Under the pieces are notes generated by a model. That model had not been told where the DNA came from and made no database searches. It was given only the letters and a program-made list of their open reading frames with translations. A stretch of DNA of 64,000 bases from Planctomycetota bacterium (GTDB lineage Bacteria; Planctomycetota; UBA8742; UBA2392): assembly GCA_020845475.1 (NCBI GenBank), contig JADLFN010000026.1, positions 7,080 to 71,079 on the forward strand. The letters are read 5' to 3'. Both the position numbers and the translations under genes were made by a program. This document shows positions 1 to 64,000 of this stretch, in pieces. Each line of letters starts with the position of its first letter. Position 1 is the stretch's first letter.

Positions 1-546
1 AGCCCTGATTTCGATGCGCCGATGGTGGCCGCAAACGAGATTCTCGAGTTCGAGGTTACAGTCACCGATGACCGCGGCGACTTCACGACCGATCGCGTGC
101 AGGTGACTGTCGAAGAGAATCTGCCGCCCGTCGCCAACGCCGGGCCCGACCAGGGCGCAATGTTCACGTCTCTCGTTCAGCTCAGCGGCAGCGGCAGCAC
201 GGACCCGAACACCGGCGACGTGCTGACGTATTCCTGGACGCAGATCTCCGGCACGAGCGTCACGCTCAGCGGCGCCAACACGGCATTCCCGTCGTTCGTC
301 ACCGGAGGCGGAGACGCGACCTTCGTGTTCGAACTGACCGTGACCGATTCGCTGGGCCTGACCTCGACCGATCAAGTGCGCGTGGTCGTAAACAAGAACG
401 GCATCATCGGCAGTGGGGGAGGCGGCGGCGACAAAGGCGACGGCGGCTGCACCACCGGCGAGTCAGTGGGGGTGCTGTGGCTTGCGGCCCTGATGTTGAC
501 GTTGCTGCTCAGGCGCACACGCAGGGAGAAGGCATTCGCACGTTGA
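1..546 (+). CDS. C-terminal part of a secreted PKD/Ig-like repeat protein ending in a Gly-run/Cys/TM/basic tail (5' end outside the window)
   Basis: The frame is open from base 1 (agc cct gat ttc ...); track ORF 22..546. Repeated modules EFEVTVTDDRGDFTTDRVQVTV and FVFELTVTDSLGLTSTDQVRVVV plus the linker PPVANAGPDQ are typical of PKD-type repeats. Tail: GSGGGGGDKGDGGC-TTGESVGVLWLAALMLTLLL-RRTRRE. Confidence 0.75.
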   Translation, partial: SPDFDAPMVAANEILEFEVTVTDDRGDFTTDRVQVTVEENLPPVANAGPDQGAMFTSLVQLSGSGSTDPNTGDVLTYSWTQISGTSVTLSGANTAFPSFVTGGGDATFVFELTVTDSLGLTSTDQVRVVVNKNGIIGSGGGGGDKGDGGCTTGESVGVLWLAALMLTLLLRRTRREKAFAR

Positions 547-566
547 AGGTGAGTGTGCGTCCGTGA

Positions 567-594
567 GTAGGGGCGACATATATGTCGCCCCTAC
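567..594. repeat. 28-nt perfect palindrome GTAGGGGCGACATATATGTCGCCCCTAC (REP-like element; possible bidirectional terminator between convergent genes)
   Basis: Read directly from the sequence. An identical 28-mer recurs at 55480..55507 and a variant at 7310..7333. Confidence 0.9.
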
Positions 595-609
595 GGTGCA
601 ATCTCTCGA

Positions 610-629
610 GGGCGACCCATGGGTCGCCC
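610..629. repeat. 20-nt palindrome GGGCGACCCATGGGTCGCCC (REP-like, same GGGCGAC/GTCGCCC arms)
   Basis: Read directly. A near-identical copy GGGCGACCCATCGGTCGCCC lies at 55426..55445. It abuts the dapA stop codon (630..632). Confidence 0.85.
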
Positions 630-1502
630 CTACAGCGCACCGAAATCCTTGAGCGCTTTCCTCAGGACTTCTTTGTTCTTGTCCGCCAACGGCGCCAGCG
701 GCAGGCGCACGTGCTCTTTGATCTTGCCCAGCATCGCCAAGGCGGCCTTTGCGGGCACGGGGTTGGTTTCAATAAACAAGGCGTTGATCACGGGCAGCAG
801 TTTCAAGTGAAGCTCCATGCCCTTGTCGAGATTCTTCGCGGCGCACGCATCCACAAGCTCGCGAATCGCGCGCGGAACCACGTTGCTGGCCACGGAAATT
901 ACGCCCGTGGCCCCCATGGCCATCATGGGAAAGGTCAGTCCGTCATCGCCCGAAAGCACCGTCAGCTTTGAAAGGCGCAGGACTTGCGCCGTCTGCTCGA
1001 GATTGGCCGCAGCATCCTTGTAAGCCACCACGTTTTTGAAGTCGGCATTAAGTCGCGCGCAGGTTTCCGGCAACAGGTTCACAGCGGCGCGGCCCGGCAC
1101 GTTGTAGAGCACCACGGGTATTTTCGTGGCCTTGGCCACTTCGGCGTAGTGGCGGTACAGCCCTTCCTGCTGCGGCTTGTTGTACGCGGGCGTCACGACC
1201 AAGACGGCATCGGCGCCCATTTTCTCGGCGCGCTTGGTGGCTTCCACCGTGGCCCAGGTCGCGCTCGAGCCGGTGCCCGCAATGATCGGCACGCGCTTTT
1301 TCGCGGCCTTGATGACGCGTTCAATGACTGCTTCGCGCTCATCGTTGTTGAGCGTGATGCTTTCGCCTGTGCTGCCGCAGGGAATTAGGCCCTGCGTGCC
1401 CTGCTCGATTTGCCAGTGAACGAGCTTCTCCAGGGCGTCGAGGTCAACTTTGCCGCTGTCGTCGAAGGGTGTAACAATGGCCGTGATGCTGCCAGCAAAC
1501 AT
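630..1502 (-). CDS. dapA: 4-hydroxy-tetrahydrodipicolinate synthase
   Basis: 290 aa. MFAGSITAIVTPF...GLIPCGSTGESITL...IIAGTGS...VLVVTPAYNKP...PVVLYNVPGR is the classic DapA pattern. Confidence 0.95.
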   Translation of the reverse strand: MFAGSITAIVTPFDDSGKVDLDALEKLVHWQIEQGTQGLIPCGSTGESITLNNDEREAVIERVIKAAKKRVPIIAGTGSSATWATVEATKRAEKMGADAVLVVTPAYNKPQQEGLYRHYAEVAKATKIPVVLYNVPGRAAVNLLPETCARLNADFKNVVAYKDAAANLEQTAQVLRLSKLTVLSGDDGLTFPMMAMGATGVISVASNVVPRAIRELVDACAAKNLDKGMELHLKLLPVINALFIETNPVPAKAALAMLGKIKEHVRLPLAPLADKNKEVLRKALKDFGAL

Positions 1503-1645
1503 GGTGGCTCCCGATAGTGCCCCGACAGGTTGACCATTTTTCGCGCGCCGTCAATCAGCAGTGCCCGCAAAGCCGCTAACTGAGCGGTTAGCGAGCCCGC
1601 GTCCGAATCTGTCGCAGCGCCTGCTAGCATTCGAGTGGGGGACTC

Positions 1646-2167
1646 ATGGCCGAATTTCGCCTGAGCATGCGCGCTATTGAACGCGGCGAGAAGCCGCGCC
1701 GTGCCCGCGCGCCCAAAGTGGTGAAACCGCCACGGCCGCTGAGCCAGTTGCGCAAGCGAGGCTACCCCAAAGATTGGGCCAAAATCAGCAGGCGCGTGCG
1801 CTTTGAGCGCGCCAAAGGCATCTGCGAGAACTGCGGCAAGCGCCACGGCGAGATTGTGTATCAGGGCCCGCAGGGATCATGGCAACGCGACGGCAAGTGG
1901 TTTGACGCCAACGGGAAACCCATCGATGCGCCGCCGCCGTGGCCAAGCCGCCAATGGTGGGACCATTTGCGGCACTACGGTGACCCGCCGCATATCAAGC
2001 GCGTCAAAGTCATCCTGCACACGGCGCACCTCGACCACAACCCAAGCAACTGCGCCGATGAAAACCTGGCCGCGTTCTGCCAGGCCTGTCATTTGAGATA
2101 CGACGAGGGCCTGCACCGCTGGACCTGGGGATCACGCGGGATCTCTCCCGCGGACAAAGAGTTCTAG
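1646..2167 (+). CDS. HNH endonuclease (phage-type, stand-alone)
   Basis: 173 aa. CENCGKRHG ... HTAHLDHNPSNCADENLAAFCQACHLRYD gives a Cys pair plus an H-N-H core. Confidence 0.8.
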   Translation: MAEFRLSMRAIERGEKPRRARAPKVVKPPRPLSQLRKRGYPKDWAKISRRVRFERAKGICENCGKRHGEIVYQGPQGSWQRDGKWFDANGKPIDAPPPWPSRQWWDHLRHYGDPPHIKRVKVILHTAHLDHNPSNCADENLAAFCQACHLRYDEGLHRWTWGSRGISPADKEF

Positions 2168-2229
2168 CATGGGCGGCGAAATTCAAATACGATCCGCAGC
2201 GATCTTGAACCACTCCAGGATAATCAGAG

Positions 2230-3303
2230 ATGGCAACAACTAAGCGTGAACTATTTATTCAGGACGAGCTTGGCGACGAACACGTAGTCGTCCCATTCAA
2301 GTACGCGATAACCAGTTACGGTGCCGACTACGACGTCCGCGGCATTGTGCACAGAATTAAGGACGAGGACATTTACGTACCGCGATTTCAGCGCGGCTAT
2401 GTGTGGAACTACCATCAAGCGTCGCGATTTATTGAGACGCTCTTGCTCGGCTTACCGGTACCGGGCATTTTCTTGGCCCGCGAGGCAGAGACAAATCGAC
2501 TTTTGGTCGTAGATGGTCAACAACGACTGAAGACCTTGCTCTTCTTCTATGAGGGCGTGTTTGGACCAAATGAGCGGGCGTTCTCGCTAGTTGACGTTCA
2601 GGAACAATTTGAAGGACTCTCCTACAAGAAGCTTGATCAGCAGGACCGCCGCCGCCTTGACGACTCAATCCTGCACGCCACGGTTATCAAGCAAGACGTT
2701 CCCTCGGAGGATGACAGTAGCATCTACCACGTGTTCGAGAGGCTGAACACAGGTGGTACGCGATTGCAGCCCCAAGAAATACGGGCCTGTATCTACCACG
2801 GAGAATTTAATGAAGCCCTAGATGATCTAAACAAGACGAAATCCTGGCGATCGATCTTTGGCGCTGTAAACAAACGGATGAGAGACAAGGAGTTGATCCT
2901 GCGCTACTTTGCGTTGCTTTACCACTCCAACAGCTATAAGCGCCCAATGGTCGAATTCCTCAACCGGTACATGGGTGCCAATCGACATCTCCAGAAGCAA
3001 CAGTTTGGACAACTAAGGACTGACTTCGTCGAAGTAATTGACATCGTATTCGAATCGGTCGGGAAACGTGCATTCAAGCCCGAGCGCGCATTCAATGCCG
3101 CCGTGTTCGACTCGGTCATGGTCGGCATTTCCAGGCGCCTGAGCAACGGGCGAATTAGCAAGATTACAGATGTTGGCAGCAAGTACCGTGAACTGATCAA
3201 AGATGCAGATTTTCAGGAGGTATGCAGCACTTCGACCTCTCAAGAGGATCGCCTCGAAAAGAGACTGAAGATCGCGACAAGGTACTTTCACGAGGTCGAT
3301 TAG
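2230..3303 (+). CDS. DUF262 (ParB/GmrSD N-terminal-like) domain protein
   Basis: 357 aa. PRFQRGYVWNYHQASRFIETLLLGLPVPGIFL...LLVVDGQQRLKTL matches the DUF262 signature including DGQQRL. No DUF1524/HNH C-terminal domain is seen. The gene is more AT-rich than its flanks by eye. Confidence 0.85.
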   Translation: MATTKRELFIQDELGDEHVVVPFKYAITSYGADYDVRGIVHRIKDEDIYVPRFQRGYVWNYHQASRFIETLLLGLPVPGIFLAREAETNRLLVVDGQQRLKTLLFFYEGVFGPNERAFSLVDVQEQFEGLSYKKLDQQDRRRLDDSILHATVIKQDVPSEDDSSIYHVFERLNTGGTRLQPQEIRACIYHGEFNEALDDLNKTKSWRSIFGAVNKRMRDKELILRYFALLYHSNSYKRPMVEFLNRYMGANRHLQKQQFGQLRTDFVEVIDIVFESVGKRAFKPERAFNAAVFDSVMVGISRRLSNGRISKITDVGSKYRELIKDADFQEVCSTSTSQEDRLEKRLKIATRYFHEVD

Positions 3304-3758
3304 TGCATCCGGACATAGTCGCGCATCAGTCACGTCTGAAATCGACTTTGGCCTTCGCACAGAAGTTAGTCGATGCCGAAGCACAGGGGCATTTTGCTCG
3401 TTACATTTGTGTTCTGACTTCTGGGTTTATCGAACAAGCGATTCGAGTGCATTTTGGTGCCTACGCCCAAATCCATGCCTCTCCTGAACTCGTTCGATTC
3501 ATCTCGAAGGAGTTGGAGACATTTCAAAACCCCAAAGTAGGCAAGGTCATTGCTCTCTTGCAAAAGTTCAGCGAGGACTGGGCGAGGGAAGTGCAAAGTG
3601 GAATCGAGGGACGCATCGGCGACCATATCGATAGTATCGTCGCTAGACGCCACGAGATAGCGCACGGAAAACCTAGCGGCCTCAGCTTGGGCACCGCTAC
3701 AGAGTACCTAAAGAGTGCGTTCGAATTCCTTGAGGTTATCTGCAGCAAGTGTGCCTAG
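3303..3758 (+). CDS. small HEPN-domain protein (MAE_28990-like; Rx4-6H motif)
   Basis: In-frame GTG at 3303 overlaps the DUF262 stop (TAGTG), suggesting translational coupling. The protein is all-helical with ARRHEIAHGKP near the C-terminal third, which fits the HEPN Rx4-6H motif. The track ORF starts earlier (3222) inside the upstream gene. Confidence 0.7.
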   Translation: MHPDIVAHQSRLKSTLAFAQKLVDAEAQGHFARYICVLTSGFIEQAIRVHFGAYAQIHASPELVRFISKELETFQNPKVGKVIALLQKFSEDWAREVQSGIEGRIGDHIDSIVARRHEIAHGKPSGLSLGTATEYLKSAFEFLEVICSKCA

Positions 3759-3974
3759 TACGATTCTAGCCCTCAGACCCCCTACGTCCGATAATCAGTG
3801 TTATGTGCGGTTGGGGGTCCGAGGGGGCTGCTGCCAGCCGTCTGGCTCTGCTGGCTGGTTTGGCGCCGATTGACGGTCACGGGTTGCTGCTTTGCTTGCC
3901 TGCGGCCGAGTTTACTTCACCGGCTTGGGCATTCGGGAGTTAAACTGGCACTTTGCCCCGACTCTCGGCCCCAA

Positions 3975-5237
3975 TTGAGGCTTTCCTTGGCTTCTAAATC
4001 GATCCTGGCGCTTTTCGCCCTGTGTGCCGCTTTGCTGGCGGCTTCCACGCTGGCTGCTGCTACTTTGAACGTGACGCTCAGCGGCGCCTCGCCCGCGAAC
4101 TTCGAAAACCGGCTCAGCGACACTTCCATTGAGGTCACGCGCTTTGTGCTAACCTCAACTGGCGCTTCCGTGGATTGTTCGGCCGTGACTATCACGTTTA
4201 CGAACCCAACCACGGCCGACGAAGCTTTCACCGCCGTGCGCGTGTTCTATGACGCCAACGGCAACTCCAGTTTCGAAGCCGGCGAAGAAATCGGCGTCGG
4301 CCAGGCGCCCAACGGCGTAGCCGCGACACTGTTGTTCACCGGCGCGTTCAGCGTGCCCACCAGTTCGCGCCTGATGCAGGTGATTGTCAACACCGGCGCC
4401 AATGTGGCCAGTTACGGCGACGGGTTTCGTTTCAGCATCGCGGCGGCTGGCGATATCACGCTGGCGAATCCCGGCACCGATAGCGTCACGGGTGCGTTTC
4501 CCGTTCAAGGGAACACGATCACCATCCGCAACAGCATGTCCAATCTGCTGGCGGGCACGGGCAATCCCGCATCGCCGCGCACCGTGGCTCGCGGAAGCAC
4601 CAACGTTGCCGGGGCGCACTTTCGCCTTGACTGTCTGGCGGCCGTGATTCCCGGCGAGCTGGTAGGTCTTGACCTGTCAAGCATCACCGTCAGCCTCAAC
4701 CTCGGCGCACCCGCCGATGCCAACGTGATTGCTTCGGTCAGCCTGTTCGGCGACGATTTCGATGCCGCGTTTGAGCCCAACACACAAGACCCGCTGATCC
4801 AGGCGCGCACCAGCGCCGACGTCGCCAAGTGGGCGGTGGCCGGCAGCACCTTGACGGTCATCTTCGACGGCGCGGCTGTCACGGCGCTTACTTCGATCAA
4901 TTCGGGCACCGTGCGCGCCTTCTGGATTGGCGTGAGTTTCAACAGCACGGCCGACGCTGTCGTGGAAGTGCTGGTCAATCGCACCGGAATTCTCGGGGCC
5001 GAAGGCGCAAGCGGCGATTTCCTGACCACCGCGATCACCAGCATCAGCGGCAACGTGATTACCGTCAGTGGAAGCGGCGGCGGCGGAGGTGACGGCGGCC
5101 AGGGCAATCGGCCCTCGGAAGAGGGCGGCTGTGTTGTCTCCCCCACTGGCTCATGGGCGCCGGGGATGTTGCTTTGCATGCTGGCGGCGGGCTTCTGGTT
5201 TGTGCGTAAGCGTAGCCGGCCCAATTCCACTACTTAG
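3975..5237 (+). CDS. secreted protein of unknown function with a Gly-run/Cys/TM/basic C-terminal tail
   Basis: Track ORF 3798..5237 (GTG). The signal-peptide-like stretch SKSILALFALCAALLAASTLAAA follows an in-frame TTG at 3975, so the start is uncertain. Tail: SGSGGGGGDGGQGNRPSEEGGC-VVSPTGSWAPGMLLCMLAAGFWFV-RKRSR. Confidence 0.6.
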   Translation: MRLSLASKSILALFALCAALLAASTLAAATLNVTLSGASPANFENRLSDTSIEVTRFVLTSTGASVDCSAVTITFTNPTTADEAFTAVRVFYDANGNSSFEAGEEIGVGQAPNGVAATLLFTGAFSVPTSSRLMQVIVNTGANVASYGDGFRFSIAAAGDITLANPGTDSVTGAFPVQGNTITIRNSMSNLLAGTGNPASPRTVARGSTNVAGAHFRLDCLAAVIPGELVGLDLSSITVSLNLGAPADANVIASVSLFGDDFDAAFEPNTQDPLIQARTSADVAKWAVAGSTLTVIFDGAAVTALTSINSGTVRAFWIGVSFNSTADAVVEVLVNRTGILGAEGASGDFLTTAITSISGNVITVSGSGGGGGDGGQGNRPSEEGGCVVSPTGSWAPGMLLCMLAAGFWFVRKRSRPNSTT

Positions 5238-5263
5238 TTAGATACTGGGCAACTGGAGAGGAC

Positions 5264-6235
5264 ATGAAAGCCACAGCGTTGGGATTGCTGGCCTTGGCGA
5301 GCGTGTTGTTTGCTGGCTCGCTTAGCGCCGTCGCCGTCGGGGAAATGGGCCCCGATTTCAAGTTCGACAAGAGCTGGAACACAATTGAGGGCGCGACCAA
5401 GCTCTCTGACTACCGTGAGCGCGTGGTACTCGTTGAACGATGGGCCACGAACTGAAGCCCCTGCATGCGCGGGGTCCCGCACTTGAATGAACTGAACAAG
5501 AAATACCGCGAACGCGGCTTCGAGATTGTTGCCGTAAGCAGTGAAGCCGCCGGCACCATTGAAGACAAGATGGTCAAAGGGGCAAGCGCCTCCTTTGGAG
5601 TTGTGAAGGCCGATATTGCAGCCCTGTACCAGACCAACGGCATCCCCCACGGCTGGGTTCTTGACGCCGAGGGAAAGTGCATCTGGGAAGGCCACCCGGC
5701 CCAGTTGAACGATGCACAGATCGAAGAGTGGATCAAGGATCTCGCCCCCGGCAAGATCACGCGCGAGGTTCAAAAGCCGCTAAAGGCGTCCGTTGAGGCC
5801 TACAACAAGGGCCAGTTCGGAAAGGCCTTTGAAGCCGTGGCTGAGCACCTGACGTCTGAGGACGCAAAAGTCAAAGCTGACGCTGAATATGTCAACGGCG
5901 TGATCGAGAAGCGCAAAGCAGCAGGCGAGGCCAAGGCCAAGAAACTGCGCGACGCCGGCGATCTCGTCAAGCTGCTGCCGGTCCTTGAAGAAGAGGCCAA
6001 GGGCTGGGAAGGCAGCGAATACGGCAAGGCCTGCGGCGACGAAGCCAAGACGGTCAAGGCGAGCAAGGAATACAAGCTCTGCGCCAAAGCCGCCGACGCA
6101 TGGGCCAAGCTCGAGCCCAAGCTCAATGACCTTGCCGACGACAAAGCCGCCAAGGCGCTTGAGAAGTTCATCAAAGATTTCGCCGGAACGCCCCAGGCCA
6201 AGCTTGCCGAAGAGAGACTCAAAGACCTCAAATAG
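5264..6235 (+). CDS. periplasmic thioredoxin-fold (TlpA/ResA/redoxin-like) protein, predicted selenoprotein with UGA-Sec at 5453..5455 (U-S-P-C)
   Basis: ORFs 5264..5455 and 5465..6235 share a frame and are separated only by TGA agc ccc tgc. The read-through LSDYRERVVLVERWATN-U-SPC-MRGVPHLNELNKKYRERGFEIVAVS aligns with the FWATWCxPC redoxin motif. There is a signal peptide (MKATALGLLALASVLFAGSLSA) and a GGAGAGG Shine-Dalgarno-like sequence upstream. Confidence 0.8.
5458..5474 (+). promoter_or_regulatory. candidate bacterial SECIS-like hairpin 3 nt downstream of the UGA
   Basis: CCCCUG-CAUG-CG(C)GGGG: pairs 5458-5474, 5459-5473, 5460-5472, 5461-5471, 5462-5469 (GU), 5463-5468; loop 5464..5467. 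The same CUG-CAUG-CGG core follows the paralogue's UGA. Confidence 0.4.
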
Positions 6236-6249
6236 CCGGTGATTCAACG

Positions 6250-6282
6250 CGCCCGCCGGCAAAAGAGCTGGCGGGCGTTTTC
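6250..6282 (+). terminator. rho-independent terminator after the first selenoprotein gene
   Basis: CGCCCGCC (6250..6257) pairs with GGCGGGCG (6270..6277) and is followed by TTTT. Confidence 0.7.
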
Positions 6283-6307
6283 ATTCCTCTGGGCAAAGGG
6301 GACAGCA

Positions 6308-7282
6308 ATGAAGACGATGTTTCTAGCCGCGTGTTTGGCGCTGTACGCCACGACGCTTGCGGCCATGGACAAGGGCGAAGAAGCTCCCAACTTCAAGTTC
6401 GAGGCAAGCTGGAACACACTGCCCGGCGCGAAGCAGCTCACGGATTACCGCGGCAGAATTGTATTCCTCGAGATCTGGAAGATTCACTGAGAGCCCTGCA
6501 TGCGGTTTCTCCCGCACCTCGTTGAGGTAAATGAGAAGTATCGCGACAAAGGCGTCGAAATCATCATGGCCACGGACGTTGACAAGGCGCCCGAGCTTGA
6601 GAAATTCATCGCTGATAAGAAGCTCAAGCTTGGCGTCGCGCGCGTTGTGGACGTCTACAAGCTCGTCAAGGCCCAGGGCTACCCCACCAGCTACGGCATC
6701 GACGTTGACGGCAACTGCATCTGGCGCGGCCACCCGCAGGGGCTGAACGACGCGTTAGTGGATGGCTGGCTCAAAGACCTGCGCGCGCCCAAGATCCCGC
6801 GCAAGCTCAGTGATGCGCTTGGCGCGGCTGTGAGCGCATACGACAACGGCCAGTACGGTGGAGCGCTCAATGCGCTCGAAAAGCCGCTCAAACACAAGGA
6901 CGAGAAGGTCAAGGCTGACGCGCAGTACATCGCCGATCTGCTCAACGGCCGCCTCGAGATGAACAAGGCTGCCGCCAAGATCTACCGCGACAGCGGCGAA
7001 CTGGAGAAGCTCGTGGCGCTGCTCGAGGGCGACGCCAAGGACTTTGGCGGTATCGACTACGCCAAAGATTGCGCCAGCGAAGCCAAGAAGACCAAGGCCA
7101 GCAAGGCCTACAAGCAATGCGTCGAAGCGCGCGAGAAACTGGAGAAGCTGAAGCCCGGCCTCAAAGACATGAAGCCCGCAGATGCCGCCAAGGCCCTCAA
7201 CAAGCTCGCGAAAGAATTCGCCGATACGCCCGCAGGCAAGCAGGCCGCAGAATTGGCCAAGGAATACGAAGAGAAAAAGTAG
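6308..7282 (+). CDS. paralogous periplasmic thioredoxin-fold protein, predicted selenoprotein with UGA-Sec at 6488..6490 (U-E-P-C)
   Basis: ORFs 6239..6490 and 6500..7282 share a frame. Read-through: LTDYRGRIVFLEIWKIH-U-EPC-MRFLPHLVEVNEKYRDKGVEIIMATD. The likely start is ATG 6308 (MKTMFLAACLALYATTLAA signal peptide). It has the same C-terminal Lys/Ala/Glu-rich helical domain as 5264..6235. Confidence 0.8.
6491..6511 (+). promoter_or_regulatory. candidate bacterial SECIS-like hairpin immediately after the UGA
   Basis: GAG-cc-CUG-CAUG-CGG-uuu-CUC: outer pairs 6491-6511, 6492-6510, 6493-6509; inner pairs 6496-6505, 6497-6504 (GU), 6498-6503; loop 6499..6502. Confidence 0.4.
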
Positions 7283-7309
7283 AGATAGCGGGCACTTGCA
7301 ACGTGTAAC

Positions 7310-7333
7310 AGGGGCGACAAAGATGTCGCCCCT
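7310..7333. repeat. REP-like palindrome AGGGGCGAC-AAAGAT-GTCGCCCCT
   Basis: Read directly. It has the same arms as the 28-mer at 567 and 55480, and is intergenic between 7282 and 7350. Confidence 0.85.
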
Positions 7334-7349
7334 ACCGTTAGGTGCATCG

Positions 7350-7994
7350 ATGCCTTTGAAACTCAATGAAATCGAACGCCGCGTTCTGGGCACGCTGATT
7401 GAGAAGTGGCTCACGACGCCGCAGGCCTACCCACTCTCGCTCAATGCGCTGACCAACGGCTGCAACCAGAAATCGGCGCGCGACCCCGAAACCAGTTACA
7501 CCGAGCAACAAGTTGAGCAAACCTGCATGAGCCTGAAAACGCGCTCGCTCGCCATGCAGTTCTTCGGCGCCGGCGCGCGCGTTTCAAAGTGGGAAGAGGC
7601 GCTGAGCGCCACGATGCACCTCGGCAAGGACGAAGTAGCCGTGCTGGCCGAGCTCATGCTGCGCGGCCCGCAAAGCGAAGGCGAGCTGCGCTCACGCGCC
7701 AGCCGCATGCACGATTTCCCAACGCTCGAATCCCTGCACGCCACACTCGAATCGCTGCGCACAAGGGCCGAGCCGCTGGTGCAAAGGCTGAGCGAAGAAG
7801 GCCGCACCCGCGGAGTACGCTGGGCCCACACGTTTTACGGAGAGGGCGAGAAGCTCCCCCAAGCCGCGCCGGAGGCCCCCACCACGGCATCAGGCAGCTT
7901 GAACGCAACAGCCGTGTCCCCCACTCTCGATCAGCGCCTCGCTGCGCTGGAAGCGCGCGTAGCCGAATTGGAGAGAAAGACGCTGGGGCTGTAA
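7350..7994 (+). CDS. yceH: YceH/DUF480 (UPF0502) family protein
   Basis: MPLKLNEIERRVLGTLIEKWLTTPQAYPLSLNALTNGCNQKSARDP...LMLRGPQSEGELRSRASRM matches the E. coli YceH pattern. ATG 7350 was chosen because ATG 7323 lies inside the palindrome. Confidence 0.8.
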   Translation: MPLKLNEIERRVLGTLIEKWLTTPQAYPLSLNALTNGCNQKSARDPETSYTEQQVEQTCMSLKTRSLAMQFFGAGARVSKWEEALSATMHLGKDEVAVLAELMLRGPQSEGELRSRASRMHDFPTLESLHATLESLRTRAEPLVQRLSEEGRTRGVRWAHTFYGEGEKLPQAAPEAPTTASGSLNATAVSPTLDQRLAALEARVAELERKTLGL

Positions 7995-8004
7995 CTTTGG
8001 AGTG

Positions 8005-8024
8005 CGCCGGCTCGCCGGCGTTTT
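8005..8024 (+). terminator. rho-independent terminator
   Basis: CGCCGG-CTCG-CCGGCG followed by TTTT, 10 nt after the stop at 7994. Confidence 0.6.
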
Positions 8025-8148
8025 GCAGTTTGGCCGCACGCACATGCCCCAAAGTTCGTTGCGCAACGCGCGCCAAGCCTGCATCATGCGCACCCCCACC
8101 CGACTTCGCCTAAGCTAAGTCAGGCAAGCCCGTATTCGAGACCAAGCC

Positions 8149-9789
8149 ATGTACAGATTTGCCTCAATGCTCGCGATTGCCCTGCTGCCGGTAGTGTGGC
8201 TGTCTGCATGTGGAGGCAACAGCGTCCCGGAACTCAAGAAAGTCGAGAAGAAGGACGTCATCGTTGTAGCACGCGGCGACAAGTCGGAGATTCTTGACCC
8301 GCACGCGACCAACAGCGGCGGCGATGCCTACCTGATCCAGCAGATGTACGACACACTCGTACAGCCTTCAGCCAAGCCGCCCGTGCGCTGGGAGCCATGC
8401 CTCGCGGAGAGCTGGAAGGACGAAGATTTCAAGGTGTTCACTTTCAATCTGCGCAAGGGCGTCAAGTTCCACGACGGCGCTGATTTCAACGCGGCCGCCG
8501 CCAAGCGCAGTTTCGAGCGCGGCACCAACCTGAAGGATCCGGCCGCACCGCCCAAGCTGCCCTACGCCGAGGAGTATTTTGGCGATATCGAGAAGATTGA
8601 AGCGGTGGACGACTTCACGCTGCGCATTACGCTCAAGGCCTCCAACCCCAAGTTCATTGCCAGCTGTGGCTTGTTTGCCGCTTCGATCGTGAGCCCCAAG
8701 GCGATTGCGGCCATGGAAAAAGAGGCCAACGCCGGTGCACGCCAGAACTGGCTCACGCGTCATCCAGCGGGAACAGGCCCATACACGATCGCCAAGGAAG
8801 GCGACTACCAGGGCGCCGAAACCGTGATCATGACGGCCTTTGACGGCTACTGGGGAGGCAAGGCGGCGACTTCGCGGGTCGTTTTCAATCACGACAAAGA
8901 CCACAAGAAACGCCGCGAGCAACTTACCAGCGGCGCTGTGCAGTTGATTGACAGCCCCGCCCCTGAAGACTGGGACTTGCTGAGCAAGGACACCGGCGTG
9001 ACGCTCTATTCGTGGGAAGCCGAAAATCTGTGCTATCTGGGTCTGAACACCGATGCCGCCAACGGCTTTGCCACATCCAAGCTCGAAGTGCGCCAGGCCA
9101 TTGCCTACGCCATTGATCGCGAGCAGATGCTCACGCTCTATGCGGGCACGGCCAAAGCGCACCATGTGCTCCTGCCGCCCGTGATGATCGGGCACCCTGC
9201 GGGCTACAGGCCTTCCACCGATACTGGATCACGCGCTGAACGGCTTGAAAAAGCGCGCGCGCTGCTCAAGGGGGCGGGCGTTGAAAAGCTTGAACTCAAG
9301 CTGCTGCACCCAGCTGTTTCGCGGCCCTACCTGGGCAAGCCGCCGGAGGTTGCGGATTTCATTCGCCAGCAACTCGCGGAAATCGGCATCACCGTCAAAC
9401 CCGAACCCACGCCCATGCGCGAACTGGGCGACATCATCTCCAAGGGTACGGCGCCTATGGTGTTGATCGGCTGGATGGGCGAAACGGGCGAGCCCGACAA
9501 CTTCTGGACGCCGCTTCTTTCCGGCCGTGGTAAGCCCTCTGACAACAACGTGCCGCGCTTCTGGGACAAGGATGTAGCGGCAAAAGTAGATGCTGCCGCA
9601 GTTGAACGCGACATCTCCAAGCGTGAAGCCATGTACCTGGAGCTCGAAAAAACCGTGCATGAGAAATTCCGTCCCATGGTTCCGCTGCTTACCGCCAAGC
9701 AGGCTGTTGCCTGGCGTTCGGAGGTTGAAGGCATTTACGTGGACTCGACCGGAACGTACCGGCTGCACAAGGCGCACTACAAAGAGTAA
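8149..9789 (+). CDS. ABC transporter substrate-binding lipoprotein, family 5 (peptide/nickel, DppA/OppA-like)
   Basis: 546 aa with lipobox LSACGG, family-5 SBP size and motifs, followed by two Dpp/Opp-type permeases. Confidence 0.85.
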   Translation: MYRFASMLAIALLPVVWLSACGGNSVPELKKVEKKDVIVVARGDKSEILDPHATNSGGDAYLIQQMYDTLVQPSAKPPVRWEPCLAESWKDEDFKVFTFNLRKGVKFHDGADFNAAAAKRSFERGTNLKDPAAPPKLPYAEEYFGDIEKIEAVDDFTLRITLKASNPKFIASCGLFAASIVSPKAIAAMEKEANAGARQNWLTRHPAGTGPYTIAKEGDYQGAETVIMTAFDGYWGGKAATSRVVFNHDKDHKKRREQLTSGAVQLIDSPAPEDWDLLSKDTGVTLYSWEAENLCYLGLNTDAANGFATSKLEVRQAIAYAIDREQMLTLYAGTAKAHHVLLPPVMIGHPAGYRPSTDTGSRAERLEKARALLKGAGVEKLELKLLHPAVSRPYLGKPPEVADFIRQQLAEIGITVKPEPTPMRELGDIISKGTAPMVLIGWMGETGEPDNFWTPLLSGRGKPSDNNVPRFWDKDVAAKVDAAAVERDISKREAMYLELEKTVHEKFRPMVPLLTAKQAVAWRSEVEGIYVDSTGTYRLHKAHYKE

Positions 9790-9798
9790 ACCGGCCCC

Positions 9799-10821
9799 AT
9801 GTTCGCGCACATAGCCCGACGCCTGCTCGCGGCAGTGCCCATGCTGATTGGCATCAGCCTGGTCTCGTTCCTGCTTCTGCACGCCCTGCCCGGCGATCCG
9901 GCGGCTGCACTACTGGGCCAGCGCGCCACCGAAGAAAACAAGCGCCAGTTTCGTGAGCAGGCAGGGCTCAATCTTCCGCTGCACGAACAGTATCTGCGCT
10001 GGGTCTCGGGCGTGATGCGCGGCGACTTCGGCGACAGCCACGCTTCCAACCGCCCTGTGCTCAAGGAGCTGGCAGAGCGAGTACCCGCCACCATTGAACT
10101 GGCGGTGGGCGCCATGCTGTTCGCTACGTTGATCGGCGTTTCACTGGGAATTCTGGCGGCTCTCAAGCCGCGTTCGATCTGGGACTTTGTGTGCCTGGCG
10201 TTTGCGCTGATTGGCGTTTCGATGCCCATCTTCTGGCTGGGCTTTCTGGTGCAAAAGCTATTTGCCGGCACGATGAAGATTCTGCCTTTCGGGCAAAGGC
10301 TGAATTACGCTGGTTGGGAAGGCTTCGAGCCGCAGACGGGCTTTTTCGTCATCGACGCCATCTTCTATTACAAGAACCTCGACCTCACGCTGGACGTGCT
10401 TTCGCACCTGTTCTTGCCCTCCCTCGTGCTTGCGACGGTGCCGATGGCCTTGATCGCGCGCATTACGCGCTCGACTATGCTGGAGGCGTTGAAGCAGGAC
10501 TACATTCGAACCGCTCGCGCCAAGGGCGCCAAGCCCGCAAGTGTGGTGCTCAAGCACGCGCTCAGGAACGCGTTCATCCCGATCATCACAGCCATCACCA
10601 CACAGTTCGGCTACCTCCTGGGCGGCGCCGTATTGACCGAAACAATTTTCAGCTGGCCTGGCCTTGGACGTTACGTGATTGAGGCCATTGAAGTTCTCGA
10701 CGCGCGACCCCTTCAGGCCGGCGTGCTGTTGATTGCGTCCACGTTTGTGCTCATGAACCTGCTCACCGATATCAGTTACTCCTTCATTGATCCACGCCTC
10801 AGAAAGCGAGAGGCGTCATGA
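9799..10821 (+). CDS. ABC transporter permease (DppB/OppB-like)
   Basis: 340 aa. The N-terminus MFAHIARRLLAAVPMLIGISLVSFLLLHALPGDP and the EAA-loop region YIRTARAKGA are typical. Confidence 0.9.
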   Translation: MFAHIARRLLAAVPMLIGISLVSFLLLHALPGDPAAALLGQRATEENKRQFREQAGLNLPLHEQYLRWVSGVMRGDFGDSHASNRPVLKELAERVPATIELAVGAMLFATLIGVSLGILAALKPRSIWDFVCLAFALIGVSMPIFWLGFLVQKLFAGTMKILPFGQRLNYAGWEGFEPQTGFFVIDAIFYYKNLDLTLDVLSHLFLPSLVLATVPMALIARITRSTMLEALKQDYIRTARAKGAKPASVVLKHALRNAFIPIITAITTQFGYLLGGAVLTETIFSWPGLGRYVIEAIEVLDARPLQAGVLLIASTFVLMNLLTDISYSFIDPRLRKREAS

Positions 10822-11684
10822 AAGAATTCACGATCTTTTTCGCCACGGGCGCGCGCGACTTCTGGCGCTTCGTGCTCACGCACAGACCCGCGCAGGGCGG
10901 TCTGGCCATCATTGGCTTGATGATGCTCGCTGCCGTGTTTGCGAATGTCCTCGCGCCCTACGGCGCCATGGAGGCGTTTCGGGATCAACTCCACTCCCCT
11001 GCCAGCAGCGATCACTGGCTGGGTACAGACAGCCAGGGGCGCGATCTCTATTCGCGGCTTATTTTCGGCGCGCGGTACACGTTGAGTATTGCCTTGGCGG
11101 CCACGTTGCTCTCTTTGGTAGCAGGTAGTGTGGTTGGTGCGCTCGCAGGCTACTTTGGCCGATGGGTTGACCTAGTGCTGATGCGGCTCGTCGATTTCAT
11201 GATGAGCTTTCCCAGCTTCCTTTTGGCGGTCGTCACAGTGGCAGTTTTGGGCAAATCACTCGAGAACCTGATCTGGGCCGTTGGCATAGCGGGTGCGCCC
11301 TCCTTTGCACGGCAGGTGCGCGCCGAGGTGCTGCGGCTTCGCTCGCTGGAGTTTGTTGAAGCCGCGCACTCGCTGGGGTATTCGCACGGCCGCATACTGG
11401 CGCGGCACATTATCCCCAACTGCCTGACGCCGATCATTGTGCTGGGCACGCTAGGTATGGGCGGTTCCATTCTGAGCGTGGCCGGGCTGGCGTTCTTGGG
11501 CCTTGGCGGCGATGTGTTCGTGCCCGAATGGGGCCTGATGCTCAAGCTCGGCTGGGACCAAAGCAGCAAGGGCGCGTTCCAAGTGGGCGTTTCGGGTGCG
11601 TGCATTCTGGTGACCGTGCTGGGCTTCAACTTGTTTGGTGATGGCCTGCGTGATTGGCTGGACCCGCGTTCGCGTTCCCGTTGA
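10818..11684 (+). CDS. ABC transporter permease (DppC/OppC-like)
   Basis: 288 aa, 4-nt overlap with the upstream permease. HWLGTDSQGRDLYSRLIFGAR and FVEAAHSLG motifs. Confidence 0.9.
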   Translation: MKEFTIFFATGARDFWRFVLTHRPAQGGLAIIGLMMLAAVFANVLAPYGAMEAFRDQLHSPASSDHWLGTDSQGRDLYSRLIFGARYTLSIALAATLLSLVAGSVVGALAGYFGRWVDLVLMRLVDFMMSFPSFLLAVVTVAVLGKSLENLIWAVGIAGAPSFARQVRAEVLRLRSLEFVEAAHSLGYSHGRILARHIIPNCLTPIIVLGTLGMGGSILSVAGLAFLGLGGDVFVPEWGLMLKLGWDQSSKGAFQVGVSGACILVTVLGFNLFGDGLRDWLDPRSRSR

Positions 11685-11709
11685 TGCGCGGCTTTGTTAG
11701 ACTGATCTC

Positions 11710-13815
11710 ATGAAACCCGATCGCAACTCGCCCAGCGAGAAACCTATGGCCGCATCCAAGAAACCCGCGCTTGACGCCGAGCAGATTCTCGACGCCATCG
11801 ACGACAGCCCGGAAGTCACCATCTACCGCGACCTCCAGTGGGAGGGCTCGTTCAAAGATTATATGGCGATGGTGCTTGAAGACCCCGCCATCATCCGCAA
11901 CGCGCACCAGCGCATGTACGACCTGATCCTTCAGCACGGCTCGAGCGAGTACGTGCACCAGAAGGAAACCATGGTCAATTACAAGTTCTTCTCCGACCCG
12001 TTCAACAATGGCCACGAGGCTGTATTCGGCATTGAGCGCGCCCTGATGCAGCTTGTGGCCCATTTCAAAAGCGCCGCATACCACTTCGGCACCGAAAAGC
12101 GAGTGCTCTTGCTTCATGGCCCTGTTGGCAGCGCCAAGAGCACGATCGTGCGCCTGCTCAAACGCGGCCTTGAGCAGTATTCGCGCAGTAAAGAAGGCCG
12201 GATGTACAGCTTCGGCTGGAAGGTCAAAGATGAAGTCACGGGCCAGGATGTGATCTGGAGCCCGATGAACGAAGAGCCCTTGAAGCTGATCCCGGTCGGG
12301 CCGCGCAAAAAGCTGATGCAACAGATCAACGAGCGCAGCAAGCTTCCGTACAAATTGAACGTGGAAGGCGACCTCGACCCGCTCTCGCGCAAGCTCATGG
12401 CCGAGCTGCTGGCCAAGTACAGCGGCGACTGGCGCAAGGTGATCGACAACCACGTCGTGATCCGCCGCATCATGATCAGCGAAAAAGATCGCGTGGGCAT
12501 CGGCACGTTCCAGCCCAAGGATGAAAAGAACCAGGACGCCACGGAACTCACGGGCGACGTGAACTACCGCAAGATCGCGTTTTACGGAGTGGATTCCGAC
12601 CCGCGCGCCTTCAACTTCGATGGCGAGTTCAACGTCGCCAATCGCGGCTTGATCGAGTTCATCGAAGTATTGAAGCTGGATGTTGCATTTCTCTACGACT
12701 TGCTCGGTGCCTCGCAGGAACACTCGATCAAGCCCAAGAAATTCCCGCAGACGGACATCGACGAAGTCATCATCGGCCACACCAACGCGCCGGAATACCG
12801 CAAGCTGCAAAGCAACGAACTCATGGAGGCATTCCGCGACCGCACGGTGAAAATCGACGTGCCCTACAACACCGTGCTCGACAACGAAGTCCGCATTTAC
12901 AAGAAGGACTTCACGCCTGAGCGCGTGAACAAACACATTGCCCCGCACACGATTGAAATCGCGGCGATGTGGGCGGTGCTCACGCGCCTCGAAGAACCCA
13001 AGCGCGGCGGCATCTCGTTGTTACAGAAGCTCAAGCTTTACAACGGCAAGAGTGTCCCCGGCATGACCGAGGACAACATCCGCGAAATGCGCGCCGAAGC
13101 CACGAGTGAAGGCATGGAGGGCATTTCGCCGCGCTACATCCAGGACAAGATTTCGAACGCGATCGTGAATCACCAGGGCTCGGACACTGTCAACCCGTTC
13201 ATGGTGCTCAACGAGCTTGAAACGGGCCTGACGCACCATTCACTGATTTCCAGTGAACAGGTGCGCAAGTTCTATCGGGAGCTGCTGGGTGTGGTGCGCC
13301 AGGAGTATGAGGAAATCGCCAAGAACGAAGTGCAGCGCGCGATCTCGGCCGACGAAGACGCCATCGGCCGCCTGTGCAGCAATTATATCGATCATGTAAA
13401 GGCCTACACGCAGCGCGAACGTGTGCGCAATAAGTACACCGGCCAGCTCGAGGAGGCCGATGAGCGCATGATGCGCAGCATCGAGGAGAAGATTGATATC
13501 TCCGACTCGCGCAAGGATGACTTCCGCCGGGAGATCATGAACTACATCGGCGCCCTGGCCCTCGAAGGCCGCACGTTTGACTATCGCACCAATGAGCGGC
13601 TGCACCGCGCGCTGGAACTCAAGCTCTTTGAGGACCAGAAGGACTCGATCAAACTCACCAGCCTGGTCAGCAACGTGGTCGATAAGGAAACCCAGGCCAA
13701 GATCGACGTCGTCAAACAGCGACTGATCGAAAAGTACGGCTACAACGAAACCAGTGCGACGGATCTGCTGAACTTCGTGGCCAGCATCTTTGCCCGCGGC
13801 GATACCAAGGAGTAG
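11710..13815 (+). CDS. prkA: PrkA/YeaG family serine protein kinase (AAA-type)
   Basis: 701 aa. [13 protein letters not shown] Walker A and extended PrkA-like sequence ([10 protein letters not shown]..., EFIEVLK...). Confidence 0.9.
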
Positions 13816-13897
13816 CGCGCAACGTCACGGGCGAAATGGTTGACAATCGCGCTGCCGGAAACGACAACACCAGCCCTGAACAGCAGGGCCCTAAAGC

Positions 13898-14563
13898 ATG
13901 TTTGAAGCCGCTGAAGCATTTGATGTTCGCTTTCTGGAGTACTTCGCCCGGCTGGGGCGGCGTTACGTCATGTCATTGCCCGACAGCAACCAGATTGCGG
14001 CAGCCGACAAGATGGAAATGGCGCGCATCAAAGTTGAGCAGGCCATGCGCGAGATCGTTGATGGCCAGGCACAATTCGCCGAGAAATTCATCAACGCCGC
14101 CTATGACGACGAGCCCGGCACCGTGGTTTACGGCCTTGGAATGACCGTCTGGGCCAGCGCCGGCCCGATGATGGAAGATGAGCTGCGCAAGCAGGGCAAG
14201 AAGATCCTCGAGCAAGCCTGCAAGAAACGCCCGGGCAATCGCTTCCTGCTGCGCGCTATGGCCATCGTTGCGCGCCAGGAGCGCCAATACGCCACCGCGC
14301 ACCGCTATTTTGACCTTGCGCTGCGCCTGAATCCCAAGGACGCCGAAACTGTGGTGGACAAGATCGACCTGTTCATGCTGGCCGAGGAATACGACAAGGC
14401 CGCAGGCATGATTGCCAAAGCAGCCAAGGCCTTCCCCGGCGAGGCCGCGCTGGCGGATACGCAGGCGAAGTTCGCGCGCGATTCCAAGCGCTGCCCAAAG
14501 TGCGGCACGTATATGCGTTACTCCGCGCCGTTTTGTCCAAAGTGCAAGCTGAGCTTCTTGTAA
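13898..14563 (+). CDS. TPR-like protein with C-terminal zinc ribbon
   Basis: 221 aa. Helical repeats (YATAHRYFDLALRLNPKDAE) and a CPKCGTYMRYSAPFCPKC ending. Confidence 0.55.
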   Translation: MFEAAEAFDVRFLEYFARLGRRYVMSLPDSNQIAAADKMEMARIKVEQAMREIVDGQAQFAEKFINAAYDDEPGTVVYGLGMTVWASAGPMMEDELRKQGKKILEQACKKRPGNRFLLRAMAIVARQERQYATAHRYFDLALRLNPKDAETVVDKIDLFMLAEEYDKAAGMIAKAAKAFPGEAALADTQAKFARDSKRCPKCGTYMRYSAPFCPKCKLSFL

Positions 14564-14578
14564 CCTCTTGGCCAATCC

Positions 14579-15667
14579 ATGGCCGCCAAGACCAAATCAC
14601 TTGCCACAAAGATCGCGCTCTTCTGGGCACGGCGGCACTTGCGCAAACACCCGCTGACGCCATTTGAGCCGCTGGACGCTGACACGCCCGCGCGCATTTT
14701 GGTCGTGAACACCACGGGCATCGGCGACACCATTTTCGCCACCAGCGCGCTGGCCGATTTACGAGAGAGTTTTCAATTCGCTCACATAGCCGCGTTTGTT
14801 GACCGTCGCCGTGTGGAATTGCTCGCGGGTAACCCGCGCGTCAACCAGTTGATTCCCTATGAAGGCAAGTTCAAGCAGGTGCGCTCGACGCGCAACCTGC
14901 TGCGCGGCTTTGATGTCGCGATCATCCAGCACGCCAATGACCCCGATGTAGTGCCACTGGTGGCATCGGCGCTGCCGGGTGCTTTGGTTGGCTACGAAAG
15001 CCATACCTACAGCCTGCTTTACGCGATTAAACTGCCGCCGGCCAACCGTGCAGGTGGCGATCACACGATTGACGCGCGGCTTGCGCTCACGCGCGCCGTC
15101 GGGGCAAGCGGTAATCACTGGCACCCGGAGCTGTTTGCCAGTGCGCAGGCGCAAGCGCTGGCCGCCGACGTGCTCAAGCAGGCGGGCCTGCAGCAAGGCG
15201 AGGCCATCGCGCTCAATCTCGGTGGCAGCAACCAGTCGAAACGCTGGCCCCTGCAACGTTGGGCAGAGTTGCTCGCCCTGCTGCGAGCCGCTAACCAGCA
15301 GGTGCTGCTCGTAGGCGGCCCCGACGAAGCCGCCGACGCGCGCAAGCTGTTGCCCGATCAGCGCCAACGCGCACTGGCGGGCGCGCTGCCTTTCATGGCG
15401 TGCGCCGCATTGTTGAAACTGTGCCGCGCGCATATCTCGGCGGACACAGGCCTGATGCACGCCGGGCTCGCACTGGATGTTCCCACGGTTGCGCTCTTTG
15501 GCCCCGATGATCCCAAGTGGACCGGCCCCTACCCGCGCCAGCGAAGAGCGGTCGTCGTGCAACCGCATGCTGCGCTTGCTTTGAGTGCGGAAGAACGCAA
15601 GAAACGCACGGACCTGATGGCGGCGATTACAGCTCTGAGCGTTGTTGAGGCCCTTGAGCGGGTTTGA
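14579..15667 (+). CDS. glycosyltransferase family 9 (LPS heptosyltransferase-like)
   Basis: 362 aa. ILVVNTTGIGDTIFATSALADLR, NLGGSNQSKRWP and SADTGLMHAGLALDVPTVALFGP are GT9 hallmarks. Confidence 0.8.
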   Translation: MAAKTKSLATKIALFWARRHLRKHPLTPFEPLDADTPARILVVNTTGIGDTIFATSALADLRESFQFAHIAAFVDRRRVELLAGNPRVNQLIPYEGKFKQVRSTRNLLRGFDVAIIQHANDPDVVPLVASALPGALVGYESHTYSLLYAIKLPPANRAGGDHTIDARLALTRAVGASGNHWHPELFASAQAQALAADVLKQAGLQQGEAIALNLGGSNQSKRWPLQRWAELLALLRAANQQVLLVGGPDEAADARKLLPDQRQRALAGALPFMACAALLKLCRAHISADTGLMHAGLALDVPTVALFGPDDPKWTGPYPRQRRAVVVQPHAALALSAEERKKRTDLMAAITALSVVEALERV

Positions 15668-15723
15668 TGCCGCCACGGGCCAGGCATGCCCGACGAAGCC
15701 TCGGCGAAGTCGGGAGGCCCGTG

Positions 15724-16314
15724 CTACAGCACGCCCTTGGTGCTGGGCACACCCGCTTCGCGCGCGTCGATGGTCAGTGCCACGCGCAGTGCGCGCGTCA
15801 CGGCCTTGAACACGCCCTCGATGATGTGGTGCGTGTCGTTGCCGCGCAGCACATCAATGTGCAGGTTCATGGGAAAGTGCGTGCTGAAACTGCGGAAGAA
15901 GTGCTCAACCATTTCGGTGGGCAGCCCCCCCACCACTTCGCGCTTGAGCTCGCCAAGATTGGGCACGAAATAGGGCCGACCGCTGAGGTCCAGCGCGGCG
16001 CGCACGAGAGCCTCGTCCATGGTGATATAGGCGTGGCCATAGCGCATAAGGCCCTTCTTGTCACCGGCTGCGGCCCTGAGCGCTTCGCCCAGCGCAATGG
16101 CGATATCCTCTACGCTGTGGTGCGCATCGACATGCAGGTCGCCTTTGCATTCCAGCTTCAGGTCAAACAGGCCGTGGCGCGCGAACAACTCCAGCATGTG
16201 GTCGAGAAAGCCGATGCCGCTCTTGACGTCATAACTGCCCGAACCATCAAGCTCGATGGATACCGAAATCTCCGTTTCCTTCGTTTTGCGCTGATAACTT
16301 CCTTTGCGGCTCAT
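15724..16314 (-). CDS. hisB: imidazoleglycerol-phosphate dehydratase
   Basis: 196 aa. RKTKETEISVSIELDG...GIGFLDHML...DLHVDAHHSVEDIAIALG. Confidence 0.95.
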   Translation of the reverse strand: MSRKGSYQRKTKETEISVSIELDGSGSYDVKSGIGFLDHMLELFARHGLFDLKLECKGDLHVDAHHSVEDIAIALGEALRAAAGDKKGLMRYGHAYITMDEALVRAALDLSGRPYFVPNLGELKREVVGGLPTEMVEHFFRSFSTHFPMNLHIDVLRGNDTHHIIEGVFKAVTRALRVALTIDAREAGVPSTKGVL

Positions 16315-17384
16315 TTCTTTACCTCCACGAGCGCGGCTTCGAGCGCCTTCAGAAACGCATCGTTTTCTTCAGGCCGGCCAATCGAGACGCGCAGAGCGCG
16401 CTCCAGCCTCGGGTATTTTGAAACGTCGCGGACAAGCACTCCGCGCTTGACCATTTTCTCCCACAGCTTGCGCGCGTTCTTGTCGCTCTCGAAGAGCACA
16501 AAATTGGCGCGGCTGGGATAGACGTGCAGGCCGCGTTCTTTGAGCACGCGAATCACGCGCTCGCGCTCGCGCTTGATCTCATCAAGCCGGCCCTTGAGAA
16601 CGTTGGCTTGTTCCAGGGCTACTTCAACGGCCGCCATCGTAAAGATGTTCACGTTGTACGGGAGCTTGGCCGTGGCGAAGTAGGGCTGCACGGCCTCGTG
16701 GCAAACCATGAAACCAAAACGCAGGCCGGCCGTGGCGAAGGCCTTTGAAAAGGTACGCAGGACAACGACGTTCTTGTGCGTTGCGCACAGTTCAAGCGCA
16801 CTGACGCCGTGGAAGTCGAAGTAGGCTTCATCGATCACGAACAGCGCCTCGCTGCTGGCCACGAGGTGCTCAAGCTCCATCGGGTCAATCACGCTGCCGG
16901 TGGGATTGTTGGGCGTAGCTATGATCACGCAAGCCGCGTCTTTGGCGGCTATCTCCAGTCCCGGCAAATCAAAGCGCATCTCGGCGTCGAGCGGCACATC
17001 GACAACATCGGCTCCAAACACCTTTCCCAGCAGCGCGTAAAGGGTGAACGTGGGCTGCGTGATGACAAGCTTGCGGCGCGGCTCAAGCACACAGGCGAAA
17101 ACTGCGTACATCAGTTCGTTGCTGCCATTGCCGACGAGCACCTGGCCGGGATCGACGCCAACATACTTTGCAACCTTGGCAACAAACGCCGCGGGCACGA
17201 AGGGCGGATAGCGATTCCAGCTCATGTCCCGCACGCGCTCGAACACCGCCTGTTTAAGCGAAGACGGCCAATCGTAGGGATTCTCGTTCTGGTTGAGCTT
17301 AATGGGGCACTCGGGCACGTCGAGCTTGTAGCCCCCGACCGCCTCGCGCAATTGCGGCTTGAGAAATGACAGCGTGCCACGCAT
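16311..17384 (-). CDS. hisC: histidinol-phosphate aminotransferase
   Basis: 357 aa. LNQNENPY..., the class-II aminotransferase pattern RTFSKAFATAGLRFG, and a 4-nt overlap with hisB. Confidence 0.9.
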   Translation of the reverse strand: MRGTLSFLKPQLREAVGGYKLDVPECPIKLNQNENPYDWPSSLKQAVFERVRDMSWNRYPPFVPAAFVAKVAKYVGVDPGQVLVGNGSNELMYAVFACVLEPRRKLVITQPTFTLYALLGKVFGADVVDVPLDAEMRFDLPGLEIAAKDAACVIIATPNNPTGSVIDPMELEHLVASSEALFVIDEAYFDFHGVSALELCATHKNVVVLRTFSKAFATAGLRFGFMVCHEAVQPYFATAKLPYNVNIFTMAAVEVALEQANVLKGRLDEIKRERERVIRVLKERGLHVYPSRANFVLFESDKNARKLWEKMVKRGVLVRDVSKYPRLERALRVSIGRPEENDAFLKALEAALVEVKK

Positions 17385-17434
17385 GGCGGCTTTCTGCCAC
17401 GAATACGGCGCAAACGCAATGCGCAGGCCATTAC

Positions 17435-18832
17435 CTAGAACCGCGCCTCAACACTCCGGGCGTGGGCTTCCAGGCCCTCGATGCGCGCCAGGGCTGCGAT
17501 CGTGGCGACGTGCGGCCTGAGCATGGCCTCGCTGCCGCGGATGATGCTGACGTGGCGCAGAAAATCTCCCACACCCAGTGCACTGGCAAAACGCGCCGTG
17601 CCTGCCGTCGGCAGCACGTGATTGGGGCCCGCCATGTAATCGCCAAAGGCCTCGGGCGCAAAGGGCCCGATGAAGATTGCGCCGGCGTTGCGAATCTGCC
17701 CGGCGTGCTTTTCGGCGTCGCCCGTGATCACTTCAACGTGTTCCGCCGCGAGCGTATCCACAAACCGCAGCGCAAAGCCCATGCTCGGCGCAACCACAAT
17801 TCCGCCAAAGCTCTCAAGCGAACGACGGCAGATAGCCTCACGCGGGAGACCCGCAAGCTGCAAGTTGATCTCGGCGGCCACGGCTTGAGCCGCTTCCGCA
17901 CTGTCGGTGACGCCCACGGCGGCCGCCATTTCATCGTGCTCCGCCTGCGCCAGCAAATCGGCGGCCACGTGCGCGGGAGTGGCGCTTGCATCAAACAGGA
18001 TCACGACCTCGCTCGGCCCTGCAAAGCTGTCAATCGCCACGCGACCATTGAGCATGCGCTTGGCCGTGGCGACAAACTGATTGCCCGGGCCCACCACCTT
18101 GTCCACGCGCGCAATCTTTTCGGTACCCAGCGCAGCCGCGGCCACGGCCTGCGCGCCGCCCACGCGGTAAATTTCCGTAATGCCCAGCTCCTTGCACAAT
18201 CCAGCGAGCAGTGGCGTTTTGTCCACTGCTGCAGGCGGCGTGAACACGGCAATCTCTTTCACGCCCGCGACTTTGGCGGGAATGGCCGACATCATCAATG
18301 AGCTGGGATAGAATGCCTTGCCGCCCGGAACGTAAAGCGCAACGCGTTGCAAGGGCTGAACGCGAATGCCAACACTGCCGCCTTGCTCATCAAGCTGCCA
18401 GCTTTCCTGGCGCTGCTTTTCGTGAAAGCGCATCAGCCGGGGAATGACCTGCGTGCGGCAAAGCTCGAGGGTGGCCGCGTCGGCCTGCGCCGCCAGTGCG
18501 TCGAGCTCCTTGGGCGAAACGCGGATGTTGGGCGGCGTGAGCGGGTAGCCGTCAAAAAGGCGCGAAAGGTTGCAAAGCGCGCCATCTCCTTGCGCCTGAA
18601 CGCGCTGGATCACACGCTCGACCGTTGCAACGATGCCGGGATGCAGGCCCTCGAAGAACTGCTCGGCGAACATGAGCAGCACGCTGTCGCCTCCGGCGCG
18701 TGCTTTCTCTAGCAACTCAGCGTGGATCGATCCCGCCGGCCCATCGCCGATCTCGGCGCGCTCACGCAGGCGCTTGAAAAACATGTTGAACTCGGTGGAG
18801 CCGATTTCGAGGCACTGGATCGCGTCAGGCAT
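17435..18832 (-). CDS. hisD: histidinol dehydrogenase
   Basis: Contains LLAQAEHDEMA and GDYMAGPNHVLPT motifs. The start is placed at ATG 18832 (MPDAIQ...), an 8-nt overlap with the hisG stop; track ORF runs to 18865. Confidence 0.9.
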   Translation of the reverse strand: MPDAIQCLEIGSTEFNMFFKRLRERAEIGDGPAGSIHAELLEKARAGGDSVLLMFAEQFFEGLHPGIVATVERVIQRVQAQGDGALCNLSRLFDGYPLTPPNIRVSPKELDALAAQADAATLELCRTQVIPRLMRFHEKQRQESWQLDEQGGSVGIRVQPLQRVALYVPGGKAFYPSSLMMSAIPAKVAGVKEIAVFTPPAAVDKTPLLAGLCKELGITEIYRVGGAQAVAAAALGTEKIARVDKVVGPGNQFVATAKRMLNGRVAIDSFAGPSEVVILFDASATPAHVAADLLAQAEHDEMAAAVGVTDSAEAAQAVAAEINLQLAGLPREAICRRSLESFGGIVVAPSMGFALRFVDTLAAEHVEVITGDAEKHAGQIRNAGAIFIGPFAPEAFGDYMAGPNHVLPTAGTARFASALGVGDFLRHVSIIRGSEAMLRPHVATIAALARIEGLEAHARSVEARF

Positions 18833-19466
18833 GTTGGTTCTCCGTGCTGCGTGCGAAATCCGCAATCACGGCGCCGACTGCGCCGAATTGCGAGTAATGG
18901 GCGGCCCTGTTGATGACCAAACGGGCGCTGCACTGGGCCAATTCCTCGTGCACGACCAGGCCGTTCTCGCGCAGCGTGGTGCCGGTCTCCACGATATCCA
19001 CGATGTAATGCGCCAGTCCCAGCACCGCTCCAATTTCCACGCTTCCTGAAAGCTTGAACACCACGTGCGGGATGCCGCGCTTTTCGAAATGCAGCCGGGC
19101 CACGCGCGGAAACTTGCTGGCAACGCGCACGGGCGAAAGAGTGTTGTCCAGCGAGCGGCGGATTTCCGGGCGCCCCGCAACCACCATGCGGCAGCGCGCA
19201 AAGCCCAGGTCAAGCGGCTCCAGCAGGTCGGGCGCGAGCTCCATGAGCGTGTCTTTGCCCGAAATGCCGAGTTCGGCCAGCCCCTGTTCGACGTACAAGG
19301 GCGCATCGACGGGTTTGACGAGCAGATATTCCAGCCGGCCGCATTGGCTGGGCACCAGCAGCTTACGTGTCGCCGCAAGATTCTCCGCCGGCGCGTATCC
19401 CGCTGCGGTCAAAAACCGCTCGGCATCTTTCAGGATACGGCCTGTAGGTAGTGCTACTCGCAGCAT
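18825..19466 (-). CDS. hisG: ATP phosphoribosyltransferase, short form
   Basis: 213 aa. MLRVALPTGRILKDAERFL...; the short HisG length is consistent with the adjacent HisZ. Confidence 0.9.
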   Translation of the reverse strand: MLRVALPTGRILKDAERFLTAAGYAPAENLAATRKLLVPSQCGRLEYLLVKPVDAPLYVEQGLAELGISGKDTLMELAPDLLEPLDLGFARCRMVVAGRPEIRRSLDNTLSPVRVASKFPRVARLHFEKRGIPHVVFKLSGSVEIGAVLGLAHYIVDIVETGTTLRENGLVVHEELAQCSARLVINRAAHYSQFGAVGAVIADFARSTENQHA

Positions 19467-20566
19467 CAGCGCTTGCCCTCCGCCAACGAAACCGCCTGGC
19501 CGGCCGCACGCAACGCCAGCGCTTCGCGCAAGGCGACCGCGCCTTCTTTGGCGTTGACTTGAACCGCCGCCGCTTCGCCACTCTCCGTGCGCGGCATCGC
19601 TTCCGTTACGCGCGCGAGGTCAAAGCCAAAGCCGACGGCCGGAACGTCAAGCCCATAGCGGTCGAAGAGCCGATCATAGCGGCCCCCACCGCCAAGGTCG
19701 TCGCCGACGCGCGGGTGGTAAATCTTGAACATCATGCCGCTGTAGTAGTTGAACTGGCGTACTTCGCCGAGGTCAAACAGTGGTGCAACGCCCGCGCCGG
19801 ACTCGCGCAACATCTGGGAGAGCTTTTCCAACTCATCGAGTGCGTGGCGCGCCGAGAGCATGGGCGCGATCTCCCTGGCACGCGCGATCACATCCGGCCC
19901 GCCGCACAGGCTGGGCAATTCGGCAAGCAGCGCTGTGCGCTGTTCGTCGAGGCCCCGGCGGTGCGCAAGCTCTTTGATGCGCGCCGCGTTTTTATGGTCG
20001 ATCGCTTCCAGCAGTGCACGGTCGCTCTTGCCCTTGTCGCCCAAGGCGGCTGCCACGAAACCGGCGTGGCCAACTACTGTGGTGGCATCTTTCAAGCCCA
20101 GCTCGGAAAGACACTCACTGGCAATGCACAGCGCGGCTGCATCGTGAACAATGCCGCGTGCGTTGACCCACTCGAGGCCGCGCTGCGATTGCTCAACACG
20201 CGCGCCGTGGCCCGCCGCCTGGAAGCGGAACACGCGGCCTTCATAGCTTGCACGAATCACGCGCAGCTCGCGGCGCAGCTCAATGGCAAGGGCCTTGGCA
20301 GCAATCAGCGTGAAATCCGCGCGCAGCGTAAGCCAGCGGCCCTCGCGATCCATGAAGCGATAGAGATCGGCGTCGTGCGCCTCGCCGCCTTCGAACGTGC
20401 GCCGATCATCAAATGAAGGCAACACGATATCGGTAAAGCCCCAGCCGCGCGAAACGCGCGCAATCGTGTCGCTCACCTGGGTGCGGCGCGCGGCCTGCGG
20501 CCCGAAGACAAGTTCGGTGCCGGGTGCAAAAGCCAGGTCGCGTGAACGAATGTGGGTGTCAGCCAT
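19466..20566 (-). CDS. hisZ: ATP phosphoribosyltransferase regulatory subunit (HisRS-like)
   Basis: Class-II aaRS-like core (YRFMDREGRWLTLRADFT..., GGGRYDRL). The stop overlaps the hisG start (TGATG). The start could be 20566 or 20602. Confidence 0.8.
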   Translation of the reverse strand: MADTHIRSRDLAFAPGTELVFGPQAARRTQVSDTIARVSRGWGFTDIVLPSFDDRRTFEGGEAHDADLYRFMDREGRWLTLRADFTLIAAKALAIELRRELRVIRASYEGRVFRFQAAGHGARVEQSQRGLEWVNARGIVHDAAALCIASECLSELGLKDATTVVGHAGFVAAALGDKGKSDRALLEAIDHKNAARIKELAHRRGLDEQRTALLAELPSLCGGPDVIARAREIAPMLSARHALDELEKLSQMLRESGAGVAPLFDLGEVRQFNYYSGMMFKIYHPRVGDDLGGGGRYDRLFDRYGLDVPAVGFGFDLARVTEAMPRTESGEAAAVQVNAKEGAVALREALALRAAGQAVSLAEGKR

Positions 20567-20611
20567 GTGCACTTGACTACTACACGTAACGAAATCGCGC
20601 AAGCAAGCGAG

Positions 20612-21067
20612 TTACCGCATCGTCATCAAGTGCTCGACGAGGGCCCGCATCTCTTCATTGGAAATCTGCTCGTAGGCGGGCATTTTTACGGCCGCATAGG
20701 CGCCATCATTGTGGTAGGTGCCCGGGTGGCCTTTGGGGTTACGGATGTGGGCATAGAACCAGCGTCGGGCTGCCAACTCGTCGCCGCTTTGGCGCGTGAG
20801 ATGTCGCGTGGCGGCCCCGCCCAGCGGCGGTCCGCCCAATCCTTCGCGCTGCAAAGAACGCGAATGACAGGTTCCGCAGGCATATTTCTTGAACACCTCG
20901 GATCCCTGCGCCGCCAGCGGGCCCTGCTCGGCCTGTGTAGGAAGGGCGGCAATTGCCATGGCAGCGCCTTCGTCGCCGCCCGCGGGCTTATTCGTGTTCG
21001 CGTTCGAGTTGCCACTGCACGCCGCGCAAAGCATGCACAGGATCAAACTGGCTATTCGCCCGACCAT
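20612..21067 (-). CDS. c-type cytochrome lipoprotein (class I, single CxxCH)
   Basis: 151 aa. Lipobox LCAACSG, haem-binding CGTCH and a distal Met region (VKMPAY). Confidence 0.75.
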   Translation of the reverse strand: MVGRIASLILCMLCAACSGNSNANTNKPAGGDEGAAMAIAALPTQAEQGPLAAQGSEVFKKYACGTCHSRSLQREGLGGPPLGGAATRHLTRQSGDELAARRWFYAHIRNPKGHPGTYHNDGAYAAVKMPAYEQISNEEMRALVEHLMTMR

Positions 21068-21648
21068 GGTCGCACCTCCACCGAGGGCCCCGGGTGCGGA
21101 CCCTCGTGCGGCAAAGAAAAGATGCGATCAAGATCCGCCCTGAAACCCAGCACACCCAGGGCAAACCTCAGGCCGCGAATCCCGATCGTCAACGGCTGCC
21201 ACATCATGTCGATCACATTGGCCAGTGTAAGGGTGATTTCCTTGTAGCTGTCATCTATCTGCGGCATCAACGGCGCAATCATGTAGTTGACCGTACGCCC
21301 CAGATCCAGCTCGTCATAGCGCAACAGCAGGTCGGCCTTACGCGCCTCGTTCTGCCGCCAGAGTGAAATCTGGCCGTTGCGGCTCCTGAGCCAAACCAAC
21401 GGAAGCGCATGGGAAGGGATGTCCGCGGCCGGATCTCCATCGAGATCATCGTCGTTTACAATGTGCGGCTCTCGCCCCTCCAGACGCTCAAGCTGTTCCC
21501 ATTCCCCTTTGACGATCTCGAATGCACTCATGAAAACGCTGTCGAGGTGGCCCTGCTGCCACTGCGCCTCGCTCAGGCCTTCCAGCAGTTTCAAGAGTTC
21601 CGTGCGCTGCCAGAGCGAGCGCTCGAACAGCGATTTGCGGTCAAGCAT
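21052..21648 (-). CDS. hypothetical cytoplasmic protein
   Basis: Open frame 21052..21696. ATG 21648 overlaps the upstream ATPase stop by 8 nt, and the 3' end overlaps the cytochrome c start by 16 nt. No domain recognised. Confidence 0.5.
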   Translation of the reverse strand: MLDRKSLFERSLWQRTELLKLLEGLSEAQWQQGHLDSVFMSAFEIVKGEWEQLERLEGREPHIVNDDDLDGDPAADIPSHALPLVWLRSRNGQISLWRQNEARKADLLLRYDELDLGRTVNYMIAPLMPQIDDSYKEITLTLANVIDMMWQPLTIGIRGLRFALGVLGFRADLDRIFSLPHEGPHPGPSVEVRPWSGE

Positions 21649-22378
21649 GCGCGGCCTCTGTGCCGGGGCGCCCTTCAATGCGCTCGATCGTGCCATCCTT
21701 GATGTGTACGACGCGATCAGCGCGGCTGGCCACGTTGGGCTCGTGCGTCACGACCACCAGGGTCATTCCGTGCTTGCTGCGCAGGCTGTCAAACAAGTCA
21801 AGAAGGATGCCCTCGGTGACGCTGTCCACGTTGCCGGTGGGTTCATCGGCCAGCAGCACCCGCGGGCGGTTGACGATGGCGCGGGCAATAGCCGCGCGCT
21901 GGCGCTCGCCGCCGCTGACCTTGCCGGGAATGTGGTGCACTCGGTGGGCGAGGCCTACTTCCTCAAGTGCGGCCCGGGCCAGCTTTTGCGCATCGCTGCG
22001 GCCGAATAATGGCAGGGCAACGTTGTCGAGCAACGTCAGGTGCGGCAGCAGATAGTGAAGCTGAAACACAAAGCCGATCTGCTCGAGACGAAACTTGGCG
22101 AGGTTGCGAACGCTGCGCAAATCGGTTCCGTGGTAAGCGACGCTGCCGCTTTGCGGTGTGTCGAGACTGCCAATGATGCTGAGCAAAGTGGACTTGCCGC
22201 TGCCCGATTTGCCCACAATGGCCAGCATTTCGCCCTGGAAGACGTCAAGTGATATTCCACTCACCGCGTTGACACCGCCGGGGTAAGTCTTGCACAGATC
22301 GCGCACGGCGATTGCAATCGCCCGCCCCGGGGGCGGCTGCGGCGGGGACTGCACAGTGGAAGTAGGCTCAAGCGTCAT
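21641..22378 (-). CDS. ABC transporter ATP-binding protein (LolD/MacB/FtsE-like)
   Basis: Walker A GKSGSGKST, signature VSGGERQR, Walker B LLADEPTGNVD. Start placed at ATG 22378 (MTLEPT...). Confidence 0.85.
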   Translation of the reverse strand: MTLEPTSTVQSPPQPPPGRAIAIAVRDLCKTYPGGVNAVSGISLDVFQGEMLAIVGKSGSGKSTLLSIIGSLDTPQSGSVAYHGTDLRSVRNLAKFRLEQIGFVFQLHYLLPHLTLLDNVALPLFGRSDAQKLARAALEEVGLAHRVHHIPGKVSGGERQRAAIARAIVNRPRVLLADEPTGNVDSVTEGILLDLFDSLRSKHGMTLVVVTHEPNVASRADRVVHIKDGTIERIEGRPGTEAAHA

Positions 22379-22565
22379 CGACGTATCCAAACACGTAAGG
22401 CAAAGTGTGGCAATTGGAATGAACTGAAGGCAAGGTTGAAACTTGTAGGGCGGGGCGTCAGGGCTTTCCGTTTGCACTTGACAGGGCTTGCGTTTCAGAC
22501 AGACAATCCCAGCTTCACTATTCGGGCTATCTCACTGCTCAACGCCGTGGATCGGTGGCACAGGT

Positions 22566-23927
22566 ATGGCGTCAAAAGAAGTCACTTTGCGTGCGGGCGA
22601 ATCGATGACGTTGCAGCTCGAGACGGCCGGCAAAATCTATCGCTTGAACCTGAGCCTGACTGAGCACGGCGTCAGCGTCTCCGCGCCCGCCGAGGCAAAA
22701 GTCGAATTGCACGCGGCTTCCGTGGCCGCTGCGCCGGGTCGCGGCCATGAGCGCTCGCAGCCGGCGGAAGAATCCGTGATAGAGTCGGACTTTCCTGTGG
22801 ACATTCCTGCCGATTCTGAATCTTCGCCCGTTGAGGTGCCGGAAGAATCGCACGACATGAGTGAAACGGATTTCTCGCTCGATGAAGAAGAAAGCCAGGA
22901 AGCCACAGCGCAGGATTTCACCGTCGCCCAGCAGCACGACTCAAGCATTGAAACGCCGGAGGATACGCTGGCGGGCGCAGAGAACTTTTCACTTACCGGC
23001 GTGCCCGGCGTATCGCACAGCGAAGAGATCACGCTTGATGAACCCGGCTTTTCAGATGAAGGCCTGACGATGGTGCCGCCATCACGCGGCTCGCGTTCGC
23101 CCCAGCCTGAACCTGAACCCGAGCCCCTTCTGGAAATGGAAGACAACGCGCAGCCGCTGGATGCGGTCAGCGCGACGCTATCCCCGGTTCGATTCCACGA
23201 CCCGGCCACAGACAATCTGGAGCAACCTGAAATGGAAGAGAAACGCCCCGCCGCGCCCGCTCCGCAACTCAAGAAACCTCTCGGGCCGGCACCGCGTCCT
23301 GGTCAACCTGCGCCACGCGCCGCTCAGCCGGCTCCGGTTCCCTCGGAGGAGCTTCCGCCGTGGACGGGTCGTGCGCGCGATTATCGCGATCCCAAACTTG
23401 AAGCCAAGAAGGCCGCGACGTCCAAGATCGACAAGAACGCGCTTGCCGCGCGGCAGCCCGCGCCCGAAGCGATGGAAGATCAGCCCCTTGACCTCGCGCT
23501 TGAGGATGAACCGGCTCCCGCCAAGCCCGTTGCGCCTGCGCCAAAACCTGCGCCGATCGCGGCCAAGCCGGCACCTGCAATTGCACCCAAGCCCGCGCCC
23601 ATTGCGGCCAAGCCTGCACCCGCGCCTGCACCCAAACCCGCGCCCGTAGCGGCCAAACCCGCTCCCGCTCCAGCAAAACCGGCGGCGCCGGCCAAAGCTG
23701 AAGGCAATTTCACCGTGTTCCTTTCACCGCCCAAAGGTGCGGACAAGAAACAGGCTGCGGCTGAAATCATCGCTGAAGTCCAGGGCATTGATATCAACGC
23801 GGCTACGCAGCTGGCCGGCAAAATGATTGTGCCCGTAGTGAAGGGCGTAACGGAGGAGGACGCAAACAAGGTGCGTGACCGCCTCAAGGATGCCGGGCTG
23901 TCGTGCCGTATCACCCAGAAGCGCTAA
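22566..23927 (+). CDS. hypothetical protein: small N-terminal domain, long acidic/Pro-Ala-Lys disordered linker, C-terminal L7/L12-CTD-like domain
   Basis: Start ATG 22566 (MASKEVTL...). The C-terminus FTVFLSPPKGADKKQAAAEIIAEVQGIDINAATQLAGKMIVPVVKGVTEEDANKVRDRLKDAGLSCRI parallels the pattern of ribosomal L7/L12 CTD ([64 protein letters not shown]). Confidence 0.6.
   Translation: MASKEVTLRAGESMTLQLETAGKIYRLNLSLTEHGVSVSAPAEAKVELHAASVAAAPGRGHERSQPAEESVIESDFPVDIPADSESSPVEVPEESHDMSETDFSLDEEESQEATAQDFTVAQQHDSSIETPEDTLAGAENFSLTGVPGVSHSEEITLDEPGFSDEGLTMVPPSRGSRSPQPEPEPEPLLEMEDNAQPLDAVSATLSPVRFHDPATDNLEQPEMEEKRPAAPAPQLKKPLGPAPRPGQPAPRAAQPAPVPSEELPPWTGRARDYRDPKLEAKKAATSKIDKNALAARQPAPEAMEDQPLDLALEDEPAPAKPVAPAPKPAPIAAKPAPAIAPKPAPIAAKPAPAPAPKPAPVAAKPAPAPAKPAAPAKAEGNFTVFLSPPKGADKKQAAAEIIAEVQGIDINAATQLAGKMIVPVVKGVTEEDANKVRDRLKDAGLSCRITQKR
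23521..23699 (+). repeat. imperfect tandem coding repeat (KPAPxAA units)
   Basis: It encodes AKPVAPAPKPAPIAAKPAPAIAPKPAPIAAKPAPAPAPKPAPVAAKPAPAPAKPAAPAKA inside the 22566..23927 CDS. Confidence 0.6.
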
Positions 23928-23937
23928 CGGGGAAACC

Positions 23938-24216
23938 ATGCAATTCCAACGCCATCCAGACGGTTCCGCCACGCTTGAAACGCCGCAAGGCTCGTTTAAG
24001 CTGACAGACACGGAATTCGACGACCTGCTCCACGCCGTGCCGATCAACACCACCGCGATGTACCGGTTGCTGAACGACACACTTGTGGAAGATGAGCCGC
24101 GCGTCGGAGAGTTTCGCAAGCTGTTGCAGGCGCTGATCAAAGCGGCCAACGGCAAAACGGATCCGGTAATGACCGAGATCCAGAATGAAGTGCTGAAGCA
24201 CGTGGAAGAACAATGA
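23938..24216 (+). CDS. small hypothetical protein (92 aa)
   Basis: ATG 23938 lies 10 nt after the upstream stop and is preceded by GGGGA. ATGA overlap with the next gene. Confidence 0.5.
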   Translation: MQFQRHPDGSATLETPQGSFKLTDTEFDDLLHAVPINTTAMYRLLNDTLVEDEPRVGEFRKLLQALIKAANGKTDPVMTEIQNEVLKHVEEQ

Positions 24217-25142
24217 CCGCAACGCTGCGCTGGAACAGGCTGTCCATTGCCGCCGATGGCGAAGAAGAATTCGTCAGCGCCGTCACCGAGTTTTTTCCTC
24301 AATTGCTCGAGTTGCCCTACGACGAACTCGAGATGGACATCACCAAGTCCAAAAACATTTCGGAAGATGCGTTCCGCAGTATCGCCATCAAGTTGGTATC
24401 GGGCGAAGCCTCGGACAAACGCATCCTGATCCGCATACCGGATCAAATGGAACGCTTTTTCCGCCACAGTTCGCTGTTTCGGGTAGTGGACGTGGACATT
24501 GTGCGGCGCATGACCGCCGACAAAAAAGACAAGTACACGCGCGAAATCATCAAGCGCAACATTGAGTCCGGCGAGATTGCAGTCGAGGCTGACGAGGTTC
24601 GTGAAGAGGAAATGGCCGCAGCAACGAGAGTTCCGGCCGCAGATCTCACCGAACGCGCAGGCTCCACCAAGCTCAAGCTTGGCGAAAGCGACGTAGATAC
24701 TGTCAGCAATCGCAAGAGTGTTTTCCCCACCGTCGGCGGCAACGGCGATTCCCAGGAGCCCGTCACGGAGCTCGCACCCGAAGCCGATGCCGCTAAGGGC
24801 AAGAAGCGCGACACGCAAGTCGCCGGCAAGTCGGATTTTGGCTGCCTCGTGGATGATGAAACGGGCAATCGCCACGAAGTCAAAGACAACATCGTGGTGG
24901 GCCGTGAAGCGCCGGCCTCCGTGCTGTACGCCATTCCCACCATCTCCAAGAGGCACTTCCAGATTCGCAAGCAGGCCGGAGGCTTCTTTATTGAAGACCT
25001 GCACTCGACCAACGGCACCTACCTGAATGGATTGCCGGTGCACGAACCGCAGCCATTGCGCGATGGCGACGAAATCGTAGTCGCCATTACGCTCAAGCAT
25101 CCCAAGGGCGCGCGCATTTTTCACTTCTCCACCAAGGCGTGA
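24213..25142 (+). CDS. FHA domain-containing protein
   Basis: C-terminal IVVGREAPASVLYAIPTISKRHFQIRKQAGGFFIEDLHSTNGTYLNGLPVHEPQPLRDGDEIVV is a canonical FHA pattern (G-R ... S-x-x-H ... S-T-N-G). The N-terminal ~200 aa is unrecognised. Confidence 0.8.
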   Translation: MTATLRWNRLSIAADGEEEFVSAVTEFFPQLLELPYDELEMDITKSKNISEDAFRSIAIKLVSGEASDKRILIRIPDQMERFFRHSSLFRVVDVDIVRRMTADKKDKYTREIIKRNIESGEIAVEADEVREEEMAAATRVPAADLTERAGSTKLKLGESDVDTVSNRKSVFPTVGGNGDSQEPVTELAPEADAAKGKKRDTQVAGKSDFGCLVDDETGNRHEVKDNIVVGREAPASVLYAIPTISKRHFQIRKQAGGFFIEDLHSTNGTYLNGLPVHEPQPLRDGDEIVVAITLKHPKGARIFHFSTKA

Positions 25143-25225
25143 ACCCGCGCGTGTTCGCCCCGTTTCTATGCTTGAGGCCCTAGCCGCGCGCTTGGGCCGG
25201 CGCTGGCCCCGGAAGGGGGCGATCT

Positions 25226-27085
25226 GTGCTGAAGCCGTTTGATTTCTACCGCAAGCCGCCACCCCAGAACTTCCAGCAGATGCTGTCGCGCGTTGTCGCT
25301 TTGGGTCTGGGCGTGTTGGCCATTGGCGGCATGGTCATGGTTTTTTCCGCCTACAGCCGAAGCGAGGTAAAGCAGGAGTGGAAGTGGGAACACCGCGACA
25401 TCCGCCGCAACTTCATGCCGATCTACAGTACGGAAGAGAATGACCGCCGCTTTAAAGAAGAGATCGACAAGACCAGCAAGTCCTTCGGCATGGAGACGCC
25501 TGACGCCCGGCCAAAGCCGCCCGAGAACAAGGAAGGGCCTCGCCTGCCGGGTGAAACAACTCCCCCGCCACGAACACCTGAAGAAGACGCGCCGCCGCCG
25601 GGAGATCCCGCAATAGAGCGCGAGGCGCGTGAGGTCAAACGGTTCCCTGAACTGACCCGGGGCCGCTGGCTCACCGTTGAAGAAGAAGTCGCGAACATTC
25701 CCACCTTCACGCCCTACCAGGATTGGCGCCCGCAGTTTCGCAGCCATTTGAAGTCGGAGTTTGACGCCAACGAAGGAAGGCAGGCCCCCGCTTATGAGCA
25801 ACTTTCCCTCAAGCTGCTGCAGCGGCTGCCCGCCACAGGCAAGCCCGGCCGCGACCAGTGGGACAGCAAGCTGGAGAAAGGCAAGTTCTGGTTCGGAGTC
25901 GGCAAGGAGGCAGTCAACTTCTATCGCGGGCGCGTGTTTGAAGCCGAGGGCCGCCTCTTTGACATCTACGAAGTCAAGCTGAAGCCCGCAGTGGTGCTTT
26001 CAGACGGTACGACCGTCGATCGATACTTCGAAGCTGTGGTTGCCTTTCTTCGACAGGGCAATGGCTTTGATGAAATGGCCGTGCACCAGCAGCAGGTTCT
26101 AGTTCACTTCGCCCAATGCCCCAAATCGTTGGAGCCTTTTCTCAATAGCAAAGGCGCAGTCGGCCACGAGGACGTGTTGTGCAAGCAGTCGGTTTACGTC
26201 AAATTCAGCGGGCTGTACCTCCGGAACTTCATCTACAACCGGCCCGTGGCGCCCTTTCACTCCACAGCCAAACCCGTTTATTGCCAGGCGTTTCTACCCA
26301 TGCTGCTGAGTGCTGATCTAGAGCGCAGCGAGCGTGACACTTACAGCCTCACCGACGAATTGTTGCAGCAGGTGCGTGATTCCACGCGCGAAGACATCAA
26401 TTACGTGCAGGATGAAGCCGCGTATTACGCAACACTGGCTCAGGCCAACATGCCAGGCGATGCGCCCAAGGTAGTACCCGAGATTAACTACTTCGACCTC
26501 GCCAACCAGGAAACGGGACCCAAGTATCGCGGCCAGGGCGTGCGCGTGTTCGGAATGCTGGGCGACAACTACGCACCTGTGATTCTGCCGCCCAACATCA
26601 GCGGCCTGCGACGCGTTTATCGCTGCTATGTGGCCGCGAGCATGACCGACATGGCCACGCCCAATCGCTGGCTTGTGGACATGATCGATCTGCCGCCGGG
26701 CCTCGAGGCGCGCGTCTCGGTGGCATTCAGCGGCCGCTATTATCGCAACGTGTTTGAAACGCAGGACAACCGCTCCATGATCCGGCCCTTGCTGGTTGTG
26801 CACCACGTAGAGCGCCACTACTCCAGCGATACCAGCCAGGACTGGATCTTCGCCGTCGTGCTCACCGGCCTCGCCACTATCATGATCGGTGGCATGGCAT
26901 GGTTCCTGTTCAGCGATCGGCGTGCGAGCAGCAAGTTTGAACAACAGAACATGGCGCGGCTGCGCGAGCGCATCCAGAAACAAGGCGGGTTCAAGCTCAA
27001 GCCCTTGCCAAACGACGCAAAGCCGCCCACGCCACCCGATACACCGCAAGCGGCATTGCCCACCCCTGAGAAACCGAAAGAGTAG
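25226..27085 (+). CDS. large bitopic membrane protein of unknown function
   Basis: 619 aa, GTG start preceded by GGAAGGGGG. N-terminal TM (VVALGLGVLAIGGMVMVF) and C-terminal TM (IFAVVLTGLATIMIGGMAWFLF), with a Pro-rich segment after TM1. Confidence 0.6.
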   Translation: MLKPFDFYRKPPPQNFQQMLSRVVALGLGVLAIGGMVMVFSAYSRSEVKQEWKWEHRDIRRNFMPIYSTEENDRRFKEEIDKTSKSFGMETPDARPKPPENKEGPRLPGETTPPPRTPEEDAPPPGDPAIEREAREVKRFPELTRGRWLTVEEEVANIPTFTPYQDWRPQFRSHLKSEFDANEGRQAPAYEQLSLKLLQRLPATGKPGRDQWDSKLEKGKFWFGVGKEAVNFYRGRVFEAEGRLFDIYEVKLKPAVVLSDGTTVDRYFEAVVAFLRQGNGFDEMAVHQQQVLVHFAQCPKSLEPFLNSKGAVGHEDVLCKQSVYVKFSGLYLRNFIYNRPVAPFHSTAKPVYCQAFLPMLLSADLERSERDTYSLTDELLQQVRDSTREDINYVQDEAAYYATLAQANMPGDAPKVVPEINYFDLANQETGPKYRGQGVRVFGMLGDNYAPVILPPNISGLRRVYRCYVAASMTDMATPNRWLVDMIDLPPGLEARVSVAFSGRYYRNVFETQDNRSMIRPLLVVHHVERHYSSDTSQDWIFAVVLTGLATIMIGGMAWFLFSDRRASSKFEQQNMARLRERIQKQGGFKLKPLPNDAKPPTPPDTPQAALPTPEKPKE

Positions 27086-27117
27086 CAACATCGCGACATG
27101 TGCTGTATTCTCCGGCC

Positions 27118-28203
27118 ATGTCGCAGCGCCTTACAGTCAACCTGACCGGCCATGCCTACGAGATTGCCGTGGGCAAAGGGCTTGCGGCCGAGCTGTCCGG
27201 TGCGCTCATTGCGCTGAATGCGCCGTCACTCCTGCTTGTCACCGATGAAAATGTCGCGAGCCATCACGCGCCAGCTATCGAGAGTCTGCTCGCTTCCATC
27301 GCACCGACGCGGCGCTTTACGCTGCCCGCAGGCGAAGAAAGTAAGCGCATGGCCTTTTTCGCGGCTCTGTGCGAAACCGCACTTTCGCCTCCGGCCCTGG
27401 AGCGAAAGAGTGTGATCGTTGCGCTGGGCGGCGGCATGGTCGGAGACATCGCGGGATTTGCCGCGGCTACGCTGTTGCGCGGCGTGCGCTATGTCCAAGT
27501 GCCAACGTCGCTGCTTGCCATGGTTGATTCCAGCGTCGGCGGCAAGACGGCGATCAATGCGAATGCCGGGAAAAACCTGATTGGCGCGTTCTGGCAGCCC
27601 TCGGCGGTTATTTGCGACCTGGCCTATCTCGATACGCTGCCGGCGCGCGAATACTGCTCTGCCCTGGCCGAAATCGTGAAGTATGGCGTGATCGGCGGAG
27701 AGCCGTCCATCGACATTCTCGAGGCCCACAAAGAGCGCATCAAGGCGCGTGCATCAGGCCCGCTCGAGTCCATCGTGCTTGATTGCCTGCGGCACAAGGC
27801 GCGCGTCGTGGCACAGGACGAACGCGAAACCGGCAGCGCGCGCGTTCTCTTGAACTTCGGACATTCCGTGGCGCACGTGCTGGAAACGTTCTTCCCCCAG
27901 CGCTATCTGCATGGCGAAGCGGTGGCTTTGGGCATGATGGCCGCGCTGCGTGTTTCACGCGCCCATGCCCGGCTCGACAAGCACGCCGTGGGCCGCATCG
28001 AACGGCTGCTCAAGGCGTTCAGCCTGCCGCTGGCGCTTCCGCCGGAGTTGACACGTCAAGACCTGCTTGCAGGGCTTCGTAGCGACAAAAAGCGCGCATC
28101 GGACCGGATTGAGTACGTCGTCACGCCCCGTCTTGGCCAGGCGACCGTGGTATCCCTGCCCATCGACGACGCGCTGGCGTCGCTGATTCTGGAGCCGGCA
28201 TGA
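27118..28203 (+). CDS. aroB: 3-dehydroquinate synthase
   Basis: GGGMVGDIAGFAAATLLRGVRYVQVPTSLLAMVDSSVGGKTAIN is the DHQS signature. Start at ATG 27118. Confidence 0.9.
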   Translation: MSQRLTVNLTGHAYEIAVGKGLAAELSGALIALNAPSLLLVTDENVASHHAPAIESLLASIAPTRRFTLPAGEESKRMAFFAALCETALSPPALERKSVIVALGGGMVGDIAGFAAATLLRGVRYVQVPTSLLAMVDSSVGGKTAINANAGKNLIGAFWQPSAVICDLAYLDTLPAREYCSALAEIVKYGVIGGEPSIDILEAHKERIKARASGPLESIVLDCLRHKARVVAQDERETGSARVLLNFGHSVAHVLETFFPQRYLHGEAVALGMMAALRVSRAHARLDKHAVGRIERLLKAFSLPLALPPELTRQDLLAGLRSDKKRASDRIEYVVTPRLGQATVVSLPIDDALASLILEPA

Positions 28204-29306
28204 ACGAGCTTGAAGCCTCGCTCGCGCTGGTGGTCGCCGAGAAATTCACGCCGCTGGCGATGCGCAATCTGTTCGAGCGTTTCAAGACCGCCACGGCCAT
28301 TGTTGGCGTGAGCAAGGTCGAGTTGCTTTCCGTGCCCAACGTGGCCAAAGCCGCGCCTGACGCGCTGGCCGAGGTCGTGCGCGAGGGCAAGCACCTGCGC
28401 GAGCTCGAAGAATGCCAGAAGCAGGGCGTCGCGCTGCTCACCCTCAGCGACGCGGCTTACCCGCCCGCGCTGAAAACCATTTTCGATCCGCCGCCGCTGC
28501 TTTACCTGCGAGGCACACTCAAGCCCGATGATGCGCTGGCGTTGGCCATCGTGGGTTCGCGCAATGCTTCAACTTACGGGAACGTGCAAGCCACGCGCTT
28601 TGCGCGCGACTTCGTGATGCGCGGCGCCTGCGTGGTCAGCGGCCTGGCGCGCGGGATCGACACCGCGGCGCACAAGGCCGCACTTGAAGCGCGTGGCCGC
28701 ACCATTGCCGTGGTGGGCTCGGGGCTGCTCGATATCTACCCACCTGAGAATGAACGCCTCGTGCGCCAGATTGCGGAGCAAGGCGCGGTGCTCAGTGAAT
28801 TCCCGCTGCACACGCCGGGCGTGGCGCGCAATTTTCCACGGCGCAACCGCATCATAAGCGGACTTTCGCTGGGTGTACTCGTAGCCGAGGCCAACGTGCG
28901 TTCAGGTTCGCTGATAACCGCGCGCACCGCCGCCGAACAAGGCCGCGAGGTCTTCGCAATTCCCGGCAAAGTAGACAGCGAAAACAGCCGAGGCTGCCAC
29001 AAGCTGATTAAAGAAGGTGTGCATCTCGTCGAAGAACCCGCCGATGTTTACGCCCACATCGCAGCCATGAAGAACCTGCCGCGCGGCGACGAAGCGCCCG
29101 CCAAGCCCAAGTTGCCGCCCGGTCTGTCCCCCACCGAAGCCGCGCTGTATGCACTGCTGCGACCAAGCGACCCGATAACGGGTGAGGAACTGATCGACAA
29201 AACGGGCCTGCCCGCGCCGCAGGTTTCAAGCGGCCTGCTAACGCTCGAACTCAAGCGCCTGGCCAAGTGCCTGCCGGGCAAGAAGTTCATTCGCCTCGAC
29301 GCCTGA
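28200..29306 (+). CDS. dprA: DNA-processing protein DprA (Smf)
   Basis: IVGSRNAS..G...A......G..VVSGLARGIDTAAHKAALEARGRTIAVVGSGLLDIYPPEN. 4-nt overlap with aroB. Confidence 0.9.
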   Translation: MNELEASLALVVAEKFTPLAMRNLFERFKTATAIVGVSKVELLSVPNVAKAAPDALAEVVREGKHLRELEECQKQGVALLTLSDAAYPPALKTIFDPPPLLYLRGTLKPDDALALAIVGSRNASTYGNVQATRFARDFVMRGACVVSGLARGIDTAAHKAALEARGRTIAVVGSGLLDIYPPENERLVRQIAEQGAVLSEFPLHTPGVARNFPRRNRIISGLSLGVLVAEANVRSGSLITARTAAEQGREVFAIPGKVDSENSRGCHKLIKEGVHLVEEPADVYAHIAAMKNLPRGDEAPAKPKLPPGLSPTEAALYALLRPSDPITGEELIDKTGLPAPQVSSGLLTLELKRLAKCLPGKKFIRLDA

Positions 29307-29348
29307 CGCGCCCCTTCGCGACTCGCGCGCCGCTGCTATAACTCTCGC

Positions 29349-31193
29349 ATGGAGCCCTTTCTCGACGCCCTGAAAAAACGCGTGCTCGTTGGCGATGGCG
29401 CCTACGGCACGCTGTTCTCGCGCCGCGGGCTCTCAACGCCGGGGCTGATTTCGCCGCTGCTCAATCTGGCCAAACCCGGCTTCGTCAAGGCCATCCACGA
29501 AGAATATCTGCGCGCCGGCGCGGATGTAATCGAGACGAACACGTTTGGCGCTTCGCGCCCCGTGCTTGAAGCGGCGGGCATGGGCGAGCGCGCGCGCGAC
29601 GTGTGGGTCAAGGGCGCGCAAATCGCGCGCGACGCCGCCAATGGCAAAGCCTGGGTGCTGGGCAGCATCGGGCCCCTGGGCCGCGTCGGATTGAAACTTA
29701 CGCCCGAAGAACGGCAGGCCGCCTACGCCGAGCAGGCGCGCGGCTTGGCGGAAGGCGGCGTGGACGCGATTTTGTTTGAAACATTTTCGGATCTCGAGGA
29801 CATCTCCCTCGCGATTGCCGGCGGCAAAGAAGCAGCGCCGAGCACACCGCTGATGGCGCAAATGGCGTTCTCGATAGCGGGCACGACCACCAGCGGCGTC
29901 TCGCCGGAAACGATGCTCGATGCGCTCACCAAGCTGCGCATCGACGTGATTGGCGCCAACTGCGGCGGCGGCGAAAGTGCGGCGATAGAGGTCATACGGC
30001 GCATCGCGCAACGCACCAGCATGCCGATCAGCGTGTATCCCAACCGCGGGTTGGCTGATTTCGACGAAAACGGAAGGCCCATCTACATCGAAGGCGCAGA
30101 TTACTTCGCCAAGAGCGCTCGGCGGCTGGCCGACCTCGGCGCGAATCTGATAGGCGGCTGTTGCGGCACGGGCCCGGAGGAGATCAAGAAACTCAAGGCG
30201 CTTCTGGCCGGTCGCCTCGTTAGCGCGCGCCACCCCGCCGCAGCCTCGAGCGGCAAACGCGCCGCCGTGCGCCACGCGACGCTTAAAGTGCAGAAGACGC
30301 TGGGCGTGGAACTCGCGCGCGGCGGAGTCGTTGTTGCCGAAATCGACCCGCCCCGCGGCGTCGATGCCACCGAGCAACTCGAAGGCGCCAAGAAGGTGAC
30401 AGCTGCGGGCGTTGACGCAATCACGATCGCCGACAACGCGCTGAGCGTGATGCGCATGGGCAACCTCGCGTTGGCGCAACTGTTCATGCGCGAACTCAGC
30501 GCCCGCATCATCCTCCACGTGGCCTGCCGCGACCGATCGCTGATGGGCACGCAGTCCCATCTGCTGGCCGCCTATGCGATGGGAATCTCGAATATCCTCG
30601 CCGTCACGGGCGACCCCATTGCCACGCAGGCGCACCAAGGCAGCTCGGGCGTATTTGACATGAGCAGCACGAAGTTGATTGAGCTGATTTCGCGCATCAA
30701 TCGCGGCGAATTCACAGCCGAGGCCGACGGCGACTTGCGCACCAACTTTTACATTGGCGCGGCCTTCAACAGCGCCACGCGCTCGCTCGAGAACGAGACC
30801 AAGCGCCTGGAGCGAAAGAAACAGTCGGGCGCGGGCTTTGTTATGACGCAACCTGTGTTCAGTGTTGAAGCTGCGCGCGCAGTGGCCAACACGATTGCGC
30901 CGTTGAACATGCCGGTGCTGCTGGGTGTGATGCCCCTGGTGAGCGAGCGCAACGCCGAGTTTCTGCACAACGAGGTGCCCGGCATCCAGATTCCGGAAAG
31001 CGTGCGCGCACGCATGGCCGGCAAGAGCGGCAAAGCAGGCCGCGCCGAAGGCATGGCGATCGCGCGCGAAATGATGGAGCAGGTTTCGGAGCAGGTCGCC
31101 GGTTTCTACCTGATCACGCCCTTTGACCGTTACGACATGATCGCCGAACTCGCCAAAGCCGCCAAGTCTTTACGCGTCAAGGCCCGCGCATGA
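29349..31193 (+). CDS. bifunctional homocysteine S-methyltransferase / 5,10-methylenetetrahydrofolate reductase
   Basis: 614 aa. The N-terminal Hcy-binding domain (GDGAYGT..., ETNTFGAS, GANCGGG, GGCCGTGP) is fused to a MetF-like C-terminal half (ITIADN..., TQPVFS). Confidence 0.85.
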   Translation: MEPFLDALKKRVLVGDGAYGTLFSRRGLSTPGLISPLLNLAKPGFVKAIHEEYLRAGADVIETNTFGASRPVLEAAGMGERARDVWVKGAQIARDAANGKAWVLGSIGPLGRVGLKLTPEERQAAYAEQARGLAEGGVDAILFETFSDLEDISLAIAGGKEAAPSTPLMAQMAFSIAGTTTSGVSPETMLDALTKLRIDVIGANCGGGESAAIEVIRRIAQRTSMPISVYPNRGLADFDENGRPIYIEGADYFAKSARRLADLGANLIGGCCGTGPEEIKKLKALLAGRLVSARHPAAASSGKRAAVRHATLKVQKTLGVELARGGVVVAEIDPPRGVDATEQLEGAKKVTAAGVDAITIADNALSVMRMGNLALAQLFMRELSARIILHVACRDRSLMGTQSHLLAAYAMGISNILAVTGDPIATQAHQGSSGVFDMSSTKLIELISRINRGEFTAEADGDLRTNFYIGAAFNSATRSLENETKRLERKKQSGAGFVMTQPVFSVEAARAVANTIAPLNMPVLLGVMPLVSERNAEFLHNEVPGIQIPESVRARMAGKSGKAGRAEGMAIAREMMEQVSEQVAGFYLITPFDRYDMIAELAKAAKSLRVKARA

Positions 31194-31858
31194 ACTGGCT
31201 ATGGATTGGCGCTACTTTCGCCGCCGCTTACCTGGTAGGCGGCATTCCCTTTGGACTCGTTGCCGGCAAGCTCAAGGGCATCGATATTCGCGAACACGGC
31301 AGCAAGAACATTGGGGCAACCAATGCCGGGCGCGTGCTCGGTCGCCCGTGGTTTTTCATCGTGCTTGCTCTTGATGCGCTCAAGGGCGCGGCTTGCGCGC
31401 TTGCGGGGCATTACCTTGCACGCGAGGGCGCTGACCTTGCGCTGGCCGGCGGCGTGGGCGCGATTGTCGGCCATTTCTTTTCGATCTTTCTGAGGTTCAA
31501 GGGCGGCAAGGGCGTTGCCGCCGGGCTTGGTGTCGTGCTCGTGCTGGCTCACCCGCCCGCGACCGTTGTGCCCTATGCCGCGTTTGTGGCGCTTGGAATC
31601 TTTGTGCTCACGTTGGCAATCACGCGCTGGGTGAGCGCTTCGAGTATCATGGCCGCGCTGGCGCTGCCTATTGCCTACGGCCTGTGGCTTGGCGAGGCGA
31701 TTGGTGATTCGTTCTACCTGACGAGGCTGCTATTCTTTGCGCTGGTAGGCGGCGCCGTTATCGTGAAACATCGCGCCAACATCGGGCGTATTTTCGCGGG
31801 CAAAGAGCCTCGCCTGGGTGAAAGCAGACCACTGCCGATGCCAGAGGTGAAAACGTGA
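31190..31858 (+). CDS. plsY: glycerol-3-phosphate acyltransferase PlsY
   Basis: GSKNIGATNAGRVLG, FKGGKGVA. Confidence 0.9.
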   Translation: MNWLWIGATFAAAYLVGGIPFGLVAGKLKGIDIREHGSKNIGATNAGRVLGRPWFFIVLALDALKGAACALAGHYLAREGADLALAGGVGAIVGHFFSIFLRFKGGKGVAAGLGVVLVLAHPPATVVPYAAFVALGIFVLTLAITRWVSASSIMAALALPIAYGLWLGEAIGDSFYLTRLLFFALVGGAVIVKHRANIGRIFAGKEPRLGESRPLPMPEVKT

Positions 31859-32838
31859 GCCAGCGTGTTCTCATCGTGGGCGCGGGCGGCTGGGGCACGG
31901 CAATGGCCGCGCTGCTGGCCCAGGGCGGCGCGCAAGTCACGCTGCTGGCGCATCGCGAAGCGCACGCGCTTGAGCTCAAGCAGACGCGCGAAAACCATCT
32001 GCTCAAGGGCGTGAAAATCCCCCAAGGCGTTGATCCGGTTGCAAGCGTTACTGATTTCGCCGTCTTTGACTGGTGCTTCTGCGCCGTCCCCACCCGATTT
32101 GTGCGCTCGATGTTTGTGCCGCTGGCCGCGCACTACCCGCGCGAATTGCCGCTTGTCAGCCTTACCAAGGGCATCGAGCAGCAGTCGCTGCTGTTTCCGA
32201 GCACGTTGCTCAAACAAGTACTTGGCGCAAAGCACATGCTCGCGCTCTCCGGCCCCAGCCACGCCGAAGAAGTCGCGCGCGGCTTGCCCGCAAGCGTGGT
32301 GATTGCGGGCGATGGCGTCCATGCCGAGGCCGCGCAGAAGCTGGTCAGCGGCAAAACTTTCCGTGCCTATGCAAGCGATGACCTGCTGGGAGTGGAGCTT
32401 GCAGGCGCAGCCAAAAACGTGGTCGCGATTGCCGCGGGTATCCTCGAAGGCTTGAAGTTCGGCGATAACGCCAAAGCCGCGTTGATTGCGCGCGGTTTGG
32501 CTGAAATCACGCGGCTGGGCGTAGCGCTTGGCGCCAAGGAGCGGACGTTCTACGGGCTCAGCGGCGTGGGCGACCTGTACACCACTTGCGCGTCGCCGCA
32601 CGGCCGAAACCGCGCATTTGGTGTGCGTGTCGGCAAGGGTGAGACACCGTCGGAAATCATTGCGTCGCAGGAGATGGAAGTTGAGGGTTACAATACGGCC
32701 AAGGCGCTGAAAGCGCTGGCAGCGCGTGCAGGCGTTGAAATGCCTATCGTGGAACAGGCCTGCCGCGTGTTATATGAAGGCGCAAATCCGCGTGATGCCG
32801 TCATTGAATTGATGACGCGCAACCTCAAGGCGGAGTGA
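31855..32838 (+). CDS. gpsA: NAD(P)H-dependent glycerol-3-phosphate dehydrogenase
   Basis: VLIVGAGGWGTAMA Rossmann motif, GAAKNVVAIAAG, GLSGVGDLYTTC. Confidence 0.9.
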   Translation: MSQRVLIVGAGGWGTAMAALLAQGGAQVTLLAHREAHALELKQTRENHLLKGVKIPQGVDPVASVTDFAVFDWCFCAVPTRFVRSMFVPLAAHYPRELPLVSLTKGIEQQSLLFPSTLLKQVLGAKHMLALSGPSHAEEVARGLPASVVIAGDGVHAEAAQKLVSGKTFRAYASDDLLGVELAGAAKNVVAIAAGILEGLKFGDNAKAALIARGLAEITRLGVALGAKERTFYGLSGVGDLYTTCASPHGRNRAFGVRVGKGETPSEIIASQEMEVEGYNTAKALKALAARAGVEMPIVEQACRVLYEGANPRDAVIELMTRNLKAE

Positions 32839-32863
32839 ACGGGCCGGGCGACCAGGAAGCGGA

Positions 32864-33889
32864 ATGATTACCTGCCGCAATTGTTCGCAGTCCTACGACG
32901 AAACAAATGAGTCGTGCCCGCATTGCGGCTACAAGCCGCGCGTCATGGGCGAACTTGCACCCAAGGGCACGGCCATTCGCCGCCAACAGGCGATTGCCAG
33001 AGCGCGCGGCTTGGCCACGCCGCCGCCAGAAACGCGCGAGATTCCCGCCGCGACGGTTCCGCCGCTGCCGGTTGCGCCCGCCAGGCCGGCCGCCACAGAA
33101 CGCACCAAGACTGATCCCGGGCTGATACCGATTTCGACAGATCAAGACGCACCTCCTTCGCCATATGAAGCGCTTGCCAATGACCTGCGCAAGGAATTGG
33201 ACACGCGAGGCCGTCTGGTCTGGTGGGTCAACAACAACATACCGACCGAGCGCGTAAAGGAACTCTTGCAAGCCGCGTCACATGGTGACGCTCACGCCAT
33301 GCTGTTGTTGGGCGTCGCGCTCTTTGCGCGTTCGACAGATCGCGCTTCGCTTCGGGAATCGATTGTGTGGCTTCAGCAAGCGGCGAACTACGGCAGCGGT
33401 CACGCCAGTTGCGCTTTGGGAGTTATCTACCAGGGCGTCACAGGCATGGCAGCCAACCCAGCCGTCGCGCGCGGACACTACGAGAAAGCCGCGGCCTTGG
33501 GTGTGGCAATGGCAAGCAACAACCTTGGCAGCATGTACGAGCAGGGTCAAGGTGTGCTTGTGGACGCGGCCAAAGCCCGTGCGCTATTCTTGGCGGCCGC
33601 GAACAAGGGACTGGCACTCGGCATGTTCAACGCCGGCCGCTGTATGCTGGAGAGCATCGGCGGGCCCGCTGATTCCAAGAAGGCAATGGATTGGATTACC
33701 CGCGCTGCCGATGGCGGCGAGCCAAGCGCCATGGTGGTTGCAGCCAAGGCATATTTTACGGGCAATGGCGCGGCCATGGATCGCTACAAAGCGGGCCACC
33801 TGTTGAACAAGGCGGCCGACGCAGGCTCTACGGAAGCGGAAAAGCTTCTTGCCGAATTCAAACTTCAACGCGCCAAGAAATCACAGTAG
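32864..33889 (+). CDS. zinc-ribbon plus Sel1-like repeat (SLR) protein
   Basis: N-terminal CRNCSQSY..CPHCG, a Pro-rich linker, then repeated A..G...A...LG..Y..G.GV units (Sel1 repeats). Confidence 0.75.
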   Translation: MITCRNCSQSYDETNESCPHCGYKPRVMGELAPKGTAIRRQQAIARARGLATPPPETREIPAATVPPLPVAPARPAATERTKTDPGLIPISTDQDAPPSPYEALANDLRKELDTRGRLVWWVNNNIPTERVKELLQAASHGDAHAMLLLGVALFARSTDRASLRESIVWLQQAANYGSGHASCALGVIYQGVTGMAANPAVARGHYEKAAALGVAMASNNLGSMYEQGQGVLVDAAKARALFLAAANKGLALGMFNAGRCMLESIGGPADSKKAMDWITRAADGGEPSAMVVAAKAYFTGNGAAMDRYKAGHLLNKAADAGSTEAEKLLAEFKLQRAKKSQ

Positions 33890-34801
33890 TTCGCGCGCGG
33901 CCTTGAGAATGCCGGCTGTGTCGATGCCGTACTTCTTCCACAGGTCGGCAATCTTGCCGCTTTCGCCGAACGTGTCCTGAGTGCCCACAAAGCGCATGGG
34001 CGTGGGATGCAGCTTTGCAAGCGCTTCCGCACAGGCCGAACCGAGCCCGCCAATTACGTTGTGTTCTTCGCAGGTGACGATGCGTTTGCAGCGCTCGGCG
34101 AGTTTTGCAAGCGTTTCACTATCCAACGGCTTGACGGTATGGAAATCGGCCACGCTGGCCTGTACGCCTTGCTTGGCCAGCTCGTCGGCGGCTTCAAGGG
34201 CGAACGCCACGCAAGGGCCGTTGGCAATCAGCGCAATATCTTTGCCGTCGCGCAGGATGTTGGCTTTGCCAATCTTGAACTCAAATTCTTTGTCGTAAAC
34301 CACTTTCACGGCCGGGCGACCCAGGCGCAAATAAACCGGGCCCACATGCGCGGCTACGGCCTTGGTGGCCCGGTAGGCGCTGGCGTAATCGGCGGGCACG
34401 ACCACCGCCATGCCGGGAATAACGCGCATGACGCAAACGTCTTCGAGCGCTTGATGGCTGGCACCGTCTTCACCCACGCCAAGACCGCTGTGTGTGCAGG
34501 CAATTTTGACGTTGAGCCTGGGGTAGCCCACAGTGTTGCGCACGCTCTCCCAAGCGCGACCCGTGCCGAAAATGGCGAACGTGGTCGCAAACGGAATCTT
34601 GCCGACGGTGGCCATGCCGGCGGCGACATCGACCATGTTGGCCTCGGCGATGCCCATCTGGAAAAAGCGATTGGGGAACTCCTTGGCAAAGGCGCCGGTC
34701 TTCACGCTCTCGCCGAGGTCGGCTGTCAGCGCAACCACGTTGGGATTTTCACGTCCGAGTTCGAGCAGGGCTTGTCCAAAGGCGTCGCGCGTAGCTTTCA
34801 T
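33881..34801 (-). CDS. transketolase family protein, C-terminal (pyrimidine-binding) subunit
   Basis: 306 aa. TRDAFGQALLELGRENPNVVALTADLGESVKT...FFQMGIAEANMV is typical of the split-transketolase B subunit. Confidence 0.85.
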   Translation of the reverse strand: MKATRDAFGQALLELGRENPNVVALTADLGESVKTGAFAKEFPNRFFQMGIAEANMVDVAAGMATVGKIPFATTFAIFGTGRAWESVRNTVGYPRLNVKIACTHSGLGVGEDGASHQALEDVCVMRVIPGMAVVVPADYASAYRATKAVAAHVGPVYLRLGRPAVKVVYDKEFEFKIGKANILRDGKDIALIANGPCVAFALEAADELAKQGVQASVADFHTVKPLDSETLAKLAERCKRIVTCEEHNVIGGLGSACAEALAKLHPTPMRFVGTQDTFGESGKIADLWKKYGIDTAGILKAARELL

Positions 34802-34846
34802 GTCAGGCTCCAGGGCGCAAACACAGTAGGCCCGCGCCTGCGGACT

Positions 34847-36196
34847 TCAAGTTGTCGATAACTCGTCAGTTATCACCTTGGGCTTCCGCACGAGCATCAG
34901 GAAGCAAAGGCCCAGCGTCAGCGGCACCGCCTGAAAATAAAGCGCGGCCTTCCACGCAGCGAGGTCATTGCCCGTGGCGCGTGTGACCTGATCTACGATC
35001 GTGCCGAACACGGCCGAGCCGATAATCGAAACCTTGGTCGTCAAACCGTAAAGACTGAAGTATTGCGCCAGACGTTCGCGCGGCGCCAGTTCGATCAGCA
35101 GTTTGCGCCCCGCCGTCCAGATGCCGGCAAGCCCCAGTCCGCCGAAGCCGCAAATCATCAGCAAGTAGAAGCCAAGATCAACGCCGGCAAACGCCGCCGT
35201 GCCAAGTAACCCGAGCACCAGGAACAGTGCCGAGAGACGAAGCACTTTGAGCGCGCCGAAACGATCACAGGTAAAACCAAGCAGCACGCCAAAAATCAAG
35301 GCCAGCACGTTGAGCGACGTTCCCGCGAGCTTGAGAATGCCGCTGGCTGTCTCGATATGCAGGCCGAATGCTTCCAGCGGCATGCGCGACTGCCATACAG
35401 GATGATCGGCGCTGCCCGTGTTCTTGAAGAACGTGCTGACCGTGAAATCGCCGAAGTAGAGAATGGCAGTGTTCAAAACGTCCACGCAGAAGAAGTTCCC
35501 AAGCAGAAACCACATCATGGCGCGATCTTGCGGAAGCCCTTTGATGGTTCGAAGCAGCGTGCCCATTTGCGCGCGGATTAGCGGCCACGTGACAGGTTGG
35601 CGTTCAAGCACACGGCGCTCGCGCACGAACAGGAAACAAGGCATGGCCAGCAACAAAAAGATGCCCGCCGCAATTGCGAATGTCATGCCGTAGCCGTACT
35701 TGCCGGGCAAATCAAGCAACAGCACGATGATAAGCGTTCCGATGTAACCTAAACCCACGCCAAGTCCGGAGACCAGCCCTTGGTGGCGATCGTCAGCGAC
35801 ACTGGGCAGCAGCGAATTGTAAAACACCAGTGCCGTGTTGTAGCAGAGTGTGGCCGTGAAGAAGGCCGCCATCGTGACAAACTGCGAGTCTGTCGCGCCA
35901 AAGCAGGCCAGGCCGCCAATGCAAATCAGCGTTGACAGCACGAGATAAATGCGCGCGCGGCCCGTGCGATCGGCGAGATTCGCAAACACGTCCAGCGAAA
36001 AAGCGGAGAGCACCATAGCCGCGCCGGAAACAAGGCCAATGGCGCCACGCGTGCCGAACTTCTCGCCGGCAAAGGGCGTGAAGATGTAGGTGAGTACGGC
36101 GGCGTAAACGGTGTTGGCGACGTCGTAAAGAATCCAAGCCGCGCTGGCGCCCTTGAGGGTCGTTTCGAGACGCGCAACCTTGACGGGATCAGCCAT
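34847..36196 (-). CDS. MFS transporter (UMF1/Atg22-like)
   Basis: About 12 predicted TM segments. The N-terminus SAAWILYDVANTVYAAVLTYIFTPF is typical of the UMF1 family. Start at ATG 36196 (track alternative start 36217). Confidence 0.7.
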   Translation of the reverse strand: MADPVKVARLETTLKGASAAWILYDVANTVYAAVLTYIFTPFAGEKFGTRGAIGLVSGAAMVLSAFSLDVFANLADRTGRARIYLVLSTLICIGGLACFGATDSQFVTMAAFFTATLCYNTALVFYNSLLPSVADDRHQGLVSGLGVGLGYIGTLIIVLLLDLPGKYGYGMTFAIAAGIFLLLAMPCFLFVRERRVLERQPVTWPLIRAQMGTLLRTIKGLPQDRAMMWFLLGNFFCVDVLNTAILYFGDFTVSTFFKNTGSADHPVWQSRMPLEAFGLHIETASGILKLAGTSLNVLALIFGVLLGFTCDRFGALKVLRLSALFLVLGLLGTAAFAGVDLGFYLLMICGFGGLGLAGIWTAGRKLLIELAPRERLAQYFSLYGLTTKVSIIGSAVFGTIVDQVTRATGNDLAAWKAALYFQAVPLTLGLCFLMLVRKPKVITDELSTT

Positions 36197-36242
36197 GGCG
36201 CGCAAGTGTGGCGGCACTCGTCGTGCGCGGCAAGAGATCGTT

Positions 36243-36455
36243 TCAGGCTACTTTGACGTCGCCCGGCTTGGAGGCAAAAAGGGGCGGCATGGGGCGCATT
36301 TTGCGCACGGCCTCGGTTACGTCAGCGTCAGCGACAAAGCGACGTGTGCGCTTGCGGTCTTCAAACCACGCACCCTTCGTGCCCTGCTTTACGACGGTTT
36401 CAACAAAGGTGAGTTCTCGGGCAGCACAAAACGCATTGAGCGTGGCGGCATCCAT
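36243..36455 (-). CDS. possible small protein (70 aa), unrecognised
   Basis: It is the only ORF co-oriented with its neighbours in the 36218..36674 gap. No motif recognised. Confidence 0.3.
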   Translation of the reverse strand: MDAATLNAFCAARELTFVETVVKQGTKGAWFEDRKRTRRFVADADVTEAVRKMRPMPPLFASKPGDVKVA

Positions 36456-36630
36456 GGCATGGCTCCGAAGAACGAAGCAACCTGTTTACGGGTTCTTGCC
36501 AGTCCGTCAATCGCTTGAAAAATCGCAGGTTCTGATGCTCGACACAGAGCCTTGATCCTGCGCCACTTGCGGGATTGTCCACGCTTTCCAAAAGTTTTCC
36601 CCCGCGAAGCCTGCGTGTGACCAACCCAAC

Positions 36631-36656
36631 AAAAGAGGCGGCCCGAAGGCCGCCCC
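36631..36656 (-). terminator. rho-independent terminator of the PDZ protein gene
   Basis: The minus strand reads GGGGCGGCC-TTCG-GGCCGCCTC-TTTT starting 19 nt after the stop at 36675. Confidence 0.7.
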
Positions 36657-36674
36657 ATGTCTTGTTGCTGCACT

Positions 36675-38234
36675 CTAGCGTTTGACCTTCAGAGTCTCCT
36701 TCTTGCCATCGCGCATGATAGTGAGCTTGAGGTCTTCGCCTTTCTTGAGCGAGGCCACTGCTTCGCGCAGGGCGGTTCGCGTGTCCACTTTCTCGCCGTT
36801 GATTTCAAGGATGATGTCGTAAACCTCAAGGCCGGACTCGGCCAGAATGCCGTCGGCGTTTACGATTTCATTCACCGAAAGGCCGTTGTCCAGGTTGAGT
36901 TGCTTGCGCACCAGCGGCGTCAGCCGTGCAACACGGACACCGCCGACAACATCTGCTACCTCGCCCGGGGGCAGGTCCATATCGCGCTCGGGCGACTGGT
37001 TGTCCTTCCAGTCCGGATCCTTGGGCGGATCCTTCACTTCAGGATGAGACTCACGTTCCTGGGGCTTTTTGGCGCTATCAATCTGTCTCGCCACTTTGTC
37101 GAGGTCGGCCTCCATCTGGGCCGCAAATTTCACGTGCATCTCCCCCACCGGCTTCCAGGCCGCCGTGCCGTCGTCCTTCAGCTTGTCGAACATATCGGCG
37201 TAGGTGTCTTTGATTTTGTCTTCGAAGTTGTCGAGGATGTCCTCAAACTTGTCGCCGCCGGCGCGGCGCAGATTCTTGACTCGACGAATCAGGCGGCGCT
37301 CGGTGTCGCGCATGTCGTCATAGGGATTGGGTGCCTTGGCGTCGCCGCCGATCTTCTTCTCCCAGCCATCCAGTTGAGCACTATACTCATCAAAGAACTT
37401 GCGGCCTTGTTCCAGCGTCTGGCCCCAGGTCTTCTTACTCTCGTCGAGCACTTTGTCGCGCAGGTCGGCGTATGTGTCTTTGATTTTTCCGCCCACGTCG
37501 TCGAGGCTTTTCAAGGTATCGCCATTGGCACCGCTCTTGAGCGCACTGCAACGATCAAGCAGTGAGCGCTCCAGCGCGCGCAGGCTGGCGAGATAGCGAT
37601 CCTGTGAGATGCTTTCCGCTTCTTCAGCCTTGTCCTCAGGATCGCGCTCCTTGCCGTTCTCGCGGTCGCGCTCTTCCAGGCGGCGCATGTCGCGCTCGAG
37701 GCGTTCACGCGCTTCCTTGCTCAGCCGCTTCATTTCGGCGTCATTCAAGTCGCCATCGGCCATCAAACCGCTTTCGCCCTGTTTCATCCGCTCAACGCCT
37801 TGGCGGAATGCCTCCATCCCCTCTGCGCCGCCGCGGAAATCAGGACGCTCACCCGCCGCATCGCGCTCGGCGGGCGCGCTTTCGGCGAACACCTTGACTG
37901 TCTTGCCCGCGTAAAGTCCATGCAACTCCGCATCGGCCTCCTTCAACGCGGCTTCACTTTCATACTTGCGCTCATCGTTGGTGCCATCGCGCGTGACCAG
38001 CACCGTCACGGAACCATCGGCTTCCTTGCTGAAGCAGAAGCGCGAGCCATCACGTTCTACGGTAATGCGCACAGACTGGCCATTGACCTCCACCGTGCGA
38101 TTCTCCGCTTTGACGCGCAGTGTGACACCCGGCTTTTCCTGCAACCATGTCATTGCAGCGCCATGTTGCGTCGCGGCGCCAAGCCAACTTCCAAGCAAAC
38201 TCGTACCAGCAAACACCAGTGCAAGCTTGTTCAT
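36675..38234 (-). CDS. secreted coiled-coil/charged protein with C-terminal PDZ domain
   Basis: Signal peptide MNKLALVFAGTSLLGSWLGAA. C-terminal GVRVARLTP...GLSVNEIVNADGILAESGLEVYDIILEINGEKV...LKLTIMRDGK fits a PDZ domain. Confidence 0.7.
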   Translation of the reverse strand: MNKLALVFAGTSLLGSWLGAATQHGAAMTWLQEKPGVTLRVKAENRTVEVNGQSVRITVERDGSRFCFSKEADGSVTVLVTRDGTNDERKYESEAALKEADAELHGLYAGKTVKVFAESAPAERDAAGERPDFRGGAEGMEAFRQGVERMKQGESGLMADGDLNDAEMKRLSKEARERLERDMRRLEERDRENGKERDPEDKAEEAESISQDRYLASLRALERSLLDRCSALKSGANGDTLKSLDDVGGKIKDTYADLRDKVLDESKKTWGQTLEQGRKFFDEYSAQLDGWEKKIGGDAKAPNPYDDMRDTERRLIRRVKNLRRAGGDKFEDILDNFEDKIKDTYADMFDKLKDDGTAAWKPVGEMHVKFAAQMEADLDKVARQIDSAKKPQERESHPEVKDPPKDPDWKDNQSPERDMDLPPGEVADVVGGVRVARLTPLVRKQLNLDNGLSVNEIVNADGILAESGLEVYDIILEINGEKVDTRTALREAVASLKKGEDLKLTIMRDGKKETLKVKR

Positions 38235-38406
38235 TTTTGGTCTCCATTTCGGCGGCCATCAGCCCCAGGCCACCCAAGTATTGAGCCAACTATTCTACGC
38301 CATGGATGGCCCTCATGTTCCATTTATTTCGACCTGAATGCAGCACCCCCAATTGACCATAACTCATGGAATATTCATACTTTGCATCATTGCTACGGAA
38401 TCTTGC

Positions 38407-39432
38407 ATGAAACTTGGCAGCTTGACCCTTCGCAACAACCTGATGGCCGCTCCTTTGTGCGGCATTTCGAACCGTGCCTATCGCGTGATCTGCAAGCGCT
38501 ATGGCGCGGGCCTGGTTTACGTTGAGATGCTGAAGGTGGAGAGTTTTCTACACCACAACCGCAAAATGATGACGCTGAAGTTTTTCCGAGACGACGAGCG
38601 TCCCATCGGTATCCAGTTCGCAGGCAATAACCCGCAGTGGCTTGGCGACGCCTGCAAGATGGCCGAAGACGAAGGCTATGACATCATTGATTTTAACATG
38701 GGCTGCCCCGTTCCAAAGATTGGCAAGTGCGGTGCGGGCAGTGCGTTGATGGCCTATCCTGAACGCGCGGCCAAGTGTTTCGAGGCCATGGTCAATGCCG
38801 TGAAGATACCGGTCACGGTCAAGTTCCGCGCGGGCGTGAACGAGAACCACCTCAATTTCCTGCAAATCGGCAAACTGGCCGAAGAATCAGGCATGGTCGG
38901 CGTCACGATTCATCCGCGCACGCGCGAACAGGGCTACACGGGCTTTGCCAACCATGAGCGCACCGGCGAACTGAAAGCCGCGCTCAAGATTCCTGTGACA
39001 GCCTCGGGCGACGTGAAGGAGCCCGAAGACGCCATGCGCGTGCTGCGACAAAGCAGGTGCGACGGCATCATGCTCGGCCGAGGCGTCTGGGGCCGGCCAT
39101 GGCTGTTCCGCGAAATCGATGAAATGCAGAAACACGGTCGCGTGATAACGCCGGCGCCCAATTCTCTTGAGCGCCTGGCGGTGTTGCGCGAGCACTTTGA
39201 GCTGCTGCTTGAATCGTTCAATATCACGCACGCCTGCCAAGTCGTGCGTCGCTATGCAACTTGGTACATCCGCGACGTAAAGGGCAGCCCCGCCATTCGC
39301 GCGCGCATGAACCGCGTAAACACGCGCGAGGAGTTCCACGAGATACTCGACGAGACGGAAGCCCTGTTCGAGCAAGAATTGAGAGAAGCGCCCCCCGAGG
39401 CCGCGCTGGCGACTTCCGGCGTCGGCCGCTAG
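38407..39432 (+). CDS. tRNA-dihydrouridine synthase
   Basis: NNLMAAPLCGISNRAYRVICKRYGAGLVYVEM..., IDFNMGCPVPK, VTVKFR, TIHPRT. Start at ATG 38407. Confidence 0.85.
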   Translation: MKLGSLTLRNNLMAAPLCGISNRAYRVICKRYGAGLVYVEMLKVESFLHHNRKMMTLKFFRDDERPIGIQFAGNNPQWLGDACKMAEDEGYDIIDFNMGCPVPKIGKCGAGSALMAYPERAAKCFEAMVNAVKIPVTVKFRAGVNENHLNFLQIGKLAEESGMVGVTIHPRTREQGYTGFANHERTGELKAALKIPVTASGDVKEPEDAMRVLRQSRCDGIMLGRGVWGRPWLFREIDEMQKHGRVITPAPNSLERLAVLREHFELLLESFNITHACQVVRRYATWYIRDVKGSPAIRARMNRVNTREEFHEILDETEALFEQELREAPPEAALATSGVGR

Positions 39433-39474
39433 ACTGCGCGTTGACGTTCCACGGTTATTTGAGCGTAAGGCTGC

Positions 39475-41055
39475 ATGAGCCGCATTCGCCGACTTGCAAT
39501 CCAGTCATTGATGGCCACCGCGCTGCTGTTTGTCGTCATGGCGCTGCAGGCCTGTGCAGTCGTGCCCGAAGGCCCGCGCTCGCGCACCTACGCCTGGCCT
39601 GCGTTCCGTCAGGACTTTGACCCTGAAACCGGCGCCACCACGACGCGCGCGGCGGGGCCGTTCTTCGATACCACCAAGCGCCCTGACGGATTCACGCAAG
39701 TCAACGTGCGACCGTTTTACAGCTATACGCGCGACCCGGTGCGTGAGCAGGAAGAGCAGACGTTCTTTTATCCAATCGGGCTCTATCGCGACCGCGAGAA
39801 GCGCGGCTGGGAAGGCCGCCACGAAACCAAGGTGCAGATTCTGCCGTTTTTTTACTGGAACGATGTCAGCCTTTCACCGGGCCACCGCGAGCTGGATTAC
39901 TGGTTTTTCCCGCTGGTGTTTGGCGGCAACAGCTCGATTGAGGGTTCGCATTTTGCGGTGGCTCCCTTTGGCGGCAACCTGAAGGGCGTTTTTGGCAACG
40001 ACGAAATCCGCTTCGTGATGTTTCCGCTTTACGTGGAGCTGCGCCGGCAGGGACGCGTGACCTATTATCTACCCTTCCCGATCGTGAAGTGGGGCTATGG
40101 ACCGGGCTACCGCACTTACGGCGTGATGCCGTTTTTCTCGCGCACAGAGATCTGGAAGGAAGTGGACGACCCCGTAACCGGCGGCAAGAAGGAGATACCG
40201 GTCGCGGACCGCTGGACGATCCTGTGGCCACTCTTCCGCTACGACCGCGACCGCATGGATCGCAAATATCCGCGCGAAGCGCTGCTCAGCTATCCGTTTT
40301 TTGGTTTTGCGAAAACGCCCGTCACGTTCAACTTTTCGATGTTGTTTATCCTGAACTACCCCATGTTCAGCTACACGCGCGCGGACCTGACGGATACGAC
40401 CATCCTTGACCTCTTCTGGCCCATTTTCCGCTTCGGCCAGGGAAAGAACTTTGAGCAATACCGTTTCTGGCCGCTTTGGGATTACTCGGTAACCAACGGC
40501 AACACCGCGATTTCAGCGCTCTGGCCGATCTTCTGGTATTTCGATGAAATCACGCCCTGGTATCGCGAGGAGCGCTACCAGATTTTCCCGATCTTCTTCG
40601 CCAACTTCCGGCGCTACCTGCCCGAGCCCGACGGCACGATCCGCACCAAGGACCTGATCAGGGTCTGGCCATTCCTCAAGTACAAAAAGGATGTAGATGA
40701 CACGGTGACGTTCGAGATGCTTTCGTTGTTTCCTTTCAACGACGAAAAGTTCGACCGGACCTATGGCCCACTGTTCAAGTTCCTCACAGTTCGCGTAGGC
40801 CCCAAAGAGACAGCCGTCAGCTTCATGTTTGATATTTTCCACTATGAGGAAGACCCTAACCACATCGATTTGAGCCTGGCTCCGCTGTTTCATTGGACCG
40901 TTGAAAAGCAGGCCAAAGATCGCCTCCCGGATGTCTATGGGCCGCAGCCGGGAGATGTGGAAGACTTCAACCTTCTCTATGGCCTGCTGGGTTACCACCA
41001 CGGGCCCGATGACCGATACACGCGCCTGTTCTGGGGAATCAAGATTCGCCCGTGA
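39475..41055 (+). CDS. lipoprotein built from about 20 short aromatic-Pro-aromatic repeats, function unknown
   Basis: Lipobox VMALQAC. The motif recurs as WPAF, GPFF, RPFY, LPFF, FFPLVF, MFPLY, LPFPI, MPFF, LWPLF, SYPFF, NYPMF, FWPIF, FWPLW, LWPIF, IFPIF, VWPFL, LFPF, GPLF, APLF. The 3' end overlaps mlaE by 4 nt. Confidence 0.6.
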   Translation: MSRIRRLAIQSLMATALLFVVMALQACAVVPEGPRSRTYAWPAFRQDFDPETGATTTRAAGPFFDTTKRPDGFTQVNVRPFYSYTRDPVREQEEQTFFYPIGLYRDREKRGWEGRHETKVQILPFFYWNDVSLSPGHRELDYWFFPLVFGGNSSIEGSHFAVAPFGGNLKGVFGNDEIRFVMFPLYVELRRQGRVTYYLPFPIVKWGYGPGYRTYGVMPFFSRTEIWKEVDDPVTGGKKEIPVADRWTILWPLFRYDRDRMDRKYPREALLSYPFFGFAKTPVTFNFSMLFILNYPMFSYTRADLTDTTILDLFWPIFRFGQGKNFEQYRFWPLWDYSVTNGNTAISALWPIFWYFDEITPWYREERYQIFPIFFANFRRYLPEPDGTIRTKDLIRVWPFLKYKKDVDDTVTFEMLSLFPFNDEKFDRTYGPLFKFLTVRVGPKETAVSFMFDIFHYEEDPNHIDLSLAPLFHWTVEKQAKDRLPDVYGPQPGDVEDFNLLYGLLGYHHGPDDRYTRLFWGIKIRP

Positions 41056-41840
41056 ACGCATCCGAGAACATCTGGCCGTTGAGTTTTCTCCGCACCGCCG
41101 GCTACACACTGGTGATGTTGCTCAACGCACTGGGCCACGTCACGGACCTGTACAAGCGCAGCCGCGCAGTGTTCACCCAGATGTATGTCATTGGCGTGGA
41201 ATCACTGCCAATCGCCTGCTTCTTCCTGATGCTTGTGGGCATGGTGTTCGCGCTGCAGACGGGCATCGAGTTGTCACGCTTCAACCAGACAAGCCTGGTC
41301 GGCATCATTATTGCCGCCGGCATGGTGCGCGAACTGGGCCCGTGGATGACCGCCTTCGTACTTGTAGCGCGCGTGGGCGGCTCCATGGCCGCCGAGATCG
41401 GCACCATGAAAGTCAGCGAGGAGATCGACGCGCTCGATGTCATGAGCATCAATCCGGTCAGTTTTGTCGTGATGCCGCGCCTGCTGGGCTATGCGATCAT
41501 GGGGCCGATCCTGACCGTGATTGCGACTTGCGTTGGCATTGCGGGCGGGGCGATCGTGGCGCGCGTCCAACTGGGCGTGCAGTTCAGCGATTTCATCCGC
41601 AACGCGCGCAATGGCGTTGAGCCGCTGGACATCTACTGGGGTGCGCTCAAGAGCCTTGTTTTCAGCCTGACTGCGGCCACCGTGGCGTGCAGTTACGGCA
41701 TGCGCACTTCCGGCGGCGCCGTGGGTGTGGGCGCGGCCAGCCGCAACACCGTAGTTGTCAGCCTGACGCTGATCGTGTTCTTCAATTATTTGCTGACCAG
41801 CTTCTATAGAATTGTGAAGACGTTGATCACCGGGGCGTAG
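41052..41840 (+). CDS. mlaE: MlaE-family ABC transporter permease
   Basis: GVESLPIACFFLMLVGMVFALQ..., AGMVRELGPWMTAFVLVARVGGSMAAEIGTMKVSEEIDAL is the MlaE signature. Confidence 0.85.
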   Translation: MNASENIWPLSFLRTAGYTLVMLLNALGHVTDLYKRSRAVFTQMYVIGVESLPIACFFLMLVGMVFALQTGIELSRFNQTSLVGIIIAAGMVRELGPWMTAFVLVARVGGSMAAEIGTMKVSEEIDALDVMSINPVSFVVMPRLLGYAIMGPILTVIATCVGIAGGAIVARVQLGVQFSDFIRNARNGVEPLDIYWGALKSLVFSLTAATVACSYGMRTSGGAVGVGAASRNTVVVSLTLIVFFNYLLTSFYRIVKTLITGA

Positions 41841-41847
41841 AGGTCAC

Positions 41848-43227
41848 ATGGCGCAGACGTCCGAAATTCCTGCACGCACGAAGGCCGCTGTCGGCGCGCC
41901 CGTGGTGGAATTCACGGACGTTCACACCAAGTTGGGCGGGCGGCAGATACTTGACGGCCTGACCTTTGACGTGCGCAAGGGCGAGACTTTCGTGATCATC
42001 GGCTACTCCGGCACGGGCAAGTCGGTCACGCTGCGCCATCTGGTTGGCCTGATGCAACCGGATGCAGGCAGCATTCGCGTAGAGAACGAAGAAATCACCA
42101 CGATGTCCGGCCGCGAACTGGCCGACATGCGGCGCAAGTTCGGCGTGCTTTTCCAAAGCGGCGCCTTGATTGCTTGGCTGACAGTGTTCGAGAATGTCGA
42201 GCTGCCGCTGCTCGAACACTCGCGCCACTCCAGGAAAAGGCGCGCCGAGATCATCGAAGAGAAGCTCAAGCTGGTGAACCTCTGGCCGGACAAGGACAAG
42301 TACCCAGCCGAAATCTCCGGCGGCATGAAGAAACGTGCGGGACTCGCGCGCGCGATCGCGCTTGATGCCCAGATCGTGCTCTACGACGAGCCGTCCTCGG
42401 GCCTCGATCCCGTTATCGCCAACGAAGTGGACAAGCTTATCAACTCGCTTCGCGACAAGCTGGGGGTTACCAGCATCGTTGTTACGCATGACATGGAAAG
42501 CGCCTACTTCATCGCTGACCGCATCGGCATGTTTTACAAGGGCAGAATGATCCAGATTGGCACGCCCGATGAAATCCGCAATTCGACTATCCCCGAGGTT
42601 CGCCACTTCATTACCGGTGGCAAAGAGGGCGCGCTTTCGATGCGCAGCCACGCCGCCATTGGCACCGGGCGCGCACCGGGCATGGAACATCCTTCCATGC
42701 GCGTCGAGCCACCCGCGGCGCCGCAGACGTCGAGCGGCGACACCACCATCATGCAGGGCTTTGTGTTGCTTGATGAAATTCCCCCTGAGCGTAGCCGCGC
42801 CGAGCAGACCACTGCTCACGGCATTTCGGGCGATGCAAAAGTGCGGGGCACCCAACCGGTTGAAGACGGCGAAAAGACACGCCTGGGCGTGGCTTCAGAC
42901 GCGACAGTGCGGGGCGCGCAACCCGTCAACGCGCGCGATCTTGAGGAAGTTACGCCCAACGCCCCCACGACACTTTCCGGCCGCCAGGTGGTCACTGAAG
43001 AAGACGACGACGAGATCGTTGACCTCTCCAAGACTGAAGAGGACACGCAAAGCCGAACTGCATCCGGCCGCTACGTCATGGACGAAGAAGAACCGGAGCA
43101 GGAGGACAGTTCCATAGCGGTGCCAGCAGATAAGACCGCTATTGAGCCGCTGGCGCTCGAACCCGAACCTGCGCCAAAGCCCGTAGTGCAAGACCTCAGC
43201 CCTGAACAACCCGAGGAACTCAAATGA
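41848..43227 (+). CDS. mlaF: MlaF-like ABC transporter ATP-binding protein with a ~200-aa acidic C-terminal extension
   Basis: Walker A GYSGTGKS, signature ISGGMKKR, Walker B VLYDEPSSGLD within the first ~260 aa. The remainder is low-complexity and acidic. Confidence 0.8.
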   Translation: MAQTSEIPARTKAAVGAPVVEFTDVHTKLGGRQILDGLTFDVRKGETFVIIGYSGTGKSVTLRHLVGLMQPDAGSIRVENEEITTMSGRELADMRRKFGVLFQSGALIAWLTVFENVELPLLEHSRHSRKRRAEIIEEKLKLVNLWPDKDKYPAEISGGMKKRAGLARAIALDAQIVLYDEPSSGLDPVIANEVDKLINSLRDKLGVTSIVVTHDMESAYFIADRIGMFYKGRMIQIGTPDEIRNSTIPEVRHFITGGKEGALSMRSHAAIGTGRAPGMEHPSMRVEPPAAPQTSSGDTTIMQGFVLLDEIPPERSRAEQTTAHGISGDAKVRGTQPVEDGEKTRLGVASDATVRGAQPVNARDLEEVTPNAPTTLSGRQVVTEEDDDEIVDLSKTEEDTQSRTASGRYVMDEEEPEQEDSSIAVPADKTAIEPLALEPEPAPKPVVQDLSPEQPEELK

Positions 43228-44324
43228 AATCGCGCGAGATTATCGTCGGTCTGGTCTTTCTGGCCGCAGTCGGCGTGGCGCTCTACTTTGCCATTGAGCT
43301 TGGCGGCACGGGCCAGATCAAGATGCCGTGGGAAGCGAAGGACAAGCGCTATCGTGCGGTATTCCCGCAGGTTGGCGGCCTCTCAGAAAGTGCGCCGGTA
43401 TGGGTCAGCGGCGTTCCCAAGGGCCAGGTACGTAAGCTGTATGTGGATCCGCGCAATGGTCAGGTAGAAGTTACTTTTACCCTTGATGAGTCGATCCGGC
43501 TTCACGAGGGCGCCACGGCCGAAATCATCTCGTCAAGCGCCTTTGGCGGCAAAACCGTGGTGGTCGGAATCGGCGATCCGCGCAAGCCGGACTTTGACTC
43601 CGGCACGGCAATCCAGGGCACGCTGCTTGAAGACGTGTTCACCTCAGCCAGCCGCAGCATCTCCAAGATCGATGAGGGCATCGACATTGCGGTGGACACG
43701 CTCAAAGAGGTGAATGCAATCGTCAAGGATGTGCGCACCGGCAAAGGCCCGGTGGGAACCGTGCTCTACGACGAAAAGGTCGCCGACGACATCCGCGACA
43801 CCACGCACAACATCCGCACCATGAGCGAGGACGGCAAGTCGATTACGTCCGACATCCGGGACATCACCAACAAGGTCAACACCGGTGACGGCACGCTCTC
43901 GATGATACTCAACGACGCCGATACCGCGCAGCGCGTCAAGCGCACAATCCAGAATGTAGAGGATACATCGGATCACGCGGTGGGCATTTCACGTGCGGGT
44001 GAGCGCATCGCTAACAACCTGGCGGAAGGCAAAGGCCTGTTTGGCGCCCTGCTCGTTGACGATGAGGTCGCCGAGAACGGCAAGGGCATTATCCGCAAGA
44101 CCAACTCGGCAATGGATGACGTGGGCCGCGCGAGCAAAGACATCGCCGACATCGTGGGCAAGGCCAACCGCGGCGAAGGCACGTTGGGCAAGATCATCAA
44201 CGACCCGACGTTGTACAACGACCTGCTCAACGGAATAAACACGCTGCGCGCGGGTTTTGAGGACATCAGGGAACAGGCGCCGATCACGACTTTTGCAACG
44301 TTGCTTTTCCAGGTGTTCCAATGA
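43224..44324 (+). CDS. mlaD: MlaD/MCE-domain protein
   Basis: N-terminal TM, then an MCE core (YRAVFPQVGGLSESAPVWVSGVPKGQV) and a long helical C-terminal region. 4-nt overlap with mlaF. Confidence 0.8.
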   Translation: MKSREIIVGLVFLAAVGVALYFAIELGGTGQIKMPWEAKDKRYRAVFPQVGGLSESAPVWVSGVPKGQVRKLYVDPRNGQVEVTFTLDESIRLHEGATAEIISSSAFGGKTVVVGIGDPRKPDFDSGTAIQGTLLEDVFTSASRSISKIDEGIDIAVDTLKEVNAIVKDVRTGKGPVGTVLYDEKVADDIRDTTHNIRTMSEDGKSITSDIRDITNKVNTGDGTLSMILNDADTAQRVKRTIQNVEDTSDHAVGISRAGERIANNLAEGKGLFGALLVDDEVAENGKGIIRKTNSAMDDVGRASKDIADIVGKANRGEGTLGKIINDPTLYNDLLNGINTLRAGFEDIREQAPITTFATLLFQVFQ

Positions 44325-44440
44325 TCTGATGGCGCACGTTGCGCCTGCAAGACACAGGAGGCAACGCCGCATCAGACGAAGTGATGGATCGACACTTTTT
44401 GTGGTTTTGGACACGCAACACGCGACCAGGCACACGAGAC

Positions 44441-45334
44441 ATGCTTTCGACCGTGCACAGCTTTTCATCTGGCGCTATGGGGCCCGTGGCCTCGCTGGCG
44501 CTGCACGTTGCCATCGGCGGCTACCTTGTCGCCGCAATCTTGGCCATCGGCGCGCTGCTGCTGCCCAACAAGCTGAAAATGGCCGCGGCAGATATTGCCG
44601 GCGGGGTATCCACGGCTGCGCTCGCATTCTTTTTCGCAGCTCGTTTCGCAGAGGCTGGCACGCAACCTTTGGGCAGCATGTTCGAGGTGATAGCGCTCAG
44701 CGCGCTGTTTCTGGCACTGGCCTATTTTGTCGCCATGACGCTCAAGCGGCTGCAGGGCGTAGGCGCCTTCGCTTTCCCTGCCCTGGCCGTGATCTTTCTG
44801 GTCGATTACCTGTTTGCAATTCGCTTTCCACCCGGTTCGCAGACCGGCCCGGAGCAGCCGTTGCTGGTCGTGCACATCGTGCTGATCGTCCTCTCCTACG
44901 GCGTCTATTTCATGGCTGCCGTAGCCGCGGCTATGTACCTGCTGCAGGAGCGCCAGCTCAAGTTGCACCGCGAGCCGCGCTGGACGCGCAACTTCCCGTC
45001 GCTTGAAGCCCTCAGCCGCCTGGTCAACACGTGCGTCCAGATCGGGCTGCCACTGCTGACCATCGGCTTTTCACTGGGGTTTGCCGCCTTCACTCCTGAG
45101 GACTGGGCCGGCCTCTCGCGCAACACGAAAGTGTTGTCCGGCGTGGTGCTTTGGATCGTGCTTGTCGGCATCAGTGCCGGTCGCTTCACGGGTTATCTTT
45201 ATGGCCGGCGCCACTTCTATTGGGTGCTGGTGGGCTTTTTTCTCGTGCTGCTCACTTTCGTGGGGCTTGGCCTTTACACGGCCGCCCAAGCCGAGCGCGC
45301 CCGGCTGGAGCCCGTTGCACGGGAGGCCCGCTGA
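44441..45334 (+). CDS. cytochrome c assembly (CcsA/HemX-like) membrane protein
   Basis: Polytopic membrane protein directly upstream of hemA and overlapping it (TGATG). The CcsA-family-like C-terminal half includes LWIVLVG...YWVLVGF. Start at ATG 44441 is uncertain. Confidence 0.6.
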   Translation: MLSTVHSFSSGAMGPVASLALHVAIGGYLVAAILAIGALLLPNKLKMAAADIAGGVSTAALAFFFAARFAEAGTQPLGSMFEVIALSALFLALAYFVAMTLKRLQGVGAFAFPALAVIFLVDYLFAIRFPPGSQTGPEQPLLVVHIVLIVLSYGVYFMAAVAAAMYLLQERQLKLHREPRWTRNFPSLEALSRLVNTCVQIGLPLLTIGFSLGFAAFTPEDWAGLSRNTKVLSGVVLWIVLVGISAGRFTGYLYGRRHFYWVLVGFFLVLLTFVGLGLYTAAQAERARLEPVAREAR

Positions 45335-46647
45335 TGCAGCGTTACGCGATCATCGGCCTGAGCCACAAGTTTGCGCCGCTGGAGATTCGGGAGCGGCTGG
45401 CCTACTCCGACCGGCGCGTGCCCTCCGCACTGCGAGACGCGCGCGAGCGCTTCAATTGCGACGAAGCGGTGTTGCTCTCCACCTGCAATCGCGTTGAACT
45501 TTACGTGTTCACCAGTGATGCCGAGCCGCGCGAGACTCTTCTGAAAATGCTCGCCGAAGATCACGGCATGGCGCCGGAATTCGTGGGCAAATACACCTAC
45601 TTCCACCGCGGGCGCGCCGCCGTGGAGCACCTGTTGCGCGTTTGCGGCGGCCTGGACAGCCTGGTGCTGGGCGAAACGCAGATCCTCAATCAGGTCAAAC
45701 GTGCCTATCTTCTGGCTCAAAGCGAGAATTCAACGGGCAAGGCGCTCAACACTTTGTTCCACAAAGCTTTTGGAGTGGCCAAGCGCCTGCACAGCGAAAC
45801 GGGCATTTCCGAGGGGCAACTCTCGGTTTCCAGCGTAGGCGTATCTTTTGCGCGCCGCCTTTTCGACACGCTAACTGACAAGACCGCATTGCTCGTGGGC
45901 GTGGGCGAGGTCGGCGAGCTGACCCTGAGTTACCTTAAGGAGCAGGGCATTGGCCGCGCCATCGTCGTTTCACGCACTCTTGAGCGCGCCCGTGAGGTCG
46001 CGGTCAAACACGGCGCCGACGCCGTACCTATTGAACTGATGGAGGATTACCTGCCACGCGCCGACATCGTGATCTCGCAGACTGCCGCCGATCACGCCAT
46101 TTTCACGCGCGAGATGATCAAGGCCGCCCAGAAAAAGCGCGGCTGGCGACCCATGTTCATCCTCGATCTTGCCGTACCTCGCGACGTGGCTTCAGACGTT
46201 GACGAACTTTCCGACGTTTACCTCTACAATGTCGATGATCTCGAAAAAGTGGTGGCCGAGCACACGCTGGCGCGCAGTGCGGAAATGCAGCACTGCAACG
46301 AGATTATCACGGAAGAAGCCGAACGATTCGTCGCGGGCTTCGAAGCGTTCTCGGCGGGGCCGCTGATCAAAGCGCTGTCTGAACGCGCTCATGCGTTGCG
46401 TGAAGCCGAGGTTAGCCGCGTGCTTTCGCAGCTTGTTGATCTCCCCTTGGAACAGAAGCAGGAGATTGAGCGCTTTGCCGAGCAGCTCGTGAACAAGTTG
46501 CTGCACCAGCAGATCTCCGCCATCAAGGCCGAATCCAGGCGACAAGATGCTGCGTCGAGCCTGCGGGTACTTGCGCGTGTGCTTGGCATCGAAGACGACA
46601 CGCAAGGCCAAACCGCACCCGGAGCCGAGGTGGAGAAGAAATCGTGA
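45334..46647 (+). CDS. hemA: glutamyl-tRNA reductase
   Basis: MQRYAIIGLSHKFAPLEIRERLAY...LSTCNRVELY...GLDSLVLGETQILNQVK. Confidence 0.9.
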   Translation: MQRYAIIGLSHKFAPLEIRERLAYSDRRVPSALRDARERFNCDEAVLLSTCNRVELYVFTSDAEPRETLLKMLAEDHGMAPEFVGKYTYFHRGRAAVEHLLRVCGGLDSLVLGETQILNQVKRAYLLAQSENSTGKALNTLFHKAFGVAKRLHSETGISEGQLSVSSVGVSFARRLFDTLTDKTALLVGVGEVGELTLSYLKEQGIGRAIVVSRTLERAREVAVKHGADAVPIELMEDYLPRADIVISQTAADHAIFTREMIKAAQKKRGWRPMFILDLAVPRDVASDVDELSDVYLYNVDDLEKVVAEHTLARSAEMQHCNEIITEEAERFVAGFEAFSAGPLIKALSERAHALREAEVSRVLSQLVDLPLEQKQEIERFAEQLVNKLLHQQISAIKAESRRQDAASSLRVLARVLGIEDDTQGQTAPGAEVEKKS

Positions 46648-47450
46648 AGGACAGCGGCCACTCAAGGCTTGAGTTCCTGGGCCAGCTTGCGGGCGGGCTT
46701 GCCCATGAAATCAAGAACCCGCTAAGCACAATGAAGCTGACGCTGCAATTGCTGCAGGAGGATTTTGCTCAGGACAAGAGTGCGCTCGCCATGCGCTCGC
46801 TGCGCAAAATTGAACTCCTGCTCAAAGAGGTGAACCATCTCGACGAAATCGTGCAGGAATTCCTGCGCCTCTCGCGCGGCCACGACCTGAAGTACCAGCG
46901 CGCCGATTTGCGCAAGATGATCCACGAGCTGGTCGAATTCATGCACGCCGACGCCGAACAACGCCAGATCGCGCTGCACAGCCAGCTTACCGGCGAACTC
47001 GAAGTCATCGTGGACGCCACCTACATCCGGCAGGCACTGACCAACCTGATTCGCAACGCGTTCGAGGCCATTGAGCCCAAAGGTACGGGCGAGGTAATTG
47101 TGCGCGCGCGCCAGCAGGGCGATGTGGTCGTAATTGAAGTCATTGACACCGGCGTTGGCATTGCGCCCGCCAACTTCGAACGTATGTTCCGGCCCTACTT
47201 CACGACGAAAAAGGGCGGCACGGGCATGGGTTTGCCCATGGTTCGCCGCATTGTGGAGGAACACGGCGGGCAGGTCACGTTTGAATCGGTCGAAGGCGCG
47301 GGCAGCCGTTTCGTATTGCTGCTGCCGGTCGATCCGGGCAAGCGCGAAACCCTGCAGGCGATGATTCGTGTGGCAGCAGCGCCCGAAAACACGGCTCCGC
47401 CGCCAGTGAAAAAGCCGAGTCGGCCGGCATTGGAACGTAAGGTTGAATAG
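46644..47450 (+). CDS. soluble sensor histidine kinase (HisKA + HATPase_c)
   Basis: H-box LAGGLAHEIKNPL, N-box LIRNAFEA, G-boxes DTGVGI and GGTGMGL. GTGA overlap with hemA. No response regulator is adjacent. Confidence 0.8.
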   Translation: MKDSGHSRLEFLGQLAGGLAHEIKNPLSTMKLTLQLLQEDFAQDKSALAMRSLRKIELLLKEVNHLDEIVQEFLRLSRGHDLKYQRADLRKMIHELVEFMHADAEQRQIALHSQLTGELEVIVDATYIRQALTNLIRNAFEAIEPKGTGEVIVRARQQGDVVVIEVIDTGVGIAPANFERMFRPYFTTKKGGTGMGLPMVRRIVEEHGGQVTFESVEGAGSRFVLLLPVDPGKRETLQAMIRVAAAPENTAPPPVKKPSRPALERKVE

Positions 47451-48716
47451 ATGAAAGTTCTCGTCATCGGAAGTGGTGCCCGTGAACACGCGCTATGCTG
47501 GAAGTTGCGGCAATCCAAGCACGTCACGGAATTGTTTGCCGCGCCCGGCAGCGATGGCATATCGAGATTCGCCAAAGCGGTCCCGATTGCTGTGAACGAG
47601 ATCGAAAAGCTGGTCACGTTCGCGCGCGAGAACAAAATCGACCTGACGGTCGTCGGCCCCGAAGATCCGCTGGTGGCGGGGATCGTTGACCGCTTCAGGA
47701 AGAAGGGGCTGCGCATTTACGGACCCAGCGAAAGTGCCTCGCGCCTCGAGGGTTCCAAGGCGTTCGCCAAAGATGTCATGCGCCGCCACGCCATCCCCAC
47801 CGGCGGCTTCAAGCTCTACGAAAAAGCCCAGCCCGCGCTCGAATACCTCAAGAACTGCGATTATCCCGTCGTGATCAAGGCCGACGGTCTGGCGGCGGGC
47901 AAGGGCGTCGCAATTTGTGAAGACTACGAACAGGCCGAAGTCGCCATCAACGAGGCCATGACCAAGAAGCGCTTTGGCGACGCCGGCAAGCGCGTGCTGA
48001 TCGAAGACTTCCTGCAAGGCGAAGAAATCAGCGTGCACGCCATTACCGACGGCCGCACGATTTTGCCGCTGTGCATCGCGCAGGATCACAAGCGCGTGGG
48101 CGACGCCGACACCGGCGAAAACACCGGCGGCATGGGCACCTACAGCCCGCTACCGCAAGTCGACGACGCGCTCATGGACCAGATCCAGGACGAAATCATC
48201 GTGCGCAGCGTCCACGCCATGAACCGCGACGAAGTCCCATTCAAAGGTACGATGTTCATTGGCGTGATGCTCACCAAGCAGGGGCCGCGCGTGCTCGAGT
48301 ACAACGTGCGCTTTGGCGACCCGGAAATGCAAACCATCCTCGCGCGGCTACGCGGCGACCTCTATGAAATCTTGAGTGCCACCGTGGACGGCAAACTCGA
48401 CGAAGTGGAAGTCGATTGGGACCCGCACACGGCGGTTACAGTAGTGGTTGCCAGCGGCGGCTACCCGCGCGACTACGCCAAGGGTTACAAGATCGAAGGC
48501 CTCGACCAGGACTTCGGTCGAGATGTCATGGTCTTTCACGCCGGCACGAAAAAAGACAAAGGCGAGTGGTTCACCAACGGAGGCCGCGTGCTGAGCGTAA
48601 CCGCGCTCGGAACGGACATCGCCGACGCCCGAGCCAAAGCTTACGCAGCCATTGAAAAGATCAAGTTCGACAAGATGATCTACCGCAAAGACATCGGCTG
48701 GCGCGGCATGAAGTAG
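47451..48716 (+). CDS. purD: phosphoribosylamine-glycine ligase
   Basis: MKVLVIGSGAREHALCWKL..., VVIKADGLAAGKGV, EYNVRFGDPE. Confidence 0.95.
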   Translation: MKVLVIGSGAREHALCWKLRQSKHVTELFAAPGSDGISRFAKAVPIAVNEIEKLVTFARENKIDLTVVGPEDPLVAGIVDRFRKKGLRIYGPSESASRLEGSKAFAKDVMRRHAIPTGGFKLYEKAQPALEYLKNCDYPVVIKADGLAAGKGVAICEDYEQAEVAINEAMTKKRFGDAGKRVLIEDFLQGEEISVHAITDGRTILPLCIAQDHKRVGDADTGENTGGMGTYSPLPQVDDALMDQIQDEIIVRSVHAMNRDEVPFKGTMFIGVMLTKQGPRVLEYNVRFGDPEMQTILARLRGDLYEILSATVDGKLDEVEVDWDPHTAVTVVVASGGYPRDYAKGYKIEGLDQDFGRDVMVFHAGTKKDKGEWFTNGGRVLSVTALGTDIADARAKAYAAIEKIKFDKMIYRKDIGWRGMK

Positions 48717-48742
48717 CGCGGGCCTCGCTGATCGGACCGGTT

Positions 48743-49135
48743 TTGACCAATTTGAGTACTATGGTTGATCTCGAACCGTTCTCGCACACTCCCTTGCCGA
48801 CTCAACATGGGAAGACGGCAACCGGCGGCGTTACAACTGCAGTTTCGCTTTCAGGCACCGTTCAGCTACTAACGTTTGCGTACTTTTGTGTTTCAGTAGT
48901 GGCGCCGCAACCCAACAAGAACCCTGCCGGAGCGCTTCACAGCCACCTTTCAAGCCTCGGGTTTTTCATGCTTCCGGGGATAATGGCCTCTATTGTTTTG
49001 GTCTGCTACGCCGTGGTTGAGTGGCGTTCTTACGGCAAGATCCATTGGGCGATTACAGTTTCTTCATTGCTCGCATTGACTCTGATGTTCTCGTTCCTCG
49101 CGCTCGCGCAACGATTCGGCTATCCTCCGCGCTAG
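48743..49135 (+). CDS. hypothetical membrane protein
   Basis: TTG start in the track (an ATG alternative is at 48761). Three hydrophobic segments. More AT-rich than its neighbours by eye. Confidence 0.45.
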   Translation: MTNLSTMVDLEPFSHTPLPTQHGKTATGGVTTAVSLSGTVQLLTFAYFCVSVVAPQPNKNPAGALHSHLSSLGFFMLPGIMASIVLVCYAVVEWRSYGKIHWAITVSSLLALTLMFSFLALAQRFGYPPR

Positions 49136-49157
49136 CCCGAATACTACAGGACTCCCT

Positions 49158-50162
49158 ATGCTTGCGACTGTACCCCGAGTTTCCGAAGGCCCGCTCACTG
49201 AGTTGGCCGAGTTCGTCATCAATGGCGGCGAAGTTGACGTCGCGCTGGCTGAGCAACTCCTGCGCCTGCCGCTCGAGCGCGCCTATGACCTCATGTATGC
49301 CGCGTTCCTGGTGAAGCGCCACTTTGTGGGTGATGCGCTGCATCGTTGCGGCATCGTGAACATCAAGAGCGGCAATTGCGGCGAGAACTGCGGCTTTTGC
49401 GCGCAGAGCGTTTTCTACCAGACGGCCGCCGGCACCCCCACCTACAACCTCATGTCGCCCCAGCAGATGGTCGATGCCGCGCGCGAGGCTACGCAATTCG
49501 GGAGCAGCAATTTCGGGCTTGTGGCCGCGTGGAAGGGCATCAAGAAGGGCCCGCAGCTGGACCAGATCTGTGAGGGCATCAAACGCATCAAGGCCGAAGG
49601 CAAGATCCTGCCCGACGTGAGCCTGGGCGTTGCAGGCCGCGAAGAAATGAAGCAGCTGAAGGAAGCGGGCTGCGTGGTCTATCACCACAACCTTGAGACC
49701 AGCGAAAGCTATTACACGCAAGTGTGCACTACGCGCCCCTGGCGCGAGAATTACGACACCGTGCGCTACGCCAAAGAAAGCGGCATGGAAGTGTGCTGCG
49801 GCGGCATCATCGGCATGGGCGAGAGCCTGCGCCAGCGCGCCGAATTCATGAAAGAAGTCAGCACGCTGCAACCCGAGCACATTCCCGTGAACTTCCTCGT
49901 CAGCGTGCACGGCACGCCGCTGGCCGGAAAAGCCGCGCTTGGGCCCATGGAATGTCTCATGGCGCTGGCCGTGTTCCGCCTGACAAACCCCAAGAGCGAC
50001 ATCTTCGTCGCCGGCGGGCGCGTGCAGCAGTTGCGCCAGTTGCAGCCGTTCCTCTTCATGGCCGGCGCCAACGGCATGATGGTGGGCAATTATCTGACAA
50101 CACCGGGCCGCACCAAAGAGCAGGATGAAGAACTGGTGCGAGACCTCGGGCTGAATGGTTGA
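49158..50162 (+). CDS. bioB: biotin synthase
   Basis: Radical-SAM CGENCGFCAQS and a BioB-like remainder (YHHNLETS, GGIIGMGES). Confidence 0.9.
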   Translation: MLATVPRVSEGPLTELAEFVINGGEVDVALAEQLLRLPLERAYDLMYAAFLVKRHFVGDALHRCGIVNIKSGNCGENCGFCAQSVFYQTAAGTPTYNLMSPQQMVDAAREATQFGSSNFGLVAAWKGIKKGPQLDQICEGIKRIKAEGKILPDVSLGVAGREEMKQLKEAGCVVYHHNLETSESYYTQVCTTRPWRENYDTVRYAKESGMEVCCGGIIGMGESLRQRAEFMKEVSTLQPEHIPVNFLVSVHGTPLAGKAALGPMECLMALAVFRLTNPKSDIFVAGGRVQQLRQLQPFLFMAGANGMMVGNYLTTPGRTKEQDEELVRDLGLNG

Positions 50163-50235
50163 CACTCGCTTCGCTTGTGCCATATAATTTAGCCGTGGCA
50201 TGGAATGCATCTTTGCCATTGGGCGGAGGTGTGCC

Positions 50236-50493
50236 ATGGATGTCGTCGAACAAATTCACGTGCGCTTGGGAAAGAACGGGCGCGTCGTGATTCCGGCTGA
50301 ATGGCGTGAGAAGCTCGGGCTGGGCGAAGGCGACGAGCTTGTGCTGACGTTTGGGCCCGATGGCTTCCGTATCCAGAGCGCGCTGGAATTACGCAAGCAG
50401 GCCCAGCAGCGTATGATGAAGTACAAGCCCAAGGGCCGTTCGGGCGTTGACGAACTCATCGCAGAGCGCCGCAAAGAGGCCGGTCGTGGCTAG
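50236..50493 (+). CDS. AbrB/SpoVT-type antitoxin (VapB-like)
   Basis: GGAGG lies upstream of ATG 50236. RLGKNGRVVIPAEWREKLGLGEGDELVL is the swapped-hairpin AbrB motif. It overlaps the PIN gene. Confidence 0.7.
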   Translation: MDVVEQIHVRLGKNGRVVIPAEWREKLGLGEGDELVLTFGPDGFRIQSALELRKQAQQRMMKYKPKGRSGVDELIAERRKEAGRG

Positions 50494-50866
50494 AGTGCTG
50501 GATGCCTCGGCTGTGCTTGCGTTCCTTTTGGGTGAAAAGGGGGCAGATGCGGCTTTGGCCGCGATGCCGGGCTCCCAGATTTCCACGGTCAATATCGTTG
50601 AAGTTTTTTCACGCATGGTGGACTACGGTTCACCCGACGAAGACGTCCGTCAATCCATCAGGGAGCTCGCGCTGGAAACGGTGAATTTTGATGAGGATCT
50701 CGCAGTGCGCTCCGGCGCGCTTCGCCGCGAAACGGCAAGCCTGGGGCTTTCTGTGGGTGATCGAGCCTGTCTTGCCACTGCGATGAAACTAGGCGCCACG
50801 GTCGTCACTGCCGATCGGGCCTGGCTGAAGCTCAAGCTGGGCGTCACCATCGAGTGCATTCGCTGA
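50486..50866 (+). CDS. vapC: PIN-domain toxin (VapC-like)
   Basis: VLDASAVLAFLLGE... (N-terminal Asp), ...LSVGDRACLATAMKLGATVVTADRAW (conserved Asp). GTG starts are possible at 50486 or 50495. Confidence 0.75.
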   Translation: MARVLDASAVLAFLLGEKGADAALAAMPGSQISTVNIVEVFSRMVDYGSPDEDVRQSIRELALETVNFDEDLAVRSGALRRETASLGLSVGDRACLATAMKLGATVVTADRAWLKLKLGVTIECIR

Positions 50867-50984
50867 GTGACTCAAGAGACCCCGGAATTCTCCACTTTCG
50901 CGTGGAACGCCTTAAAAGGATGGCAATATCTGGTTAAAGGACGATTCCTGACGCGGCTATGCCGCACTGACCGGAGACACAGCC

Positions 50985-51491
50985 ATGATTCACAACGTTT
51001 CGGGCGACATTCTTCTGAGCAAGGCCGACTTGATCGCGCACGGCGTTGCGCCACTGGACGACTTCAAGAGCGGGCTCGCGCTGGCGCTGCGCGAGAAGTA
51101 CCCCTCGATGTACAAGGATTTCCGCCACTACTGCAAAACGCTGAGCCCCAAGACCGGCAGCGCCTGGCTTTGGGCCGGCGTAGGCGAGGGCGGCAAGACG
51201 GTTAAAGTAGCCGCGCTGCTGACACAGGAAGCCCCCAAGAAAGAAGGCGAGCATCCCGGCAAGGCGCACATCGAATTCGTCAACCGCGCGCTTCACGACC
51301 TCAAGAAGCTGATTGAGAAAGAGAAATTCAAGAGCGTGGCATTGCCGCGCGTGGCCACGGGCGTCGGCGGCCTGGCGTGGAAAGACGTGCAGCCACTGAT
51401 TGCAAAGGTGCTGGGCGATCTCAAGGTTCCAGTGTTTGTGTACGAGACGTTCCACAAGGGACAGGCGGCAACGGAACCCGGACTGAAGTAG
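50985..51491 (+). CDS. macro-domain protein (ADP-ribose binding/hydrolase-like)
   Basis: 168 aa. SGDILLSKADLIAHGV..., SVALPRVATGVGGL resembles macro-domain Gly-rich loops. Confidence 0.7.
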   Translation: MIHNVSGDILLSKADLIAHGVAPLDDFKSGLALALREKYPSMYKDFRHYCKTLSPKTGSAWLWAGVGEGGKTVKVAALLTQEAPKKEGEHPGKAHIEFVNRALHDLKKLIEKEKFKSVALPRVATGVGGLAWKDVQPLIAKVLGDLKVPVFVYETFHKGQAATEPGLK

Positions 51492-51633
51492 CTGCGGAAG
51501 GTTCAACCAGGAGGCGCGATGACGGCCCGGAATGCAGGCCGCAGTCGCGCCGCGTTCCAAATGACATTCGCAAATGTAGTGCGCGGCAGGCCCTTGGCGG
51601 TGTACTTTTGACGGGTATCCGTCGGGGGAATCT

Positions 51634-52308
51634 ATGCGCTGGAGAAGCTCAAACCGGCCGCCAACCAAGGGTGGCGGCATTATTGCGATCATCGTTGGCG
51701 TCATCTTTGTCATTGGCGGGCTGATCTTCGCGGTCAGCGCCTCGGGCGAGCAGCACGATTACGAGTTCCTGCGCGACAGCGGCCAGAAGCTGCCCGGCGA
51801 GATCATTGGGACGCGGCACCAGGAGAAAAAGTCGCGCCGCAGCACCACGCACTACTATTACCTCACGGTGCGTTTCCAGCATGCGGCGGGGCCCATTGTA
51901 AAGGAACTTGAAGTCGAGCACGGTGCATACAGCCGCTTCAAGAGCGCCAGCAGCTTCTCGCCCGCGCAATGCACGGTGCTGTCGGATCCCGCTCGAGCTG
52001 ATCACTTCACGGTGCAGGAAGCCGTGGCAGAACAGATTGACAGCAAAGGAAACAGTTCGCTGATTGCGTTGCTGATCGGTCTCGGGATCGGCGCAATTGC
52101 CATTTTCTCAGGCATCTTCACATACAAGAAGGCGGTTGCGCTCGACCACGCCAACCGCTTCGCATTTGCCACGGGGCCTTACCCTCCGCCGGGCTATGGA
52201 ACACCCAACCCCTACGCACAACCAGCCCAAGCACCCCCTTACATGCCGCCACAACAGCGTGCTCAAAACCCCTACTACGGGAACCAGGGGCCCTACAGAC
52301 CAAGCTAG
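51634..52308 (+). CDS. DUF3592-like membrane protein with Pro/Tyr/Gln-rich tail
   Basis: TM - beta-rich segment (LPGEIIGTRHQEKKSRRSTTHYYYLTVRF) - TM topology typical of DUF3592. Tail: PYPPPGYGTPNPYAQPAQAPPYMPPQQRAQNPYYGNQGPY. Confidence 0.55.
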   Translation: MRWRSSNRPPTKGGGIIAIIVGVIFVIGGLIFAVSASGEQHDYEFLRDSGQKLPGEIIGTRHQEKKSRRSTTHYYYLTVRFQHAAGPIVKELEVEHGAYSRFKSASSFSPAQCTVLSDPARADHFTVQEAVAEQIDSKGNSSLIALLIGLGIGAIAIFSGIFTYKKAVALDHANRFAFATGPYPPPGYGTPNPYAQPAQAPPYMPPQQRAQNPYYGNQGPYRPS

Positions 52309-54042
52309 CTACTCCAGCTTCCAGCGCACGCCCTGGGGCACGTCTTCGATCATGACGCCACGGTGCTTCAGGCCGTCACGGATGGCATCGCCGCGTTTGA
52401 AATCTTTCGCCTTGCGCGCGGCTTGACGCAGCGCCACGAAACCCGCCACCGCCGCGGAATCCAGCTCGGCGTTCGCCAATAAATCGAACTCGGGCAATGG
52501 CAGGGCAAGGCGCTGCTCGATTTCGGTCTTGGTGAGAATGCCGGAGCGCTCGCGACGGTCGATCACGTCGAGCACCTCGTCGAAGCTGTCCATCAGGCGC
52601 ATGGCCTCGACGGCTTCGGCTTTGCCCAGCGTCATGGCGTTGATTTCATTAATGGCCTTGAACACCGCCGCCAGCGCGTTGGGCGTGTTCAGGTTGTCGT
52701 TGAGTGCGTCGTCAAACTCCCGCTCGTACTTGTCAACGAGCTCAATCATCTTGTCGCTCGCAGTCTCTGCAATGTCGAGATCCGTGCCGGGGCCGATAAT
52801 CTCACGCAGGCGCTCATAGCAGCGCTGGATGCGCTCGACGCTGGCTTTGGCCTGCACCAGCAGATCAACGCCGAAATTCATCTGCTGTGTGTACTGGTTT
52901 GAAATCAGCGCGTAACGCAGCGTGAGCGGGTCTACGCGTCCGCCCTTGAAACCCGCAGCCTCAAGCTTCGCGGCGAGATCCTTGCGGCCTGCCGCCACGG
53001 GATCCATCAAATCGCGCGCGGTGTAGAAGTTGCCCTCGCGCTTGGCCATCTTCTTGTTGTCCACGAGCAAGAAGCGCCCGTGCAGCCAGTAACGCGAGAA
53101 AGTCTTGCGCGCGTGGTGTTCGTCGGGCGCACCGTGAGGGCCTGGCACGGTGAAGCCAAAGGCGCCGTAGCTTTGCGCGATTTCGCACTCGTGGTGCGGG
53201 AACATGTTGTCTTCGCCGCCCGTGTGAATATCAATTGTGCTGCCCAGATGCGCGCGGCTCATGGCGCTGCACTCGATGTGCCAGCCGGGGAATCCCGGCT
53301 TGATGGTTTTATCGACGCCTTCGGGCGCGAGTTCGCGATAGCGCCCGTAATCCGCCTTGTCCCAGCCTTTGTCGCTGTGCGGGTCCCATTGCATCAGGTG
53401 TTTAGCGTCCACTTTCCAGAGTGCGAAGTCGCGCGGGTCTTTCTTTTCTTCGCGCACACCCACGCGCGCGCCGGCCTCGTTCTCTTCGATGTTCTTGCCG
53501 GAAAGCTGCCCGTACTCAGGAAACTTCGCCACGCTGAAATACACTTCGCCCGTGGGCACCACGTAGGCGTAGCCGCGCTCGAGAAGTTTCTGGATCATCG
53601 CAAGCATCTCGGGAATGTGGCCTGTTGCGCGTGGGTGTAACTCGGGATCGTCGGTCTCGCCTCCGCGATAGATCTTCAGGCGCAGCGCCTTGGCGTCTTC
53701 GACGAACGCGCGCTCAAAGTGCTGCGCAACTTTGAACGGGTCGCTGCCCAGTTCGCGCGCGGCTTTGGCCAATTTGTCCTCGCCGGAAGCATCGGCGAGG
53801 TGGTCTTCCGTCATGTGGCCCACGTCGGTGATGTTCATGACGTGGCGGACTTCGTAGCCATTGCGCTCAAGCACGCGGCGCAGCACATCGGCGAACAGGA
53901 AGCTGCGGAAATTTCCGATGTGGGCAAACGAATAAACCGTCGGGCCGCACGAATACATCGTGACGCGGCCCGCCTGCAGGGGCTCGAAGACTTCGAGTTG
54001 GCGGGTGTAGGAGTTTTTGAGTTTCAGAACACTCACCGTCAT
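52309..54042 (-). CDS. cysS: cysteine-tRNA ligase (long form, 577 aa)
   Basis: MYSCGPTVYSFAHIGNFRSF (HIGH region), WHIECSAM, KMAKREGN (KMSKS-like). Confidence 0.9.
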   Translation of the reverse strand: MTVSVLKLKNSYTRQLEVFEPLQAGRVTMYSCGPTVYSFAHIGNFRSFLFADVLRRVLERNGYEVRHVMNITDVGHMTEDHLADASGEDKLAKAARELGSDPFKVAQHFERAFVEDAKALRLKIYRGGETDDPELHPRATGHIPEMLAMIQKLLERGYAYVVPTGEVYFSVAKFPEYGQLSGKNIEENEAGARVGVREEKKDPRDFALWKVDAKHLMQWDPHSDKGWDKADYGRYRELAPEGVDKTIKPGFPGWHIECSAMSRAHLGSTIDIHTGGEDNMFPHHECEIAQSYGAFGFTVPGPHGAPDEHHARKTFSRYWLHGRFLLVDNKKMAKREGNFYTARDLMDPVAAGRKDLAAKLEAAGFKGGRVDPLTLRYALISNQYTQQMNFGVDLLVQAKASVERIQRCYERLREIIGPGTDLDIAETASDKMIELVDKYEREFDDALNDNLNTPNALAAVFKAINEINAMTLGKAEAVEAMRLMDSFDEVLDVIDRRERSGILTKTEIEQRLALPLPEFDLLANAELDSAAVAGFVALRQAARKAKDFKRGDAIRDGLKHRGVMIEDVPQGVRWKLE

Positions 54043-54064
54043 GACTCCGTGCTATCAGATTCGT

Positions 54065-54149
54065 GAGGTCAGAAGTCAGAGGTAAGAGGTCAGAAGAACT
54101 GCAACAAAGCAGCTAAACTTCTGACCTCTGACTTCTGACCTCTGACTTC
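54065..54149. repeat. long imperfect inverted repeat made of GAGGTCAGAAGTCA-type units (32-bp stem, 21-nt loop)
   Basis: The left arm 54065..54096 pairs with the right arm 54118..54149: 28 Watson-Crick pairs, 2 GU pairs and 2 mismatches, counted by hand. The loop contains the ispF stop (54113..54115). Confidence 0.85.
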
Positions 54150-54619
54150 ATGTCGCGCAGCGACACTACGGCCTGGGCCGCGATGGCCTCTTTGCGCCCG
54201 AGCGCATCAAAACCCTCGTTCGTGCGCGCCTTCACGTTCACCTGGCTTGTGCGAATCTCGAGAATGTCGGCGATGCGTGCTTCCATCTTGCGCTTGAAAC
54301 GGCCCAGCTTCGGCGCCTGCGCAATCACGTTCGTGTCAATGTTCTCGATCTCATAGCCGCCCTCACGCACGAGGTCCCAGGCCTTCTTGAGCAGCATCGC
54401 GCTATCGGCGTCTTTCCATTTGGCGTCCGTGTCGGGGAACAGCTCGCCGATGTCGCCCTTGCCGGCAGCACCCAGAATCGCGTCCGTAATCGCATGCAGA
54501 AGCGGGTCCGCGTCGCTGTGGCCAAGGCAGCCGCGCTCGTAGGGAATCTGCACGCCGCCCAGCATCAGCTTGCGGCCTTCGACCAGCGCATGAATGTCAT
54601 ATCCGATGCCAACGGGCAT
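54113..54619 (-). CDS. ispF: 2-C-methyl-D-erythritol 2,4-cyclodiphosphate synthase
   Basis: [51 protein letters not shown]... The start at ATG 54619 was verified. The track ORF (to 55492) is an antisense extension. Confidence 0.9.
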
Positions 54620-54682
54620 GGCGTTCCCCTTTCCACGGCGGGCGATAGTATGCCCGTCGAGCGGACTTGTGTAGGGGACAAC

Positions 54683-55399
54683 ATGGCAGACCCGGTGATT
54701 TACGGTGACGGCAGCACGGACTACGAAAAATACATTCGCACGCAGGAGCTCTATCGTCTGCAGAAGGGCCCCAAGGAATGGGCCAACGAAGAGGAGCTGC
54801 TGTTCCAGAGCATCCACCAGGCCATGGAATTGTGGCTCAAAGTGGTAATCCAGCATCTCGAGCAATCGGTCGCTTGGGTGAAGGCCGACAAGCTGCGCGA
54901 CGCCACGCGCTTCATCAAGCGCACCGCCAGCATGATCGAGTTTCTGGGCGATAGCCTGAAGTTCCCGATGTCGATTGCGCCCTGGGATTACCACAAGATT
55001 CGCATGGGCCTGGGCAAGGGCAGCGGCCAGGAAAGCCCCGGCTTCAACAAGCTGCTCGACTCGCCCGAAAAGCTCTGGGAAGCCTACGCGGCTACGCTCA
55101 AGCGGCACAAGAAAACGATTGATGAGGTACACCAGGATCCGCACGGACTGCCCGACCTGTTTGAACTCACGATCGCGATGTCCGAGCTGGATCAGGAGCT
55201 GATGCACTGGCGTTATCGCCACTTCCAGCTCGTGAAGCGAATCATCGGCGACGCCGTGATGAGTTTGAAAGGCATCCCGGCCAGCGCGCTGGAGAAGAAC
55301 GGCAACATGGCGTTCTTCCCGGAAATCTGGGCGGTGATCAATCGAACCACGAACGCCTATAACCAGAAGTACAGGCCCCAAGGCGGCGGGGCCTATTAG
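54683..55399 (+). CDS. kynA: tryptophan 2,3-dioxygenase family protein
   Basis: [14 protein letters not shown]...[16 protein letters not shown]..., [14 protein letters not shown] (proximal His), FFPEIW all parallel the bacterial TDO pattern. Start at ATG 54683. Confidence 0.75.
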
Positions 55400-55402
55400 T
55401 AG

Positions 55403-55422
55403 CACGGGCCTCCCGGCCCGTG
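55403..55422 (+). terminator. stem-loop right after the kynA stop (no T-tract)
   Basis: CACGGGCC-TCCC-GGCCCGTG, an 8-bp stem. Confidence 0.4.
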
Positions 55423-55425
55423 TAT

Positions 55426-55445
55426 GGGCGACCCATCGGTCGCCC
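55426..55445. repeat. REP-like palindrome GGGCGACCCATCGGTCGCCC
   Basis: Read directly. It differs by one base from the copy at 610..629. Confidence 0.85.
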
Positions 55446-55479
55446 GCGTGAAACGGGGCGTAAACGAATCGCGGGCGTT

Positions 55480-55507
55480 GTAGGGGCGACATATATGTCG
55501 CCCCTAC
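55480..55507. repeat. 28-nt palindrome GTAGGGGCGACATATATGTCGCCCCTAC (identical to 567..594)
   Basis: Read directly. Confidence 0.9.
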
Positions 55508-55518
55508 GGGAGAGAACC

Positions 55519-55725
55519 ATGAAACCCGGAATGATTCTTGTGCTGGTCGGAGCCGCGCTTGTGGTGTGCGCGCTCATGGACGTATTCGGCATGAGTCACG
55601 GCATCAATTTAGATCTCGGCTTCAAGAAGTTCAGCGAATGGCCCCCCGAACGCTGGGGTTTACTGGGCGCAGGGGCAGCGGTTGCAATCCTCGGCGCCTG
55701 GTCGCTCAAGGGCAAGGGACGCTAG
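55519..55725 (+). CDS. small membrane protein (68 aa)
   Basis: GGGAGAGAACC precedes ATG 55519. Two hydrophobic helices. Confidence 0.5.
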
Positions 55726-55781
55726 CCAGAGTGACATTATCGTGAGGAAACAAGGCTGCACAACAACGCGCTCAACGGAGC

Positions 55782-56711
55782 ATGCACGAAATGCCACCTG
55801 ACTCAAAATTAGCCAGCCAGTTTTCCACGCTGATTGGGCGATGGAAGCGATTGATTCCGCTGGTCGGCGACCCTGTCTTCCCGCATCGGGACGCCCTGCC
55901 CGGTACCGTTCGCGATGCCTTCGGTTCCTTCGTTAGATCAATGAGGATGCAACTTACAACAGCAATAGAACAGGATCTCAAACGCATAGCGGCGATCAAA
56001 ACAACGCTAAAAAGGTGGTGGACCGAGCACGACTTGCTCACGGTAGCTCTCTTGCGGTTCGGCGAGGACGGCTACACCGAGCTAATGAAATGGGCTATGG
56101 AAGCGTCTGGGAGCAGCGAATTGGCACTGCTTTTACAGCATGCGTTCTTGAAACACTTCAATCTATTTGAGACATGCACCCCGTCTAAGCCGGCGGCAAT
56201 TCACTCTCAATTCCGTACCGACTATGGCAACTATCCGGATATGGTCATGGACTTCACGACGCTGGTAGTCGTGATCGAGGCTAAGACCGGTACAGACGAA
56301 CACGAAACGAGGACAAGCAAAGAAGGTGACACACTTAAGCACGCGATGCAGACAGAGGCCTACCCCTGGCAGGTGCGGGAAACTCTTGGGCGTTCCGACT
56401 CACTGCCTGTCCCAGTCGTCTTCGTGACTCCCGACAGGTGCAAACCTCAAAACGAAAGAGCTTTGCGCCTAAGTTATCTGGAGTTCGCGATCATACTGGC
56501 CCACACGCTCTCGAAAGTCCCGGAACACTGCATCCACGACTCATTGAGATGGGCATACAAAGCCGTGATCTCTCATTTCACTGTGTGCGGCTTGAGCCAG
56601 GAAGCCGTCACGTTCATCTTTGTCAACGACAATTCCTTGCCGTTGGACAAGTTGTCTTTGATTCAAGAAATCTCGGATCGATTGGGAGAAGTTCCGTATG
56701 GCGAAGATTGA
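55782..56711 (+). CDS. PD-(D/E)xK nuclease superfamily protein (PDDEXK_4-like arrangement)
   Basis: 309 aa. N-terminal WTEHDLLTVALLRF (E-x-x-h-T-x-x-L), then YPDMVMDFTTLVVVIEAKTG (D ... E-x-K core) and QTEAY. More AT-rich than its flanks by eye. Confidence 0.6.
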   Translation: MHEMPPDSKLASQFSTLIGRWKRLIPLVGDPVFPHRDALPGTVRDAFGSFVRSMRMQLTTAIEQDLKRIAAIKTTLKRWWTEHDLLTVALLRFGEDGYTELMKWAMEASGSSELALLLQHAFLKHFNLFETCTPSKPAAIHSQFRTDYGNYPDMVMDFTTLVVVIEAKTGTDEHETRTSKEGDTLKHAMQTEAYPWQVRETLGRSDSLPVPVVFVTPDRCKPQNERALRLSYLEFAIILAHTLSKVPEHCIHDSLRWAYKAVISHFTVCGLSQEAVTFIFVNDNSLPLDKLSLIQEISDRLGEVPYGED

Positions 56712-57225
56712 ATTTTCAGACATGGCGAGGGAGTATGCCGCGAATCTGGCGGTCATCCAGCGCGTCGAGAAGGAATTTGAAGAGAGCATTACAGCCTTTT
56801 GGGACAGCCTTTATTCTGAGCTAGCGTTAGGCGTTAAACCGTTGATCTTTGGTCATTCCAAGCCCACAAAGCAGTGGACCTTCTGGGCCTCCAACGTCAA
56901 GCGGCCCGAAAAAAAGTCGGAGTATTGGCCAGGAGCATTGCTTTGGACGGAAGACGCCTTCGATACGCGCATTGTACTGTCAGGAGAACTCCACCTAATT
57001 GCTGGAGTCCCTTCAGGTGAAGCTGAAATCTGCAAGAGCGTCCGTGCGTTGGCCGGTGATCCCAAGTTCTCGGCATTCTGCAAGCCTGACACCAAGGCGA
57101 TGTGGTATCTGTTCAGGGCTCAATTCAAATCCCCCAATGGCGCGGATATGCAAACTTTAGTCGAGCCGATTACGGGTCTCCTTCGCGCTATGCATGAGGC
57201 AACCGTGGCAGCGCAGCCCAAGTAG
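56698..57225 (+). CDS. hypothetical protein (175 aa)
   Basis: 14-nt overlap with the nuclease gene and the same AT-richer composition. No motif recognised. Confidence 0.5.
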   Translation: MAKIEFSDMAREYAANLAVIQRVEKEFEESITAFWDSLYSELALGVKPLIFGHSKPTKQWTFWASNVKRPEKKSEYWPGALLWTEDAFDTRIVLSGELHLIAGVPSGEAEICKSVRALAGDPKFSAFCKPDTKAMWYLFRAQFKSPNGADMQTLVEPITGLLRAMHEATVAAQPK

Positions 57226-57354
57226 GGTCAGATTCAGATTAATGAAAACTTGTGCTGGTACGACGGGGCACGGCTCAGCATTGCTCAGCGCAACGGGTAT
57301 CATTCGCTCGGTGGGGCACTTTGAAAAGCACTGTGGTCAAGTCGAAAGGCGGCT

Positions 57355-58029
57355 ATGTCAGATGACGTGGAAGATCTAAGTGTTTTCGATCCAATCGCGG
57401 AACGGAACCGACGGGCCGAACAAGACTTGCAGGCAAAAGAAGCCGCGCAACAGGCGAACCCCGTTGCATTAGATCCCGTCGCCCAGGCAGTAAAGTCGGT
57501 TCACCGCACTCTGTTGATCGTTATCGGAGTAGTCGTGCTTGGGTTAGTCGGCGCGGTCTCTGGCGTCGGTTATCAGCAGCGCCGTGCGTACGTTGACGAC
57601 GCAGAACGAGCCGCGCGCACACAACGCGACGAGTATTCCAAGCGGGCTCAACGCTACTTGGATCATGCGCGAGCATCCAAGAATCCAAAGGCGTTTGCTC
57701 TTTGGTGCGTCTACAGAGAGAGCGCAGGGACATACTTGTTGGTCATCAACGAACGCAAGGACCCGAGCTTCTTTCTGAGTGGAAGGTGGTCTGTGGCTGA
57801 AGCTAAACGTGACCGAACAGGGCAGTTTGAGGGCATGGATTGGTCCGCTGTGTCGAGCGAGCTGAAGGTCGCTGCTGAAGCGATCACACAATATGACATC
57901 CACATTGGGTCGCTGTTCAGCGCAGAAGCTGAAGACGAGCTGCGGGCCCAGCGAATGGCTTGCGCTTGGGCCGAGAAGGCCCTTGATGGATATACGTACG
58001 CAAGGGAGAACGATGGGACAACGAAGTAG
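57355..58029 (+). CDS. hypothetical single-pass membrane protein (224 aa)
   Basis: Acidic N-terminus, TM LLIVIGVVVLGLVGAVSGVGY, C-terminal globular part. No motif recognised. Confidence 0.5.
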   Translation: MSDDVEDLSVFDPIAERNRRAEQDLQAKEAAQQANPVALDPVAQAVKSVHRTLLIVIGVVVLGLVGAVSGVGYQQRRAYVDDAERAARTQRDEYSKRAQRYLDHARASKNPKAFALWCVYRESAGTYLLVINERKDPSFFLSGRWSVAEAKRDRTGQFEGMDWSAVSSELKVAAEAITQYDIHIGSLFSAEAEDELRAQRMACAWAEKALDGYTYARENDGTTK

Positions 58030-58103
58030 GTGCGGTGAAGCCGTTTTCAAAGCACACACACCTTGCTACTTACGAGTCGGCTGCGAAACACAGGGTCTAA
58101 CCC

Positions 58104-59264
58104 ATGCGTGTAAACGATCCCCTGCTTAAATGGCGCGAGGAGTTTCCGATCCTTTCGCGCAAGACCTACCTGATCAACAACTCGCTGGGTGCGATGCCCC
58201 GCGGCGTTTACGAAGGCGTCAAGCACTTCGCTGACATGTGGAACAACGACGGCGTCGTGGCCTGGCACTATCCCGACGGCTCGGGCTGGCTGCATGATTG
58301 CGAATTCACGGCCGACCTCATTGGCTCCGTGATGGGCGCGCCCAAGGGCAGCGTGATGCTGCACCTCAACGTAGCCACGCTTACGGCTCAGGTGCTCAGC
58401 TCAATTGATTTCTCAAAGAAGCGCAACGGCATCGTTTACGACACGATGCAGTTCACGAGCCCCCATTACGTCGTCCAGGAGTGGGCGCGCTATGGCGCCA
58501 GGATCACGATGGTTGAGAGCGACGACGGCATCGGCGTGGACGTGCAGAAGATCTGCGACGCCATCACCGAGAAAACCGCGCTCGTTCCCATCAGCCACGT
58601 CTATTTCCGCAGCAGCTACCTGCAGGACGTGCAGCCCATCATCGAGAAAGCCCACAAAGTCGGCGCGAAAGTGTTGCTCGACGTTTACCAGAGCATCGGC
58701 ACCGTGCCCTTTGACGTCACGAAAATGGGCGTCGATTACGTTGTCGGCGGCTCCGTGAAATGGGTCTGCGGCGGCCCGAACGTGTGCTACCTCTACATCC
58801 GCCCCGACCTGATCAAGGACTACGACCCCGCGCTCACGGGCTGGATCAGCCACGCGCGGCCTTTCAAATTCGAGATGGAGTTCACGCCCCACGAAGGTGT
58901 CTGGCGCGCGAGCACCGGGACTCCGCCCGTCGTTGCGCTTTACTCGTGCCGACCCGGCTACGAGATCATCAAGCAGGTGGGTGTCGAGAACATCCGCGAG
59001 AAAAGCCAGAGGCTGACCTCGCGCCTGATCGAGCAAGCCCAGGCCGCAGGTTTCAAGGTCAACACGCCGCTCGACCCCAAGCGCCGCGGCGGCACGGTGT
59101 GCATCGACTGGCCCGGCGCCGACAAAGCCGAGCAGGAGCTTATTAAACGCGGCTTCGTGATCGACTATCGCCCCAAGGGCGGCATCCGCGTCAGCCCGCA
59201 CTTCTATAACACGGAAGAGGAGTGCGACGCGATCATCGCTGAAATGAAGAAACTGCGCGCCTGA
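58104..59264 (+). CDS. kynU: kynureninase (class V aminotransferase fold)
   Basis: YLINNSLGAMP, VGGSVKWVCGGPN (compare KYLNGGPG), LTGWISHARPFKFEME, VIDYRPKGGIRVSPHFYNT all parallel Pseudomonas kynureninase. Confidence 0.8.
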   Translation: MRVNDPLLKWREEFPILSRKTYLINNSLGAMPRGVYEGVKHFADMWNNDGVVAWHYPDGSGWLHDCEFTADLIGSVMGAPKGSVMLHLNVATLTAQVLSSIDFSKKRNGIVYDTMQFTSPHYVVQEWARYGARITMVESDDGIGVDVQKICDAITEKTALVPISHVYFRSSYLQDVQPIIEKAHKVGAKVLLDVYQSIGTVPFDVTKMGVDYVVGGSVKWVCGGPNVCYLYIRPDLIKDYDPALTGWISHARPFKFEMEFTPHEGVWRASTGTPPVVALYSCRPGYEIIKQVGVENIREKSQRLTSRLIEQAQAAGFKVNTPLDPKRRGGTVCIDWPGADKAEQELIKRGFVIDYRPKGGIRVSPHFYNTEEECDAIIAEMKKLRA

Positions 59265-59316
59265 GCGCAAGCTACAATGCTCGCGCGTAGAAAACGCTGG
59301 GCACCAAGGAGAGAAT

Positions 59317-60513
59317 ATGCGCCTGGCATTGCTGGCAGTGCTGTTGGCTTCGCCGCTTCTTGCTCAATCGTCTGTGGCCACTGCGCCGAGTAACACCGAG
59401 GCCTTGGCGATCTACGAGATCAATCGCGCCCGCGCCAACCCGCAGGCCTATGACACCGCCAATTCGCTGGGCGGCGTCCTCACCGGCATCACGCCAGCCA
59501 GCCCGCTGGCGCTCAACGAGCGCCTGGTTACTTCTTCGCGCTTTCATTCAACTGAGATGGCCCAAAACGGCTACTTCGCGCACACCAGCGCGATCACGGG
59601 CAACCAGCCCAATCTTATGGTGCGCAACGCAGGCTACCCGCTGATCTCGAGCTTCCCCAACGCAGCGAATAATCTTGAATCGCTGGCATGCCAGTTTACG
59701 TCAAGCAGCGGCGGTATCAGCTATTCCGCACCCAACGCGATTCGCGCGCTGATCTTGGATAGCGGCGTGAGCCCGCCGGGCCACCGCTACCACCTGCTGG
59801 CATGGGGCGGATCGTCGAGCGAGATCAACTTCTACCGCCAGTTCCGCGAGATCGGCACGGGCTATGCCGAGGGTTTCCGCCCTGAAAGCCCCTACAGCTC
59901 CAGCACGCCGCCCGATGGCAGCGGCGCCTATTGGGCCATCCATACCGGCGTGCGCGACACAGCGGTCTATTTCATCTGCGGCTTTGTTTACAACGATGCC
60001 AACACCAACGGCCGCTATGACCTCGGCGAAGGCCTCAGCGGCGTGACCGTTTCGGCCAACGGCGGCGGAACGGTGACCGTGCCTGCGACCACCAACTCGG
60101 CCGGCATGTATTGGCTCAACCTCAACCCCGCCACCTGGACGTTGACTTGTAGCGGCGGAACTTTTGGCGGGCCCACTTACGCGCAAGTCACGCTGTCCAC
60201 GAACAACATCGCCGTCGATTTTCGGCAGGGCAACGCGAACGTCGACGTCAATTTCGGCACGTGGGGCGCGCTCACCGGCAGCGCCGTGCAGAACGGCAGC
60301 ACCAACCCCGGCCCCGGCAGCGGCGGAACGAGCGGCACGGGAAGCGGCGGCGGCTCGGGTGGCGGTGGTGGAGGTGGCGGCGGTTCCAGCGGCACCGGCG
60401 ATGCCGGCGGCGGTGGATGCTCGACGGATGAAACAGCGCTTGGATTTGCAGCCCTGCTTGCGCTGATTGCGTGTGCGCTGCAAGTGGCTACGCGCTTCCG
60501 CCGCTTGGCGTAA
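59317..60513 (+). CDS. secreted CAP/SCP-domain protein with a beta-sandwich module and a Gly-run/Cys/TM/basic tail
   Basis: Signal peptide MRLALLAVLLASPLLAQS. YEINRARANP...SSRFHSTEMAQNGYFAHTS fits a CAP/SCP domain. GFVYNDANTNGRYDLGEGLSGVTV is carboxypeptidase-regulatory-like. Tail: GGGGGGGGGSSGTGDAGGGGC-STDETALGFAALLALIACAL-QVATRFRR. Confidence 0.75.
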   Translation: MRLALLAVLLASPLLAQSSVATAPSNTEALAIYEINRARANPQAYDTANSLGGVLTGITPASPLALNERLVTSSRFHSTEMAQNGYFAHTSAITGNQPNLMVRNAGYPLISSFPNAANNLESLACQFTSSSGGISYSAPNAIRALILDSGVSPPGHRYHLLAWGGSSSEINFYRQFREIGTGYAEGFRPESPYSSSTPPDGSGAYWAIHTGVRDTAVYFICGFVYNDANTNGRYDLGEGLSGVTVSANGGGTVTVPATTNSAGMYWLNLNPATWTLTCSGGTFGGPTYAQVTLSTNNIAVDFRQGNANVDVNFGTWGALTGSAVQNGSTNPGPGSGGTSGTGSGGGSGGGGGGGGGSSGTGDAGGGGCSTDETALGFAALLALIACALQVATRFRRLA

Positions 60514-62044
60514 TGATTTCGAGCGCATCGCCGGCTTCAAGCCTGCCGCTGCATTTTGGCGGCAGGCGTTGCTTTTTGCCGCCGCGTATCAGCGCGTTTT
60601 CCCCCACCGCGCCATCGCTTGCGCCGTTGTAGCCGCGCGGGGCGTGCTTGCGGCGTTCCGTGAGCAAGCCGAACTCGCAGGGCACCAGTGCGCGGATGCG
60701 GCGAATGACGCCCGCGCCGCCGTGCCCGACTCGCGAAGATTCCTCGGCGCGCATGCCATACTCTTCAACGCGCAGCGGGTAAGCGTGCTCCAGCGCTTCG
60801 ATCGGCGTGTTGAGCGTGTTGGTCATGTGCGAGTGCGTGGCGCTTGCGCCAGCATGTTCGCGCGTCGCGCCGCAGCCGCCCGCGATGGTCTCGTAATAAG
60901 TGAACGGCTTATCGCCCCCACCGCCGATGGTCACGTTGTTCATCGTGCCCTGGCTTTGCGCGCAGCCTGTCCTGAGCAAAGTCGAAGGGCCTCGCCCGCC
61001 TGCGGCCTGTGAGAGCGCGCTGAGGCACACGTCCACGATGCGCTGGCTGGTTTCCACGTTGCCGCCCGCGACGGCGGCGGGCCTACGCGCGTTGACGATG
61101 CTGCCTTCGGGAGCAATCACCTGGACACACTCAAAGCAACCCGCATTAACGGGCGGCACGGGATCACAGAAACACAGCGCCGCGTAGTAGCAGGCGCTCT
61201 GCGTAACGGCGAGCACGGCATTGATGCCGCCGCGAACCTGTGGCGCAGAACCCGTGAAGTCAAACGTCAGGCGATTGCGCGCTACCGTCAGCTTGAGCTT
61301 GATCGGAATGTCCGTTGCACCCGCGCCATCATCGTCCATGACATCCTCGGTGCGATAGACGCCGCGTTTGAGTTTGGCGAACGAGTGCCGCATCAGCGAG
61401 CGGCTGTGTTCAAGCAATGCGTCGCAACGGCCTGCAAACTCACGCAACTCGCGGCCGAAGATAGCAACCATGCGCGCGGCGCCGCGTTCGCAAGCCGCCC
61501 TCTGGGCGCCGATGTCGCCGGCTCGTTCCTGCGACGTGCGCGTATTGGCAAGAATCAAAGACAGTGCAGTTTCTTCGAGGAGCATAGGCGGAATGACGAG
61601 CCCTTCCGCGATCAGGTCCGTTTGCGGAGACATGCTGCCGGGCGCGCCGCCGCCAATGTCAGCGTGGTGGGCGCGATTAGCCGCAAAGCCAATGCACCGT
61701 TTGCCCGCAAACACAGGCGCAACAATCGTGATGTCCGGCAGGTGTGTGCCGCCGTCGTAGGGGTCATTCACTACCGCAAATGACCCTCTCGTAAGACGAT
61801 TGCCCAGGGAACGCACGACTGCACTCACGCTTGCGGGCATGCTTCCCAAATGCACGGGCAAATGCGCGGCTTGGGCCAGCAGGCGGCCCTTCGCGTCGAA
61901 GAGCGCGCATGAGTAGTCCTGGCGCTCCTTGATGTTGGGCGAGAACGCGCTGCGCTTGAGCACTTCGCCCATTTCCTCGGCGGCCCCCACCAGCGCGTGG
62001 TGGAACACGCTGATCTCCGCTGATTGTGCAATGTCGCGAGTCAT
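60488..62044 (-). CDS. hyuB: hydantoinase B/oxoprolinase family protein
   Basis: Start at ATG 62044 (MTRDIAQSAEISVFHHAL...SPNIKERQDYSCALFD...). It matches the HyuB family pattern throughout. Confidence 0.85.
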   Translation of the reverse strand: MTRDIAQSAEISVFHHALVGAAEEMGEVLKRSAFSPNIKERQDYSCALFDAKGRLLAQAAHLPVHLGSMPASVSAVVRSLGNRLTRGSFAVVNDPYDGGTHLPDITIVAPVFAGKRCIGFAANRAHHADIGGGAPGSMSPQTDLIAEGLVIPPMLLEETALSLILANTRTSQERAGDIGAQRAACERGAARMVAIFGRELREFAGRCDALLEHSRSLMRHSFAKLKRGVYRTEDVMDDDGAGATDIPIKLKLTVARNRLTFDFTGSAPQVRGGINAVLAVTQSACYYAALCFCDPVPPVNAGCFECVQVIAPEGSIVNARRPAAVAGGNVETSQRIVDVCLSALSQAAGGRGPSTLLRTGCAQSQGTMNNVTIGGGGDKPFTYYETIAGGCGATREHAGASATHSHMTNTLNTPIEALEHAYPLRVEEYGMRAEESSRVGHGGAGVIRRIRALVPCEFGLLTERRKHAPRGYNGASDGAVGENALIRGGKKQRLPPKCSGRLEAGDALEIITPSGGSA

Positions 62045-62097
62045 CTGCAGCTCCGTGGCTGGCGACGCCCGTCGCCAGCAAACTAGGGCCGGAGGCC

Positions 62098-64000
62098 CTA
62101 GCTCCGTGTCAATAACATCGCCCCGCTCTTTTTCACTTCGAACTTCCAGCCCTTTGCCAGCCACAGGCAGCTCGAAAGTTCCGTGACGATCGCCGGGCCT
62201 CGCAGCTTGAAACCCGCAGGCAAGGCGTCGCGTTCGTACACGGGCACGCCCTTCCACTTCTTCGCGCGCGGCTTGCCCGTCGGCAACTTCGGCGCAGACA
62301 GCCTTGCTAACGTTTGCGCGCTGACACGTAGGCGCACGTTCACAATCTCTGCGCGGCGCTCAGGGTACGCGTCACCGAATTCCTTCTTGTGGGCCGCGTC
62401 GAAGAGTTTTCGCCAGTTGGCCTTGAGCGGCACGTTCAACTCAAAGCTCTGCCCGGCATAACGCGCGTCGAGCGAAGCCGCGTTTTTGAATGGGCCCTTC
62501 AAGCCGCATGCGCGCAATTCGCTGCTGCCGCGCAACTCCATCTCCCTTGCTGCGCGCTGTGCACGGGCGAAGCATTTTCGGTCGGCGTCGCTCAGCAGCA
62601 GCGTGCGAGAGAAATCGCGCGAGGCTGGCGTTTGCAACATGCCCAGCGCGCACAGCAGGCCGGGATCGCGCGGCACGAGAATCGTGTCCATGTCGAGCAG
62701 TTCCGCCAGCTCGCAGGCAATCAGCCCACCCGCGCCGCCAAAGGGCACCAGCGGCAAGCCTGAGGGCGAGATGCCGCGCTCGACGGTGACGCGGCGCAGC
62801 GCGCGTTCGATGCCGGCAAGCGCGACGCGCACGATGGCCGTGGCAGTCTGCAGGGGCGAGGCATACCTCGCCCCTACCTGAGACACGGCTTTTTCGGCGA
62901 GCGCATGATCCAGTTCCAGCGTGCCACCAAGTTTCATCGTTTGCGGCACACGTCCGAGCACCACCAGCGCATCCGTCAGCGTGGCCTGATTGCCGCCTCG
63001 CCCGTAGCACGCTGGACCTGGTTGCGCGCCCGCGCTTTGTGGGCCGACATTCAACGCGTCCGCCGCGTCGATCCAGGCCAGTGAGCCCCCACCGGCGCCA
63101 ATGGTGTGAATGTCGAGCGACGGCGTGCGCAGCGGCAGGCCCGCGATCTCCGTGACCGCGCGCAGGCGCGGCTCGCGCGTTACCAACGAAACATCGGTGC
63201 TCGTGCCACCCACGTCAAAGGCAACGCCGCTCTCGCAACCGTCCGCGTCCAAAGCCGCGCGCACGCCCGCGATGCCGCCGGCGGGTCCGCTGAGCGCAAG
63301 TTTCACGGGCTCGCGCGCCGCAATCTCCGCGGGCAACCAGCCCCCCGCGCTGTGCATAATCACCACGCGCGCGGGCGAAACGCGCTCTTCAAGCGCGGCT
63401 ATGTAGCTGCGCAAAAGCGGCATCAGGCCCGCATTGGCGGCGGTAACGAGCGAGCGCTCGTATTCGCGGAATTCCGGCGCCAGCTCGCTCGATAGCACGA
63501 CCGGAATGCCGAGCTTGTTCAAGGCTTGGCCCAGAGCGCGTTCGTGATTCCCATTGGCGTAGCTGTGCAGCAGGCACACACCTGTGGCTTGCGGCTTCAG
63601 CGCGGCTACGGCGTTGCACACCGAGGCGATCTCGCGCTCACCCAGAGCCGACTCCACTTCGCCGTGCGGACCTAGCCTCTCCTCAACTTCAAGTCGATGC
63701 GAGCGCGGAACAAGTTCGTTGCGCTGGCGCGGGGCAAGAGAATACAGGTCGCGCGGGTCGCGGTTCTGGCGGCCAATGGCCAGCACATCGCGCATGCCCT
63801 TGGTCGTGATAAACGCGATTGGTGCGAGTTTGCCTTCGAGCAGCGCGTTCGTTGCCGTGGTTGTTCCGTGTATCAGCAAGTCCGCACCGCCAAGTTGCGC
63901 CAACGCCTGCGCCACGCCGCGGCTTGGATCGTCGGGTGTCGTCGGCACTTTGGCGCGTGTAAGCCGGCCCCCGTCGAGCCGAACGGCATCAGTGAAGGTG
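62098..64000 (-). CDS. hyuA: hydantoinase A/oxoprolinase family protein (5' end outside the window)
   Basis: The frame stays open beyond 63948 to the window edge; the reverse complement of the last bases reads TFTDAVRLDGGRLTRAKVPTTPDDPS, the usual HyuA N-terminal region. Confidence 0.85.
   Translation of the reverse strand, partial: TFTDAVRLDGGRLTRAKVPTTPDDPSRGVAQALAQLGGADLLIHGTTTATNALLEGKLAPIAFITTKGMRDVLAIGRQNRDPRDLYSLAPRQRNELVPRSHRLEVEERLGPHGEVESALGEREIASVCNAVAALKPQATGVCLLHSYANGNHERALGQALNKLGIPVVLSSELAPEFREYERSLVTAANAGLMPLLRSYIAALEERVSPARVVIMHSAGGWLPAEIAAREPVKLALSGPAGGIAGVRAALDADGCESGVAFDVGGTSTDVSLVTREPRLRAVTEIAGLPLRTPSLDIHTIGAGGGSLAWIDAADALNVGPQSAGAQPGPACYGRGGNQATLTDALVVLGRVPQTMKLGGTLELDHALAEKAVSQVGARYASPLQTATAIVRVALAGIERALRRVTVERGISPSGLPLVPFGGAGGLIACELAELLDMDTILVPRDPGLLCALGMLQTPASRDFSRTLLLSDADRKCFARAQRAAREMELRGSSELRACGLKGPFKNAASLDARYAGQSFELNVPLKANWRKLFDAAHKKEFGDAYPERRAEIVNVRLRVSAQTLARLSAPKLPTGKPRAKKWKGVPVYERDALPAGFKLRGPAIVTELSSCLWLAKGWKFEVKKSGAMLLTRS

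Follow-up and report, generated by a model that had tools for sequence, protein, structure and literature searches.

Bacillus subtilis ResA is a thiol-disulfide oxidoreductase of cytochrome c maturation with the active site C-E-P-C, which agrees with the variant names used for its structures in the PDB. Selenocysteine (Sec, U) can occupy the corresponding position, as TlpA-like selenoproteins with a UxxC active site are already in the catalogue of the prokaryotic selenoproteome, which describes a TlpA-like or thiol-disulfide isomerase-like UxxC class (cd02966) and a Prx-like thiol:disulfide oxidoreductase class (PF00578, UxxC) (PMC13188914). A third described system is the VPGUxxT type 1 family (NF041382; related to 'hypothetical protein OS_HP5'), which joins a Sec-containing thioredoxin-like domain to a helical domain of ~170 aa. 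Here we describe two tandem genes, A and B, in a 64,000-nucleotide stretch of DNA from a Planctomycetota bacterium, which we analysed as a whole and refer to as the window. On the evidence of comparative sequence analysis, both are very probably genuine selenoprotein genes. The two would be functional tandem duplicates of the UxxC type, and the pair is an addition to a known selenoprotein class.

Judged by class description, A and B share with the UxxC classes of the catalogue a TlpA/redoxin-type thioredoxin fold in which Sec takes the place of the first Cys of CxxC, the existence of Cys homologues, and a candidate bacterial SECIS element (bSECIS) that lies in the coding region just after the UGA. 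Unlike those classes, A and B carry an extra helical C-terminal domain of ~160 aa, and they represent a narrow clade within the Planctomycetota in which two ancient paralogues retained Sec. Relative to ResA and rhizobial TlpA, which are the best-matching solved structures by both sequence and fold and are likewise extracytoplasmic, the U-E-P-C of gene B is the Sec counterpart of the C-E-P-C of ResA. The pair differs from ResA in having Sec for Cys, a putatively cleavable signal peptide in place of a membrane anchor, and the added helical domain.

Each gene contains a single in-frame TGA, which corresponds to the first Cys codon of the thioredoxin CxxC motif (Table 1). When the TGA is read through, the two proteins are 43% identical over 315 aligned residues and both TGAs fall in one alignment column, with identity at 20 of the 38 residues that precede U and at 15 of the 30 that follow it. 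An earlier, sequence-only reading of this DNA had proposed that the ORFs at 6239..6490 and 6500..7282 share a frame, that read-through generates U-EPC, and that two substantially diverged paralogues keep TGA at the homologous codon. These proposals are borne out by the alignment, by the finding that only the TGA separates the two ORFs, and by translation from ATG 6308, which yields U-EPC. This ATG, located 3' of the intergenic terminator-like hairpin, is the start of gene B, and GTG 6239 is not. The same reading had placed a terminator at 6250..6282; the hairpin exists, with slightly shifted coordinates (stem 6249..6278, followed by TTTC). A survey of other ORF-TGA-ORF pairs with coding-like GC3 across the window revealed no further candidate with a redox motif, and A and B are the sole selenoprotein candidates in the window.

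Table 1. Coordinates of the features of the gene pair, as positions in the window
Feature	Position	Strand	Details
Gene A, predicted exported TlpA/ResA-like selenoprotein	5264..6235	+	323 aa; U = residue 64; W-A-T-N-U-S-P-C
Gene A signal peptide, MKATALGLLALASVLFAGSLSAVA	5264..5335	+	Read from sequence; putative cleavage site
Gene A in-frame TGA, predicted selenocysteine codon	5453..5455	+	Context ...ERWATN-U-SPC-MRGVPH...
Gene A candidate SECIS hairpin	5467..5482	+	GCGG-GGUC-CCGC (loop GGUC), loop 17 nt past UGA; weak
Intrinsic-terminator-like hairpin between A and B	6249..6282	+	12-bp stem (10 GC) 6249..6278, 6-nt loop, then TTTC
Gene B, predicted exported TlpA/ResA-like selenoprotein	6308..7282	+	324 aa; U = residue 61; W-K-I-H-U-E-P-C
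Gene B signal peptide, MKTMFLAACLALYATTLAA	6308..6364	+	Read from sequence and orthologue N-termini; putative cleavage site
Gene B thioredoxin-fold (TlpA/ResA/DsbE-like) domain	6371..6790	+	Pfam, PDB phmmer, Foldseek
Gene B in-frame TGA, predicted selenocysteine codon	6488..6490	+	Context ...EIWKIH-U-EPC-MRFLPH... from ATG 6308
Gene B candidate SECIS	6503..6543	+	Upper stem ACCUC/GAGGU (6516..6528), apical GUU, plus lower stem
Gene B C-terminal all-helical TPR-like domain, ~160 aa	6800..7279	+	AlphaFold2 pLDDT ~90, seven helices

The comparison covered 29 Sec-type copies, of which 17 are type A and 12 are type B. Apart from those in the window, they come from about 20 other assemblies, drawn from JGI metagenome contigs and GTDB species-representative MAGs. 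Every copy (29/29) has a single in-frame TGA at the codon for the first Cys of CxxC, with type-A orthologues carrying it at the codon of gene A in 17 assemblies and type-B orthologues in 12 of 12, and none contains another stop or a frameshift. The copies span species whose proteins are as little as 36-83% identical. Cysteine forms occur alongside the Sec forms. In the second copy of loci L012 and L023, TGC (Cys) aligns with the TGA, and the full-length proteins P0025-P0030 read WATWCGPCM with Cys in the U column, as do more distant TlpA-like proteins (WATWCGPC). In a neighbour-joining tree, two clades with Cys fall inside Sec-type A, which suggests that the Cys forms in the sister copies are reversions from Sec.

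We also compared non-synonymous and synonymous differences. Between A and B the synonymous sites are saturated at 43% identity, and dN/dS was therefore computed on orthologues, not on A versus B. By the Nei-Gojobori method, pS greatly exceeds pN in each of the three segments of both genes, which indicates purifying selection. For gene B, dN over the 40 codons upstream of the TGA is 0.05-0.08 for most orthologues and up to 0.21 for those at L005 and L006, with pS of 0.6-0.8. Comparing the window with its orthologues, omega is 0.1-0.3 upstream of the TGA in gene A and 0.07-0.21 in the part of the gene B thioredoxin domain downstream of it; near the TGA, values are about 0.05-0.2 on the upstream side and 0.07-0.2 shortly after it, all of which are approximate because dS is near saturation.

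These data bear on the possibility that both genes are pseudogenes, in which independent nonsense mutations struck the catalytic Cys codon (TGC or TGT to TGA). Such a change requires a single base substitution from TGC, and every public annotation takes the TGA as a stop. However, the TGA occupies one codon in all 29 copies of proteins that have diverged to 36-83% identity, with no second lesion, and synonymous differences greatly outnumber non-synonymous ones both before and after it. Furthermore, A and B are identical at 53% of the 38 residues before U, compared with 43% over the whole proteins. We consider independent inactivation vanishingly improbable, and the pseudogene reading effectively refuted. 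The sequence-only reading had likewise argued that two independent nonsense mutations are unlikely and that the TGA encodes selenocysteine, and this argument gains support from the orthologue TGA codons, dN/dS, the Cys homologues and the SECIS-like hairpins described below. Its observation that the TGA and the flanking frame are retained extends to all 29 Sec-type copies, which display no decay downstream of the TGA, and the dN/dS comparison it had proposed for the paralogues, performed here with orthologues in their place, gave values far below 1 both before and after the TGA.

If the TGA were instead a true stop, each locus would produce a short secreted N-terminal peptide and a re-initiated cytoplasmic protein of ~255 aa. 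Both window genes do have an ATG four codons past the TGA, and gene callers use that start or a later one: the 21 closest database proteins to gene B are all N-terminally truncated calls that begin after the TGA, and for these as for the ~45 relatives of A the calls are ~255 aa long, with differing start codons that are all located past the TGA. Across orthologues, however, the site of this ATG is occupied variously by ATG, ATC, ATA, ATT, CAG or GTG, and this variability indicates that no re-initiation codon is conserved there; the annotated starts also vary between genomes. A split would moreover fall at the active site of the thioredoxin fold and deprive the catalytic domain of its first strands and signal peptide, whereas the Cys homologues are single full-length proteins. 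Termination followed by re-initiation is thus an extremely improbable account of these loci.

Insertion of selenocysteine, the preferred reading, also concerns the RNA downstream of each UGA. The bSECIS model specifies a loop of 3-9 nt with a G in its first two positions, an upper stem of 4 bp or more, a distance of 16-37 nt from the UGA and an MFE of -7.5 kcal/mol or lower (PMC13188914). The gene B hairpin fits this model on every point, with a 3-nt GUU loop 30 nt past the UGA, a 5-bp upper stem and an MFE of -10.9 kcal/mol. The hairpin is also conserved: of 11 distinct sequences, essentially every one keeps the 5-bp core paired. Eight of them have C:G at pair 33:37 and three have G:C, and the pair is never broken. 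At the codon level, Leu CUC occurs with Glu GAG and Leu CUG with Gln CAG (8:3, none mixed), a covariation that comprises one base pair among related sequences. Directly after the UGA, synonymous differences drop to 0.17-0.25, the gene-wide minimum, in comparison with ~0.4 elsewhere in gene B.

Gene A presents a weaker candidate. Its 4-bp stem yields -6.5 kcal/mol for the 16-nt segment alone, and the MFE fold prefers a CCCCUGC/GCGGGG pairing at -10.9 kcal/mol, the loop of which is merely 9 nt from the UGA. Most type-A orthologues have a GGGG-GUU-CCCC or GGUC-loop hairpin 17-18 nt past the UGA, formed from Gly-Val-Pro codons, and the Cys paralogue encodes Asn-Ile-Pro at this site without a hairpin. 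The closest type-A relatives (L001, L002, L019 and L020) have no good hairpin that conforms to the model, RNAalifold returned a consensus of just 3 pairs for type A, and synonymous variation in type A shows no dip. Because the stem consists of Gly and Pro codons, coding and RNA constraint are inseparable in gene A. Across the family, 80% of Sec sites and 20% of control windows from the same genes have a hairpin of bSECIS geometry with an energy of -4 kcal/mol or lower. The 60-nt folds after the two UGAs were not more stable than shuffled sequences (z-scores of -0.4 and -0.9), which indicates that single-sequence thermodynamics does not identify a SECIS and that comparative data are needed.

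The modest thermodynamic support for a SECIS would also suit the insertion of Trp, Cys or Gly, all standard amino acids, at the UGA, either through near-cognate suppression or under a reassigned code, as would the absence of Sec genes and tRNA from the window. Pfam detected no selA, selB or selD among 20 window ORFs, which instead include ordinary housekeeping genes; ARAGORN predicted no tRNA in the window, and hence no tRNA-Sec, nor any tRNA in the ~12-kb loci L001-L014 of related MAGs; and a search of the window with Rfam found no curated RNA family. However, full gene sets for Sec insertion are reported for some other Planctomycetes (PMC4807772). In addition, 22 of 47 confident genes in the window end in TGA, more than in any other stop codon, which indicates that TGA retains its standard meaning. 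The recoded site is exactly the redox-active Cys of CxxC and aligns with Cys in homologues, which is the signature of Sec and not of leaky termination, and gene B has the conserved hairpin with a G-U loop at canonical spacing. Decoding as a standard amino acid is therefore very unlikely, and we retain selenocysteine as the predicted residue at both sites.

We next consider the fold. Pfam models AhpC-TSA, Redoxin and Thioredoxin_8 match both A and B above gathering thresholds. In a phmmer search of the PDB, the nearest entries were redoxin, ResA, DsbE and TlpA, in which the active-site Cys aligns with U. Structures were modelled for the window fragment after the UGA and for a full-length Cys homologue, and the latter model (pLDDT 91) gave TM scores of about 0.8 to ResA/DsbE in Foldseek. 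Pro126 (GYP/GIP), in the cis-Pro loop, is invariant. Taken together, these results assign the N-terminal domain to the TlpA/ResA/DsbE-like thioredoxin fold, in which the W-x-x-x-C-x-x-C motif stands at the start of helix 1.

Many Sec enzymes are peroxidases, and A and B could be genuine selenoproteins that act on periplasmic peroxides in the manner of peroxiredoxins or GPx rather than as disulfide reductases. AhpC-TSA is the best Pfam match, gene A has an additional weak match to GSHPx, and a further Cys, C137 (DGNCIW), is nearly invariant across the family. However, AhpC-TSA and Redoxin models routinely match TlpA-like proteins, the motif W-x-x-x-U-x-P-C is typical of thioredoxin, TlpA and ResA and not of peroxiredoxins (T/S-x-x-C or TxxU), and comparisons of both sequence and fold place ResA, DsbE and TlpA closest among solved structures. 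A peroxidase function is thus unlikely, and we favor a disulfide reductase, a function that is less certain than the status of A and B as selenoproteins.

No curated NCBIfam model matched A or B at its cut-off. Scores against the ResA model (NF002854, cut-off 170 bits) were 71.8 and 69.0 bits for A and B, respectively, which suggests that the proteins are ResA-like but not ResA. The model for a ResA-like WAxxUGC motif protein (NF041054, cut-off 300 bits) also scored below its threshold, at 29.7 and 15.8 bits. The VPGUxxT type 1 model (NF041382, cut-off 350 bits) reached 64.9 and 57.5 bits through the C-terminal domain alone, and its motif is absent. Within that match, the C-terminal half of the model (profile positions 173-345 of 349) aligns with the helical domains at E values of 7.8e-18 (A) and 1.4e-15 (B), which indicates that these domains are homologous to those of VPGUxxT type 1. 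The N-terminal domains, by contrast, are unmatched by the model and feature W-x-x-x-U-x-P-C, not V-P-G-U-x-x-T. Pfam found no match for the helical domain, and Foldseek found none that was significant, with weak TPR-like similarity to BamD, YbgF and YbbN. Because the domain is common to A/B and to VPGUxxT proteins with an unrelated motif, it could be a module for client binding that accompanies Sec-containing thioredoxin domains outside the cytoplasm. By analogy only, the arrangement resembles E. coli CnoX (YbbN), in which a thioredoxin-fold domain precedes a TPR-like helical domain that could hold clients; CnoX differs in being cytoplasmic and lacking Sec, and the Foldseek comparison with it (3qou) was not significant (E 0.5, TM 0.19).

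Judged by eye, signal-peptide-like N-termini are present in A, B and every orthologue, and the n-region of gene A with its K, the hydrophobic core and the small-residue site are all kept in its orthologues. We considered gene B as a lipoprotein based on the sequence 'LAAC' at residues 6-9 and rejected the assignment, as this Cys lies too near the N-terminus and is missing in orthologues. The sequence-only reading had also suggested a dedicated periplasmic redox function for the pair. A periplasmic redox role fits the orthologue-wide signal peptides and the ResA/TlpA/DsbE-like fold, and that such a function is 'dedicated' is something we infer. There are no cytochrome c biogenesis genes near A/B, and none of the neighboring genes points to a substrate. 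The gene pair is always adjoined by a gene for a secreted protein with a MYXO-CTERM-like tail (3798..5237 in the window). This adjoining protein could be a dedicated client of A and B.

We propose that the single UGA of each mRNA would be decoded by Sec-tRNA(Sec) brought by SelB, and that a small hairpin within the coding region, shortly 3' of the UGA, may recruit SelB. The apical loop of this hairpin, beginning with G and then G or U, would be positioned 17 nt past the UGA in A and 30 nt in B. The products would be exported through a Sec-type signal peptide into the planctomycete periplasm, where selenocysteine may serve as the attacking residue of CxxC in the N-terminal ResA/TlpA/DsbE-like domain, and the C-terminal TPR-like domain probably binds a client or partner protein. 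Under this model, A and B are most likely periplasmic thiol-disulfide reductases or isomerases that cycle via a selenenylsulfide and are presumably held reduced by a membrane electron donor of the CcdA/DsbD type. It is doubtful, though conceivable, that the pair constitutes a lineage-specific selenium-dependent periplasmic redox module and not a generic TlpA variant.

The hairpin codons differ between the genes, with G-V-P in A (loop at +17) and L-V-E/Q-V in B (loop at +30). If both paralogues retained Sec after an ancient duplication while relying on non-homologous SECIS hairpins, a SECIS would have relocated within a coding sequence, and the difference in hairpin position makes A and B a natural pair for studying bacterial SECIS against coding constraints. 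The selenoprotein finding leaves general concepts unchanged and is a fairly ordinary addition to what is known. For the family itself, ~65 database entries are truncated proteins labeled 'hypothetical' or 'TlpA family' that lack the active site and signal peptide, and reading UGA as Sec restores real proteins and adds a Planctomycetota-specific subfamily that NCBIfam models do not capture. The family also offers a clean case in which a Sec codon was kept through duplication and long divergence, beside probable Cys reversions in sister copies, and it points to the use of selenocysteine in what would be the periplasm of an uncultured planctomycete lineage.

Genes A and B lie head to tail, and each contains one in-frame TGA at which selenocysteine (Sec, U) is predicted. 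Reading through this codon yields ...ERWATN-U-SPC-MRGVPH... for gene A and ...EIWKIH-U-EPC-MRFLPH... for gene B. The two products are 43% identical over 315 aligned residues (E 4e-90, U written as C), with identities near U of 20/38 immediately upstream and 15/30 immediately downstream, and their TGAs share one alignment column. This alignment bears out the sequence-only reading, which had joined two split ORFs into a single gene read through a TGA, paralogous to gene A and interrupted at the homologous codon. The terminator proposed between the two genes was also recovered as a GC-rich hairpin, which indicates that gene B begins at ATG 6308 and not at GTG 6239, the mere opening of a mechanical ORF. 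Directly 3' of the gene B stop is a perfect 10-bp GC-rich hairpin (window 7310..7333; -22 kcal/mol in a 41-nt context), which is missing from the terminator-scan list because it has no T-run; it may act as a terminator that lacks a T-tract, or it may stabilise the mRNA.

Coordinates of genes A and B and of their associated hairpins in the window
Feature	Position	Strand	Description
Gene A	5264..6235	+	Single reading frame, one TGA at 5453..5455
Gene B	6308..7282	+	Single reading frame, one TGA at 6488..6490
Intergenic hairpin A/B	6249..6278		12 bp, GC-rich, then TTTC
Gene B candidate SECIS, upper hairpin	6516..6528	+	ACCUC-[GUU]-GAGGU, 30 nt after UGA
Gene B candidate SECIS including lower stem	6503..6543	+	-10.9 kcal/mol

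The 21 database proteins closest to B are all calls of ~235-265 aa from Planctomycetota MAGs with assorted start codons, and they begin after the TGA because the orthologue DNA carries an in-frame TGA at the homologous codon. Using 13 species-representative MAGs (L001-L013) and 6 metagenome contigs (L018-L020, L022-L024), we found exactly one in-frame stop, the homologous TGA, in every TGA-bearing (Sec-type) copy (17/17 orthologues of gene A, type A; 12/12 of gene B, type B). For both genes, non-synonymous change relative to orthologues is far below synonymous change upstream and downstream of the TGA. Upstream in gene B, dN is 0.05-0.08 for most orthologues (up to 0.21 in L005/L006) and pS is 0.6-0.8; downstream, the thioredoxin part has omega values of 0.07-0.21 and the helical domain values of 0.11-0.5, ratios that are rough because dS is near saturation but unambiguous in direction. 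The pattern in gene A is similar. Neither frame decay nor relaxed selection was thus seen, and the sole, shared stop within frames under purifying selection makes it very unlikely that the TGAs are nonsense mutations in pseudogenes, as had been argued from their conservation. A split gene, in which the TGA is a true stop followed by re-initiation, could draw on the ATG four codons after the TGA in the window; elsewhere, however, that codon is ATC, ATA, ATT, CAG or GTG, which leaves no conserved re-initiation site and makes this arrangement very unlikely as well. Reassignment of the genetic code at TGA is also very unlikely and is ruled out by the 22 of 47 confident window genes that TGA terminates. 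No Sec-machinery gene, tRNA or Rfam match was found in the window or the fetched related loci; full Sec-insertion gene sets are documented in some Planctomycetes (PMC4807772), which makes the trait plausible in the phylum. Taken together, we conclude with high confidence that A and B are genuine selenoprotein genes.

Insertion of Sec at the UGA would be SelB-dependent and directed by a downstream hairpin. In the bacterial SECIS model (PMC13188914), the apical loop is 3-9 nt long and has G as its first or second nucleotide, the upper stem has 4 bp or more, the loop lies 16-37 nt from the UGA, and the MFE is no higher than -7.5 kcal/mol; the gene B hairpin has all four properties. The five pairs of its core can form in essentially all of 11 distinct type-B sequences, and the loop-closing pair is C:G in 8, G:C in 3 and broken in 0. 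Where it is swapped, a Leu codon changes synonymously from CUC to CUG and, together with this, Glu (GAG) is replaced by Gln (CAG). Synonymous differences among type-B genes also reach their gene-wide minimum in the 25 codons after the UGA (0.17-0.25 vs ~0.4). The SECIS in gene A is less clear. Its candidate hairpin, GCGG-[GGUC]-CCGC, lies 17 nt after the UGA at -6.5 kcal/mol and has a competing fold; no conforming hairpin was found in its nearest relatives (L001, L002, L019, L020), and synonymous variation does not drop in type A. Most type-A orthologues have GGGG-[GUU]-CCCC, and L012 has AUGGGGC-[AGGU]-GCCCCAU (-11.9 kcal/mol). The type-A stem is encoded by Gly-Val-Pro codons, in place of which a Cys paralogue (L012/L023) has Asn-Ile-Pro and no hairpin at all, a difference that is suggestive. 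Of the Sec sites, 80% have a hairpin that conforms to the model at -4 kcal/mol or better, vs 20% of control windows from these genes, a comparison that carries no formal probability because the sequences are related; the stability of single-sequence folds after the UGA was not significant.

The Cys paralogue is a TGC-bearing type-A copy in tandem behind a type-A Sec copy (L012 4819..6915; L023 173..2200), which indicates that within-clade duplication can precede a Sec/Cys switch. The protein database also holds full-length Cys homologues reading WATWCGPCM (P0025-P0030). In a neighbour-joining tree without bootstrap, type-B copies form one Sec-only clade sister to type A, and two Cys clades are nested in type A, which makes the A/B duplication older than the divergence of these species, with Sec kept in both lines. 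Three type-B Sec genes have no type-A copy immediately upstream (L005 6001..6912, L006 6001..6945, L022 1838..2737), and L005 and L006 also lack the usual neighbour genes. Distant Cys-type relatives (WATWCPPC) on metagenome contigs L025-L029, at 27-31% identity over ~280 residues, form tandem pairs ~1.4 kb apart; tandem duplication seems to be recurrent in this TlpA-like group.

The N-terminal halves of A and B match AhpC-TSA, Redoxin and Thioredoxin_8 above Pfam gathering thresholds. The nearest solved proteins by PDB sequence search are a redoxin-domain protein, ResA, DsbE, DipZ and TlpA, whose active-site Cys aligns with U, and an AlphaFold2 model of the Cys homologue P0025 (pLDDT 91) resembles ResA/DsbE structures (TM ~0.8). 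U-E-P-C of gene B mirrors C-E-P-C of ResA, and U-G-P-C of most type-A orthologues corresponds to the thioredoxin motif. The C-terminal ~160 residues have no Pfam match; a model of the gene B fragment from the window shows them with good confidence as a seven-helix bundle (pLDDT ~90), whose likeness to PDB entries is weak and TPR-like only (BamD, YbgF, YbbN). This domain matches the C-terminal half of NF041382, 'VPGUxxT family thioredoxin-like (seleno)protein, type 1' (E 7.8e-18 for A, 1.4e-15 for B), and is thus shared with that selenoprotein family. No model reached its curated NCBIfam cut-off for A or B, including those for ResA and the VPGUxxT and WAxxUGC families. Signal-peptide-like N-termini in A, B and all orthologues point to export to the periplasm. 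There, judging from fold and motif, the U-x-P-C centre would serve as nucleophile in thiol-disulfide reduction or isomerisation and form a selenenylsulfide with the resolving Cys. Thioredoxin-TPR proteins offer an analogy for the helical domain, which probably binds clients or partners. The role as periplasmic disulfide reductases is less certain than Sec itself, and peroxidase activity is a minority alternative.

Gene order is conserved across the clade: dapA and a small ORF are followed by the gene for a ~400-aa secreted protein (3798..5237), then by gene A and, in loci that have it, gene B, and finally by DUF480, a peptide-type ABC transporter and prkA. Neither CcdA/DsbD nor cytochrome c maturation genes adjoin A or B. 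The 3798..5237 product could be assigned to no Pfam or NCBIfam family; every syntenic locus has its gene as the upstream neighbour of the selenoprotein genes, a position that makes it a candidate client. At its C-terminus, as at that of the secreted protein 22..546, a Gly-rich linker is followed by 'GGC', a transmembrane helix and a basic cluster, an arrangement that resembles a MYXO-CTERM-type sorting signal, and 22..546 matches the C-terminal end of NF038112, a family of myxosortase-dependent M36 peptidases (E 1.6e-27). The small ORF adjoining dapA (1646..2167), kept in most syntenic loci, has no Pfam family and matches the HNH-like part of ZorE weakly, far below cut-off; its richness in Cys and His suggests a nuclease-like product of the HNH or zinc-finger type. 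A GmrSD_N (DUF262) gene and a RiboL-PSP HEPN gene that overlaps or adjoins it (2230..3758) have lower GC3 than their neighbours and no counterpart in syntenic loci L001-L013; they look like defence-type genes that came in by a strain-specific insertion.

Catalogued selenoproteins already include TlpA-like and Prx-like UxxC types (PMC13188914), so A and B add to a known class. Their family is a two-domain subfamily restricted to Planctomycetota; curated models miss it, and public data annotate its members throughout as truncated proteins. Of more interest are the retention of Sec in both paralogues alongside Sec-to-Cys switches in sister copies, a putative SECIS that sits at a different position in A than in B, and a C-terminal domain in common with the VPGUxxT selenoprotein family.

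Follow-up and report, generated by a model that had tools for sequence, protein, structure and literature searches.

A predicted two-gene PD-(D/E)xK nuclease module, a candidate for defence, between kynA and kynU in a Planctomycetota bacterium

Among described systems, the best defence-library match of the nuclease family reported here is PDC-S26, an untested single-gene phage-defence candidate in PADLOC that was found by "guilt-by-embedding" in BREX, DISARM and type I restriction-modification (R-M) systems (Payne et al., bioRxiv 10.1101/2024.01.29.577857). The same authors summarise the logic of PrrC, in which an effector gene is nested within a type I R-M system (bioRxiv 10.1101/2024.01.29.577857). 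The other systems with which the locus can be compared are the Cas4/RecB nucleases (PF12705; TIGR00372), Shedu (SduA, DUF4263), type II toxin-antitoxin (TA) pairs and classical R-M. No described system with the composition of the pair considered here turned up in the literature.

The locus comprises genes A, B and C, and it is set within a stretch of 64,000 nucleotides, referred to as the window. It had been proposed from the letters of the window that the three genes form a cassette in which a nuclease acts together with a membrane-anchored protein. The comparison of related loci described below indicates a pair, A-B, consisting of a predicted nuclease and its partner, with gene C standing outside it.

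Layout and composition of the locus

Three open reading frames on the plus strand make up the cassette (Table 1), and their positions and the overlap between A and B are exactly as the initial annotation had described them. The flanking genes encode tryptophan 2,3-dioxygenase (PF03301, 8e-19) and kynureninase (Aminotran_5 and KYNU_C), so that kynA is separated from kynU by the cassette in a housekeeping neighbourhood with no defence island at the window locus. All three genes are co-oriented, and C starts 129 nt downstream of B. The alignment of homologs and the position of a GGAG sequence place the probable true start of A at ATG 55791, giving a protein of 306 aa.

Table 1. Features of the cassette and its left border, in window coordinates.
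Feature	Position	Strand	Description
Left border hairpins	55403..55507	.	three, GC-rich, directly 3' of the tryptophan 2,3-dioxygenase stop codon
Possible small ORF	55520..55725	+	68 aa, two hydrophobic segments; may or may not be real
Gene A	55782..56711	+	309 aa ORF; predicted RecB/Cas4-like PD-(D/E)xK nuclease, catalytic subunit
A/B overlap	56698..56711	+	14 nt; translational-coupling junction
Gene B	56698..57225	+	175 aa ORF; predicted non-catalytic partner subunit
Gene C	57355..58029	+	224 aa; co-located orphan outside the conserved module

The GC content of A, B and C is 0.525, 0.530 and 0.561, respectively, against a window mean of 0.604, and their GC3 values are 0.63, 0.61 and 0.60 (0.596), against 0.72–0.84 in the neighbouring genes, in agreement with the earlier remark that the cassette is lower in GC than its kyn flanks. 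The composition of A and B together has a z-score of −2.8 relative to all 1.45-kb windows, just 1.7% of which are equally low. Genes A, B (and C) appear compositionally foreign, and their base composition indicates that A-B has been acquired horizontally. Given the common low-GC3 signature, C may have been co-acquired with A-B, in which case the pair and an unrelated orphan would have been inserted together between kynA and kynU by horizontal transfer. The window contains no tRNA genes, flanking direct repeats or sigma-70-like promoter matches, and terminator-like matches are no more numerous than at chance level. Homologs of A-B are absent from 72,556 plasmids, 50,697 phage records and IMG/VR viral contigs; the transfer vehicle is therefore unseen, a result that says nothing about defence.

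The hairpin region at the left border has an RNA fold z-score of −5.25, and two of its three hairpins are REP-like palindromes of the pattern GGGCGAC…GTCGCCC, which occurs five times in 64 kb against an expectation of 0.03. The doublet aligns with window positions 520–680 in reverse complement. These hairpins were considered as ends of the cassette and rejected as such because the REP-like repeat recurs elsewhere in the window and genome-wide and is not specific to the cassette. The possible small ORF, 56 nt upstream of A, is preceded by the Shine-Dalgarno (SD) sequence GGGAGAG and has an intermediate GC3 of 0.667; a longer, 101-aa version of it has zero homologs among 42 A-B loci.

Gene A and its family

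The identification of A as a PD-(D/E)xK nuclease in the initial annotation is borne out by comparison with its relatives. The strings from which the identification was made, YPDMVMDF…VVVIEAKTG and QTEAY, are present at residues 151–170 and 190–194, and the N-terminal helix sequence WTEHDLLTVALLRF is present at residues 79–92. The glutamate of that proposed helix motif fared less well, since E81 in WTEHDLL is not conserved; D84 is conserved at ∼90%, and the invariant acid is instead E95 (GEDGYTELMKW). The motifs of A are thus E95 in a helix, P152-D153, E166-A-K168, E173-H174 and Q190-x3-Y194. Across 95 diverse homologs E95, W104, D153, E166, K168, E173, Q190 and Y194 are invariant, with P152-D153 and E166-A-K168 unchanged throughout, and the active site is therefore complete. 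The protein has an extra helical N-terminal region of ∼95 aa in which F14, F47, F50 and D84 are conserved.

In the AF2 model of A the core, residues ∼100–250, has pLDDT values of 71–94; D153 is located just before strand 154–157, the ExK motif within strand 162–167, and Q190 and Y194 in helix 190–202. The D…(D/E)xK signature on consecutive β-strands that characterises the PD-(D/E)xK superfamily (Pfam clan CL0236) is present in A, as is the αβββαβ core, seen in the AF2 core and in the BFVD matches. A Foldseek search of BFVD returned two phage matches annotated "PD-(D/E)XK nuclease superfamily protein" with probability 1.00 and E-values of 6–7e-5, the second having a target-normalised TM score of 0.64. 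Against the PDB the top structural matches are all PD-(D/E)xK nucleases, none at E<0.001, and sequence and profile searches of the PDB with gene A alone and with the A-family profile gave no meaningful match.

No curated profile threshold is passed by gene A itself, its match to PDDEXK_1 (PF12705) having an E-value of 0.02 and 15.3 bits, under the cut-off of 22 bits. Some of its relatives match this profile weakly, and it is the commonest Pfam match in the family (45 of 95 members, best 2e-6). The initial annotation had favoured a PDDEXK_4-type assignment, which is not upheld: gene A has no match to PF14281 even at E≤1, and matches to PDDEXK_4 in the family are weak and fewer (16/95, best 1.5e-7). 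Family members also match Cas4, DruK and PDC-S26 profiles. Sequence and modelled fold assign A to the PD-(D/E)xK nucleases, closest to PDDEXK_1/Cas4 and with all catalytic residues intact, and it is predicted to be a RecB/Cas4-like nuclease of the Mg-dependent type, the active site having the form E…D…ExK…QxxxY.

The A family is a previously undescribed one, found mostly in Planctomycetota and in soil, sediment and peat metagenomes. An exhaustive HMM search of 1.84 billion representatives yields ∼183 clusters at 50% identity; the metagenome scan for the family used a 22-sequence alignment. Word-index searches underestimated the family, finding two relatives for A and none for B, the latter because B homologs are uncalled or truncated ORFs.

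Genes B and C in relation to gene A

Of the 39 non-redundant loci having enough DNA, all but one (38) carry a homolog of B as the next gene downstream of A. The start of B overlaps the end of A by 1–14 nt in 22 of 28 non-redundant loci (ATGA in 14 of these), and the junctions mostly have a GGAG-like SD sequence upstream of the B start. Three independent clusters (P0031, P0064 and P0110/P0155) contain single ORFs in which B is fused to the C-terminus of A, as contigs L044 and L048 confirm. The two proteins co-diverge (Mantel r 0.72, p≤0.0005), with a lower mean identity in B (24%) than in A (33%), indicating that B evolves faster. At the level of sequence, these comparisons establish B as a gene coupled to A by its overlapping start, inherited with A and sometimes fused to its C-terminus, and they identify the functional unit as the A+B pair, that is, two genes rather than three.

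Gene B is predicted to form a long N-terminal helix, a four-stranded sheet and a C-terminal helix; its single-sequence AF2 model has a pLDDT of 41, too low for a fold search. It had been said to contain no recognisable motif, and indeed neither Pfam, PDB (searched also with the B family profile), PADLOC, NCBIfam nor PHROGs provides a match. Only L12, Y13 and W63 are nearly invariant in the B family, which has no conserved residues of catalytic type, and its members are of short and long-insert subtypes that differ in the variable middle region. A Pfam scan of 26 B homologs found no DNA-binding domain (HTH, RHH or AbrB-type). Two other identities for B were considered: a degenerate paralog of A, rejected at an hhalign probability of 0.2%, and a DNA mimic or DNA binder, with which the inconsistent charge across homologs (pI 4.8–9.7) does not agree.

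The acidic N-terminus of C (net charge −5 over 50 residues) and its single transmembrane segment (Kyte-Doolittle, residues ∼52–74) are as previously described. Among ∼5.8 billion proteins C matches itself only; phmmer at E≤10 finds no homolog of it in 52 A-B-related loci, and nothing below E∼0.07 is found in Pfam, PADLOC, NCBIfam, PHROGs or PDB. No third gene family, membrane proteins included, is common to A-B loci. The initial annotation had itself named separation of the trio in other genomes as evidence against its proposal: A and B do travel together, and C is absent from all the related loci. Because C has no homologs anywhere, the idea that it serves as a membrane-protein sensor is left without comparative support, and the distribution of sequences indicates that C is not a component of the A-B module. 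The annotation was right that no methyltransferase is encoded, since A, B and C all lack such a domain, and the defence-library search that it recommended came back empty, no PADLOC model being matched by A, B or C of the window.

Genomic contexts, probable function and known systems

Type I R-M genes adjoin A-B in seven of ∼29 flanked loci, as a raw count (L004, L007, L012, L013, L021, L022 and L047). In L004 the stop codon of B overlaps the start of hsdR by 4 nt, and in L007 and L012 hsdM is directly upstream of A-B; the methyltransferases at other A-B loci are parts of complete neighbouring type I systems and lie outside the conserved pair. DISARM-like or other restriction-type genes flank A-B in several further loci. 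An SNF2 helicase and DUF1156 pair accompanies A-B in L049, and REase-ARP, PDDEXK_4 and HNH genes are near it in L051; the remaining flanks include Mrr_cat, DUF2779, an integrase, transposases, a TrwC relaxase and HipA, and no flank contains cas genes. About one third of the well-flanked loci have ordinary housekeeping neighbours, including the window, L001, L006, L043 and L046, in the last of which A-B is alone between unrelated genes. Divergent topoisomerase genes adjoin the pair in L005/L015 (topo VI) and L043 (GyrA/ParC-like). The neighbours of the window pair and of L001, which are closest relatives, are unrelated, and no synteny is conserved in the family. Recurrent neighbours in subclades (∼460 aa and ∼115 aa) have no naming match among PDB sequences. 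In L020 an integrase-like fragment takes the place of B. These contexts, taken as raw counts, suggest that the A-B family may be disproportionately near defence genes; it is often found near R-M or restriction genes, and the window pair lies outside any defence island.

We favour, with somewhat better than even confidence, the interpretation that A-B is a mobile two-subunit nuclease module, probably directed against mobile genetic elements (MGEs); a defence function is plausible by guilt by association. B would form a complex with A as a non-catalytic subunit, the coupled translation suggesting a roughly stoichiometric ratio, and its variable middle region may provide recognition of a target or trigger, or gating, such that A would cut DNA only given foreign DNA or a phage cue. 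As the module has no methyltransferase, discrimination of self from non-self would have to be type-IV-like, A-B recognising modified DNA or DNA ends, or else trigger-activated in the manner of abortive infection. Because some A-B loci abut or are co-operonic with hsdR or hsdM, a third option is that the pair backs up type I restriction in the style of PrrC; most loci, including the window, have no R-M neighbour, and dependence on an R-M partner therefore cannot be general. A more specific proposal, offered tentatively, is that A and B make up a previously undescribed restriction or abortive-infection system that is complete in itself, with two subunits and no methyltransferase. B, as a new fold, would detect a phage cue or a feature of the DNA and license the nuclease A, and in the R-M-nested subset the system could act as a PrrC-like back-up firing upon restriction inhibition.

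It is unlikely that A-B is instead a TA or addiction module in which A, as the toxin, damages DNA and B serves as a proteic antitoxin, the pair stabilising itself or its island. The genes are compact, overlapping, mobile and in variable contexts near MGE genes, and B resembles many antitoxins in its faster evolution and its lack of catalytic residues. However, with the nuclease gene first and its partner coupled behind, an excess of antitoxin is not favoured, the stable fusions in three clusters are hard to square with a labile antitoxin, and B has neither an antitoxin-type DNA-binding domain nor a consistent pI. A length of ∼300 aa, the size of A, is moreover large for a type II toxin. Such a module may provide abortive infection and would to that extent overlap with the anti-MGE function favoured here.

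An accessory or housekeeping role in DNA repair or recombination, in which a RecB/Cas4-like end-processing enzyme and a structural partner have no immune function, is considered improbable. Enzymes that process DNA ends (RecB/AddB/Cas4 family) typically have an active site of this RecB type, with QxxxY, and several loci are among housekeeping genes, with topoisomerase genes in two of these contexts (L005/L015; L043). Against this role are the very patchy distribution of A-B, its foreign composition in the window, the missing synteny, the recurrence of restriction-type genes beside it, and the lack, in A-B loci, of a phage context or of a partner of the RecT, ERF or Rad52 type. That A-B is cargo serving a mobile element, for example in anti-defence or MGE maintenance, rather than its host is very improbable: an integrase, transposases and a relaxase do occur in some flanks, as does the integrase-like fragment of L020, but most loci have no MGE backbone and the plasmid, phage and viral collections contain no homologs. 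A three-component system that uses the membrane-anchored C as its sensor and A-B as its effector is scarcely credible, since C, for all its orientation, proximity and low GC3, which may reflect arrival on one segment, is an ORFan absent from 52 of 52 related loci, with no analogous membrane protein consistently adjacent and A-B by itself in L046.

Should A-B prove protective against phages or plasmids, a compact nuclease-plus-partner system would be added to the defence catalogue, carried by phyla that are poorly studied, environmental and badly covered by current defence libraries, and B would merit structural study as a new domain for sensing or regulation. The unit of analysis is now corrected to two genes, the catalytic residues to mutate are identified, and the natural fusions open the way to a single-chain construct. 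Nuclease-based candidates are already numerous, and A-B would therefore be incremental unless the mechanism of B is unusual.

Of the known systems, classical R-M differs in its methyltransferase. Type II TA systems are alike in consisting of two small overlapping mobile genes, patchy and in islands, and differ in gene order and coupling, in the fusions, and in the DNA-binding antitoxin domain that B lacks. A shares with Cas4/RecB nucleases the succession of helix E, D, ExK and QxxxY helix, and the family gives weak cas4 matches in NCBIfam and PADLOC (TIGR00372 in 11/95 members); however, it lacks the four Fe-S cysteines of Cas4, and so the cluster, no alignment column exceeding 32% Cys, and A-B loci have no CRISPR or helicase context. 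Shedu provides an analogy, a PD-(D/E)xK effector gated by a non-catalytic module, and its nuclease domain (8ti9_B) is among the PDB fold matches of A, though not significantly (E 0.13, TM 0.17–0.25); no PADLOC Shedu profile is matched in the A family, and the putative regulatory module of A-B is separate or C-terminally fused and of a different family. PrrC, the anticodon nuclease embedded in EcoprrI, a type I R-M system, has only its genomic logic in common with A-B, evident in L004, where B overlaps hsdR, and in L012 and L007, downstream of hsdM; as an ABC-ATPase/anticodon RNase it is an enzyme unrelated to A. PDC-S26 is matched by 55 of 95 A-family members at E≤0.01 (best 5.6e-9), and the likeness extends to the PD-(D/E)xK core and to genes nested in or beside type I R-M. 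The matches span just positions ∼30–200 of the ∼400 in the profile, its nuclease half, at 14–32 bits, and neither gene A nor P0002, which is its closest relative, matches any PADLOC defence model, PDC-S26 included. PDC-S26 as a fusion of A and B is unsupported, B matching no PDC-S26 model. A single gene of ∼400 aa is thus to be compared with an obligate pair, to which sequence similarity suggests that it is distantly related.

Linkage of A and B and the position of gene C

The initial annotation described three ORFs, A, B, and C, on the plus strand, and all are present as described (IT461_05020/25/30 at NCBI, from a Planctomycetes MAG), with the motifs quoted for gene A found in its sequence. 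Their low GC relative to the flanking kyn genes is likewise borne out: GC is 0.525, 0.530, and 0.561 for A, B, and C against ∼0.60 around them, GC3 is 0.63, 0.61, and 0.60 against 0.72–0.84 in neighbors, and just 1.7% of 1.45-kb windows across the 64 kb have a GC content as low as that of A+B. The cassette separates kynA from kynU, and no insertion marks (tRNA, direct repeats, integrase) accompany it in the window. Homolog alignment and Shine–Dalgarno (SD) spacing suggest the ATG at 55791 as the start of gene A.

Fifty-two homologous loci were compared, comprising contigs of two close relatives, two GTDB genomes (both Tepidisphaeraceae), 36 metagenome contigs, and 10 contigs of further A-family representatives. 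An iterated HMM places a B homolog directly 3′ of A in 38 of 39 non-redundant loci with enough downstream DNA. The exception is L020, where the place of B is taken by a C-terminal fragment resembling a tyrosine recombinase, suggesting that a mobile element disrupted A-B there. The end of A overlaps the start of B by 1–14 nt in 22/28 loci, through ATGA in 14 of these, and overlapping B starts are usually preceded by a GGAG-like SD. Three independent 50%-identity clusters (P0031, P0064, P0110/P0155) carry A and B as one polypeptide, and single uninterrupted fusion ORFs were confirmed on loci L044 and L048. Pairwise identities of A and B correlate (Pearson 0.72, Mantel p ≤ 0.0005, 31 loci), B diverging faster (mean identity 24% versus 33%). 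Linkage, overlap, fusions, and correlated divergence thus establish A and B as one co-inherited unit, whose two proteins almost certainly interact physically.

The proposal that all three genes form one system is refuted by the same comparison. Gene C does have the acidic N-terminus and single transmembrane-length hydrophobic segment (∼52–74) attributed to it, but it has no homolog besides itself among ∼5.8 billion proteins and none in the 52 loci, even at E ≤ 10. C stands outside the conserved A-B system, although it may have been co-transferred with it, given their common foreign GC3. No third gene family is broadly common to A-B loci. Two recurrent neighbors of ∼460 and ∼115 aa, each subclade-specific (3–4 loci) and without a match among PDB sequences, could be optional third components. 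In two Tepidisphaeraceae loci an XRE-type HTH gene lies directly 5′ of A and co-directional with it; it may act as a local regulator, though it is not conserved across the A family. In the window, 56 nt separate gene A from an upstream ORF that may be a 68-aa gene; it encodes two hydrophobic segments, is preceded by a good SD (GGGAGAG), and has no homolog near A-B in other loci.

Coordinates of features in the window and in homologous loci (L numbers)
Feature	Position	Strand	Remarks
Gene A	55782-56711	+	ORF
Gene B	56698-57225	+	ORF; 14-nt overlap with A
Gene C	57355-58029	+	ORF
Tryptophan 2,3-dioxygenase (TDO, kynA)	54494-55399		flanks cassette; PF03301, 8e-19
Kynureninase (kynU)	58104-59264		flanks cassette; Aminotran_5 + KYNU_C
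REP/BIME-like palindromes	55403-55507, 571-629, 7312-7331		first lies at left border of cassette
Possible 68-aa gene	55520-55725	+	
Low-GC patch	1646-3758	+	GC ∼0.51
173-aa ORF	within 1646-3758	+	Cys/His-rich
357-aa ORF	within 1646-3758	+	VVDGQQRLKTL, read by eye
178-aa ORF	within 1646-3758	+	Rx4H HEPN-like RRHEIAHG, by eye
Small overlapping ORFs, then macro-domain-like ORF	50200-51491	+	
∼460-aa neighbor	L016 41-1456, L021 3-1379, L027 1587-2990		overlaps A start or follows B
∼115-aa neighbor	L017/L019/L024 ∼7356-7709	-	with long-insert B
∼115-aa neighbor	L032 3972-4310		with long-insert B
XRE-type HTH gene	L005/L015 5416-5769; L006 6119-6637		HTH_3, HTH_31, HTH_19
Topo VI A and B subunits	L005/L015 1640-5005	-	divergent from A-B
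GyrA/ParC-like gene	L043 7094-9607	-	divergent from A-B
Recombinase-like fragment	L020 1599-1826		sole locus with downstream DNA yet without B
In-frame TAG in A homolog	L006 7196-7198		just 5′ of catalytic PD motif

The nuclease and its partner

Gene A matches only PDDEXK_1 in Pfam, at 15.3 bits (cut-off 22), and nothing in PADLOC, NCBIfam, PHROGs, or PDB sequences. A word-index search returned just two relatives; when 1.84 billion representatives were searched exhaustively with a profile, 183 clusters appeared at E ≤ 1e-3 (99 at E ≤ 1e-30). E95, W104, D153, E166, K168, E173, Q190, and Y194 are invariant in the alignment (n = 95), a motif set (helix-E, D, ExK, QxxxY) of RecB/Cas4 type; no cysteines are conserved, hence there is no Cas4-type Fe-S cluster. 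Scanned singly, 45/95 members match PDDEXK_1 and 16/95 PDDEXK_4. Eleven of the 95 weakly match cas4 TIGR00372, and PADLOC matches are to PDC-S26 (55), DruK (29), and Cas4 (21). The AF2 model is confident at residues ∼100–250 and poor over the first 95 and the last 30. Its core matches models of phage "PD-(D/E)XK nuclease superfamily" proteins (E 6–7e-5; target-normalized TM 0.64 for the second), and its top PDB structure matches are without exception PD-(D/E)xK nucleases, none reaching significance. Motif, profile, and model results together make gene A a predicted active DNA nuclease of an uncurated family in the PD-(D/E)xK clan, closer to PDDEXK_1 than to the type originally proposed, PDDEXK_4.

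One representative, P0007 (367 aa), has a ∼75-residue PIN-like fragment (PIN_3, 4e-9) fused N-terminally to the nuclease, either a gene-call fusion or a genuine variant. The A homolog of L006 (Tepidisphaeraceae contig DAIRGS010000236) contains an in-frame TAG, which reflects either pseudogenization or an assembly error; B is intact 3′ of it.

Gene B, in which no recognizable motif had been seen, indeed matches nothing in Pfam, PADLOC, NCBIfam, PHROGs, or PDB, whether searched singly or as a family. Its homologs (165–195 aa, pI 4.8 to 9.7) form short and long-insert subtypes with no invariant polar residues; only L12, Y13, and W63 are nearly invariant. Paralogy with A is not detectable. B is a putative non-catalytic partner, perhaps a sensor, specificity, or regulatory subunit.

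Genomic surroundings

Neighbors of A-B vary among loci, and those in the window differ even from those in L001, its closest relative; the pair is therefore mobile as one unit. In ∼7/29 loci with usable flanks (L004, L007, L012, L013, L021, L022, L047), type I R-M genes adjoin it; the order in L004 is A-B-hsdR-mrr-hsdM, and the stop codon of B overlaps the start of hsdR. Other flanks hold REase-ARP, PDDEXK_13, PDDEXK_4, HNH, Mrr_cat, DUF2779, integrase, transposases, TrwC relaxase, or HipA, and one holds an SNF2/NOV_C helicase with DUF1156, a combination that resembles the DISARM DrmD/DrmMI pair. Roughly one third of loci, including the window, L001, L006, L043, and L046, have a plain housekeeping context, and plasmid, phage, and viral-contig collections contain no A-B relatives. 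Two loci unrelated to each other have divergent topoisomerase genes upstream of A-B, which may be due to chance.

Three GC-rich hairpins lie just past the TDO stop codon, at the left border of the cassette, and the 131-nt spacer there has a folding z of -5.25. Two of the hairpins are members of a family of REP-like palindromes scattered through the genome; palindromes with GGGCGAC…GTCGCCC arms number 5 in 64 kb versus 0.03 expected, and the two-hairpin doublet after TDO recurs at 520-680 (reverse complement). Elsewhere in the window, a second low-GC patch may, from its ORF motifs, be another candidate defense islet; we take the DGQQR of its 357-aa ORF to be that of DUF262/GmrSD/BrxU-type proteins. 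The small overlapping ORFs at 50200-51491 look like a putative AbrB/SpoVT-type antitoxin and PIN (VapC-like) toxin, the PIN-like ORF having a lowered GC3 (0.66).

Possible function and relation to known systems

The active site of A is intact and of RecB/Cas4 type, B is obligately linked to A and translationally coupled with it, natural fusions occur, and the pair is mobile and often near restriction systems. A-B is a real, uncurated two-gene nuclease module, sometimes fused, and a reasonable candidate for defense. The observation in the initial annotation is confirmed and its interpretation partly supported. A and B would form a complex in which B gates or targets A; because the module includes no methyltransferase, discrimination would have to rest on modification, DNA ends, or a trigger. 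In loci nested with R-M genes, A-B may back up type I restriction. Competing with a defensive role are those of an accessory nuclease in repair or recombination and of a cargo function of mobile genetic elements. A toxin-antitoxin or addiction pair is disfavored: fusions exist, B lacks a DNA-binding domain of the antitoxin kind, and the order of the genes also speaks against it.

The A-B module belongs to an already well-populated kind. The PDC systems of PADLOC are 145 untested candidates drawn from genes that lie within BREX, DISARM, and type I R-M systems (10.1101/2024.01.29.577857). PDC-S26 profiles span ∼400 positions, whereas the A family matches only their nuclease half, at 14–32 bits, and gene A itself does not match. 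By these profile scores, the A family is a distant relative of PDC-S26 rather than a member.
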